Shown piece after piece: positions 1 through 64,000 of a DNA stretch of 64,000 nt. Each line of letters begins with the position of its first letter. Positions within the stretch are counted from its first letter, which is position 1. The DNA is from Phoronis australis (lineage: Eukaryota > Animalia > Phoronida), in NCBI GenBank assembly GCA_002633005.1, contig NMRA01000354.1, positions 62,001 through 126,000 on the forward strand, in the 5' to 3' direction. Made by a program: the position numbers and the translations under genes. A model generated the notes under the pieces. The model worked only from the letters and a program-made list of their open reading frames with translations. It did not search any database and had not been told where the DNA came from.

Positions 1-147
1 TGTTGACGTCTTCATTTTGACAGCCGAGCTCTCGGGCTACGGAAATTTAGAGCGAAAAATCGTGTTTGTGGAAATTAATTGATCTTTGTGAAAATCTATA
101 GAAAAATAAGATTACGAACACCTGTGTACATATTAAGATTATGTGAT

Positions 148-241
148 CATGGGTGGCGCACCATAGGGGGCTGGGGGGGGGGGAGGGGTGAGAGCTTATA
201 CATGTAGTCCCACACTTTTTTTCAGTGCTGCGCCTCATATG
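148..241 (-). mobile_element. ~90-bp mini-MITE
   Basis: Same family as the two tandem copies at 21859-22016 (GGCGCAGCACTGAAA...CCTATGGTGCGCCACCCATG). Confidence 0.6.
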
Positions 242-2666
242 GTGATCACCGCAGATTTTAAAAATATCTAGTATGTATATAGAATTTGATTTTTAACCTA
301 ATACCTTAATGTAAAAACTACAGATACACCACTAAAATATCTACAACTCTAATAACCATTACCACTGTTTAGAAGACACAGAAGTCACAAAATCTGCATT
401 TGTAAATGCAACCTTCAAACAGCACAATACTAAATACTTGGACAAACATATTCACAATTTAATATCTAGTTTGTTATGCACCTGACAATGTACTGTCTCC
501 TATACTTATACTTTGGGCCTATGGCCATATGTATATATTTCAATAAAGATAACCAAAGTATTGCAAGAGCCATTAAACAAATTCTACATATTTTTCATAG
601 ATGAATGTTTATTAAAATTACTAAATTTACTACAAATGGTACAATCTACACATTGACAGAATTGACAAAATAGCACAATTTAAAACAAGATCGATCCACT
701 GAGTTGAGGTGTGCCCACTGTGTGCATGGCATACAGAACAGATACAAGGCATGATCATTGTGTTAAACATTCCCACTTGAAGCAGCAATGAAAATAACAT
801 TAAACTATCCTCAAGGTCCAAAGAAAGTTAGTAAATCTTTTCTCAACAGCAACAGACGTACCACACTTCATTATCATTCATCAAGCAGTTTGGAGGATAG
901 GGAGACAAATGGCAAAGAAAAGACACATACATAATGACACTAGGGGGTGCAACGAGGTGTTTTTGTTTGTATGCTAGCAACTTAATAGCAAAATGTCATG
1001 AACATCCCATCATACGAACATCCCATCATGGAACTTGGTAGATAACAAGGCAAGCCCAAAGAAAACTAAAATTGCCACTAGGGGACTCTGCAGTAGATGG
1101 GTTTGTCCAAAGATCCACCTCACTGACACTCCTCAACAGAAACACAAATTGGAAGAAGAACCATAAAAGAACTAGGTAAAATAAATCACAGGCCATCAGG
1201 TGGTACTAAAGCAATTGGACCCAGTAAGAACACATATGCCAATTTTCTTAATGATCTATAGATTCGAGTTTGGCAGTTACGGAGGTGGACACCAAAGAGG
1301 AGACTCGAAAAAGATGAGAACAATGCAGAGTGATGAAATGCGCACAGGACAGCAATGCGAACAGTGTGCTTCTAGGGGTGTTTAGTAGGGTCAAAAGATG
1401 GACACTACCTGGCACAAAATACGTCAAATCCATCCCAAAATGGATAGATGCTATCACAACAATTACAGAAACTTGTTTGCCACATTTCAATAAAAACTAT
1501 CAAAGAACTCTCGTAACCATAGTCACATTTATAATGTAAAACTAATTCTTGCGCAATTTCACAAAAATCCTTCAAACGAGTAAGGAGATACAGCCGAGGA
1601 AGCAAGTAAGACAAAAATCACATTCACAAAAACAAACTGGCCAAATTTAACAAAGAGCATGCTAGAGCTTTAGGAGATAGCTACTAGGGGGTGCTACAGC
1701 TGTCAGAGCCACCCAAAAATCAACCTCACCTATGCTCTTTCAAGTAGGAGCCCATATGCCAATTTCCGTAATGATCAGTGGGCACATAAAATACAGGGGT
1801 AATCATCTAATAATCGACCATGTATCAAACTATGGTGAAACCATGACAAAACACATTGCACACAATTCAAGTCAGTAGAGCAGCATTCTCATGTACTCTC
1901 AATCAACATGCTGTACTCTATAGTACATTCTGGTGCACTGTTTCTTAAAAGAATGCACTGAACAGTACAACACATACAGTTCACTCAAGTGCAAAACTGT
2001 TAAACAATGTACAGTTTCACTTTACAATACACTACTTTTCAGAGTACATATTACATCTGGCTACACATTGTACCCTACTTAACATGTCATTCAAGTGGCT
2101 ACATATTGTAACATATAATAACTGCGTCAGCTGAAAGTAACCTCACAGCTACACGTAATTATCGTTTCAACTTCATGACAATGCATATATGACAATATTA
2201 AAACTGCATTGGACTGAGTGACTATACATACGTCAAATATTGCAGAATAATAACCCTTACCTAAAATACTCATACTTTATATCAACAGCAAAGTGTGCGT
2301 GAGATTTTACTGGAAAACACTACACATTTTTTAAACGGTGTCAAATGAAGCATTCATTGCATCCAACAGGTAAATTAAGGCACAAAGACAGTCATTTTAA
2401 AGGACGTGCGATGAAATTTTCCACAACATTCCCAGCAAATAAGGTGTTGTTTCCCAATTCCTCATCAGTATCTGGTCATTTCTTCAGTAAAACGATGCTG
2501 TTCCAAACTTTTGCTCAGGAACAGGCTTTGTAGAACTTGCTATGTCATTGCGCTTGATAACTGTCTCCTTAAAAGTCAGAGAAGGCTCATTCTTGCACTT
2601 TTCAATAACCAGCGCAATAGACAATAAAAATGAGAATCTGAACAGACTTAGTAGGTCATCCAAAGA

Positions 2667-3166
2667 CTATTTTGTTTTAGTGTGCTTTGCCCGTTTTCGC
2701 TGTGATGGTCCCTCGTGAGCATCACTACAATCGTCCTCTCCTTTTAACCTTGTTTTCGACGATTTCTTAATAGTAGTCTTTTCGGCTGCAGTTCCAGATG
2801 ACGGGCTCCGACTCTCTGCTTTGTACGTCTGCACCTCCTGCACAAGCGCGTTGAACTTCCTGTCCTGCTCGGCAAACTGCCGTCCGTGCTGCTCCAGTTT
2901 GGAATTGCACTCGGCGATCTGTCTCTGTTGATCCTCCATCTTGGCTTTGCATGACTTGAGCTCTTTTCGCAGGTGATTAATCATGATGTTACTGGAACGC
3001 ACACGATTCCGTAGGTTGGTGATCTTGTTAGAATAATGCGACAGCGAACTTGCCGCCGGCGAATAGGGTACGGGGTGCTGATGTAGCACCACCTTGGATG
3101 ACGTCGACGGCTGCGGTGTGTCGCATGCCACTGGCAGGCTGAACTGAATCGTCTTGGTAGGTGGAG
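2667..3166 (-). CDS. FBXO28: FBXO28 terminal coding exon
   Basis: ttag acceptor, phase matches exon 3. Contains coiled coil (LRKELKSCKAKMEDQQRQIAE) and NLS-like RKRAKH, then TAG. Confidence 0.88.
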
Positions 3167-6100
3167 CTAAGGACAAAGATGGAGAAAGTATAGTAAAATC
3201 TAACCAATTTAGCACAAACATGGCCGAATGGGGAAATTTTACTTTCTCAATTTCTCTATGAAGATACGGAGCACCAATTAGTTGTTTTCCATGTGCAACT
3301 CCTGCACCACAGCTAACACCTGATAATGATTTAAGAAGTTGTGGGCAACCAAAGCAATGTTTAGAAGCCTTTAAAAACTGAAAAAGGGCGACATGAACAA
3401 TTACTTTTGTCCGAAATTTCACAAGATTTCTTAGGATGTTACTGGTAAAAACTAGTACAAGTCGGATCTAAGTGGCTTGACAGACTTTATCCGAGTAACA
3501 GCCAAACGACTGCGCCCCTGACTTTCTCAGTGTTATGCGAAGATCCAATTCGAATGTGTCTACCAAGTTCCAATTATTGCAACTGGTATGCTGCATAATT
3601 TAGCACCATACACAAAGGTACACAAGATATCTAAAAAATTCAACGTAAAATTTGAGACTAAACGCAGCAGGTCTCCATGTTTCAGCCACTGACTGTTAGA
3701 CTAAATGCAGCAGGTCTCCATGTTTCAGTCACTGACTGTTAGACAAAAGCTAGTGCAGTATTTGTAAGCATTTGGAAAGAAGGAATCATTCTTTGCTCTC
3801 CTTTGAATCACAACAACTACCATTTCCACTTCATCGATTAAGATGTCAAGTGATGACGTATCTGCCACCATTATGACTCGATTGGAACCCACAAATAGGA
3901 ATAGAAATGCAGTCATACAACATTATTACTAACTTTGGGATTTTCTCCAATTCAGGCAATGATGGAGGCAATTTAGAACTTGAAATTTTAACAAACTATG
4001 TATTTGGATTCATTGGCATGCTCCAACAAGGATTGTGTCCGTTGTATGTTTAACGGGAGCTAAGAAGGATTAATATTGACAACCTCCATAGTCAACTAAT
4101 GATTTTTAAAAGTGCTTAATAGTAATTTACAGCTCTATGTAAATCTGGCCCAAATACTATAATCGTTTTTAATTTCGGCATTTTAATATTATTTGACCTG
4201 GACCCAAACGTCAAAATAACGTCATACTACACAAGCGAATCCAACAGAATAACCCGACAGAAATCTTTCACAGCAAAAAGAATTGCAACTGAAATGAACC
4301 AGCCAACAGACTGCTCTACGCAAATTTGACCTGCGGCACAAATCACAAGCAAAAAGGGCTCTGGATACGAGTTTAGCGAATAAGGTGGCTAAAATTCAAA
4401 TGCATGCCATACATCCAAACGAATCGTGATCTTTAATCTGGGCAAAAAAATCTCCAAAGCTGCGTTCATGCATTCTCTAATCATGCATCCTATTTGTCTG
4501 GGAATGGGAATTCAATTTATCAGCAATTATTATTAGAGAATCAAGGACACGCGGCTTTGGAGAACTTTGTACTCTGATCGAAGATACGTTTTGATGTGCA
4601 AAACACAAAAAAATCGGTTTAATTTCAAATTTAATCGTCATCTTAATTGCCAAACTCGTGTCCACCATCTTCAACTAACTTACTGGGTAAGCTATTAGTG
4701 ATGTCCTGCATTTCCGACAGGTTTGAGAAGTAGTTAATCTCGGGCAGGTTTCCCTCAATGTGCTCTTTAAAGAACTCCAACGCCATGGTAGACAGGTCAA
4801 ACAGCTCATCGGTTACTTTGTACGCTCTGGCTGGCGACTCCGTGGTCTTAATATAGCGCAGGATTCTGTAGATCTCGTCTAAAACCTATACAAAGACGAC
4901 AGACACCGTACACCAGCTGGAAACTAATTATCACACACACAATCTCCATTACGTTTAATTAAACTTGTTGCTTTTGGCCTATTTGACAGAATTTTTAATA
5001 CTTCAAACCATGAATTTAGACAGTCCAAGTAAATGTTCATACCAACACTGCAGTATTGGTGAAATCCTACCTCTCCAGGAAAGAAGCAGCAATGCTTCCG
5101 CTCTATGTGTTTGCCAAACGTCATCTGAAGCAAGGTCAACCTCATGTGTAGCGTCTCCACTATGTCGCACTCTCGAGCCAGTGGGTGCTTCCGGCGAAGC
5201 GACTCCCGTCTCGGCATCTTGTTTTTGATTAGCTGAAATCGCTGCAGCATACGGTTTTGTAGCTTGAAGAATGTCTTGTTGAGAATGTGTTGGCAGATTT
5301 GGTCAAACCTCTTGCACACCTAGAACAATGCAATTGGTGTACCATGAGTAGAATGGGTTGTAGGCCTACACATGGGCGCACCCAGGGGGCTCTAGGAGCT
5401 TGAACAAGCCCCCCCCAGTGGGCAAAAAGGTCCACTTCAGAGAAACAAAAACTTCGAAAAAAAAGTTGAAAACGAGACAAAAGTCAGGAACTGCCAAAAT
5501 TTGGCAACTACACAATTCATAGCTTTAAACGTACCCCGTGAATCTTAGTAAAAGGTCCATATTCTCAAAAATTTAAGCCCCACATATTTAGGCTGGGTGC
5601 GCGCATGTTACAACGAAGGCATTATAAGCACAGCATATACAGATTGGTTGACTGTATACAAAAATGCCAGTTTACAACAAACAAACAACGGAACTGTTGT
5701 CAGACATGTTACCAAGGTGGAGACAATTCAGCATTCAAGCACATACACATATTGCTATGGCCTCTGTTGCATGGCCAGCCTGTGCTGACTGATGTGGAAG
5801 GACTCTTCAAGCAGTGCTGCATGCCATCATACTTACATGGACTCATGACTGTTTGGTCAGAGTAGTTACCATAGTCATACTGGTTAATTTGGCTTTTAAA
5901 AAAAATCTTAAGGAGTGGAGTTGGACATTGACCTGCACAAACCAATACGAGACAAATTTTGTTGAACACGGCATCAACTGATACCTGATGCGAGACCAGC
6001 CTGCCACCGATAAGAGCAATTCTTACTGTATTGCATACATTCTTGTTATGTGATTTGAATATGAAGCTTGTAATATTAACTTTTTGTGTTTTCCTCAGAC

Positions 6101-6809
6101 ATGAGCCTGGGACATCTTTTACATCAATTGATGTCTGACGCGAAATCAGCCTGCCGCCCATTAGAGCGATTATATAAGGACATTAACTACAAATGGAACA
6201 TGGTGTCCAACAAAACCTGTCTCAAGGAAAATTTGCTGCCAAGATACTTCAAACTGATCAGAGTTAACGTCAATACTGATGCATGCTGAAATTCTCTGTA
6301 CATGGATGTTCACAAGAAGATTGACTAAAGACACGAACGCACACAATGGGAGGGTGGGGTTATCGAGCATAAGCGTTTTAAAAGTGAAAGTTCAAGGAAG
6401 AGCAGAAGTCGAACCTGTGCATTAACCCAAATGGCATAATGACATTGCACGATGAGTTGGTCCACTGAATCATTTAATCAACCTAAGTGGCTAACAGCAA
6501 AAATGTGCCACTGCGGTGAAAAAAATCCACAGCAAGCTGGACAGAATAACAAGACTTCACGATATAAATCGGTTTTAAAAATTTCAAATGAGGCATTGCT
6601 AATACTTCCACAACATTAATGCACAATATCAGGGCAAAAAAAATTGCATTACTTACAAGCCTACTTTTAGACACCTCACTAAATGTAAGACAGCGTAGCA
6701 TATATTCCAACACCTCCTCAGGCAAACTGAGAAGGTCAGTGGGTGGAACTACCACTGTTTCGATATCAGTTTCGTCGCATGTTTCCTTACTTGTACTTGG
6801 CTCCTCCAT
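2667..6809 (-). CDS. FBXO28: F-box only protein 28, complete spliced CDS join(6809-6657, 5319-5071, 4885-4684, 3166-2667), 1104 nt, 367 aa
   Basis: F-box LLSLPEEVLEYMLRCLTFSEVSKSRLVCKRF, then the FBXO28-specific block KMPRRESLRRKHPLARECDIVETLHMRLTLLQMTFGKHIERKHCCFFPGEVLDEIYRILRYI, a coiled coil and a basic C-terminus. All introns are GT-AG with compatible phases (0,0,1). Confidence 0.95.
3656..3744 (+). repeat. 43-bp tandem duplication
   Basis: GACTAAAyGCAGCAGGTCTCCATGTTTCAGyCACTGACTGTTA x2. Confidence 0.9.
4684..4885 (-). CDS. FBXO28: FBXO28 coding exon 3
   Basis: tatag|VLDEIYRILRYIKTTESPARAYKVTDELFDLSTMALEFFKEHIE...SLP|gtaagt, 202 nt. Not in the ORF track. Confidence 0.93.
5071..5319 (-). 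CDS. FBXO28: FBXO28 coding exon 2
   Basis: ctag|VCKRFDQICQ...HCCFFPGE|gtagga, 249 nt. Confidence 0.95.
5371..5607. mobile_element. MITE with CATG(G/C)GCGCACCCAG TIRs
   Basis: 15-bp TIR with 1 mismatch; no clear TSD. Confidence 0.6.
6657..6809 (-). CDS. FBXO28: FBXO28 coding exon 1 (start and F-box)
   Basis: MEEPSTSKE...LLSLPEEVLEYMLRCLTFSEVSKSRL followed by donor GTAAGT. An acceptor AG lies 7 nt upstream of the ATG with an in-frame TGA in between. Confidence 0.9.
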
Positions 6810-8281
6810 GACTCATCTGTAATGACAAGCATAGTCCATCTCTTAGTACATGTGTACGGATGGAGGAGACTTCTACTGTTTCACTAAATAATTCCAGACA
6901 AACACAACATTCTACTTTCGCGTTTTGTAGCAACTGACATAAGGTGTGAGACGCCCGATGATGGATTAGATAACAGAGTTCTCCACAATAAAAAATTCAA
7001 ACTTGACTTGAATTACAAAATTGTTGTGCACATTCAAAACTTCATGTTTCTACTGCGGGGAGTTTGTGGGTCTTGAAATAAATGTATTGAACTGGTAACA
7101 AAAGTCCAAAATGTCATGATTTGGTTAAGAAATGACTCACTCAAATGTCCCAATCCTTCAAACATTTTTTCAGATATTATCATCGTTGACAAACAAACAA
7201 GTACATCCATCCATTCATCCATGCACACCTCATGAGAGACCATTCTCATATCTCAATCTCCTGTAATAACAACTCCTATATGGAGTTAACGTGAATAATG
7301 AAATTGACCAATTTCCCAGAGAAGCTGTCAAGTACAAATTTTTATATGCAACTAATTTTTTAGCATAAAAGTTCTCATAGGTATATGTAACAAACTTGTG
7401 AATATTAGGTATATTTTGTGACATCCTTCAAACTTTTTGCATAGGTTTTCAAACTGTGCAAGTAAGCCAAACTTGTCACACAACATCCAAACTCAATTGC
7501 AGTGAAGAGTCAAAACAGGTTGTGAACAACACTATCTATGTGCTGTAATTCAAACTACGTCTGCATTAACTGTGATTGTTAGCACGCACGTAAAATCAAA
7601 GAATCTATCAAAATCAGAATAAAGAACCCTCTTTTGAATTGAGACTGTGGTGTTCAGTTACTCCCCCTCCGCAGTGACATCCTTATCAAGCATACGCCAT
7701 GAAATACTCTAGATACTCTAGTCATTGACTACGGCCTGGCGGACCAGGCCGAAACATCTGCTACCATCTGTCAATAGTAATCTCTCAGGAGGTCCTTTCA
7801 CTATATTTACCAAAAAGACATGATCAAGTGACCTAATTAATAGCAGATATTTTTAGAAAGTCAAAAAAAATATATATAGAAGCTCTTTTCTACTCTCAGA
7901 AAATGCATACTTTTACCAAAATAAAATCACAAAAGTCCTATTAGTGATAGTCCCTCATGTAACAGTGGAAACTTTTAACAATTCCTCACACCGTTTTGGA
8001 AAACACAGTATAAAGCGTAGTATCTCAAAGTTTGATATGAATCTGATCAGCCATTTTGGGAGATACAATGATTGCCAAAAATGGTCATTTTTCGAGGGTA
8101 ATACATTTATAACCTTAAACTTGTTCCTTAAGCGATTTGATTTCAAGGCACGAGAAAAACTGAAGTTGTTATTGGTTGAAACTAGATGCAAATTGTCTTG
8201 TCACGGTATGTAATTTTAAAGCAGGATTTTTTTTGTACTGAGCATAATGTCCAGGAACAGCAAACTGTCAGTTTTTTGTAA

Positions 8282-8527
8282 CAGGGCTTGGAATGACCAA
8301 TGAGTACAAGAGGAAAATTTTGCAGATGATGTATTGTTCCACAATAAATAGGATTGTGTGATAGAAATAATTTATGTGACGTAAAATTTAATTGAAATAA
8401 ATATTTTGCATAAATAAAGTCAAAATAATGAAAAGATACCAAAAAAGAGGAAACTAGAAACTAAACAAGAGGAAGTCGAAACGAAAAAAAGAGGAAATCC
8501 TCTTAAAGAGGAAAATTCGAAGCCCTG
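8282..8527. mobile_element. hAT-like MITE (CAGGGCTT.GAAT termini)
   Basis: TIR CAGGGCTTGGAAT / ATTCGAAGCCCTG with internal AAGAGGAA repeats. A related copy lies inverted at ~59780-59986. Confidence 0.65.
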
Positions 8528-9223
8528 TTGAAAATCCAGAAGTCACAAGCGAACTGAGCAAGGAACAAAATGAAGCCAAGTCTATATCAGGAAGTGATCA
8601 AAATCAAAATCAAAAGCCTGTTTCTTGGACGAAACCGGGTTTATCTCCGGTTTAACAACTTCGATTCACAAATAGAGAATACAATCAAATCTCAAAATAA
8701 ATTATTTGATTTTATGCCAAGTATAAACACGGACTGGAATGCTATTAAGAAGTAAGCAGATTTAAAAAGACAAGTTTAAACTACCCATCAAAGTAAGTGT
8801 TTTAGCTCTAATTTCTAAGAAATTGAGAACATATATGGGTAAATAAAACAACAATAATGGATCAACTGAAATTTTCAGATATAACATCCTTTGTCAACAG
8901 AAACAGAACTAAAATACAATCAAACACGATATGACAAATGATATCTGATATTTGGCATAATGAACATAATAGATTGTTACAGAAAAAAAGTAAAGGAAAT
9001 GATTTAAGAAATCTTTATGTTCAATCCATTAGGTTCAAGTGTGTTAAGCTTACCTATCCAAAATTGTTCTCTTTTTGAGTCTGTGAGAAGTACTGGGGGT
9101 ATTGGAGTTTCTCTATTATTTGCACAGAAAGATCTTGTAGATTATGGTTTTTTAACTGAAATGATTGCCTAATTCACGCAGCGGACATTAAACTCCAAAG
9201 CGAGGCTCACTGCAATAAACAAA

Positions 9224-11309
9224 GCCGAAGTTGACATTGCGTGAGTTAAATGGCCGGGCTTTCCAGTCCAACCTGGATACTTAATCTTAAAAATGTGACG
9301 ATAATTAACCACAGACACTTGGAAAAATACATTAGAGAGCAAGTCAATAAACTAAAGAGTTGTCTGACGAAAGGGTATAAGATTTTTTTTGGAAAACTAG
9401 GTTCGAAACATAAAAAGTAAATATGACCAAATTGCGGTGATCGTAATGTTACAGATTAGGTATTATGGTGAATGCAGGGTTACGTTTCTTCTTGTAAATT
9501 TTTGATAATGCTTTCTACACCAACCAGGTCATTTGCTTGTTTTGTTGACGAGTTGAAGATATATTCAACAGTGGTGGCTCATCACATTTTGCTGTGATGT
9601 GCAATTAGTCACATCTGGTTTAATTCGTTGATCAAGGATAGCCTAGGTCCTGTTGATTTGTTATTGATTTGTAATTGATGTTGCTAAATATATTTTCTAT
9701 TAAAATAAATAACCAGGCTTCCAATTGAAAATAAAAATTATTTGACCATCAATTCTGTTTTCTTGGTTTTAATAGTTCTTACGTCTATTTCATGTGTTAG
9801 GTTTCAAATATCAATCCGGACCAAGTTGAATTTTAAACTTAAAACACCTAATTCGTTCGTCCAAAGCATAACCTCGTTTTAGAGCTCAATTTCAGTTAAC
9901 TGGACAGAGCAAGCTTTTCTTCAGGGGCCTCGTTCATCCGAGGCCAAGGGAAAGGTGCCTGTGCCTTCTGAGAGGGGAATTTTTTCGCCGAGTGAGGGGA
10001 AAAATCTACATCCCTATCACCATCAATAGCACCCCCCCGCCCTGCTGTAAGTTCTCATAGGCTCTGTCCCAAGTAGCATTTTGTGCTCTTTCAAATTGTC
10101 ACCTGTGTGGTTATTAGGTGATTTGAACTTCGAAGAGAAATTTTCAATCAATGGGGAAATTTTTAGGCCTTGAGGGGAGAATTTCGCGTGATTTTTCAAA
10201 ATTTTTGAGAGGGGAATAAGGCCGATATTCGGCTCCAAAATCGAGGGATTGAGGGCCCTGTCACGTNGCCGAAGTTGACATTGCGTGAGTTAAATGGCCG
10301 GGCTTTCCAGTCCAACCTGGATACTTAATCTTAAAAATGTGTCGATAATTAACAACAGAGACTTGGAAAAATACATTAGAGAACAAGTCAATGCACTAAA
10401 GAGCTGTCTGACTAAAGGGTATAAGTTTTTTTTGGAAAATTAGGTTCGAAACATAAAAAGTAAATATGACCAAATTGCGGCGATCATACTGTTACGGATT
10501 AGGTATTAATGTGAATGCAGGGTTACGTTTCTTCTTGTAAATTGTTGATAATGCTTTCTACACGAACCAGGTCATTTGCTTGTTTTGTTGACGAGTTGAA
10601 GATATATTCAACAGTGGTGGCTCATCACATTTTGCTGTGATGTGCAATTAGTCACATCTGGTTTAATTCGTTGATCAAGCATAGCCTAGGTCCTGTTGAT
10701 TTGTTATTGATTTGTAATTGATGTTGCTAAATATATTTTCTATTAAAATAAATAACCAGGCTTGCAATTGAAAATAAAAATTATTTGACCATCAATTCTG
10801 TTTTCTTGGTTTTAATAGTTCTTACGTCTATTTCATGTGTTAGGTTTCAAATATCAATCTGGACCAAGTTGAATTTTAAACTTAAAACACCTAATTCGTT
10901 CGTCCAAAGCATAACCTCGTTTTAGAGCTCAATTTCAGTTAACTGGACAGAGCAAGCTTTTCTTCAGGGGCCTCGTTCATCCGAGGCCAAGGGAAAGGTG
11001 CCTGTGCCTTCTGAGAGGGGAATTTTTTCGCCGAGTGAGGGGAAAAATCTACATCCCTATCACCATCAATAGCACCCCCCCGCCCTGCTGTAAGTTCTCA
11101 TAGGCTCTGTCCCAAGTAGCATTTTGTGCTCTTTCAAATTGTCACCTGTGTGGTTATTAGGTGATTTGAACTTCGAAGAGAAATTTTCAATCAATGGGGA
11201 AATTTTTAGGCCTTGAGGGGAGAATTTCGCGTGATTTTTCAAAATTTTTGAGAGGGGAATAAGGCCGATATTCGGCTCCAAAATCGAGGGATTGAGGGCC
11301 CTGTCACGT
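9224..11309 (+). repeat. ~1.04-kb tandem duplication around n10267 (probable uncollapsed haplotypes)
   Basis: 9224-10266 and 10268-11309 differ only by scattered substitutions and an indel. The ORF track shows duplicate 71-aa ORFs. Confidence 0.9.
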
Positions 11310-12888
11310 ATGAAAAGAAAAATGCATCATGCTTCATCCCGTAGTCACGAAAACACAACCTGGCTGGCCGAAGATTCTCCGGCTGTTGCTATGATGCTCG
11401 GCAACCGAAATGCGACAAAATGTGATCTAACTTTACGAAAACATTTATAAATTTTACACGGACATATGTTCCTTCGTCGCGGCGTATGGCAACGACCCAA
11501 CGGTTCCGAACCTATGATTCTCAATGCCCTTAAGGATTGTAAAATAGACAGATGAATGTCCATATTTTTTCTAGCCGTTCGTGCAACGCGGAATACAACC
11601 GTATGCCGATAAGCCAACAGACAGCTATCATAGCGAGCCTCGTTTTGGAATGCGCCTCCTGTCGGCGTGAATTCGGACTATAGTATCAGAAATGTTTTTA
11701 TGTATTATGTTAAATCTATGATTGGAAACCAAGTTTGTAGATTATGTTGAGTTTGTCCTACATATTGAATGGAACATTTTCTACTTGTTATAATAGGTAA
11801 ATGAAATTGTTGGTGGTGCAGTCAGAATGTTTGATTTCAAAGTTTTCATTGGTTTGAGAAGACTGGAAGAAAGTATTGTCTTTGATAAAGTTACACACTG
11901 AAAAAATGAATAAATGCAATACAAACACGTACATGTTCAGTAGCAAATTTCTGACAATGTTACATGTAAGGCATTTTTGTTCACAAATTGATAGAAACTG
12001 AGAAAATTAGAAAAAAAGTCTCAAAACAAAAAAGTGGTTCACGGTTTCAGAAAGACAGCATTAATTCGAAACAGTCAAGGTACATTTCATTCTCTTTTAA
12101 CTACCAAAACACTCAAATCAGAAATGAATTCAAAATCTTAGCAAAGTGTTCCTTGCCAGGATAGCAACTGGTTCTTGATGTAAAACGCAACTGAAGGGGC
12201 GGCTGCCATTGACTTGGGTCAGCCTAGGCAAGATGTAGCCCCTCGGTTGGCAGGTTAGGGTCTACTAGTACAATACTTCCTATCGCTTTCTGTACTAATT
12301 TCGTCCCATGTATTTTAAACGGGTGGTAGGCGAAATCCGCTCACCAATGAAGAGTTTTCACCTCACCAGAAACACATTCTCTACTTAAAATTATCTCTTA
12401 AAATAGCGCTTACTTTCTTTAGTGATCCTTTCTGCTTCTACACATATCTTTGATGAAGCAGTTACGAGAATTAAGTGACTTTGGCAAAGAATTCCAACTC
12501 CACTTTTTGGTCAACATTAACTTTTTCACCGCGTGCCATAACAAAGTATTTATCAACTGAGTCACGTGAGTGAGGCAAAGGCTAGTGTGAGACTGAGAGC
12601 GAGCGCTTGACCTGGGGCATGACAAAACAGCATGGGAAGATATCAGGTGAAGTTTATAAGATTCTTCTTCTTAGTGACCACACTCTCTCCAGAGTATTAT
12701 GTCACTGTATAACAATGAAGATTAACAAAAACCAGAAAAACTATAACAGGTTTAAAACGATATATAAACATAGTGGACGTCACTTCAGAGGTCGGTTAAC
12801 ATAGCTAGATCGTTAACAGATAAGGCAGTCAGTAAGTGGATGGCCCAAATGGAGGCACGTCCCCACTATGTAACTTCAGAAAGGCACG

Positions 12889-13340
12889 TCATAGCTTGTT
12901 GACAAAGATGTCAAGAGAAGGGACTGATGTAATGCAGCCCGGCAAGCCATTCCAGTACGCGACTGTTCTCGAAAAGAATGAAGATTTGTGTCCCTTGGAC
13001 TTTTTGTTCGTCAACAGGCGTCTACTTGGACCATACGTGGTACCGTTACTGACTGTTTAAGAAAAGGCCTGCCGACATTTTGTGCATGTCTTGCAAAATA
13101 ACGTGACAATGTTAAATAATTAAAGTTTTAAGAACGAGCCTCCAAGAGATTTAAACGACGGAAATAATGAGAACAATTGGGACAAATGTTATGGTTGGTT
13201 GAGGATGAGAAATTACCTATTCTTGTCAAAACCTCCGCAAACAGAATTAGCGCTCACGAGAAAAACGACGTCTTGTTATTATCCGGGCACTAATGTAGAG
13301 TCTCTTGCAGTAGTCGTTCATTCTGTCTCTATTCTCTGAT
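12889..13340 (-). mobile_element. CR1/L2-group LINE ORF2 C-terminal fragment
   Basis: Minus-strand translation SSFFSRTVAYWNGLPGCITSVPSLDIFVNKL* (FxxRxxxxWNxLP hallmark), plus an upstream degenerate DYCKRL..RRR motif. Confidence 0.75.
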
Positions 13341-13807
13341 CAAGTCCTGTTAGTTGTAATATTAAAAGTGTTTTTATTTTGAATATTTCAATTGACACAT
13401 ATAACTGTTTAAATGAATATAATTAACATGCAAATGAAATAACCAAAGTTGTCGTAAAAATCATGTGACAGGTTTCAACTTAATGAGCGACTAATCGGAT
13501 CCATTTGTCAATATTTTGTAATTTTATTTGAGGGTGATGACAGCATTGTTAAGCACATGGTATTGTGCTGTGATAACTTTGTGAAATGCTATCTCAGCTT
13601 TATTACAAAGAATGACGATTAATCGCTATCTAAACAATAAAATTAAAATTCAAGAGGAATTGAGCTGAAAGCGAGGCTTTGACCTCCAAAATAGGTTACC
13701 TACTGTTGGCTATGACCTGCCGTGTGATGTTTTGAAGAAAACTGGGCGACTGGTGATTGGCATGGGTTTTTCGGTTTAGACAAATTTTGAAAGGGACCGT
13801 GTGTGCA

Positions 13808-13907
13808 ATGGTTTTCGAATCTTTGGTAGCCGACTTGCTCAACAAGTATCTAGGCGACTTTGTGGAGAACTTGGACAAATCGCAACTGAAAATTGGAATT
13901 TGGGGAG
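13808..13907 (+). CDS. VPS13C: VPS13 exon 1
   Basis: ATG...IGIWG G|gtgag, 100 nt. Confidence 0.96.
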
Positions 13908-16900
13908 GTGAGATTAGGCCCCTACATCCGCACTAGTACTTCACTTCCCTACTTGTTAAATGTTGAGTTGAATATGCATCCTAGCTATTCCTATTGATCT
14001 ATGCCCTGTGGGAGCTTAAGCCTTTATCGTTTAGAACAACCTTAATTCTAGTATACACGACAAGCAAAGAAGGGAGGGTAGTGTGTACACCATAACACTG
14101 ATGCGCCAGAGCCCAGAAGTCTGGTTAGGTTTACAGTCTCGCCACAGCGTGATGCCTGTGATAATATGCTGCTGTGATTGAGGTTCGCAATCTTGCCACT
14201 GTTGCCTCCAAGGCTTGAATCGGGGTTTCCCCACGTGAGAGCCGAACATGCAGACAATTCAGTCATAAGGCAATTGCTGCTTGGCAAGTGATTAAGAGAG
14301 GCTTTATACAACTCTACGTCACACGTGGAAGTTGCCAGTGTCACAACATTCCTAGATCCCTTCTATGAATCGAGCACCCCACCTGGCCCCTCAAGTCGGC
14401 CATGCCTCTAGTCTGGTTTTTGTTTCCACTGCAATTGCTGGAGCCTTACTGTTGTGAAAGTGCTTCCGGTGAATCACATATGAGCTTTCTGTTAGCCACT
14501 CGCTAACGGGCAATTGCCTATTAGCTGAATGGTTAGCACGCTCGCCGGTTAAATCGGGGTCGCTGGTTCGATTCCCGAGGTCGGGCAATCTCGGCTATTA
14601 CGACAATTGGCGTAGTCGGCAAACGGATGATATACCGATGGAGCACTTCATAGACCCTGGGTCCTGAGACAGCACGCTTGTTGGTAGGGTACAGGCATGA
14701 TGTAAGGTGCATGTACAGGCATAATGTAAGGTACACCTACAGTCAAGTGACCTAATTATCGGACGTTTTGGCACATTTTGCATTATATTTAATTGAAAAT
14801 CACTACGGACTGTTGTAAATTCTTTGCTGAAATATAGACTTACCTTTATAGAATTGTTGTGTTACTATATCTTGTCACCGAAAGCCACATTTATGTTCCG
14901 ACTGAACTTTAAAAAACAGAACAAGCAAACCTTCGGAGAACCTAAATATCGGACACCATGTTTCCCCATACGCCACACCGCGGAAAACTGACTAACCACG
15001 TAATGGCCGCGGGCACCTTGTAGCCAAATTTCAGCTCGAGTGTTTTGACATATATGCTGCTAGAACACATGTCCATTCGCAACAAAATTATCCATAAAAT
15101 GAAATCTGATGACGGCGCCAAGTGCAGACGACTAAAGCACGTGCAAACTCACTGCAGTTTTTAGTATCACTTTGGCTTCTTGATATCACACCCGCACGTG
15201 CGCGGTGGGGGTTTGACTTGAGTTTAAAAACAAATGAAAAAATGGAACAGTTACATATTGTCAGTTCAATGAGAAAGTTTCATTGTGGAAAAAGATTTTA
15301 TTTTCAACTTTTATAACCGATTTATGCGATCGTCCATTTTAGGCCGACTTGGGGGTCTTGGGGGAACCCTCTCTCGGTGAAATCAAAACGAGGCAACGCT
15401 GTAAAAAACGAGACAGTGCCGGACATTGAATGCATTACAACGGAAAAACAATTGGTGTCATTTAATTCTCAGATTATGCTTCAAGTAAGATTTTTTGAAA
15501 TGTCCGATATTTAGGTTCCGTCCGATAATTAGGTACAGTGTGTAGTTGGCTGATGGCGTGCTTGTTGATAGGAAAGGGGGGAATGTTGTGAAAGTGCTTC
15601 CGGTGAATCACATATGAGCCTCTGTTAGCCACTCGCTAACGGGCAATTGCCTATTAGCTGAATGGTTAGCACGCTCGCCGGTTAAATCGGGGTCGCTGGT
15701 TCGATTCCCGAGGTCGGGCAATCTCGGCTATTACGACATTACTTTGCACTTCTCCCAAAGGAATGCCGACATCCCATCTAATCGTGGGCTCTAACATTGT
15801 TGGACACTGACACTTGAACTCGTTGGGGTTTCGCGCATGAGAGTCAACCGACCAAATCGCAACTGCTGCATGGCAAGCGATTTAAAGAGGCTTTATATGA
15901 CTCCATGTTGCACCCGTAATAATAATAATAATTTTTGGTGCGCGTCGCCAAAGCTGCCCGCTGTACATGGGCAGTGCATTCGATCGATCACATCTCTTAG
16001 GTTATTATTATTAGATGGTCCAGCATTGGTAGTCCTCAGGGGTAGCTTGCCAACAAATTGTTGTCATCAGAGAATGGGCAACTGGCAATATCTTTTGAAT
16101 GAAAAAAAAATTTACTAAAAGCCAGGAGTTGAATAATATACCAATACTCTATAGTGAAAGTGGCTGAGCTAAAACAAAGGTCAAGGAAGTTACGCACATG
16201 AAGCTACACGGCAACATGTCTCATGTCAGCACAACAAACAGCCAGGCAACACTTAGCTGGCCACCCTTAAGGTTGTGCAGGACCGTTATTTTAGAAAAAT
16301 GCTCAAATTTGGAATGTCGTGTATCAGGAGTGACTTAACTGATTCTTATGAAACCTTCAGATATTTTGCTTTATGCACTGTTTTCTAGAATGCTGTCAGG
16401 ATGTTCCACTTTTGTTATGATGTTTGTAAAAAAATTACCGGTAAGTTGCATAAAATGAAAACGAAACATTACTCTAATCTAGAGAAGTGTAACCTCGTTT
16501 TTGAGATTTCAACTTGGACATTTATATCATGTGGAATTAGGTCATGTAACTGACCCTGTTGTTTTGCACTAAAATGTATAGTTTTTTGCTAAATTTTCTT
16601 AAAATACTTAGTCCCGTGATCTTATTATTGGATATCTCAAACCTTACTTTCAAAAATTGGCCGTGTTACAATATTTGACATATGTCTAGCAAAGTAGAGT
16701 TCTTATCTTCATTCTCAGGTATCTTCAAATACGAAATGTACATATCGTGTAGCGAGAAAAAAGAATAGTAGAACTGCACAACCACGTGGAAATTTGTTTA
16801 TTATTTATTCGAGGTCAAAGGTTACAAGGCTGTCACTAAAATCAAATCTCCCCCAGCCACAGAACAGTTCCCTATGTACTCTCAGGCCTTTCATTCACCT

Positions 16901-19900
16901 AGTTGTCATAATATTGGGTCAACGAGGTGTACATAGGATAGAAAGATGTCGGGGAAAACGAAGACAAAACCTAGTTTTGATCGTGAGGGTGTTGTGCGTC
17001 TGCATGCCTATGACCGTTGAGAATGAATGCTATGAGTCGCTTCATTCCTATGTAACTTGTGTTCACGAACACAGCAAGTTGTGGAAAGAGATAAATGCTC
17101 ACCCAAATTCCTTAATTCAGATAATTTGATATTTCTCTGTTTCGATCTCATGCTCACAAGGTGCTATAACCACCCACCCAATTTCTGTATTCATTTTGTA
17201 TTAGGTTTCATATCAGTCTCCCAGCACGTGATGTGTCTAACAATGAACCGTTGACCTATTTTAAAGTGGACTACAATGTTTTGGCTGTGACCTAGTTGGA
17301 TTCGATGCATTGGATGTCGACTTATTTTAAATTAAACGTTTTTTATTATAATTAAGTTAATTACGCACTGCAAATTCAGATGACACTGCGCGTGACTGCT
17401 AAAATAATGAACGTGACTAAGGGGTGTATAGGTTATATTGATTGAAAACAAGTTTTCACCGAATAATTAACCAAAGACTTTGAGGTTTTCATTTCCCATG
17501 ATTTAATTGGCTCTTTCTCGGCTTCGGCAAATTGACTTAATTTGAACATGAGTTCTTGAAAACAGCGTGATGGATTTCGCTGAAACTTTCCAAACTTAAC
17601 ATTTATTCATTAAGCTCAAAATTGATTTTCAGGATTTTTGGTATATAGGCTGAATTTTTGCGTAATGTAACAAAGACAAATACGACTGTTATTTTTTTAC
17701 AAAAATACCTTACGTTTTGCAAGTTGATTTGTCATAGAAACCCAGCGAAAAGACTAATAAAAAATTCCTAACAGCGTTTTTGAGATAAATGGAGAAGTAT
17801 ACATTTAAAAAATGTTTCATTTAAATGGACCGAGGGATTATTTTGCTATGAATGTACCTTTCTTAAAAATGAAATTTCGACTTAAAAAGGTGTTAACGTA
17901 ATAATAATAATAATAATAATAATTAATAATAATAATAATAATGGTATACAAATATAAAACATATTTTTGTATTTCCTGATCTTTTTTCTTTCAGAAAATT
18001 TATACTTTTACTAGAAAGCTAAATAAGGTTTGAGATAACAATTACAGAAGTTAGTGTAATGACAAAATTTATACTGCTTTCAGAAGTATATTCTATTGTT
18101 AAGTTTAATTTTATATATACAGATATTTGAGTATATAATGTAGAAAGGTTCTACATAATCTCAAGCAATAAGAAAGGTGGTATAGCAAATTTATGTCGAA
18201 GTTAATTGATGACTCAGTGACCTAGTAGCAAGAGAGCTGGCCTGATAACCATGTTCCTTAAATTTCAAGCCTTGCTGTCTACCAGAATTAATTGAAGTAC
18301 CCAGCTTGAGTACATGTACCAGGTACCTGTGTTCATCCTTTCAAGAATGCTGTGACTGATTTTGTTGACTGTAAAAACCTTCGCAACAATTGTGCTGAAA
18401 GTCTCAAGGTATAAATTACAAAAAGGTTCTGACATACCTTGATGTACAGTGCATTCACAGTCACAACATTGTGCCACCATGAAACTCCAGGGATCTAAGT
18501 CTTAATGAGCACTAGCAATAACTTGTACATAATTCTCTACCATTAGGTTAAATTTGTCAATCAAGAATGGGATACAGACAAACCCGAGGTGTGAAAACTT
18601 CATGCAGGATTCAAATTTGGTTTAGAAAATCATGTGCCGAGAAAGGTTGGAAAATGTGTAACTTTCAAATAAAGTACGCTGGGTGGATAGTTTCCATGGA
18701 ATATTTCAAATAAAGTACGCTGGGTGGATAGTTTCCATGGAATATTTCAAATAAAGTACGCTGGGTGGATAGTTTCCATGGAATCTTTCAAATAAAATAC
18801 ACTGGGTGGATAGTTTCCATGGAATATTTCAAATAAAGTACGCCGGGTGGATAGTTTCCATGGAATATAAAGAACTACATTTAAGATAGTATAAAAACTT
18901 TGTGCTACATTGCAAAAAGACGCTCCTATTTGAACTTTTATCTTAGGGATTACCGTAAGTAGCACAAGAAACGAACTACCGTATAAATTTGTTAGATGAT
19001 GCCTGCACACAGTCCTCTGACGTCAGAACATTAATACAATTGCGAAATTCCTGTGAATCCACTCACATAATAGTCTCAGGTACTATAAATCCCTGAAATG
19101 TCAGTCTGTGTGTGCGCGTCCGTTTGTTTGAGAGTGCATGCCTTTGTGTGGATCTATTCCCATTGGCGTTGTCTAGCTGAACTGAGGCCCAAACTTAAGG
19201 ACTATAGCAAGGGGTTTGTGAATAGCCAGCAAATTAGTTTTGACAAAGCTTTAAATGTAAGACAACTTGAATTAAATGTTATGTTATGTTATTTTGTGTT
19301 TTTCTCCTATACCAGGTGATGTGCATTTACAGAAGCTCGACTTGAAGTCCAGTGCTCTGGTAAGTAGATACCTAGGTAACCTAGACTTTAAGTGCTAGAA
19401 GTACACGTTTTTAACCCTTTTTAAATGGTTAGTACTTATCCCATAACTAATACACAATCATTTTGTTGAAGAAAGTTTAAATAAACGCGCCACTCACGAT
19501 TCTGACCCAAACAACACACCCGCCATTTGGAACTGACCGCGAAACCGGAAGTACAATTCACTCAGGAACCCAGGCTTAAATACGCCGGCTGTGCAACTGG
19601 AGCAGTGTCTGTTGCCAGCCTGCAAACGGAGAAAATAATCGACAGCGGACCTTAACTTTATTTTAAGGTATAAAAATTAGCATGAATTCAAAGTTTTTGT
19701 CGAAAGAAAAATTAGCCTTTTACTTGTTTTGCTGTGGAATGCGTAATTTGAGCTGTTCATGTTTTCAGATTTAAATGACTCACAAGTTACCCACATAAAA
19801 GTGATCCATATAATGTATCCTGTCTGTGCATTAATCACAGTTTCCACATATGTTTTAATTCTTCACTCCTGGCGACCTCTGTTTGATTTATTGGTTAACG

Positions 19901-22900
19901 CCCTGAAATTGTGCGGGTGGTTGGCTTTCCAGCCATCACATCATTTATAAATTTTATTTAGTTGGACCTAAGTGTGTACTCTATTCAAGTTCACATTTTG
20001 TCAGACCACCACATTTGCTGTTAATTAGTCATGAGGTTGCAATGTTGGACAAGATGGTTAATTCGTAATACTGTATACTGCTGACATGGTTTTGCTATTC
20101 CTTAGTGAGTGACCTCGCATTAGACAGTTATCAAAATTTATTTCTCTAAAACACTGATGCAATTTTGTGATATGCATTTTAAGGTCTTCAACTAATCTTG
20201 TGTGTAAGAAACTGCTATAGTAAGTAATAAATGTGTGACTTGAGAAAGGAGAAATTGAAAATTAACTACCAAAGTTCTTGGACAGGTCTGAAGATCCAAA
20301 ATTCGGCAAATTTTAAGTGTAACTTCCTTCACTGTTTGCACTGCAAATTTGCAGCTCACAACAACCGTAAAGACGTTAAAAAACTTCCGTGAATACGAGG
20401 CTGTTGAATGTCATAGTGATGCGCCAGAGATAGATCCAGTTCTTGCAAATTTAAAGGCGTGCCTTTCACCGCTTGCAAAATAATCAAAGCCAAATAGAAA
20501 TGAGTGTAAACCCGAACAGTGGGTGCTTTCAGTACCACACCCACTAATTAGGTGAAGTTATAAATTGAAAAACTTAAAACTTGAATTATTTAAAAGTTAA
20601 CAACAATTTATCTTCTTGTTGAAATGAACATCTCAGCACAAAGTATGAACAAAAACTGCAGCTTCTTTCTGGGGACATCACAACATTTTCTAGGTAAAAA
20701 TTTTATTTTCTTGCAGTGACCTAGAAAATAATGTCAATGTCATCAAAATTGACAAGCGCCTGGAGATGAAACACTTACATCTCAGAACAAAATATGAACA
20801 AAATCTGCAGCTGCCTTTTGAAGATATCGTAGCAGCAACATTGCGTGACCTACAGACCTGAACAAACGACACAGGACAATAATACACCATTGAATGCTAT
20901 TTGGTGTATTATTGTCCTGTGTCGTTTGTTCAGGTCTGTAGGTCACGCAATGTTGCTGCTACGATATCTTCAAAAGGCAGCTGCAGATTTTGTTCATATT
21001 TTGTTCTGAGATGTAAGTGTTTCATCTCCAGGCGCTTGTCAATTTTGATGACATTGACATTATTTTCTAGGTCACTGCAAGAAAATAAAATTTTTACCTA
21101 GAAAATGTTGTGATGTCCCCAGAAAGAAGCTGCAGTTTTTGTTCATACTTTGTGCTGAGATGTAGGTGGGACATCTCTAGGCACGAGTCAAGTTTGATGA
21201 CCTTGACATCATTTTCAAGGTCACCATGAGAAAATCAAGTTAGTACCTAGAAAACGTTTTTGACAGGATATCTCCATGAAGCAACTGTAGATTTTGTTTA
21301 TATTTTGTACCAAGGTGTAGGTGGAGCATATCCAGGTGCGAGTCGATTTTGGTGACCTTGACTTGATTTTCAAGGTCACAGCGAGAAAATCAAATTTTTA
21401 TGTGGAAAATGGCGCGATATCTCAAGAAGGAAGCTGTGCCGTTTCTTCATATAATGCACCGATGCGCATCTGCAGTGATGGGGGACAATTTATTTACTGT
21501 GTGACAAATGCTCATGTTACTTGTCATGAAGATAGAATGCTACTCAATCACTACTCGTAGCTTCTTTGCAGAATTAGATGGTCTTGAATTTTTCAGTCTG
21601 CCTGGAAAAGCGCCATATATTTCATCCAAGGTCTTGAAAGAAGTCCTTCAAAATTACATAATTTGAACATGATATTTTTGAAACCTACCATTTGTGTGGC
21701 AAAGTCTTTCTGACAGTTTTATATCTGAGTATGTGTCGACAACAAATAAGATTTCAGTTTTGAAATCAGTTGCTGATTACCATTTTCACTTTATAGGATG
21801 ACCTGAATCTGNAAAATGACTCGCTGTACTAGCCTTGTTCTAAAGTGGCAAGCATTTACATCGGCGGCGCAGCACTGAAATAAGTGGGGAGGCTATAACC
21901 CCCGCCCCTTCAGCTCCCTATGGTGCTCTGCCCGTGTACCATGGGCGGCGTGGCACTGAAATGAGTGGGACGGGGCTGTAGCCCCCCTCCAGCTCTCTAT
22001 GGTGTGCCATCCATGATTTACTGTAGTAGGTGCCCATTTGTTATAACACTGCAGTATTGCGGGGTGGTTCTAATGAGACCTAACACAATTTAACTCCAAG
22101 TGTTATTCTGTTGTTAGAGAAAGTAATTTTCAAACAAATTACTTAGTGATATCTCGCTGTACAATTGAAACTCAACTTTCACCACATCGCTGTTTTGTTC
22201 ATGCGCTGCAGCAGATCATAGAGCGCATGTCTCCTGGTGGTTGGTGCCAGCTGCTGTTTACGTGGCATGGTTGCAAACTGTGGCAAAGTGGAGATGCGTG
22301 AAAAAACGCATTGCGCATGCTCGTTACCACGAAGGAGTTTTTCTCAATTTTGTGTGGTTGCTCAATCAGCTTTCACCATGCAACAATATGTTGCAATTTG
22401 CACTTCCTCAAAAACTTGTGAGTTTGCTCTGGTGTTTGCCTTCAAGCAGGAAACAGCTAATTGTCCTTGACATCATTGCATAAGCAACTCAGTGCCACAG
22501 GTGTTAACTGTTTGTGTCAAGTACTACAAGGTCATTAGACATTTCTCTGTATTATTTTGTCCCCTTGCTTGTGTAAACTTTCCTCTTAATAATTTTTTAT
22601 ATGTATGAATAGTATTATTTTCTAGGTTTCATGTGTCGTAGTTAGAGGACACATTTATTGAGACAAATTTTGAAGTTAAGTATATTTAACAATACCAAGC
22701 AAACACCAGACGACACACAGCACATCCTTATTGTCTAAAACTCTTCCCAACAGATGTCTCCCTATAACATCTCCCTGTTTTCAACCCGTTGTTCAAAACA
22801 TTGGAACAGAACATAAAAGTGCTTTAACTACAGCGAGGCAAGATGAATATGAAAATCACAAATGACTTAATTAATTGAAAGGTCAAATGGTTTCATTCTT

Positions 22901-25900
22901 GAATTATGAAAAGAAATGCCACCATAGGGCTTGTTTTTATTTATTTATTGTAGTATTCAAAATGAAGGTGGCCTCTTCAGTGTCAGCACTGCTTTTCAAG
23001 AGTGCCTCAACAAGAGTATTTTAAAAGTAATACAATACAATATAATGCAATAAAATATTATAACAATAATTAAATACAGGTAATAAAGCAATAGTAAAAA
23101 CAGGTTGAGAATTTGGATAATAAATGAATAAATGACGGAGGATTATGAAGTTGGACTAGGAGACATGAAATGAAATAAAAAGATGATGATACGATAAGTA
23201 ATGAGAGTACCTACAATAATGAAAATGATATAATTAAGAGAGGCACAAGCGTAAGAGTGGGTAAATAAATTATAGCCACATTTTAATATTACATTTGAAA
23301 GCATTAATTGAGTCTGACCGTTTAATTTCTGGGCTGAGAGAGTTCCATATTGAAGCATCAGATAATATAATGTTGTAGGGCTGCTAGTGCAGCAAGAGAT
23401 CTGGGACACAATCACCAGGCTTAACAGGTGCCAAGCAGCCTGTACTTTAATTGGAGTATCTGGAATCATATGGTCTGGCTACTGGAGTGTCCATGGAGCC
23501 CGGTTATTATGTGAGGAGGGTTTAGTATAAACCATAGTCACACAGAGCACATCCAGATCAGGCAAATGGACTTAAAGTTATGGTGGAGCCTAGAAAATTG
23601 CCTGAATTAGGCGAGCTGTGGAACATCAAATCTCAGAAATAGCTGATCAGAAACTTTCACATACTATGGTTTATGCTCTGTTCTTCGTGCTGTTAGGAAC
23701 TGTTTTTAAAATGTTCCTCTCTTGCTCGAGGGGCTATAAAAATAGTTCAATGATTTTCATGAAAAAATCAAAAGTTGCTTAAAACGAAAATGAAATGATG
23801 ATTTAGAAAACTGCAACTGTTTTTAAAATTTTATCCTTAACAATTATATCGAACAAAATTCTGTCGTGCCATTGGTAACATTGTTCTTAAACTGGCCTGT
23901 ATTAAGTCAATGCTGCTCTAAAGTATAATTAACCTCAATAGCCGTGAAAAGGCGAAATCTTGTTACTGATTCCAAAGACAATGGGTTTTATACTGATAGA
24001 ACGACAATAAAAGATAAAAATGACAAATCTGGGATATTATGGATATCTGTGACACATTTATATACACATAGGCGGATTTAGGGGGGGGGCCCAGGGGGCC
24101 CGGGGCCCCCCCNNNNNNNNNNNNNNNNNNNNNNNNNNNNNNNNNNNNNNNNNNNNNNNNNNNNNNNNNNNNNNNNNNNNNNNNNNNNNNNNNNNNNNNN
24201 NNNNNNNNNNNNNNNNNNNNNNNNNNNNNNNNNNNNNNNNNNNNNNNNNNNNNNNNNNNNNNNNNNNNNNNNNNNNNNNNNNNNNNNNNNNNNNNNNNNN
24301 NNNNNNNNNNNNNNNNNNNNNNNNNNNNNNNNNNNNNNNNNNNNNNNNNNNNNNNNNNNNNNNNNNNNNNNNNNNNNNNNNNNNNNNNNNNNNNNNNNNN
24401 NNNNNNNNNNNNNNNNNNNNNNNNNNNNNNNNNNNNNNNNNNNNNNNNNNNNNNNNNNNNNNNNNNNNNNNNNNNNNNNNNNNNNNNNNNNNNNNNNNNN
24501 NNNNNNNNNNNNNNNNNNNNNNNNNNNNNNNNNNNNNNNNNNNNNNNNNNNNNNNNNNNNNNNNNNNNNNNNNNNNNNNNNNNNNNNNNNNNNNNNNNNN
24601 NNNNNNNNNNNNNNNNNNNNNNNNNNNNNNNNNNNNNNNNNNNNNNNNNNNNNNNNNNNNNNNNNNNNNNNNNNNNNNNNNNNNNNNNNNNNNNNNNNNN
24701 NNNNNNNNNNNNNNNNNNNNNNNNNGCAAACCCCCCTCCCGACCTCCCCCCATTTGGTGCTATGCGCATCTACAATCGTGGTTCAGTTTGCGCAAATGTT
24801 TACAGCCGGACAAAAATGTTGGGCCCCCCCCCTTGTGATATCCTAGATCCGCCACTGATACACATGTGTTGTATGTTGTAGTGCAATAACTCCAGGAGTA
24901 GAAGTGAACTTAATAGTAATTCAGCGTTGTGTTGTGTGTCGACTGTCTTGGTCTGTCAATGAGATGGTTGTATTCAGTAACTAAGTGTGGAACACTCAAT
25001 TACACTAGTAAAGCAACTGGCAGTAGCAAGATGAGGACTGTCTTTATTAGACAAGTGAACGGATTTATATACAAGTTAGAAATGTGTGGGTTGCGTGCAC
25101 TAAACTTCATGATTCAAGATTCTACAGGAAATAACAGTAAACAACTCTAAGAACTTTCGCAACAGTCACCAGAACTATTCTGTTGTGTTTGCCAAAAATG
25201 GTAATGGTCAGCTGTCTTGAGGCTGACCATTACATAATCTAGTTTACTACAGAGTTCATGTGGGCACACCTGGATGGGTTGCTGACTCAGCTGACAGCCA
25301 CAATAAGTTACTGTAAACACAAACAATTTGCTAGCAAAGAAATAATATCAATAATACTATCAAACTAACATATTAAGTAATATATATATCATGAATTTCG
25401 TGGATTTTATGACATGTGTATTTTTCTTATCTATAATGTGTATGTGGGATGTTATTGTTTTTATTTGAATCTTCAGAAAGTCCAAAGGAGCACCACTGAA
25501 TAGAGAATTAAAATTTCCCAAGGATTCGTGGAGAATAATTCTTCCATTATCAAGTATTTGATAGATATGCAATGTTTACGCAGGCTTAACAATCGAATGA
25601 TGAACAATTTCAATTGCTTATTAAAAGTTATAATGATAACAATACAATACCAATTAGTTGTAACAGTTATTCTGAATACTTATAATAGTACATAGCTGTA
25701 GGCAATGATAATTGTTTTCCTAACCATGTTAGAATCCATGTGGTGTAGGAATTTTTCCATACTTATCATGCAGGGCAGTGCAGGAATTCCTACATTTTAG
25801 CTCTACAATCTTGTGAATTGTAACAATGTCTATGGATGTAATATCAAATTGTTGTAAACATAATGTTTACATTCCGGGCTCAACTATTTAGAATCCACCG

Positions 25901-28900
25901 CAGGTAATAAAACAATTATCTTCTGATCCAGGACTATAAACCCTTTGTTAATCTGTGTTTGTTACACAGGCCAACTTGGACAGTTGCATGAGTTATAAGA
26001 GCAGGATTCATAAAGGGCTGCTTTGGCTGACCTTGGGTTTCAATTTCAAGAGGCCTATTGTTTGTGAAGACACCCATGACTTACATTCTCCAATTCTAAG
26101 GCACTGTTGAGGCTAGTAGCCCCTATAAATCTGAAATGAATATGACAGAAGAATGTTTGTACTGTCCTGTTTAACCTTCAGAAATGTTATATCTTCTTAT
26201 TTCAAATAAATGTTATTCTAAATCAATTCCTAAATCGTCCCACATTGTCCTGCATAATCCAGCAATATTTCTTCATCACGCAGATTCTTATGTGCTTCGG
26301 AACAATACTAGCACCAAGTTAAGAAACAGCACCAGTACGTAAAATTCTCCAATTTGGGACAGTGAAAAATCAATTATGTTGCTCATGGCCTAACCTTATC
26401 ACAAATTCAAGAGTCACCGCAAAGGCAGCAAAATTTCCCACTCTATAGATTGAAAACACACTGCCCCAAAGTGGGGAATTTTTAGCATGATGGCTATCGT
26501 ATTAGCTATGCTACTCTAGAACGTGCTCCCAAAATGTTGTGTCTTTATTCTGTAAACACACTTTTCTGTTTAGTATTTTCAAAATGTTGTATAAGACGCT
26601 GCTGTCATGACCTGGCCAAGTTAGTCATAGTGGTTTGTACCCAATACCAGTATTTTAATAATTTGTGGATCTGAGGATGAGGTTATTTGTCAGTGGAACA
26701 TTGGTATGCCAGGCAGATACACTGTAGGCTATTCACATATTTCTGCTTTCCTATTCTTGGTGACCCATTTCAATATTGTTAGAGAAATCCTTATTGATCA
26801 GCTATTGGGTATTTAATTAACCATGGCTATGTGAACAAACAGGTTGGAATTGACTTAGATCTATGTGATGTCTGAATAGGGGACTTTTCATATTGGCACT
26901 CTCCTGCGTTTTGAGAGCTCAAAAGTGAATTCTGTTTGCTCCAATTACTAAGATTTGGTGGACGGAAATTCAGTTGCTACATAATTCCAATGTCAGACCC
27001 TACCATTGTTTCATTATTTTAAAATCACTGATTTAGTTTAATTTTTGATACCAGCTGGGAGTGAAATTCTCCCTCTTTACCAACCGCAGCCACTGGCTTT
27101 GACGCTGATTAGTCATCACTGTGAGAAACATGTGATGTCCATGTGCATCCATTGATAATTCAAAAGGTTTGGCTTTTTCTGTCAGGCAAAAAACACCACA
27201 CTGCATGAAAGGTATTAGGCGCTGTTTATACCATTATGTTGAAACCTCCGGCATTGCACGGGATCCGGTAGGTGGTGGTGAACACAAGTCCATCAAAGAC
27301 CTGGTTGCTGGCTGGCGGGTTATTGAATTTCAGTATTGCGCAACTAGTTCGAAAGTCGCCCAATATATATAGTACTGCTTAGTACGGTATTATAAGATCA
27401 TGGAGGTGTCATGTGTTGTAGTTGGGATAATTCTTTACTGTTTGTGGTGAAAATGATTAAAAATTGTTTTTTCTTCTCTTTTAAAATGCAAACTGTGTTG
27501 CTAGTACTAGTAACCCAGTTTTCACCTGGTGTTGTATGACAGTTGTACAACAAGCTCTGTTTAGATGTTAACTGTGTGGCGGAAGATGATAGGTGTCAAG
27601 TGGGCGATTACACAAACGAACCAGAAATGGTGACAAGGTGGAAGTTGTAGGCAGGAATGTTGAGTGTGCATACTTATGGTTACATATGGCGGTAGTTGTA
27701 GTTTATGTTGAGAAAGAAAAAAACGATTTACAAGTTTTTAGTATGCATTTTAAAGGCAGAAAAACTTGTAATCGCCTACGGTTGATTAACGGTAAAGGTC
27801 AGAGAATGGATTCCCAGTGACGTCTAATTGTGTGACATAACATGCTTGCTTGAAATTCTGTGACTTTTTTGAGACATTTTGAGAATTCTTTAACAAAATG
27901 TGAAGAGTGGTCAGTAAACTTTCATGACAAGCAGAAATTTCTAATCTGTGACATTTCAAAAATGCTTATACTGCCTCTGTTGTTTTTGTTAATTTGAGAG
28001 AATTCAGTAATGGCCTAGGGGTAATTGGTGAACATTTTAGTGTGGCCCACCCCAGCCATTTATCATGGATTCATTCCAGGGGTGGTGAAGCCGAGTCAAG
28101 ATAAACCTTGACTTAGTGTTTCCATTCCAGGCCATCACTGCTTACTGATCATGCACTATCATACCTTTTCCATTCCAGGAACGACCATATTTTTATTTAT
28201 TGTGATATTTAAAATGAGGGTTACCTCTTCAGTGATAGCACTGCTTTCCAAGAGGGCCCTCTACAACAAAAGACAGTAATAAAATACAATGAAGTAATAA
28301 AAAAACAATTAAATATGCGTAAAAAGATACAACTAAAACAGGTTGAGAATTAAAACAATAAATAAATGACGAAAAATGGTATCGCTAATACGTGATTCAA
28401 GTTCTGGCGCAGTTTGTTATAAAATCATTAATTACAACCGAAATATTGTCTTTCCGCAGGTCATTAGGTCGCTGATGCCCTAGGTTATTATATTTCCCAT
28501 GGGAATCCTATGCTGCTTTTGATAGGAGCAAACGAAAGAGGGTAGGATTAAGATTATTTGTAACTCTAGAAAAATGTCCAGATTTGTCTAACTTCAGAAT
28601 ACCATCTCTGGAAACTGGCTGATTGGATTCTTATAAAACCTTTAGATACGTACTTTTGTTTAAGCAATGGCTTCCAGAACATTTTTAAGAATTGTTTTTG
28701 AAGTGTTCCACTTAGGCGTTAGGGCTGTCAAAAATTTTTTGGTTCAATACTTTTATGAAAAGAAAATAACACAGAAGTTGCTTTAAACGATATCGAAAGG
28801 ATAATTTAGAAAACTGCAGCAGCGTTTTGGCAATTTCACCTTGAACATTTTAACCAAAGTTTGGTATATTGTGTCCCAAACTGAAGAATTTTTGTCGTAG

Positions 28901-31900
28901 CATGTGAATGATGAACACATTATCCCATTGGTTTTATCTCGGTTTAGAAATACCAGGAAAACCATTGGTCTATTTCATTACCAGCAGACGGACATGGATT
29001 AATGTCTATGCATATGGTAGGCTCTTGAGATTGGGTGTGATGCAACACTGAAGGATTTGTCATTACAGCTGATGAGAACCATGATTATGCCTTGTTGCCG
29101 ACAGTATAAACAACCCCTATGTACTGTCAAAATTTTGCATCACACAATGTTCTCCATACGTGAAAATCCAAATGTGTTGAAAGTGCGTGGATGCCAACAA
29201 ACATGTCGGAAGTCCACGATGGCTGATGTTCTCAGTACTGCAGTTTGTCCTATCATATTTCCCTGCCAGTAATGGCCAGCTTTCACTGTGCCTTATTCAA
29301 AGCAGTAAAGATGTTGTTAAGGATGGTGACACCTTTTTGACATACTGGTCACTACTTTTTCAAACAGGTTGCAGTTAATTCAAATGCACTGCAAGTGTGG
29401 GCTAACAGGTTGTGGTGACATAATTAAAAATAAATTCATGTATCAGGGCATGGAGTGACCCATGACAAAAATAGAGGAAATTTTTTACTGTCCCCAAATA
29501 CCCATTGCAATCTAAATGAGCATACCTAAACAGATGGAAAGCAAACAATTTTATCACCAAACAGTAGCTGACATCTACTTCTGCATCAGTGCTTCAGCAA
29601 CAATAATTTGGAAACATGGTGTACATCATAATGTGAACATGTACTGCCCATTAGATGTCAATAAAATCACATCTTATACAACAGCTGATAAAGATATTCT
29701 TTCAAATATGACTGACAAAGTTTGTTTCACTTAAAAGCTCCAAAACTTCATATTAACATGATAATACATCATTACTTCCAAGAAGTAGATCATAATGCAC
29801 ACTATCAGGTAATGTACACTAGATGTCACCACATCACTTAACATACAACTATGATTGACACATTCTTTTAACTTAATAAAAGCTCCAAAACTTAATTACA
29901 TAACTTTTTGCCAGTGTCATGCCAATAAATCAATACTCCCAAGATGTAGATTACAATGTATACAATCATATTATATCACATTAGAACAATGACTGACAGA
30001 TTATAGGCCTTGAACATTTCCACAGCTGTTCACTGGTGAATCTTATCATGAACGAAAACAGGTGGTTTACNCACAATTCTCTTCTTGGAAAAATGACTTA
30101 CAAGTACAGCCACAACTTTTTCACTGTTGGATTTTGTGGATTCGTCAAGGTTTAGAAAAATGGTGTCTCCCTTAGCTCTGTGAGAAGCTCTTCATGCAGA
30201 GTTTCTGCCACACCACGTTAAAGCTTAAACGAAGCAGTGGAGTTATCATGTGGCATTCACTGCACCACAGGCTTGCTATTAACGAGGACCTTTTCCATAT
30301 CCTGTAACTTTGGTAAAGCTAACAGTGGCAGGGAATTCTCAGCAATGAAAGCAATTAGCTACAATAGAAGATATTCTTTAAGATTAAAACAATAAAGATA
30401 GTAACGCAACTTTTGCAGTGTGAGTGACAGAAGCATAGTTCTTGATTTGCTGCAGTTCTTAAAGGTTGTCAGTATGTCAGCCACCTTTGTCACAAAGGAC
30501 TCGTGGTTTTATCACATACAAGTACATATTTTTTTATATTTGGTGGTCATAGCGTCTTCTTATGTAGAGATGTCAAGATATTCATAGTCATGTGACTATT
30601 TCTCGTGGAAATTGACATAACTTTCTTTTCCCATAAATACAACATTTTCTATACAAAACTTCAACAACAATATGTCTGGACTATTAGCACGAGAGTTTGG
30701 CTGTGAAAATTGAAGACGATAACATTCCTTGAAATGTAAATTTCAATTTTTCTGATGTTATACGAAGACCAAGTTGTAAAGTTGTGACAGTGCTACAAGC
30801 CATATAAAATTCCCATGTTCTGATTTTTTTACTGGATGCACGTACCATAGATTCTGAGTTGCTGACTCTTGTCACCAATGGGAGTGGATGTTGGGAAGTT
30901 CTCTCAGTTCTACAAGCTTGTCATCAAACATGGGCTCCATAAATGTTTTCCTTAGACACAGCCTGACCTACGATAAATATTATAAAATTCAGTTGTGCAA
31001 CCTGAATACCAGTAGTATGATTGGCCATACATTAGCAATATACCGTAAACATTCGGGTTAACGCCCTGGGTGGTTAAGTTGGCAAACCCAAAAAATCAGG
31101 GGTGGGGGGTTAACCAGACATGGGCGCTTAAACGTGAAATTTCAAGAAATCCAGGGTGGGCAGTTAACCGAACATGGGCGCTTATTACGACAGGCAACCG
31201 CCCTGGGCGGTTAATCTTACCTCGTACTCGGAACGCGTAGCACTTTTCAAAGAGCGTTATCGTCACGTCGCCACATGACGGAAAAAATGTCATAACAGTG
31301 GATGATCCCAACAAAGATTCTGTTGCCCTCAGATTACTTATTCACTATTAAATTTACAGAACTGCTGAGTAATAGCCCCATGGCGTCCTGCAGTCTTGTT
31401 ACTTTGCCCTCTAGAGCGCAGACGACCAGTGACCACGCAGCCTCTACTTGGATTTCAACTATTTCAAGATGTGACCTTGTAAAGTGCGCGCGTACAAGCT
31501 TCACGTTTTGCAGAGGTCACAGCAGACATCAAATTTATGGTTACAGTCTCGTACCGAGCTGCCAAGTTCGTCTGAGAGCAGTTTTAAAATTAGTTGTAAT
31601 AAAAGTTTGAAAAACTTAATTCAGATGTTTTTTGTGTTTAGGATGTTTCAACACTCCGTGACTCAATGACATTTTCAGCGTATGGTTCTGCGGCTGGCTA
31701 TTTTATCTCGACCGCCCGGCATTGCTCACTTGCCGTTGCGCCAAACATGCTCGGCAAAGAACTAGGCCTAAGACAAGAATCGGGGTTAAGTGGCCGTGAG
31801 CCACTCGTCAATCAAGATTAAAATTTCGAGCCACGACATAAATATGAGATAAACGCCACAAAACAGCTATGTTTCAATTCATTCTTAAACGATCACCTTA

Positions 31901-34900
31901 CCAAACTTTGTGGTGGAAAAACATTTATTTCTCATGCAAGATGTCCACATTATCCTATTTATATCACTTGCAATATCGCACTGCGGCATTGTTCGTTCCC
32001 GCTGTTGGCGCGCAATGTCTCAGTCGGCTGACAATCGTGACTTGGAAATGCCGTCAAGTATATAACGGCCTCTTTCAATATGCATCTCGTTTTTTATGGC
32101 CAAAGATTGCTGCGGGAATCAGTGTGAGTCACCTGTCAATCACATGTTGGTGTCAAGGTAACATGCACTGCAAAGTGTGTGAACTTGCGCACATGCACCA
32201 AAATGACTACAGAGTCACACATCAAAAGAGAATAGCCCAAAGTAACAAAAACGGGCGTGACTATGTACTTTTAAGCTGTTGTTACGAAAGACCCAGTTCT
32301 TTACGATATTCCTCCGTTGCCAATGTTCCCTAAAACTGCAATGTCAAGTCTATTCCGATATTTCCCGGCTCGANATCAAAAGAGAATAGCCCAAAGTAAC
32401 AAAATGGGCGTGACTATGTACTTTTAAGCTGTTGTTACGAAAGACCCAGTTCTTTATGATATTCTTCCGTTGCCAATGTTCCCCAAAACTGCAATGTCAA
32501 GTCTATTCCGATATTTCCCGGCTCGATGCTCTCTGAGCCCATGCACGTAGGTAGCTGCATGCATCTCCTACCCACTATCGCCAATTTTCAGTCAGTCTAC
32601 GTCGTAGATGACTCGAATGGTAAGAGTTTTTGTTCAGGCTGAAACTGGCCAATGTATAAACAAAATTATTCTGGATGGCGAAAAAGGGGATGTGGAAACG
32701 ATAATTCACAAAGTCACGCTTATACGTGGGGACTGACGCAAGAAATAGTAAAGAACAGCCAACGACGTTAGTATCTGCTGACGCCAGTTTGACTGAGATG
32801 CAATAAGCGAAAAACAAAATTTGACTAGCAGTTTTTTATTACCTCAAAATCATACACAAACGTACATTATTGCCAACCTTTGAATTCAGAAATCGATAGG
32901 CAGCAACGAAATCGGTAACCCATTGAGGCACTTGTACTGTCCCTTCGGTCACCACACATCTTCTATAACCTGGCAGTTACATTCATCAAAATATTGAGAA
33001 TTTGACATCTTTCCGTGAGTTGTGAGATTTCCTCAAAGTACGAGAGCTTCCCACCTTAATAGAATTCGGAGGGTTGGCAAAACCATTGTCACATTCTCGG
33101 GCCTTATTTTTTCGAATATATGATTTTTCTAGTGCACTGCAGACGGAAACTCAGCGCGGCAGACAAAGTCGCTGAAAACGGAGGTTTTGACGCCGGCGGC
33201 GTGCTTAAACTTTGCAAACATGGGAAGAAAATAAAGTGACAAAAACGTTCAAGTATTATATTTTGAAGTGAGTCCATGACNAACCCGGCAGTTACATTCA
33301 TCAAAATATTGAGAATTTGACATCTTTCCGTGAGTTGTGAGATTTCCTCAAAGTACGAGAGCTTCCCACCTTAATAGAATTTGGAGGGTTGGCAAAACCA
33401 TTGTCACATTTCTCTGGCCTTATTTTTTCGAATATATGATATTTCTAGTGCACTGCAGACGGAAAATCAGCGTGGCAGACAAAGTCGCTGAAAACGAAGG
33501 TTTTGGCGGCGTTCTTAAACTTTGCAAACATGGGAAGAAAATAAAGTGACAAAAACGTTCAAGTATTATATTTTGAAGTGAGTCCATGACCCTAGACAAT
33601 AACTCGTTACCTGTATTGTAATTCAGATTGCTAAACCACCGTCTCAGAGTCCCGGCGTCGTTGTGCTCATTGTGATCATCGATCTTTTTCTAAAAGTCGG
33701 GGAATTGCTCGTTTCCTTAGCACTGGGCGCTAAATGTTCATTCTTTAAAAGTTGGGGATGGACGCTTAAACGAGAGGTGGGCGCTTAACTGGAAATCTTC
33801 AAAAATCGCAGGGAAGCGCTTAACTGAGCAGTGGGCGGTTAAATCGAAAATCCACGTAAAGTAGGGGGTGGGCGGTTAACTGAGCATGGGCGTTAACCCG
33901 AACGTTTACGGTACATTCATCAACTTAACATAATACATATGCATAAATACAATGTGTGCCGGTGTGATATCTGTCCAAGAAAACAAGAAGAGGCAACAAA
34001 CAACAAACAACAAAATTAGTTGTAAAATGGTGACGCAGAATCTCTCTAAGTTTGCAAGTATCTGTCTAATGACATACTTTGTAAGCGTATAAATCTATCA
34101 ATTTTACAAAATGTAACAGAATTTTTTGTAGTTGGCCAAACTGGAATATTATTTTTAAAATGACATAGAACGTAAAAACAGTCTAAACAGAAGTTAAAAC
34201 TCTTCACCAGGTATTTTCATGGTTTGTTCGTAAAGATTTTGAATTTTCTGTTGATATCAAAACATTTTGGACTCGGCAAATGTCTACTTAGAGACTGCTC
34301 ACAATTATCGCCAATTTCATTATCATATCCACCTCCCCTCTGGAGTCAGCTGCTCGCATGACATTATACTTAAAGAGATGTGTTAAGAAAGTATTCATTT
34401 TATACACTTGAACAAACCGAATGCTCCCTCAACTGCTTGAATTGTGAAAATTTTCATTTCAAATGACTGACCCAGCACACCGCTGTACGATCTACAAGAT
34501 GCAGATTTTCCTTACAGACCAAACATTCAAGTGAAAAAACTAACAGAAAAAAGTTGAAAAAGGGAACTAAAAATTACTTTGAGTTCTTAGAATTAAGACA
34601 TAAAGTTATTAAAAAATTGGGAAAATCGATTCAAAGATTAACTAGAAAGCCTGAAGTACATACACATTTAATTCCAACGAAAAATTAATTCCAACCAAAT
34701 TGGAAAAGTCAAGACGAAAACCTGTGACTCATCCCCCAACTTTCAAACAATAATTACGGGTGTCAATTGTTCATAATTCACGCTGGTGTAGAACAAATGT
34801 GACCCATTTGACACCAAGAATAACTACCAGGACCCTAAAAATAGGCTCAGTTCCCCCTGGCAGAATTTTTAAACATGGCTTAGACTAATCAGATCATTTA

Positions 34901-37900
34901 GCACCTGTCACTTGACTGCTTCTCTCTTGAACTGAAAAATTTGAGTCAGTCAGTATCAAAGACATTTTTACAGCTATTTCAAAATAAATTGGAACACATC
35001 AATGGCAATTTAAAACAATTTTAGTAACGAAAGTAGTACTTTGTATCCTACTTTGGCAGTAAGTAGAAAATAGAAGACTCAGGACCAGCAGCCAACTTGG
35101 CAAGTACTGGCCGGGGTTTCACGTGGGATCAAACAAAAGAATTCCATATACAACTCAAATCCCACGATTCCAATACTTTTACATTCCGAATGCAATGAAC
35201 TCTTTATCAGTTAAGGTGGGATTTCTTTTCAGTTAGCATTTTTCTTTCTTGTGTTTCATCGTTTTCAGGTGATCCTTAAAGGCAATTCGGCCACGCACCC
35301 TGTAATTGATGTCCCTCTAGCAAAGTTTATAGAGCACAAACCCTGACTTTTGTTATTTGCAAACGTACTGGCCGATTCTTTCGTCCATTTCTTCCAGGAA
35401 ATATTTTGTCCGCTCCCATCTCCACACATTTTTGGGAACGCCGCTGTTAGAAACCAATTTCCTGCGGAATGTTAATCGCAAATTCAATTTTTTCTGGTGG
35501 AAATATAAAAAATGCGTGGAGAGAACAAGTGAAAAAAGCGGAAATTTGTGTTTCCGCGGAAAATTCCTAGCCTTGATGTATAGATATTTATGGGCCGTAG
35601 CGTTGTCGTGATCGAAATTCTCATCAATTGTCGTAAAAGTTGTTGTTAGCCATCGAAAGAAACGCATTCAGCGATACCAATCACAGGGAAGAGAATTTGG
35701 TTTATGATAGTCGCCATTGTTGTTAAGCTGAGTTGATGAATGTGTGATACATTCTTTGCTTCGTTTTTCTTGCAGATACCAAATATGATGGTGAAAAAGA
35801 GGAGGCAGAGAGACAGGAGAGGAAGCAAAAAGAGTTGCGACGAATTGAAGAGGCCAAAGCAATTGAAGCGGAGAAAAGTGAGTGTACTGGTTTTTCATGA
35901 AACGCTATCATGAAAAATTGCATGGAATATATTCTTTAATTATCTGTCCTGTTGCACTGTGGGTTGCCAGACTCTAAGAATTTGTTTTTTCAAATTGAAG
36001 TGAGTAGGATGGAATATTTGACCAAGAAATTATTCAACATTTCTGTGCAGGATGTCATTCACTGATGAATTAGTCTAAGTGGTTATAAACTTGCATTCCA
36101 TCAAAGAAACTGTTGATTTAGTGTATTCATCGCACTAAACTGGTCTTGACTTGTTCTAATTCTTATGAGAAGTGGTTTCTGGGCTTTCAAAAATGACAGT
36201 TTGTTGTTGCTTGTCATTGAACTCGGTCCGGTCCGTCACCAGCCAACTTGCAGAGCCTGGTGTCAAGCAACAGTGAACTCACATTTTTCCAAGGCAATAA
36301 ATCACGTCTTACATGACTAACAACAACAGTATGAGACCAAATTCTTAAAAGTGTGTTGACTAAATTAAATTTGGAGTTTTGTATTGGGAAGAAAGTTCAT
36401 GGTTTATGGTCCCTTGAACAAAACTGCTATCAAAAGTACAATAATTGCTTCTTTACGTGCAGTTCATCTTTTTGAAAGTCCCCATGTTCAACACAGAATT
36501 TGTAAAGTCTTAGAGTTGTTCACATCTAATGCATGCACCAGTAACTAATTCAAGGGAAAAAATGATTAGTCCAGAACGCGCCATCTGTTGGCTTTATCAC
36601 ATAACTTGTAGTTACCACATGAAGTGACCAACTGGTGGCATGGATTGGACTTCTGTTCACACGTTGTCAAGGTTATTTCTGGTGTGGGGTTTGTATTCTT
36701 CTGTAATTAACATATCTCTTGGTCTATGACAGGGTTGTCTGAAGCAGGTAAGCACTACTTCACTGCCCCCTGTTGCCAATCCCGGGAATCCTGTGGACTG
36801 TATGATTTTATGTATATGTATAGTTTAGCTTGTTAGTCGTGTGGGGTGCATAAACCTACATCATGCTAATGTTTGTTCAGTCACAACTCCAGTGGTCATC
36901 CTGTGCATTATGAAGAACCAGTGGTCATTGGCTTATACATCAACCATATTATTGTCAGAGGCTGATATTGAAATAAACATTATTACTTGCAAAAATATAG
37001 CAAAGTATATTCTGGAACTCTTTAAGTTAAGAAAAATAGTCTTTTAAAGCACTGTTTTTTTCTTAATTTGAAATTGTGCACACTTTTTTTGCCTGACCAC
37101 GATGAAATTAAGCTGCCTTAACAATAAACATGCTGTTGGACATTGGTTTTGCATTCGTTTGAAGCTGAGCAAATGTAAGCACGGTGTTGTAGGATCACTA
37201 ACAAACGTTACCTCTGTCAAGGCAATAGTGGGTGTGAAGGGCCCCCCCTTCCGCACCACACTTTACACAACATTATTGACTTCATGATTCATGACCGCAT
37301 TTTTCAAGTTTCACAGATCATGCATGACAAAAAAGCGAACTTATTTTTCTCGGGTGGAGAACAGTTGAGTGTGGGGAATCCTCAAATTTAGAACAAACCC
37401 ACACCTGTCAAATAAAGATACTTTTGTTGTAGGTCACTTACCTTTATAAAATGTTTCTTATTGTGGAAAAATTTAGTTATAGACTTGAACACAGCTGGCG
37501 GTTTGTTGTTTCTTCAGACCTGACTCATTAGGTTGAGGGGGAGGGGGGTTCAGACTCAGTCACCAAAGTAGTCGTCGGAATTCAGGTAATTTGTTGTAAC
37601 CAACATCAATTCAAAACAAAGCATAAAGATGCAATGCTGTTGCTGCGGCAGAGCAAATACTCGTGTGAAGACAATCGTTTTTAACCCAGAGTGTGGTTGC
37701 TGAAGCTTAGGTTGTATGCTACTGGCTACGGGACTGTGGCTACGGGACTGTGAAGCTCTGGTCTAATACAGCATTCATACATGCGTATTCATAAAACTGC
37801 CTCATATGACATCTTTTGAAGACAGCTGATCCATTCACACAGACATCCTATCAGCCGTCTTATATGGCTATTTTAAGTATTTGCCACTGCCTTATAACCC

Positions 37901-40209
37901 AGTATAGTGTTGCCTCGTGTGCAACACTGGTGTACTGTACTGAAATTAATACTATGTTGGGCAGTTTAGTCCATCAGAGGATCTCCCAACATGTTAAGTT
38001 ATTTTCATGTAGTCCTCTCACAAAATGAAAGCTTACTGTATCTGTTGGTGAATTTTAGGATCGATCATCAGAAAGATGATCAGCCATCTGTTGTATGTTC
38101 ATATGTGACGTTTTTTTGAATGTGGATCTCATTCATATCCACATTCAAAAAACGTCACATATGAACATACAACAGATGGCTGATCATCTGATGGACTAAA
38201 CTGCCCAACATAGTATTAATTTCAGTACAGTACACCAGTTTGGTCTGCAGGTACAGAGGTTAGGTCTCAGTGTTTGTTGTCCAGCGTTCAGGATTTCATG
38301 TTTATTGGTAAGGGTTCAGTGACTCCAGTTAGCATTCAGGATTTCGTGTTTATTGGTAAGGGTTCAGTGACTCCAGTTATTGCACTTAGGTACCCATCCT
38401 GGTATCTGCTTCTTGAAAATTGACTTTGACTTAGGATTTTGTAGAATCCTCAAAAATGACCAAATTTTACAAGCTTTAGAACACCAGGTTCATATGAAAC
38501 TTTCATACTTCGTATTTTATGCAATGTTCTACAAAACGCAGTTAGGTATTTTGCAAAACTAAATTCCATTTTTCATGAGGGGCTATCAAAAATAGGACTT
38601 TTATGATTTTTGAAACTCAGAAGTGACATAAAGTGAAACTATAACACCTTTTTTGTTTCACCTTGTATATTAATATCAAACAAAATTTGGTCATGCTGTT
38701 GATGCTATTGCTTTGCTAGGTATGTACCTTTTTTGTGCAAAAGTTTTCCAAAGACATGGTAACGCGGTCCAGTAGATTGGTATGAAGTCATAAATCAACT
38801 TCTACTGGCTTTCTACTTTCAGAAAATATTCAGTTTTACCGAGTGTAAAATTTATAGTTTTGTAGATTATCGACTTAATACACCGACGAGTGGATTAAAT
38901 CCTAATAAGAAATTTATTCTTACGCTCTACACAAGTATTTCTGAAAAAACTAATTTATTCTTACTTCAGCAAAGTACAGTCTCTGAGAATATACTAGTGA
39001 TTAATAAGTACTTATAACTTATTGCTAAACAGCAAAGCGGGAGCCTAATACATATTAAGTTCTGCCAGCTGCTAATGTTTTATTGGCACCCAACTTTAGT
39101 GATTAAAGCAGTATTTAATGGTCAAGTAAAAACTCATACTCTGTGTCACAGATAGGATTTTATGGTTCTGGATCAGCCTGAAGTGTAGGTCATGCTTGCT
39201 GTTTAGCAGGCTTTGTAAGGAATTTTCAGATTTTGCTCGAAACATTTGAGGGTTGTCAAGGGTTACAGAGTATTACTTTGTTTGGGAGTACTATATATGA
39301 ATGTCATTTGTACTATCTGTTCATAGGCCTAAGTCAGGATTGGTATCCTTTTAAGTAATAAGTCTTGAGTTACATTTCATGATACACGACCCATAGTCTA
39401 ACCCGTCAATAGCATTCATCTGATGTACAACTCTAATGTAGTAAAAGCGCAGAAGGGATTTCTGACTGATACAATCCCATATTTTGTCGGACTGTGAAAA
39501 AAATATTCTGTTATTCATTGATATTTTGCAATGGTGACTTGTTGTAGGAATCATTTGGACACCATGGTGACCTTCAATGTTTATTTCAAAGATGTTTGGT
39601 ATAAATTCTCCAAGTCTGAAATCTCCACCAGCATGGGATTCTTAAGTGGTGCTGAGTGATTGCAGAACAAAAATGTCCCCATCATTTAGCCCAGGATCTT
39701 CTTTCAGTGGCTCTCCTCTACGTCAGAAAACGACTGCTGTTCTCTCTCCCATTTGCACACTGTTCCATTGCACATCACTCTTAACATCCCTAGAGATTAC
39801 CTTTCGTTGAAGTTAAACTCACTTGTGTGAACCTGATTTTTTTAAGATCCTCATAGACAAGCTTGCTTCACAGGTTAAAAGTATGCATTAATTCTATAAG
39901 TCTAGTCAAACATCGTGATCAGTTGTCACGTGCACGACTGGTAGAAATTTATTGAAAAAACAATTTCGTAAATATCCATGTCATTACAGTGCGTTTTATC
40001 GATTTCACTCCGCACTTTGGAACAACTAATTACGCTGAATATCTCTTGTACGCTCTCATTTTCACTTTAAAATGAAGAAAAAACGAATGACAAAAATAAA
40101 TCACAACCAGAAATAACCTTTGTAATCTAGTGTTCTCACCTTGGGATAATTAAGCTTGTTTTTAAATCGTGTACGTTTTGCATTATTTTCAATGTCTTGT
40201 TTTGTCTTC

Positions 40210-40260
<51 letters not shown>

Positions 40261-43200
40261 TGAGCGCGTGTGTGTGTTTGTGTTCCCATACTGCTGAAAA
40301 TAATCAGAGATCTAATTGATCACAATTTCCTGAGCTTTGCGGAAAAAATGTGGCAGAAGCGACTGACCTGTCAGTTATGATTCAACCATCCCATCAGTTG
40401 ATGAAAGTATCGTGCTGATGTCAGTGTCTATGTCTGCGGTTGGAGCGTGTCTCTTTAATCAAAAAAAANNNNNNNNNNNNNNNNNNNNNNNNNNNNNNNN
40501 NNNNNNNNNNNNNNNNNNNNNNNNNNNNNNNNNNNNNNNNNNNNNNNNNNNNNNNNNNNNNNNNNNNNNNNNNNNNNNNNNNNNNNNNNNNNNNNNNNNN
40601 NNNNNNNNNNNNNNNNNNNNNNNNNNNNNNNNNNNNNNNNNNNNNNNNNNNNNNNNNNNNNNNNNNNNNNNNNNNNNNNNNNNNNNNNNNNNNNNNNNNN
40701 NNNNNNNNNNNNNNNNNNNNNNNNNNNNNNNNNNNNNNNNNNNNNNNNNNNNNNNNNNNNNNNNNNNNNNNNNNNNNNNNNNNNNNNNNNNNNNNNNNNN
40801 NNNNNNNNNNNNNNNNNNNNNNNNNNNNNNNNNNNNNNNNNNNNNNNNNNNNNNNNNNNNNNNNNNNNNNNNNNNNNNNNNNNNNNNNNNNNNNNNNNNN
40901 NNNNNNNNNNNNNNNNNNNNNNNNNNNNNNNNNNNNNNNNNNNNNNNNNNNNNNNNNNNNNNNNNNNNNNNNNNNNNNNNNNNNNNNNNNNNNNNNNNNN
41001 NNNNNNNNNNNNNNNNNNNNNNNNNNNNNNNNNNNNNNNNNNNNNNNNNNNNNNNNNNNNNNNNNNNNNNNNNNNNNNNNNNNNNNNNNNNNNNNNNNNN
41101 NNNNNNNNNNNNNNNNNNNNNNNNNNNNNNNNNNNNNNNNNNNNNNNNNNNNNNNNNNNNNNNNNNNNNNNNNNNNNNNNNNNNNNNNNNNNNNNNNNNN
41201 NNNNNNNNNNNNNNNNNNNNNNNNNNNNNNNNNNNNNNNNNNNNNNNNNNNNNNNNNNNNNNNNNNNNNNNNNNNNNNNNNNNNNGCTTTAGTGACACGG
41301 GAGTTGCGTCGATCCTAAATTAGCGTTTCTAAAATTTTCCTTGTCCGAAAGTCGCGGGACAAAAATCCGACGTTTATGACATTGTCCGAAATTCGAGGAT
41401 CATTGAAAAACAGTTTTTGGACCTTGTACGAATTTCGTGGACCATGAAAAACTCATTTCGGAAATATTTATTCTTGGTCGAAAATGGCGGGCCGTCCGAA
41501 AATCACGCGACTTTACCGTATCTCTTAATTTGTAGACTACGCCCAATTTGTTTTGGTTTGTCTGCTTTTGTTATACATATTATGCAAGGTTTTGTTTTGC
41601 TAATATCCCTTACTAAAACTGAAATCTGTGCTGATGATGTGGGAAACGTATTTGTTTTGTGGCTGTTAGTAAAGTGTTTACAGTAACTCTTCTGCAATCT
41701 TGCACAGAGTCAATGGTTAAAATTACCATTTTTACGCTGGCTGCTACAACTAATCAAAATTTTACCAATGAAGTCTTGTTTGATGACATCTCTCCTTACC
41801 AACACAAACGAAACTACAAAATTTTCTTAATTGTTTATGTGTGTTGAGGGAATTTTGAAAAAGATCACTCGTCAACCAACCGTGTTCTGTGGTGAATTGC
41901 TGACGACTATCCTTATTTAATATTTGATGTCCTTGCTTAGCTCCCTGAAAACAATACTCTTAACAAAAGTCGACATTGCTCAGAAAACCATCTGCACCAT
42001 CTATGACCAGTTTCTCTCTTGTATTACTTTTGACAGGTAAAGTGTCATTAATAATTGTTATTAATTTTTGGAAATTTAAGTGAGGGCATTTGGAATCCCT
42101 TACAGTTCTGTCATTACCACAAGTTTTACACTTGCCTCATTTGTTGCGCCTTTGCTATTGAGACTTATGTATTTGGAATGTTTTGAAATTGAATTTTCTG
42201 CAGAAAAAAAGAAGAAAGCGAAAGATGACTCCTTTGGTGAGAAATTAGCGGTACAGATTGTGAAGAATGTTCAAGTGCAAGTGACTAACATCCACGTGCG
42301 CTACGAGGACAAATTCACGAACCCCCAACAGCCATTTTCAGTTGGATGTACTCTGCAGGGACTCCACTTCCAGGTAAACGATTATCTTTTTTGCTTTGAA
42401 TTTGCCTTCCGTCAAAAATATTACGTAGACCACTTGCTGTTAAAAGAATTATCTCAACTCGTTTTTTTCTCCAATTAGAGATGATTTCTGGGCTTGGGAA
42501 AACTGACAATAGTGCCGTCGATACACGGCGATAGAACTCTCCTTTATCCTAGTGATAAGAAAGTGCGTGACCTCGTTTTGGAAATCAGGCACATTTTCGT
42601 GTCTTATCATTGATGTCGGGAAAGTAGAGGATTTCGGAGTGACCATCCACGAGTATGTGTCCAGTTTATCAAACTTTCTCACGTCGGAGTTGCAGCCCAC
42701 AGCGCAGCAGTAATACTTTGTTGGCATTGGAAGGACGGATAGAGTAGTGCAACAGAGATAAACTTGTAAAGAATCAGATTACAAATAACATGTGAAACTC
42801 CAGTGTCACGAAAACGAGGCAGCAAATGTGCCTGACGAATGTTTACGGCATTGTGGGTAAATACAGCGAGATTCGAGTGTGGCTGTGAAATCGGGGATGG
42901 CCCTATTCATAGGATTTCATTCTACATGGTGCTGCTGTCATTTTCTAACACACTATAGGATAGTTGTCGGCTTGTAAACATCCGGTGACATCACAGAAAA
43001 CTTGTGGATGTGTGACCGTGATTCACAATTTGTGTTGAAGCGATGAGATTTGAATTCAACCGGATCGGATGGCGTATGCCTGGAGAATCTTTCACGCGAA
43101 AGACTTGTTGCATTTGTTCGATGCATTTTGAGTCTCACTTTGAATCTTTTATTGTTCTGTTAATTTCCTGTGATGTTTGCTTTGTTGTGCTCGCATCAAA

Positions 43201-46200
43201 AAGCACGCTGTAGTGGACACGTGCTTTCAATTCTGCTCCATCATATTAATTACACGCCACCAGATTATCTGGGCCGTCACTGGATATTTGTGAGTCGACA
43301 GCTGTCCCACAATGCATTTTGAAAATGTCAACAGCGCCATAGATGAAATACCCTGAATTCATTGCTGCGTGAGTTCAGGGTCATTAAGTTGGTCCGTCAC
43401 GACAAGATAGTGTATGTGCTAGGATGTACCAGGCTGTTCTTATTTGAATTGAATGTGCAGTTGCCAATCCCAATGAGACAAATGTGAAAGACAGGCTGAT
43501 GAGCAATACCTTTGGTAATGTTTAGGTGTGGTTGTTTCTGTCATGATTATGTGAAATGTTGCTCAAACTGTTTCAGATCAGAAGACTTCAGTTTATACTG
43601 ACTAGATTAGCATTTTCATGCTCTAAAGTTGCAAAAATGTTCTGTATATGTTTTGATTGTTTTAGTAAATTTTTTCGTGCATGCAACAACTTGTATCTTC
43701 TGCATTTCTGTTTTGTTTTGATGTTAGATTATATATTTAAAGTATGTCTTATGAATATTTATTTGATTGGCAGAACGAAGAGTTATTGAATCAATTTTGA
43801 TCACAAGTGATAATTCATTACTTACTGCAGATAATTTTTATTTAGACAACCGATGAAAACTGGAACCCTAAAATCTTGAAAGAGACTGTCACCATGATTT
43901 ACAAGCAAGTAAAACTGGACAGTCTCGCCCTCTACTGGGATTGTAAGAGTACGTCGTTTGCGGGTCTTTCTGGAGACACTTTTGTACAAAACATGAAAAA
44001 CTCAATAGCCAGCAGTAACAAGCAGACCAGGCATCAGTTTGGTGAGTGAACAACATTTTGATACGATGTGTGTCGTATTTTCTGAAGGGTCTGTACAGTG
44101 GTACGAAGCGTATTGTATTGGATATTGGCTTAGCTGTTTGTGGTTGTATGTGCTGATGAAACAGCATTGGTATGCCATCTGAGTTACATGGTAAAACAAC
44201 ATTCCCTCCCCAGTCTAACATATGTTTGTTATGTTGATAACTTTTTCATGTTTTGATGTTATGGTGATAATAAAGCTGGGCACTCTTTGTTATTTGTAAT
44301 ATCTGGATGAATTGCAAATTTATTCATATTTTATGTTGCTTTTTCACCAACACTGCATCTTTCTTGTTTTGAGGAGTTTCAGTCAGTGGGAAATCGTAAC
44401 TCATGTAATTATTAAACAGCCATCATCGCAATGCCTTGCAAAATAAGTGGTTTAAACTGCGGAGTGCGCAACTCTCCATCGAAAGTGCGATCCAACAACG
44501 CCACCTAGTGTTAAATCCCTAAAACTTACAGTACCTCTGATGTTGTTGTCAGAGAGTAAGTAGGGGTAAAAGTAAGGGGAGTTGCCATGGAGTTTCAATA
44601 GACCATAGTTTTGCTAATGGGTAAGCAACATTTGTTGGTGCATTTATTATTGCAATTTTTCATTGTCTTGAACCTCTTTGCTGCTTTCGTATTATAATCA
44701 AAGATTTTGCACATCTCCTGGAGAATCTCCCTTGTAGAATACATTACTATACAAAGTTAACTTGCTTTTATTTGCAGTTCTACATCCTGTTAACTCCATG
44801 GCTCAGTTGAAGATCAACACTAAACCTGAGAAGGAGAACTTCTCCATTCCTAAAGTGTTTCTCAATCTCGTCCTGGAGGAAATCTCTGTACATCTCAGCA
44901 AGACTCAGGTACACACGGATGTTTTATGGACTTGTCACCCGGTGGGGCTTGTCAGATTTCTTGGATGTTGACACGGGACTTATGTGCACTGGTTACAAAA
45001 ACAATTCTGCAGTTAAGGTTTTGTGGGACCCTGTATAATGGTCAAATTTGGATGACTTCGGAACATCATATCTCAGAAATGGCTGATCGGATGCAAGGAA
45101 CTGTTTTTGAAATTTTGTTTTTTTGTATGAGGGGCTATCATAAAATAGGAATTTTTTGATTTTTGATTTTCATAAAAAATCTTTAAAGTTGCATTAATTA
45201 AAAAAGAAATAATATTTTGGAGAACCTGGTCACGTTACCCAGTTAATAACTCTTTGTCAAAAATTCAAAAATCAATTTCTATATGCTTTCTACTATCAAA
45301 AATGTGTACTTTTACGGAGTTGAAATTTTATATAGTTTTCTTATTGCTAAATGCACACACACTTGTTATTATGATCCTACTTAACCTTAAGGACACAACC
45401 TTTGCGTTTTGCCTTTGTATGCTACAGCTGTCTCCAAAAGATAACTGATACATTCTGAGCATCTGCAGCAGTTTACTACAATTCTTCATCTCTTAAGCTC
45501 ACAATATGACATGTTAGCAAAGTTTTATTTTGTCAAAATTTTCAACAAAAATGAAGATTAAGAAAATGGTAACCAGATTTTTCGGTTCATTTGTACTGTA
45601 TAGGTGTTATGAAACAACACTCTCTGGTAAGGTTTCCATTATATGCAGCAAAGTTATTAAATCAAAAATGACAATTTTAGTAATTATTTTTGTGCAAAAT
45701 GAGTGAAGAATTTGAAAGACAGCAATTTTAAAACATTGTACATTTTTGTTGTTGTATCTAAGTGTACCTGCGACTGCCATTGGCCATGTTTTGACATGTT
45801 ACAATTAATATCACACTGTCCAAAAAATTGAGAAATTAGGAGACAGCTGATTTTCAGTAGAAGCAGGGCCCATTAGCCCTTCAGATGTGAGCATAATGCA
45901 AATTCGTTCCAACATCAAATAATTGTGCAACGGCACCTGCTTCATGTGTCACAACACAGCTGTTGAAACTTACAACTCAGCAGGTGGCTTTGCAATACGT
46001 GAACCATTTTGGGCTTGGAGGAGGTAATTAATTTTCAAAAGTGGCTTAGATTTTTTCGGATGGTTGTAAATCATAAGTTCCTTCACACACAATAGGCCTC
46101 TTGGTCAGTAAAAGCAGTTCTTTTTGAATCCTGTACTCAGTCATACAATGGCCCCAGTTTGTGGTCCTGGGTGAGAAGATAAGTGTTTTATTACCCCATA

Positions 46201-49200
46201 TGAATAGCTGAATAGCCAAGCCCGGAATGGTTGTGAGCGACACCAGCTGGAAGTACTGACATTGCTGTAAAATTATAAAAACTTTGTCACCGGCTTATTT
46301 GATCGTTTCTATAATGTGAGTGATGCGAGTCTTCCAACTTCCCCATGGAGAGGGTGCTAGTCTACATCTGGTTACTTCCCCACCATGTCTGGTACTTGAT
46401 ACAGCTGAGTTGACTGGAGCAATGCCAGTCAAGTAGCTTGCTCGAGGGTCCAAGTACGTGAATGTAGTACTGAGCCAGGTATTCAACCCACCACTCTTAT
46501 CACTAAGCCAAATGTACACTAATTGTGTTATAAATATTCCATTATTGTTTTCAGTATCAAGATGTAATGGAGATGCTGGAATCGTTTGAGCGCATGGCTG
46601 TGAGCGACGTCTACAGGAAATACCAGCCTCCTGTGCGTAAGGTGAAGACCAATACTAGAGCATGGTAATGTATCCACGGGAGATTCTGGATATTTGCTGT
46701 TTTAATAATCTGTCTCAGTTAACTTTGATGACAGTTGTCGCATTGTCAAGTATCTTCTTCATTCATTTGTTGCCTGTTTTAACTGTCATGGCTTTTAGTG
46801 TCTTTCCAGTATTCCAGTATTTTCAAATTTAAAACTGAATGTTGCCGATTCATCGAACATCAGCAGTTAAAGTGGTATTATTAAAATGTTCGAATATGCC
46901 ATACAAGACGCAGTGAATTATGAACTAAATAGTTTTGCAGGTCATTGATTCGATGTCGCTTTAACAAGACAATGTCATGTTATTATAGAATCACATTTAC
47001 CCTAACTCAATCTTATCTGATCGACTTCTATTCTTAGGGATCCATAACTTTAGGATTTTTGGAGACTCAATCTACATACAGTATGTTACAAAAGCATTCA
47101 GACAAAATGCTTTTTCTGCATGAAGACGGCTAATTTTAGTGACAACAAGAGTGACTGTTTAGGAGTGTTATGGCCGCAAAAGTCCAATTACACAATGGCT
47201 TAGAGACCTTACTAACTTTCATATTAGTCTCGCTTCATTCTCGTTCATGAAGGAAGACTACTCTGGCTATGTATTCGGCTTCCACCCAGTCGTAATGTTG
47301 GGGGAATTGTGGGTCATTTTGTCTGAATACTTTTGACATGTACGTTACTAGGTTGTGTGAAAAGTCCCTATGGTAATTAAACGATATTTTGTATTTATTA
47401 AAAATAAAGTTGTGTTAATCAACATAACGCAGTTGATTAGGTTAATGAGTGTGTAATGCATTGTCTGTACAATGTGGAGATTTTATAGTGTTCATGTATT
47501 TAGACATATGCCCTGTTTAGTTATTTCATGTGTTAAATTAAATTTGTCATTGCTTGAAAAGATTGTTGTGTGTCTTGGGTTTTGAGGTCTACTTAGGCGT
47601 AGGTAATTTACGGTCAAACCGCGTTACAGTTAACGTGGTTTGCGACGTTCACTTATTTGTGACTTTCCATTCCATAAGTCCTAAGCCAACTGAACTGTAA
47701 ACAGGTCATTTTGGTTAGAGTGAACTTCTGTAACAATAAATGTTTTAGAAAGGACAGGGACACTTTATCTACTAATGAGTTAATAATATGTGCTCACTAG
47801 GTGGCGGTATGCATACACATGTATTTTGGAGGAGGAAGTGAAGCGACGTCGGCGCATGTGGTCGTGGCCTCACATCAAGTATCACCGTGAACTGGTCAAG
47901 AAGTATAAGGAATCGTTCAAGAAGTCGCTAGGCAACAAGAAGGTATCCAAGGACAACCAGAAGGTCATTGAGGTCAGTGATATGGAGAAGTGGCAATAAT
48001 GAGAGTTGTGACAGTTATTTGATTCTAAGGACTACAGTGGTTATAAAAGTTAAAGCAGTTGACAATACAAGGACGTAGACTTACTGTGAAGTTAAACCCT
48101 GTCTACACATCATGATTATTATACAGGAATGTGACGTGTACATTTGGTGCTATTTTCACATTGCTGAGAGTATTCAAAGTACAGTTCAGTGCTTAGCATT
48201 GTTAACATTTCACTGAGTCTCATGTCAAATATTAAACAATGTTCGGCCAGCGATTTCAAGAGTCAAACAAAAATTGGAGCGAAATCAGACCTATGGTCTA
48301 TATGGAGATGACGAATCATATACGACATTTTGTCTTGAAAAGTTGTGTGGAAACACCTGTTTGCTGGACTGGTAGTTGTATACGACTGTCCTTTGTGAAT
48401 TGTATGCGACTTAAACAAATTAATGTACAAATCACATGTCAGCAGAGCCTTTGTGAATTGGCTGTTGATCCCATTTTCAACTTGTTTTTTTTCTTTAATT
48501 GAAGGCACAGCGAAGCCTAGATTACTATACGCAGCAAATCAGATGGTGATATCAAACAAGTTTAATGCTCCAAATATAGACGTTAGTGTGTAAAACTTCC
48601 ATGTCAAAATGCTTTTGATTTCAGGCATGCGAGAAACAGCTGGATGTCTTTAACATAACACTGGCCAGACAACAGGCGGAGCTGGAGGTGAGCTGACAAC
48701 TAAATGGGCCGAGGCGCTTATAAGTACTTTTTTCGTGCCGTCTTATTTTTATTTCTTTTTATTACCACTGCCTGATAAAACGTGAAAGGAAGTAATATCC
48801 ATTTGTGTTTGTGTTCACCTGTTTGAGAAGTTTATTCATATAGCAGATTTTCATGAAATTGTCAGGAGAGCTCTGAAGTATATTTGCCCGCCAAAAGCAA
48901 TCAAACAAAATCCATTTCTCACTGTAATGGATCATTCAAGCCACCCTGGTGGTGAATTTCATTTTCGCTTGGTCGTCTTGACGGGGAAATTGTTGTCGTT
49001 TGTTGTTCACATTTGATAAGGCAAAGTTCAAGAAGTCTGTCCCGTTCAACAATAAGAACAAAATTACATTTTGTGGTTGCAAAAATGATAATATTCGTTA
49101 TGTGAAGGCTAAATACTAATTGACCTAAGGTAAGCTCTGCCCCTTTGTGAAAAGTCGCAGACAATTTGTTGTTTGTCAGGTAAATTGGTGGCTTGGATAT

Positions 49201-52200
49201 GCAGACGAAGGTGCGTTAAGAATGCTGCATTCTGATTGATCAGCTAAGCCGTCAGTCAAAATCCTTGTTATTGGTCAATTAGCAATATGCTGTTACTTCA
49301 GATTAGTGAGCTTGTAAAGGCCGTGTAAAACCAACTTGTTCTCAGAACATCAGAGGATATGAAAGTCTTGATCTGGTTCGGGACCGAAAACTGTTCAAAA
49401 ACACACCTCAAATATTACACCGCCCATGAGGCCCTTACTCAGCATGTAGCGAATGTCTCCAATGTTTATTCGTTTCCAATTCAGTTTTAGCCCCGTTTGA
49501 CACAATTGTTGAAGATGTAGTGAAAACCACCTGTGTGTGACAGGGCCCAAAGCTATGTCTGTGGTAACACGCACACATGCCACAAATGGATGTAAAACGC
49601 ATTCTTTACAATTGAAAAAATTGGGACAACTTGCGTAGTCAGCATGTGAGACAACTGTTATGGCTTGGTGCAGTTCTGTGTTCTTTAAGTGCATTCTGTT
49701 GTCACTGCATGTTATTTTTATATTTTGTCTATTTTCAAGGATTGATGTTTTTATTTATGAGTTAGTGGGAATATACAGTGTTATTAGAACTGAACATTCA
49801 AATAAAATTTGGACACAGAGGGATGGTTAGTTTTACTTCAGAAGATCTTCGAAGAGTCTCAAATATTTTCTTGAACGGTTGTTAGCAATTACATAATTAC
49901 TGGCGTGACTTCACAGGTCTTAGTTGGTATCTGTTAATAGGTCAAGACATGGTTGGTATCCCTTAAAGTTTGAATTCCAGTGTCACGGTAGCTGAACCCA
50001 GACTCGACCTGAATACAATGAGATGAAGTATTTCCAACTCTGGTTAAACCATGTTACCCTAGAGTTCCACTGACTACCAGATTTTGGCTCTCCAAACCTG
50101 AGCAGTCTTTCAGAGAACCCACTGAATACTTTTCTGTTTTATTCTAGTACGCTAAATATGGAGGCAAGAAAGAGAAGAAGGAAAAGTCTGGATTTTTTGG
50201 AGGTCTGTTCGGAGGGAGCAAAAAGAAGGACAGTGGTGTTAAAGAGATTGGTAAGACTTGCCAATGTCTTCCTCGAAGGTTTTGTTTGTGGAATTAGCTA
50301 GTGCCTTGTCATGAGTTGGTTTTCTGTGTTCATGTTTAGTTTTGTTTTGTTTTAGATGTCGTGAAGCAAAACTACTTAATGATCAATCGTTGTTGTCAGA
50401 GTGGTGATTCAGTCTGTGTTCTGTTACATTTATGATCATTATCTTACGGTAATTCTATGAACTCATTTTGCACAAAAAGTATTTGCGAAAATGGTTGTTT
50501 TTCCTTGTTTGAAAAAGCTGATTAGCTTTGGGTGCAACTAATGGGACCTTACCAAATGTTGTTTTGTGATATCTACACACTACAAACCATGTTGGGAATA
50601 CACTAAAATTTTACAAACTAGAATTTTACGATTGTGTGCTAAATACTGTAAGTGAAAAATTACTGTAATATTGTTCTGAGACTGAAAACATACCATGATT
50701 ATGTTCAAAAGCATTGTTCACTTTGCGTCTTCATGCAGAGGACAAGTTTCAAGAGATCATGACCCCTGAAGAAAAGGCCAGACTTTACTCAGCCATTGGC
50801 TATCAGGAGAATGCGGGCGATCTTCACTTTCCTAAGGAATATGAGGCCATGAAGCTCAAGTTTAGGTTGAACAACCTGCGAGTGGTTGTCAAGGATACGG
50901 CCAAGAGGTATTNNNNNNNNNNNNNNNNNNNNNNNNNNNNNNNNNNNNNNNNNNNNNNNNNNNNNNNNNNNNNNNNNNNNNNNNNNNNNNNNNNNNNNNN
51001 NNNNNNNNNNNNNNNNNNNNNNNNNNNNNNNNNNNNNNNNNNNNNNNNNNNNNNNNNNNNNNNNNNNNNNNNNNNNNNNNNNNNNNNNNNNNNNNNNNNN
51101 NNNNNNNNNNNNNNNNNNNNNNNNNNNNNNNNNNNNNNNNNNNNNNNNNNNNNNNNNNNNNNNNNNNNNNNNNNNNNNNNNNNNNNNNNNNNNNNNNNNN
51201 NNNNNNNNNNNNNNNNNNNNNNNNNNNNNNNNNNNNNNNNNNNNNNNNNNNNNNNNNNNNNNNNNNNNNNNNNNNNNNNNNNNNNNNNNNNNNNNNNNNN
51301 NNNNNNNNNNNNNNNNNNNNNNNNNNNNNNNNNNNNNNNNNNNNNNNNNNNNNNNNNNNNNNNNNNNNNNNNNNNNNNNNNNNNNNNNNNNNNNNNNNNN
51401 NNNNNNNNNNNNNNNNNNNNNNNNNNNNNNNNNNNNNNNNNNNNNNNNNNNNNNNNNNNNNNNNNNNNNNNNNNNNNNNNNNNNNNNNNNNNNNNNNNNN
51501 NNNNNNNNNNNNNNNNNNNNNNNNNNNNNNNNNNNNNNNNNNNNNNNNNNNNNNNNNNNNNNNNNNNNNNNNNNNNNNNNNNNNNNNNNNNNNNNNNNNN
51601 NNNNNNNNNNNNNNNNNNNNNNNNNNNNNNNNNGCAACTGGTGTATAGGATGTGCTTGTATTATGAAGATTACTCACATTTTGCCCCTAGCCTATTGAGG
51701 AGACAATGACCATGCCTTTCCATTTTGCAAAGTATGCCCTCTACTGGCCACTTTATGGTACCAATAAACAACCCTAGAAGGATACCGTATGCGGTGCAAT
51801 TGTGGGCGCATTTCAACGCTCCGCGTTGCTCTTGTTTATTGTAAAGTATTGGTGTTTAGCTCTGCTTTGACCTGCACTGTATTAAGCATTATTTATAAAA
51901 TGCATATTTTTTGTACACTCATATTTCCTTGAGAAGCTCTTATTAGGCCTTATTTTTTAAAGAGGAGGCAGTGTGGCCTAGTGTGATAGGTGACCTCTTT
52001 CTTTACTCGAGGTCGTGGGTTCAAGTCCCACCAGGCCACACTGCTAAACCCTTGAGTCAGGTATCTAGCTCCTCAGCTCAGTTTTAACTATATATTAATG
52101 AAGCATAAAAATGGTTCCAGGTGAAAAGTGCAGTGAGTCCACATTCGCGGCCTGCGCACGTCTGGTACAAGGTTTACCTGTAATTATTTTTATTTATGGA

Positions 52201-55200
52201 AATATTTGTGATGGAGATGGACACAAATCTCGTCTATTTACTGCAAATTATTACTTCTGCGTACAACGTCAACTGTGATCCTGTTTCAGCAATCCCGAGA
52301 TCCTCAGCCTCCATCTGAAAGATGTTAAAGCAGACGTTCGACAGAGGCCGGGTGCAGACGCCATCAAGTGAGTCAATGAAAGTTGTGTATAAATAGGTTT
52401 TAAGAAAATGCGCTCGTTCGTGTATAAAGCGTGAAAAAAGAACACAGAAAAGAAACGCAGTCATTTAACAGTTTTATTGAAAATAAAAAGTATGTTTCTT
52501 TGCTATCAAGAGAAGAAATTTTTTAAACTGAGTGTGTATTTCATGAATCAGACAATACATAATACATGCTTCTTCCCACGAATTAAAACATTAAAGACAT
52601 TGTATGCTGGCAGAAGTATCTTAAAGTTATTCACTTTTGGAAAAGAAAAAAATTATTTGAAAGAAGTTGAAGTTAATGTGTTTTAAGATGTGACATACTG
52701 TTATTTTTTCTGTTTTCTGCTTGTCATTTGATATTGTCAAAATGCAGAATATGGATTTTAGATGATAAAAAGTGATTATTTTGGCTTTGTCATCCAGTGC
52801 ATAATAGCTGTTCTATTTTGCAGGACACCATCATTTTTAAAAACTCTTCGCTCATTTTTTGTTAAACTGAATATGCGGTAAACCTCTTGTAATGAGTCAT
52901 TCACGTTTAATTTCTTGCATTGCATTGCATTTTTCTCTTCTACCGTTTTACTTTTGAATGGGTTTAAATGTCTTGTGTTATTTGTTAGCAACACAAAGTA
53001 CGTTCTACTGAAATCAACCCAAAAGCACAGAACTGCAAGTGGTGACAAGTGTGACGCTTAACCCAGCCAGTGATGGATGGGTGAATTAATTATTGTGCCA
53101 CAAGTTTAGAATTAACGGCCAACTTTGGTTGAATGTTTTGCGTGTTAAGGAGAATCAATCCATGCATAGTAGTCCCACCATTGTGGAAAAATCGTCACGT
53201 CAGTGCTCATTTTGCTGAAGTTCCAGTAGCCGCTTGCAGGAAACGGTCACAAATAGGGACTCAACTGCTGTCCTTAAATTTTCACCACATTTGTGGACTT
53301 GTGAAAACAGTGATTGTTCTTAGTTTTTGCTTTGATACACACTAAGTGTGACCTCTTTGTTGAATTTTCAGTATTGTTGAAAATGCAATGCCCCTTTAAG
53401 TCCCTGTTTATTATCGTTGAAATAGGATCTCGGTTTTCAGATATATTAATAGTATGTGTCGTTAGTCAAAGAGGAGCTGGTAATAAAATTTTGGAAAAAT
53501 ATAATTTTGGCGAGTTAACAAGGAATACTCAGAAGATTTAGGGAATTAAGTTGAGTCCCTATTTGGGACATTTCATGCAAGCTGGCACTGATTTTAAAAT
53601 AAGTGTTGAAGTACGATACATGGATGGAGATGAAGTATGAAACATGGATGGAGATTATCATGATTTTGTATTTGTTGTGGTATCTGAGCATGCAATGGTA
53701 TTCAATTTTCAAATAAGCATGGAAGTGGTTCAAATTTGTTCAAGAAACTTGTGTGTAGGACAAAATTCACAGATTACAGTTATGAAAGTTTGATACATCG
53801 CGTTCATGGCTGTTGCGCTTAAATTGGCTATATTGTATTTCCGTGTAATTTGGAAATTGAAGGATTGATGGTGTGATTGTGGTCTTCAGTGTCTGTAAGG
53901 AAGATTTAGAACTTGTGATGGTATGTCAACATCTAGCAAATGGTGGTCACGGGAACATGAACTCATATTCTGTGCTGTAGGTGACGCGCAAACAAGGGAA
54001 TTGTTATAGACTTGAATTACCAGTGTTGCACTTTTCCTATTTTACTTTGTTTTGTACCTGAAGGTGGCTGGGATGAATGTTTGATTTNACCAATAAACAA
54101 CCCTAGAAGGATACCGTATGCGGTGCAATTGTGGGCGCATTTCAACGCTCCGCGTTGCTCTTGTTCATATTAGTGTCAGTGATAGAGTTTGGTTTTTGGG
54201 TATTTTGCGCAATCATTTGACTTTGACAGTTTCCATTTTTCTGTAGGTGGTTCTTAAGTAAAGTGTTAGGCTTTGAAAAATGAGGAATGGCAAAGACTTC
54301 TCAATTTGGGACACAGAACTGCAAAAATTTAGTACTTTAATTAATTATCAAATTTTGAAACAACGGTAAGTGTTAAGAATGTTGTTTCTACTGTTGATAG
54401 GATTTGTATTGTACATTCTGTTATTAAACGCTATTTTGGCAAAATTTTCAGCATTCACAGCAGGAGTTATATCAGTTTTATCGAAAATATAAAAATCTGT
54501 ATTTGTTGACTTAGATTTGATGTTCTTTGTTTCAGAGTGGAAGTCAAGATGGAATCTTTGTCAGTGACAGGATCACCTTACAATGGGGTTGTACCGACCA
54601 TGATCAAGTCTCAGAATCTCGAGGCAGACAAAGACATGCACCTAGTAGACTTCTTGTTTGAACAGAATCCACTAGATGGCGCCTGTGATCAGAGGGTGAG
54701 AGTGAACGCTCTTCCTTTGGAGTTAGTGTACGATGCGGTAAGTTCCAAACAATAGGAGGAGTAGTGTCATTTTCTTTGTCTTATAATTGGAGCTGTAGCG
54801 ATGTCTTTCTCATGGTTTAAGCCAATGAAGGAATCAGCCCCTGATGGGTTTGCATCTAGGATTGCTGTCGTAATGTGCGAAATGTCGTAGGCTAAGCTGG
54901 ATCCGGGTGGCTCAGAAATAAACAACAGACTTCGTTAGAATTCACTTCATTCGTGCTTTTAACAATTTGGCCTATATACCCTTTAAGAGTTTGTTCAGTC
55001 TCTTGTGGCATTGTTGCTATGGGCCAATCACAACTTGACAAGTTGTAAGTTAGGAACTGGTTGTAGTCCTGTTTTCAAAGAATCCTGTGATAAAATAATA
55101 CTCACCAATTCACATGCAACAATTTTAAAGATGACAATCTTTAGAAATCTTGTTGTAGCCTTTTAACCATCCACAAAACTAATGTTTTTGCTCAATCCAA

Positions 55201-58200
55201 AATTCTTGAGTGTCTTGTTGATTTTGCATTTTAATGTCCACAAGGTGCACACAGAAAATATTAAACTTCAAATTGGTATAAACCATGTCAGCAGCTGTGG
55301 ATTATCTCCTTGAAGATATTGATGAACTTGATTCTGTTCATGTTAATGTCGTGTGTATTTAAGAATGCTATCTGGCAGTATGCAAAATAAGGGTACTGTC
55401 TCAAAATTATCTTGCTTTCATAGATGACGCTGCGTATGACGAGAGGCAATGTTGCGTAAATTTCTTTTGATTTTGCATTTTTCAACTCGGACATGATCAG
55501 AATTGGCTTTGCATTTGAAATGAGGCTCTGGAATGAGGCTCAGTAATGACCATTGTATTGTCGCCTATTATTGTAATGTCTTATTTTTCCAGTTAACTGT
55601 GAACCACCTTGTCGAGTTCTTCAAGCCTCCTGACAAGGTGTATCTTAAACAGTACGTACAGTGCGATACAAACATGATCAGACTAAATACCGTATCCCCA
55701 CCGTGATGGCTAATTCAGTCCGTTAACAGCAAAAGTTATTCATAAAATTTAAATTATAAAGTGGCTCGGTCATGAGGTAAGACTACTGTGACGATGAATT
55801 CAACTTCCGCCCAGCTGTCATGACGGGGAATTCTGGGTCGTTTTGTTGACTTGTACAGTAGTTTAGCTGCAGCGCAGAACCAACTTTTTATTATAATTTT
55901 CAAATGCATCACGTACAGTTAGAATCTTTAAAAAACTTCTAAAAAAGATTTCACGTCATGGTTTTTGTCTACTCCTTGCACGTAAGGTTGAAGTTGTGTG
56001 AGATGCCACAACTACAATTTTGGTTTTCCTTAAAGTTCCTCTTTTAAGACAGTTCCTTCTCAGTTCCCATTGTGCAAAACTTACATCGCGTGAAAATGAA
56101 TCACTCTTCGGTTTTTTTCAACCTTAAGTCAACAACACCGAGTTAAGTGCATCATTTCTCTAAGTTGCTGATTGGATAACTTTGAATTGTTGAATTGGAC
56201 TGTGGTTGACTTTTGCTTGGTTATTTTCCTGCTAGACTAACGGCGGCTGCCTTGAACACGTACGAGGAGTTCAAGAAACAGTCGGCCAGTAGTTTGAAGT
56301 TGATGCTTGAACAGCGCAAGTATACGGAGCTCAACATCGATCTGAAGCCATCATATCTGATTTTACCAGAGAATGGACGCTACGAAAGGTATGAAACACG
56401 TTTGATAAATGTTTAATAAAGCAATGCTTTTAACAGTGCATTGTAACTTAACACTGATGTAAAACCTTACTGTATGATCCTGTGAGAAAACGGATGCTGT
56501 AAAGAATAGGGAATATGGTGATAATGCATTGAGGTTCTAATGATATGGAAGTTTAGGTATTGTTAGACTTTTATATCATTTAACCATCATGTTTACAACA
56601 CCTTCCAACATTCTTATGAGTAAAGTATAGTTTATTGGTATTCCGTAGTGTGTTAGGCTGTCCATCAGAGGTTGTTTTCTGCCTCTTCACTGTCATTCCT
56701 ATGAGACTGGTATGTCGGTGGGTCAAAAACATTCAAAAAAGTGATTTTTTGTGAGATTGGAAATAGAATGTTTTGATAAACACGTGGTTTTGATTGGTCT
56801 GATGAGGATAAACAAACTCAAGTAAAACTTGTGTAGTTTAGGACGCCCTCTAAAATTTTGGACCCTGAAATTCAAGCCGAAGTGGAATTATTTGAGTCTG
56901 AAGATTGGGGTAATTTTGACGTTTATAATATTTCTTAAATAATGGACAATGCATTTTGCATCAACAAAGCCGGAAATAGAATCGTCGAAAATAGCTGCCA
57001 ACACAACAGAATTTGAAATCATGGATAATTTTCTGTCTTTTTCATAATTTTTAATATAGATGTCCGATACTGCCCATTTTAAAATTTGGTCAAGTTTCGA
57101 CCTTAAGTAACATAATTAATTTCCATTGTCCGAAACTGAAGAATTTTTACTGTAACATAATAGGAGACCTTCATTACCCAGGATCAAATTTCTTAAATAA
57201 CTTAAAATTTATAGTATTTATAGTAGACCCATAAAACTATGTAATCCTTGACGATCACAAAATCTTATTATGTACACAAAAGTAATGCCCAGTTGGTTGT
57301 TATCCCACTTTTGCATTTTTTCTAAAAAACATGATTTTCACAGAGATCGAGTTTTCCACAAACACAATTTTTTCTCATGGAACTTGAAAATTCTTTAAAT
57401 TACAAAATTACATTGTATCTGAGATTTTCTTTGAAGGTATTTTAGTCTACGAGCTTGGCTGAAAAATCAAGACTAGGCTAGCGTTTTTTAAAGAATTTTT
57501 GAAGTCCTCATTTCTCAGAGTAAAAGGACATCAAAGGAAATCACAGACACTCTTCTGTAATTAATAGAATAAAGAAACTGAATTTGCAAATTTCGTGCGA
57601 AAAATTCATCCGTAAGTTAAGCAATATCTGAGAAAAATCAGGATTTTGAAAGTTATGCTGCCACACAATAACAAACAACAGGGGGCATTATTGTGTGCGC
57701 GTTAATATATTCTGTGATTATCAAGGATTTACGAATACATCATTTTATGGGTTTACTGTAAATACTTAAAAAGATATTCAGGAAATTTGATCCTTGTAAT
57801 GAAGGTATCCTATTACTTAGCTGATTTCGATTTAAACTTTGTTGTCACCCGAGCGTTTTAATGCCATAAGTAGCCTCAATTTCATGTTGTGACATTGAAC
57901 AGAACCAAGCTACAGTACAATACAAAAGTAGTCGGACAAAATTCCGTTTCCCTTTCGTGACAGCTAATTCAGTTGTAATATCTTTTGAGGTAAAAAAATC
58001 TAATTGCTTCGGCACCAAATTCTAATTGCTTCCCCTTTATTCTCGGTCATAAGGGAAAACCATTCTGACAATGAACTTGACTTTTGCCGAGCTGTCATGA
58101 CATGGAGTCTGAAGCTCTGGGTCATTTTGTCTGATTACTTTTGACTTGTGCTGTAGTTTTGAACAGAGATTTCGGCTCTTGTGTGTGTTCAACTTTTGTG

Positions 58201-61200
58201 CGTCCACTGGGTGAACTGACTACTTTGTTTCCAGCGGCTGCACTATGTTGGTTCTCGACTTGGGTATCCTTCAAATGAAAAGTGTGAAAGATGGTGAAAA
58301 ACTAGAGCAGACGCAGGTAACTATTAACTGAACACCACGTTCATGATGAGACTGTGCGCCTCAGTGGTTTGAGCTCCGCACTCCCATTTGGGAGACCTAT
58401 GTTCAAATCTTGGATTTACAGGCAGGCAATCGAGCATTGCACAAGTCTCCTACTCCTCTGAGCTCGGTCTTGCTAGGTAATGTATGCAAGGGAATGAATG
58501 AGATCCTGGATACAATGCGAAAGCGATTTCTGGGGCTTTGCTCATGATTAATTTAACAATACGTTGAGTGTTCTTCCAGTCTTATGAATGGACATACTGT
58601 AGATTGATGAAGATGCCTGTCTCCTACAGGCGAGTTCAAAAATAAACACTGGCTGGAATGTTTTGGTGGAAATCCTCTTATCAAATTTTTGGTGAACGCA
58701 AAACTTCACTTTGTCTTGATAGCTTTCAATGAATAAAGTCTCCCGGGAATGCGACAGTCTGGTGTCCCGTAAGTTGTTGGACGAGATGATGTACCAACCT
58801 CATGTGAACAGAATGCATTTTATGAATATGGGTGTCATACCACGAATAAGATACTGAGATCCGTCTTTTCTTATAACGACTGAGGTAGTAGAGCCGTAAA
58901 ATGTTGAATCTGATTACGTCATCAACAGCTTGCTGATATGGTGGTGTTGCAAGGGGTGAATGTCCTTCAAGAGACTGGCTCGTTCCTTGTTGTGGAGTCC
59001 AAGGGTCACCAAGTGGTACAGTGTATATTGTGGCTGTCCTGTGCACTCCACGCGTGCTTGTGGGGGCCTTGCTGGCTTCAATCTCTGATTGGCCAATGCG
59101 GCTTGCTCTTGTACATAAACTATCAGTTTTTTACCATCTCGAGCTGGGACAGAATATAGTGGCGACATGCTCACTCTTACACTGTCAAGATGTGGTATGA
59201 TATTAAATAGTTTACAAGTATTTAATGAATCAAGATGAGAAGCTTGCTTTGCCCATGCGTTGGCCACAAAATTCAATTCCAACAGTTTTTGAGCCACCAT
59301 CAAAGGTAACTAGCTACTTTGATCGTCAAGGATCAAACTTCCTATTTTTTTCAACCCTTGAAACCAGATGTGTTTTAATAACTTGATGATTGCAGATAAT
59401 GTACTATGAGCACAGATGGTTATAGTCACGTAACCATGTGCTTTTCTAAAAAAATCTTTACTACCACTGTGACTGTTGCAACTTCCAAAAATGTTTCTTT
59501 TTTAGAAAATTTGCAACTTCTGTTCCTATATTCTGTTTTCTCCAAAAGTGGCTGGGATCTTCTGTTCACGCCTATTTTCCAGAGCTTTCATCTGCTGGAA
59601 ATCAAGACTTTGTGACTTTTCATGTGGAAGTGGAACTCAGTTTATGTGCTGTGAACCCTGTCTATGCACAAACTACACAACCCTACACAAAATGCCTTCA
59701 CATTTTACATGTTACTGAATGGGCTGTAGCTTTGTCCACACCTGTCACAGCTTTGTCTGATACAGCATTTGATACCAATGCCTAATTTTCCTCTTTTCAA
59801 AAGATTTCCTCTTTTTTGACTTTGATTTCCTCTTATTTGTTTTCTAGTTTCCTCTTTTTCTGTCTTTTATCATTATTTTGACTTATTCATGCACAGACCT
59901 TACAGCACAAAAAATATTCCTAACACCCAACAATACATCACCTGGAAAATATTTCTCTTTTTTGTCATTGGTCATTCCAATCCCTGCATTAACTTCAAAG
60001 CATTATTCATTTTACATGTACACATTCAATATAACTGAGACGACGCTCCATTTGTATTCAACAAACCTTCAAGGAAAATTTGCTGTCGAGATTTCAACGC
60101 AAACCCTCAGTGTCCATTTTTGCTGCATAACAAGGAACTGTACCTGAGCCTACTTTTTACAAAATGTGCCACTGAGGAATTACCCACTCTGTCGAAGGTT
60201 TATCACTTACATTTATTCAACCTTTCTCTTGAAGTTCCCTCCATCACTGACACTTTTTAAATTGTTGTAATCCCGCCTTGCATCAAAAAAGACTTCCTTT
60301 TGATTCAAACCACTTACCACTCTAAACCTTATCTCTTGATTCCTTATGCTGAGCCGCAGTGATTCATGTCCTTGAACACGATCATAAAATGACCCGCCGT
60401 GTCTAGCCAACTTATTTTTCCTGGTCTCAAGTAATAACGAGTTGTGAGTTTTTCCCAAGCCTAGAACTCATCCCTAGCTAAGCTCAGTAAGGAACATGTT
60501 AAGACCAGTTTTATAGTGACGAGTGGTTTAGGTCAAAAGTTGTTTGAGCGAGGATGTCAGCTCCAAAACAGACCAAACCAATATTGGGTTTTTGTGAATG
60601 TTCCTAATAGCCAGTCAGTGAATGAACTAAATGAAATTTGGAGTGGAGTGTTAGAAGTTGGTGCTGTCTTGATGCTTAAGTGGTGGGCATTGCATGGTAG
60701 ATGATTGGTTCTCGTTGTTGTAGCATTCCTCTGTGGATGACGTTATGTCGACGGCATACGACAAGTTCTCCATCAAGTTGCAGAGTATGCAGCTCCTCAT
60801 GGCGACCAAAGGTAAAGACTTAGTTATATTGAATGAGTCACGTGAAGTCACTTATAATAATGAAAGTACATTTGTTACTTGGCGGAATTTTTTTTGTTCG
60901 CTCTCTACAGGTCGCAATTTTCGTCCGATTTTCACGAAATTTGCACACAGCGTGTAGATCGGGAAGCACTGGAACGCTATTGTTTTTGGTCATGATCGGA
61001 TACAAAGTGGCGGACGTGGCGGCCATTTTGTATCCGATTTCATAGTCAAATACTCGTAGAGGCCGCATTTTTCGACGTACATGGCTGAAAATCGGTACGA
61101 TTATACTAGAACGCATGTGCCACAACTGTGCAGAAAATCGTTGACTTCCGGTCAAAGATGGCGGAAATATTGGAAGTGGCGCATGCGCACCCCGAAATAT

Positions 61201-63905
61201 GGTCAAAAACGTTTTCTCCTGTAGAGGGCGCATTTGCAAACCAATCACTTTCAAACTGGTCACGTGTTTGTTGAGTTTAATAAGCTTTTATAAAAAATTA
61301 TTGAACCGGAAGTCACTTTCAAGATGGCGGCTGTGGCGCATGTTCACATGGTTTCAATCGTTCTGGTGTCGCATTTTTAACTGGAAGAGCAAATGAAGTG
61401 AATTTTTGCATGTGGATTCCTTGAAGTATGGCCTTTCAAAAAGACTACGAGAGCGTATTTCGCAGACTTACCGTTTTCGAGTTATTTGACTTTGAATTTC
61501 AAAAAAAATGGCAAATTTTCAATTTTTTTCGAAAATTTTTTTGAGTTTTGCCAAACTACCACTTCAGATAGAGTTTTGAACAGGCTTTCAGAAGATATTT
61601 TCCATTTTGTGCTACGACGTCTACTTTTTGAAGTATTCGAGATTTTCGGATACCGTTGTTCTTTCGGTCACCTATGCAAGCATGCAGCTGGCTGGCTTTC
61701 AGTTCACTTTGTTTTGGCTATGCCTAGTTGACCCCGACTGACCCAGCCAGCACTGTCCTACTGTAAAGCACGGCTCGTCCGGCATGTTGCGCCATCTATT
61801 GTTCTTTATTGTAGTTGATTGTATGCTGTCTATTTGATCTCTTCGCTAGTCACATGAATGTTATCATGTTATTCATAATTGCCGCTTTGATTGTCATGAT
61901 TGTCGTTGTCCTCCCCATCAACGTCTTTTCGATTATTTCCGTCAAATGTCGCTCCTCCGAGCACTCTCGTTTATTAAAGTGGGGTGAGCTTGAATTTAAG
62001 GTAGGTGTATACACTGATCAAATCTCCAGGTTCCTAAGTAAAATGAGTAAAAAGGGGGTTTTAACTAGTTAGACCTGACTCTGAAAGTGACAAAAATCGA
62101 AAAAAAAAGTTTCTTTTGTAGTTCATTTTTTTAAAAAATCGTATTTTTTAATTTTCAAAAAATCCAATTTTACCTCGAATTTTTTTTCAAAATGCACAGG
62201 GATCATCATCAACTGTTTCCTTACGCAATATTCTACTTATCCATACCAAATATATGTACAAAATCATTATGATCTTGATTTTGTGGCATTTTTTGTTTGC
62301 GAGTTGGGGCAAGCACGCCACTTTTTGTCATTTGGTCACTTTCCGTCTAATAACTAAAAATCTGGTCCATTTATCAAAAAACCCTGGCACGCGATTTTAC
62401 TTCAGTCCTAGAGGATTTCAAATTTGCAACTTTCGTAAAAATTGACTCACGTGTTGTGGAAAAATAGGCCCGAGAATCTTGTCACTATCCTGAAATCACG
62501 AGCCGAGAAAAACGGCTTTGAAGTTNNNNNNNNNNNNNNNNNNNNNNNNNNNNNNNNNNNNNNNNNNNNNNNNNNNNNNNNNNNNNNNNNNNNNNNNNNN
62601 NNNNNNNNNNNNNNNNNNNNNNNNNNNNNNNNNNNNNNNNNNNNNNNNNNNNNNNNNNNNNNNNNNNNNNNNNNNNNNNNNNNNNNNNNNNNNNNNNNNN
62701 NNNNNNNNNNNNNNNNNNNNNNNNNNNNNNNNNNNNNNNNNNNNNNNNNNNNNNNNNNNNNNNNNNNNNNNNNNNNNNNNNNNNNNNNNNNNNNNNNNNN
62801 NNNNNNNNNNNNNNNNNNNNNNNNNNNNNNNNNNNNNNNNNNNNNNNNNNNNNNNNNNNNNNNNNNNNNNNNNNNNNNNNNNNNNNNNTGCACAATTTCT
62901 GCACTGACTCCTCAAGCTGAGTGCAGTGATGGCTTCGGTAGGACTTGGCGTACTTTGCAGATACACAAACAGGCTCAGGCTCGGAACAGGAGCTAGTTCA
63001 CCATTTCACTACCAACTTTCACATGGTCAAAATAGAATTATTTTATTCTTGGTCTTGCTACAACACCAATATCAGCTGGTACAGCACTCTCGATTGCCCG
63101 GTTACGCAATGCTTGTTGACAGGGTTAGATTAGAGCTAGTGTCCTTGTATATAAGCTCTGCCCCAGTTGTCAATCACTGAGCTGGTGAGCACTCAAGCCA
63201 TACGACTTACTGAAGCTTGGTCAAATATAGCTAAAAAAACAACTTTGGATTTTCAGAATGATTTTATTTTTCTTCAGTATACTGTGCATCAAGAATTAAA
63301 GATTAGGATGACATAAAAATGTAAAAAACAGTCAAAAATTTTTTTTTTGTGTATCCACCTACCTTAAACAACCAGCCCATTGGGCTTGGAAGCCACTGTT
63401 TACACAGTAGTATACAAACACCTCTTATGTTTAAAAAAATGCTTCTTGAACAAAAACAGAAAGTTCCCTGAACAAATTAATCATTTAGAAACTAAGCTTA
63501 TTTATATTAAAAAATTCAAATTATTAAAAGGAATGCAAGTTGCTAGCCTCATTTTATAGTTTTCTATGTAAGTTGTGATATAGAGTACAGTGACACACAA
63601 AATGAAGTTCGTCTTTCACAGCACTGAGACCACATAAGCGACATAATGTATTTTCTGATTCAATATTAGTGTACCTTCCAATCTCTATCTCTTTTGTGAA
63701 CTTTACATTCTGTTTTGACAGTTGTCTTATGAGTTGAGTAAATGTTTCTATTTATTTCATGTGAGAGTTTTGCACACTTTAATGTTCCAGGCCAGGACTG
63801 GAAGTCCGTGCGCAAGTCTACCAACTCTAAGATGCACGTGCTCCGTCCATTTGGTCTAAGTCTAGACTTCCACAAGGCTATGATCAATGATCCAGCGCTA
63901 CCTGA
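13808..63905 (+). CDS. VPS13C: Vacuolar protein sorting 13 A/C-type intermembrane lipid transfer protein, N-terminal part (chorein-N and first RBG region); gene continues past window end
   Basis: N-terminus [48 protein letters not shown] is the chorein-N motif. Later exons give [38 protein letters not shown] and FEQNPLD. All traced introns are GT-AG with consistent phases. Probably the single invertebrate co-orthologue of vertebrate VPS13A and VPS13C. Confidence 0.95.
14170..14348 (-). mobile_element. Older related tRNA-bearing LTR in opposite orientation
   Basis: The minus strand begins TGTTGTGA after a purine tract ending GGAA, and aligns with the young LTR over the GCCTCT...GCAATTGCC...CTGAAT core. 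A and B boxes are degenerate. Confidence 0.65.
14516..14587 (+). promoter_or_regulatory. tRNA-like Pol III internal promoter in 5' LTR
   Basis: A box TAGCTGAATGG (14522-14532), B box GGTTCGATTCC (14565-14575), tRNA-sized, imperfect cloverleaf. Confidence 0.8.
14740..15542. mobile_element. Tc1/mariner-pogo-type MITE nested in the TRIM
   Basis: TA on both flanks. Imperfect TIRs share ACCTAATTATCGGAC / GTCCGATAATTAGGT, with subterminal copies at ~14941 and ~15501. Confidence 0.7.
15649..15720 (+). promoter_or_regulatory. tRNA-like Pol III internal promoter in 3' LTR
   Basis: Identical copy; A box from 15655, B box 15698-15708. Confidence 0.8.
15764..15917 (-). mobile_element. Degenerate PBS and second LTR remnant of the older element
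   Basis: TGGGATGTCGGCA (PBS-like) on the minus strand at 15764-15776. 15812-15915 resembles 14213-14326 (GCAAyTGCTGCwTGGCAAGyGATT..AGAGGCTTTATA). Confidence 0.5.
17899..17942 (+). repeat. (AAT)n microsatellite
   Basis: Direct reading. Confidence 0.95.
18663..18867 (+). repeat. Minisatellite, 41-bp unit x5
   Basis: TTTCAAATAAAGTACGCTGGGTGGATAGTTTCCATGGAATA, head-to-tail with no spacers. Confidence 0.95.
19316..19359 (+). CDS. VPS13C: VPS13 exon 2
   Basis: Polypyrimidine tract, cag|(G)[14 protein letters not shown]|gtaagt, 44 nt. Confidence 0.93.
20628..21163. repeat. Large palindrome with 262-bp arms and 12-nt spacer
   Basis: 20628-20889 is the reverse complement of 20902-21163. The ORF track shows the identical 66-aa peptide on both strands. 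Confidence 0.95.
20902..21520 (+). repeat. Interspersed repeat with internal tandem units (TGACCTTGAC...TTTTCAAGGTCA), Helentron/HINE-like
   Basis: Three diverged units at ~21049, ~21198 and ~21353. Confidence 0.5.
21797..21811 (+). CDS. VPS13C: VPS13 exon 3, 5' fragment truncated by contig join at n21812
   Basis: ttttcactttatag|GAT GAC CTG AAT CTG = DDLNL, continuing the chorein motif (ALxxLxLP) in phase 0. Sequence after the n is unrelated. Confidence 0.75.
21859..22016 (+). mobile_element. Two tandem ~80-bp mini-MITE copies
   Basis: CATsGGCGGCG...GCACTGAAAT.AGTGGG...CAGCTC.CTATGGTG...CC.TG, twice. Confidence 0.6.
22934..23380 (-). mobile_element. CR1/L2-group LINE 3' end (ORF2 tail, 3'UTR, (TAAA)n tail)
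   Basis: [27 protein letters not shown] ends at 23270. The 3'UTR recurs at ~28190-28372. Confidence 0.7.
24067..24857. mobile_element. hAT-like MITE spanning an assembly gap
   Basis: CATAGGCGGATTTAGG / CCTAGATCCGCCACTG imperfect TIRs with G- and C-runs. The interior is N 24113-24725. Confidence 0.5.
24113..24725. other. Assembly gap
   Basis: N run. Confidence 1.
28190..28372 (-). mobile_element. Second, 5'-truncated copy of the same LINE 3'UTR
   Basis: Shares CCTCTTCAGTG..AGCACTGCTTT.CAAGAG and AAAACAGGTTGAGAATT with 22940-23140. Confidence 0.65.
32221..32526 (+). repeat. ~152-bp duplication around n32374 (probable assembly overlap)
   Basis: 32221-32373 and 32375-32526 differ by a few SNPs. 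Confidence 0.88.
32967..33590 (+). repeat. ~310-bp duplication around n33281 (probable assembly overlap)
   Basis: 32967-33280 and 33282-33590 differ by SNPs and small indels. Confidence 0.88.
35776..35877 (+). CDS. VPS13C: VPS13 exon ([26 protein letters not shown])
   Basis: ttttcttgcag|...|gtgagt, 102 nt, phase 1-1, matches the VPS13 YDxEKEE..KQxELxxIE helix. Confidence 0.93.
36733..36747 (+). CDS. VPS13C: Candidate 15-nt alternative microexon of VPS13 (adds RLSEA)
   Basis: atctcttggtctatgacag|GGTTGTCTGAAGCAG|gtaagc; phase 1-1, no stop. Confidence 0.5.
37926..38239. repeat. Composite inverted duplication
   Basis: 38074-38127 is inverted at 38137-38189 and 37926-37978 is inverted at 38187-38239. 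Confidence 0.9.
38283..38378 (+). repeat. 48-bp tandem duplication
   Basis: AGC(G/A)TTCAGGATTTC(A/G)TGTTTATTGGTAAGGGTTCAGTGACTCCAGTT x2. Confidence 0.9.
40215..40277 (+). repeat. (TG)n microsatellite
   Basis: Direct reading. Confidence 0.95.
40469..41285. other. Assembly gap
   Basis: N run. Confidence 1.
42204..42373 (+). CDS. VPS13C: VPS13 exon ([33 protein letters not shown]...LHFQ)
   Basis: ttttctgcag|...|gtaaac, 170 nt. Confidence 0.96.
42500..42727 (-). pseudogene. Decayed THAP zinc-finger ORF, probably transposon-derived
   Basis: [14 protein letters not shown] start. A shifted frame gives [15 protein letters not shown] (FP...R...W with W->stop). Later VYRRHY resembles VCxxHF. Confidence 0.55.
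43846..44041 (+). CDS. VPS13C: VPS13 exon (TTDENWNP...[10 protein letters not shown]...HQF)
   Basis: tttag|...|gtgagt, 196 nt. Confidence 0.94.
44778..44908 (+). CDS. VPS13C: VPS13 exon ([17 protein letters not shown]...LSKTQ)
   Basis: tttgcag|...|gtacac, 131 nt. Confidence 0.93.
46555..46664 (+). CDS. VPS13C: VPS13 exon ([14 protein letters not shown]...YRKYQP...)
   Basis: ttttcag|...TG|gtaatg, 110 nt. Confidence 0.93.
47801..47972 (+). CDS. VPS13C: VPS13 exon ([22 protein letters not shown]...KVIE)
   Basis: ctag|...|gtcagt, 172 nt. Confidence 0.94.
48625..48687 (+). CDS. VPS13C: VPS13 exon ([21 protein letters not shown])
   Basis: tttcag|...|gtgagc, 63 nt. Confidence 0.94.
50148..50250 (+). 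CDS. VPS13C: VPS13 exon ([23 protein letters not shown]...)
   Basis: ttctag|...G|gtaaga, 103 nt, aromatic/Gly motif typical of this VPS13 loop. Confidence 0.9.
50739..50907 (+). CDS. VPS13C: VPS13 exon ([23 protein letters not shown]...KDTAK)
   Basis: tgcag|...AG|gtatt just before the N gap, 169 nt. Phase joins the next exon. Confidence 0.92.
50913..51633. other. Assembly gap
   Basis: N run. Confidence 1.
51964..52125 (+). mobile_element. tRNA-derived SINE
   Basis: A box TGGCCTAGTG and B box GGTTCAAGTCC, followed by a CCCTTGAG..AGG SINE-body-like segment. Does not form a full cloverleaf. Confidence 0.65.
52290..52367 (+). CDS. VPS13C: VPS13 exon ([25 protein letters not shown])
   Basis: tttcag|...|gtgagt, 78 nt, conserved QRPxAxA. 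Confidence 0.92.
54536..54737 (+). CDS. VPS13C: VPS13 exon (VEVKMESL...FEQNPLD...PLELVYDA)
   Basis: tttcag|...|gtaagt, 202 nt. Confidence 0.95.
55593..55651 (+). CDS. VPS13C: VPS13 exon ([19 protein letters not shown])
   Basis: tttttccag|...CA|gtacgt, 59 nt. Confidence 0.9.
56236..56388 (+). CDS. VPS13C: VPS13 exon ([13 protein letters not shown]...[14 protein letters not shown])
   Basis: gctag|...|gtatga, 153 nt. Confidence 0.93.
57161..57815. mobile_element. Old foldback/MITE with ~130-bp diverged inverted repeats
   Basis: 57161-57290 is the degenerate reverse complement of 57682-57815 (CCTTCATTAC..GGATCAAATTTC, ACCCATAAAA, AATCCTTGA, TAATGCCC). Confidence 0.6.
58235..58316 (+). CDS. VPS13C: VPS13 exon ([16 protein letters not shown]...TQ)
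   Basis: tttccag|...|gtaact, 82 nt, LxLDLG motif. Confidence 0.92.
58350..58430 (+). mobile_element. Degenerate tRNA-derived SINE head
   Basis: GCCTCAGTGG and TGTTCAAATC at tRNA-like spacing. Confidence 0.4.
59780..59986. mobile_element. Second copy of the 8282-8527 MITE family, inverted
   Basis: TTTCCTCTT repeats and terminal CATTGGTCATTCCAATCCCTG. Confidence 0.6.
60724..60811 (+). CDS. VPS13C: VPS13 exon ([25 protein letters not shown])
   Basis: tgtag|...G|gtaaag, 88 nt, AYDxFxIxL motif. Confidence 0.92.
62526..62888. other. Assembly gap
   Basis: N run. Confidence 1.
63791..63905 (+). CDS. VPS13C: VPS13 exon (QDWKSVRK...HVLRPF...NDPALP)
   Basis: ttccag|...GA|gtaagt, 115 nt. Confidence 0.92.
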
Positions 63906-64000
63906 GTAAGTGAGAACTGTGTCAGTAATGTAGTCCTTACTGCTGGTTTTCGAACTTTATTCCCTGGTTTGTCCTCACAGAACGTGAACTCACTTATTGA

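Follow-up and report, generated by a model that had tools for sequence, protein, structure and literature searches.

The segment between positions 14450 and 15738 is very probably a recent insertion of a Helenus-type LTR retrotransposon that is non-coding and present in many copies. Pol III likely transcribes it, and Gypsy enzymes likely mobilise it with tRNA-Ser(AGA) as a primer. The anatomy of the element, the 4-bp TSDs at two loci, the dispersal of the family and the later insertion of a MITE were all directly observed. Immediately upstream of the A box, the LTRs also carry a hairpin followed by a palindrome. By eye, this module is shared with published Helenus families, which suggests a common lineage and, at the predicted start site, a role in RNA pairing.

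The features discussed below are listed with their positions in the window, i.e., the whole 64-kb stretch of DNA that was analysed.

13808..13907 (end approximate), + strand: first coding exon of a VPS13A/C-like gene, with a frame beginning MVFE, recognised from short motifs
14200..14381, - strand: decayed LTR of an older related family, starting at 14348, with a PPT-side internal piece ahead of it (14381-14349); likely a 3' LTR
14446..14449, + strand: left TSD, TTAC, from the sequence
14450..14605, + strand: 5' LTR, 156 bp
14491..14507, + strand: hairpin with a 6-bp stem, from the sequence and predicted folds
14508..14519, + strand: self-complementary 12-mer at the predicted Pol III start, which holds the perfect 10-mer GGCAATTGCC at 14509-14518
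14522..14532, + strand: A box, consensus as in PMC10137851
14565..14575, + strand: B box, consensus as in PMC10137851
14606..14739, + strand: 5' part of the internal region, with a 24-nt tandem pair at 14689-14736
14608..14621, + strand: 14-nt PBS, the complement of the tRNA-Ser(AGA) 3' end with its CCA
14740..15542, no strand assigned: nested non-coding MITE of 803 bp, with TA at 14738-14739 and 15543-15544
15545..15583, + strand: 3' part of the internal region, which ends with the polypurine tract (15570-15583)
15584..15738, + strand: 3' LTR, 155 bp, with the palindrome at 15641-15652, the A box at 15655-15665 and the B box at 15698-15708
15739..15742, + strand: right TSD, TTAC, from the sequence
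15795..15917, - strand: second decayed older LTR, likely at the 5' end of the older element

Anatomy and genomic setting of the element

The two direct repeats of 156 and 155 bp both start with TGTTGT and end with ACGACA, and they differ from each other by one substitution and one indel, both located at a single site. The same four bases, TTAC, are present at both ends of the element. The PBS begins with TGG at position 14608, 2 nt past the first LTR. Its 14 nucleotides match exactly the beginning of an antisense probe published for tRNA-Ser(AGA) (PMC13478228) and also the 5' end of templates for human tRNA-Ser (PMC3299991), and the PBS is therefore complementary to the 3' end of that tRNA with its CCA. 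At the opposite end of the internal region, the PPT is a run of 14 nt composed entirely of purines, directly 5' of the second LTR. The longest ATG-started frame in the element counts 61 codons, and the element without the MITE measures 484 bp (156+173+155). An earlier note on this DNA had reported near-identical repeats with these termini, a TTAC duplication, a tRNA-Ser PBS 2 nt after the first LTR, an abutting polypurine tract, no coding capacity and a length of about 480 bp once the MITE is removed, and each of these points was borne out. The number of 24-nt units in the internal region differs among other copies of the family.

The nested MITE presents imperfect TIRs and nested inverted repeats with a TA on either side, and this duplication suggests a Tc1/mariner-type MITE. 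It is a separate high-copy family: contigs and reads enter the MITE at 14738 and exit it at 15537 with dissimilar flanks. A joint from 14737 to 15543, which skips the MITE, was found in contigs of runs X1 and X3 and in RNA reads of runs X8 (two reads) and X9 (three reads). Four RNA reads of run X10 join position 14739 to a piece identical to 15545-15583 at 38 of 39 nt and then continue into the LTR, which indicates that close MITE-free relatives exist. The MITE was inserted after the TRIM, and it contributes nine runs of four or more T to the sense strand of the element.

The element sits in the first coding intron of the VPS13A/C-like gene, some 540 bp past the exon and on the same strand, and a downstream exon (42206-42373) matches VPS13C/VPS13A (E 9e-14). 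The neighbour of this gene is a divergent FBXO28-like gene, whose conserved F-box exon shares 73-82% identity with proteins of arthropods and annelids. The host is a bilaterian invertebrate. A search with a VPS13 exon gave no match, one with the C-terminal exon of the F-box gene gave a single weak match, and the Atlas gave only clusters of low score. In a tree of the F-box exon built from 30 rows (the window and 29 proteins picked from the 115 usable among 121, without mollusc, nemertean or brachiopod rows), the window joins Owenia weakly (82/90).

Decayed LTRs of an older family were found on both sides of the element and on the opposite strand. The left one (14348 to about 14200) aligns to positions 1-94 of the young LTR with a score of 60 against a maximum of 32 across 500 shuffles, and its PPT side reaches a score of 35 against a maximum of 24 across 200 shuffles. 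The right one (15917-15795) aligns to the left one with a score of 79 (maximum of 41 in 500 shuffles); when compared directly to the young LTR, its score of 25 was not above the shuffles, whose maximum was 35. In the older element, no PBS could be made out. The simplest reading of these alignments, and a likely one, is that of three nested layers: the MITE in the young TRIM and the young TRIM in an older TRIM of the opposite strand.

The family and its relation to Helenus

Evidence for the wider family was drawn from eight of the ten matching sequencing runs, X4 and X5 being left out. The summed contig depth in run X1 ranged from 3.9e4 to 1.2e5 over the LTR against 30-38 on the unique flanks; this is not a copy number, and it points to a large family. 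In run X2, 20 contigs exit the LTR end with a flank agreement of 0.39 and 13 enter it with an agreement of 0.52. In the runs, further copies thus show both kinds of junction (LTR-PBS and PPT-LTR), with flanks that vary and interiors free of the MITE, the opposite of the finding that the earlier note had named as a refutation. LTR-PBS junctions were also found in organisms B and C, together with a PPT-LTR junction in C. Finally, a solo LTR with the flanks GCCC/GCCC was identified in X10 reads, and the same locus is present in one contig of organism B with the flanks GCCC/GTCC. This locus supplies a second independent 4-bp TSD, as had been sought following the earlier note, and represents an insertion shared with organism B. 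The family is dispersed and multi-copy, and it includes solo LTRs.

The earlier note had spoken of a young family. This holds for the present copy, whose LTRs are near-identical, but the family itself spans a range of divergence: among 721 contigs of run X2, 114 are at least 99% alike, 148 fall at 95-99%, 217 at 90-95% and 242 below 90%. The empty allele of the insertion was not among the 15 of 66 joints listed or among the loose ends listed, which is no evidence either way, and a 24-nt pattern specific to the family was found at 0 metagenome loci.

Helenus (TRIMp3) has been defined as TRIMs with a tRNA-like LTR that is conserved at boxes A and B (motifs TRGCY..YGG and GGTTC), with 4-bp TSDs in animals, PBS types common to Gypsy families and listed element lengths of 311-1263 (PMC10886601). 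Like these elements, the present one is non-coding and presents two LTRs, A and B boxes, a PBS, a PPT and a 4-bp TSD but no functional tRNA, and its LTR of 156 nt and internal region of 173 nt are inside the listed ranges. The assignment to Helenus made in the earlier note is in line with the published animal definition, given the TRIM structure, the boxes in the LTR, the PBS, the PPT and the length of the TSD (PMC10886601). The element differs by its PBS for tRNA-Ser(AGA), which is not among the primer types of Fig. S2 of that paper, where the Ser types are TGA and GCT. It also differs by the lack of a T-run after the B box, whereas many of the listed LTRs have one when inspected by eye. Short motifs of the present PBS and LTR had 0 matches in the supplement of PMC10886601, in which line breaks can hide a motif. 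Compared to the published families by eye and by short motifs, the element is a new family of a known type. Its host is probably outside the taxa listed for Helenus, and it is plausible that it constitutes a new host lineage. With this element, Helenus gains a family, a primer type and probably a host lineage.

Two other systems provide useful comparisons. Cassandra, found in plants, is likewise a TRIM with a Pol III promoter in its LTR, but this promoter is derived from 5S, a terminator lies in the LTR and the use of Pol III is reported, whereas it is only predicted for the present element (PMC7215508). SINE2 elements share the internal A/B promoter with a spacing of 32 nt; unlike them, the present element has no LINE-like tail and is not a single head-body-tail unit. 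It possesses LTRs, a PBS, a PPT and a fixed short TSD, a combination that indicates insertion of the integrase type.

The predicted promoter segment and the hairpin-palindrome module

The A and B boxes are separated by 32 nt in the LTR. None of 20,000 dinucleotide-shuffled versions of the LTR contained this pair of boxes, and in the 64-kb window it occurs at the two LTRs only. The segment had been described as tRNA-like in the earlier note: the boxes and their spacing support this description, but, as in most Helenus, no cloverleaf was recovered by ARAGORN, Rfam or a check of the stems. ARAGORN found 0 genes with default parameters and only a poor fold that extends into the PBS at a lowered threshold, and an Rfam scan at E<=1 detected no match to tRNA or to 5S rRNA. 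As for the stems, three of the five pairs of the T stem form while the D and acceptor stems are incomplete. Tested as a functional tRNA gene, the segment showed no cloverleaf to the tRNA finders. The sole Rfam match, EBv-sisRNA-1 (E 0.38), is at chance level and was rejected. No variant was found in the A box (14522-14532) among 40 of 51 variant rows, and the B-box variants of run X2 were minor. In the predicted fold of 14488-14600 (z -3.36, with 0 of 200 shuffles equally stable), a long stem conceals the A box.

No T4 run is present on the sense strand in 14450-14739 or in 15545-15738; a T4-free stretch of about 480 nt is in itself not unusual. The LTR does not carry a T-run terminator that would account for the 3' end of the element RNA. 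RNA reads cover the family on both strands, and their strand ratios were set aside as evidence on the promoter. These reads, from libraries ill-suited to this purpose, revealed no discrete transcript start and one weak end, of five molecules, at 14498. In run X10, many LTR reads (98 and 53) extend into the flanks of a single solo-LTR locus. With no discrete start and with many reads derived from this locus, the RNA data do not constitute a demonstration of Pol III activity.

The hairpin GTTAGC-CACTC-GCTAAC, which the earlier note had placed before the tRNA-like segment, was recovered and represents half of a larger hairpin-palindrome module. The 5' arm of the hairpin has the same letters as the A-box start, to which the 3' arm is also complementary, such that the 3' arm has two alternative partners: its own 5' arm or the A-box start. 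Among 20,000 shuffles, 137 had a perfect 10-mer no more than 3 nt from this position and 2,709 had one anywhere in the LTR, and the palindrome of one LTR alone is therefore a modest signal. A 14-nt piece containing the palindrome is predicted to form a self-dimer at -21.0 kcal/mol against -4.9 kcal/mol for its hairpin.

We then looked by eye for the palindrome in the published Helenus LTRs (PMC10886601, Data S1), scoring any self-complementary word of 8-13 nt with G-T pairs allowed and leaving out the fungal LTRs. A palindrome was found directly 5' of the A box in 54 of 76 non-wasp animal LTRs, whose families are related. These comprised 33 of 51 bivalve, 18 of 18 vertebrate and 3 of 3 nemertean LTRs, against 0 of 3 in Lingula and 0 of 1 in a ctenophore. 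The remaining 18 bivalve LTRs, the three of Lingula and that of the ctenophore belong to listed families without the palindrome, which indicates that it is not essential to all Helenus. LTRs that bear the palindrome mostly possess the same kind of hairpin upstream, also as judged by eye, and no module was noticed in those wasp LTRs that were examined by eye without a count.

The same layout, i.e., arm, short loop, complementary arm, one base, a palindrome of 10-12 nt and the A box, was recognised by eye in the LTR-11_DR group of fish, LTR1/2_LCh of coelacanth, Helenus-1_LiLo of a nemertean and the bivalve families Helenus-1_CGi, -1_CVi, -1_MoPh and -1_PiNo. These families differ from the present one in the letters of the palindrome, in the PBS and in the presence of a T-run where the present family has TATT. 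The centre of the palindrome varies by family (TTAA, ATAT, GTAC, GATC, CATG and TGCA, with AATT in the present family) and, as far as could be judged by eye, is mostly self-complementary. Where the symmetry is broken, the mismatches were G-T on the sense strand and not A-C across about 20 families, a count by eye that is biased by a definition allowing G-T.

Both LTRs of Ajax also present a hairpin, a palindrome and a consensus tRNA-type A box 5' of their 5S part when inspected by eye. The hairpin arms of Ajax, ATGGC/GCCAT, match the A-box start of Ajax, the equivalent arms being TTAGC/GCTAA in the present family. In contrast to the present element, whose LTR has no 5S match, Ajax has 5-bp TSDs, a Leu PBS and 5S promoter motifs that take the place of the B box (PMC10886601).

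In a pattern scan, the arms were fixed, whereas the spacer was fixed at its outermost bases only and free in its centre. The scan yielded 30 loci, from which 8 duplicates were removed; 25 of the 30 (17 distinct) are not LTR-like. The spacer was fully self-complementary in all five LTR-like loci with tRNA boxes against 1 of the 17 other distinct loci. The Fisher p of 2e-4 for this contrast is overstated because four of the five loci resemble the oyster families behind the pattern and three of them are one family. BLASTN of the present LTR against the oyster-like and scan loci returned no match. A description of the module is absent from the text of the Helenus paper (terms palindrom, hairpin and inverted, figures outside the scope) and from the available text of the other literature searched. 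In their available text, the citing papers PMC12859917 and PMC13570524 mention Helenus in passing only, and the palindromes of biv-TRIM are internal and belong to a different element (PMC6934838).

Proposed mechanism and alternative explanations

The start site of Pol III lies 11 bp 5' of box A (PMC10137851). By this rule, transcription would start about 11-14 nt 5' of the A box, at the beginning of the palindrome, which would place the palindrome at the 5' end of the RNA and again in the 3' LTR. Pol III would then read through the element since neither of its non-MITE parts has a T4 run. The RNA would be packaged in trans, and Gypsy enzymes of the host would copy and integrate it: tRNA-Ser would anneal at the PBS, the minus strand would jump between the repeated ends, the PPT would prime the plus strand and the integrase would leave the 4-bp TSD. 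With TTTT introduced at 14766 by the MITE, the present copy has probably lost its function as a Pol III template. Under this scheme, the 12-mer may pair one end of the RNA with the other or one RNA with another (cyclisation or dimer), which would aid packaging or the strand jump. The upstream hairpin, transcribed in the 3' LTR only, may switch the exposure of the 12-mer and of the A-box start. We propose this pairing role, with the hairpin as a switch, only tentatively.

How the dependence of TRIMs on a helper is maintained without shared LTR sequence has been called unknown, and multiple origins have been proposed (PMC10886601). A palindrome whose structure is conserved and whose letters vary across fish, coelacanth, bivalves, nemerteans, the present host and Ajax constitutes a candidate cis-element and phylogenetic marker. 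It is possible, although we would not yet rely on it, that most non-wasp animal Helenus, the present family and Ajax form one ancient lineage of Pol III LTRs defined by an RNA module. In this module, the hairpin would mirror the A-box start and the palindrome at the 5' end would pair or dimerise the genome for Gypsy-helped packaging and strand transfer; Ajax would be a member whose B box was swapped for the 5S promoter. A single lineage, if true, would contradict the published separate origins of fish and mollusc Helenus and of Ajax, and it would supply the cis-signal for borrowing a helper without LTR homology. If confirmed, the shared module would regroup Helenus and Ajax and would outweigh the element itself in importance.

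The SINE2-like boxes of the repeats raise the question of whether these are LTRs at all and not independent SINE insertions or a local duplication. The chance of this is practically negligible: the repeats have TG..CA termini and no tails, a PBS follows the first one, a PPT precedes the second one, a single TSD surrounds the whole, and identical junctions in other copies and organisms refute it. It is also conceivable, if quite improbable, that Pol II or read-through from host genes transcribes what is simply an ordinary TRIM, with A and B boxes that are the passive relic of an old SINE2 insertion. The missing cloverleaf (ARAGORN, Rfam and stem check), the lack of a sharp start in the RNA reads and the sense orientation of this copy in an intron of a transcribed gene are consistent with such a relic, and Pol III activity has been described as unvalidated for Helenus (PMC10886601). 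However, both boxes are exact to the consensus with canonical spacing while the tRNA stems have decayed, the A box is free of variants in the 40 of 51 rows and the B box shows minor ones in X2, and the boxes were kept across distant Helenus families (PMC10886601). Transcription by Pol III from these boxes is the reading that we prefer.

The role of the module is less settled. A rather unlikely alternative to RNA pairing is that the module forms a context-dependent Pol III terminator, with the hairpin, transcribed in the 3' LTR only, releasing the polymerase at a short T-run before the A box, or that it blocks tRNA-like folding by hiding the acceptor strand from RNase P/Z. In yeast, hairpins located 0 or 7 nt upstream of weak T4 tracts aid the release of Pol III in vitro, but a hairpin 18 nt away gave no help and T3 was outside that study (bioRxiv 10.1101/2021.08.27.457903). 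Many published families present T3-T4 at the junction of palindrome and A box when viewed by eye, and Cassandra is said to start and stop inside its own LTRs (PMC10886601). The present family, in contrast, has TATT and no T-run at this junction, with no variant there among the rows listed, and we ranked the terminator second for this reason. The predicted fold (z -3.36) that buries the A box would suit this alternative; yet neither role of the hairpin needs a self-complementary centre in the palindrome, and the centre mostly is self-complementary. It is unlikely that the module acts at the level of DNA, as a target bound by a dimeric protein or a start region that melts readily, or that it is a functionless ancestral relic. 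Its overlap with the predicted start site and the TFIIIB region and the similar letters of the arms across families would fit these possibilities. Nevertheless, the letters of the palindrome vary by family, which is incompatible with recognition by a sequence-specific protein, the symmetry breaks seen by eye, a biased sample, were sense-strand G-T and not A-C, and the hairpin arms of Ajax changed together with its A-box start. Palindromes have been proposed to mediate RNA dimers of Ty1, in which end-to-end cyclisation is known (PMC4974528), and this precedent, together with the predicted energy of the self-dimer, leads us to favour end pairing or dimerisation over the terminator and DNA-level readings.

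The hairpin-palindrome module and a possible origin of Ajax

Among the published LTR sequences in Data S1 of Kojima 2024 (PMC10886601) that were scored by eye, the LTRs of Ajax-1_NGe and Ajax-1_LiLo present a consensus tRNA-type A box together with the module of the young element, i.e., a hairpin followed by a self-complementary 10-12-mer, upstream of their 5S part. This arrangement suggests a derivation of Ajax from a Helenus LTR through a promoter swap. In the same data set, many wasp and bivalve LTRs were found by eye to carry a run of at least four T right behind the B box, which would be a predicted Pol III stop within the 5' LTR, ahead of the PBS. In contrast to these Helenus LTRs, the family of the young element does not possess such a run.

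The loci returned by scanning metagenomes with the module pattern include:

L003:480-700, minus strand: LTR-like sequence on a metagenome contig with module, A box and B box
L002:601-650: hairpin plus palindrome resembling the module, continuing into an A-box-like stretch, without a B box; also in L016 and L021

The L003 sequence did not match the young-element family. The L002 stretch, like those in L016 and L021, is possibly a decayed copy or a chance occurrence.

Older and solo LTRs

On each side of the young element (14450..15738) lies a decayed LTR from an older, related family, in opposite orientation to the element:

14200-14381, minus strand: decayed LTR with a PPT-side piece
15795-15917, minus strand: decayed LTR

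This pair likely represents an old full element that was split by the young insertion. In sequencing run X1, contig depth reached 212-559 on the decayed LTRs vs 30-38 on unique flanks.

Comparing runs X10 and X6 with window positions 14449-14605, we observed one solo LTR of the young-element family in many RNA reads and, at this same locus, in organism B, another organism holding this family. This solo LTR is a candidate exonised or fixed insertion.

Genes and duplications in the window

The window, which includes several N gaps, presents two genes arranged head to head and three adjacent direct duplications (identity range of 95-98% across the three):

2667-6812, minus strand: FBXO28-like gene
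13808-51709, plus strand: VPS13A/C-like gene
9224-11309: duplication of ~1043 bp
32221-32526: duplication of ~153 bp
32967-33590: duplication of ~315 bp

The three duplications are either tandem duplications or assembly artefacts.
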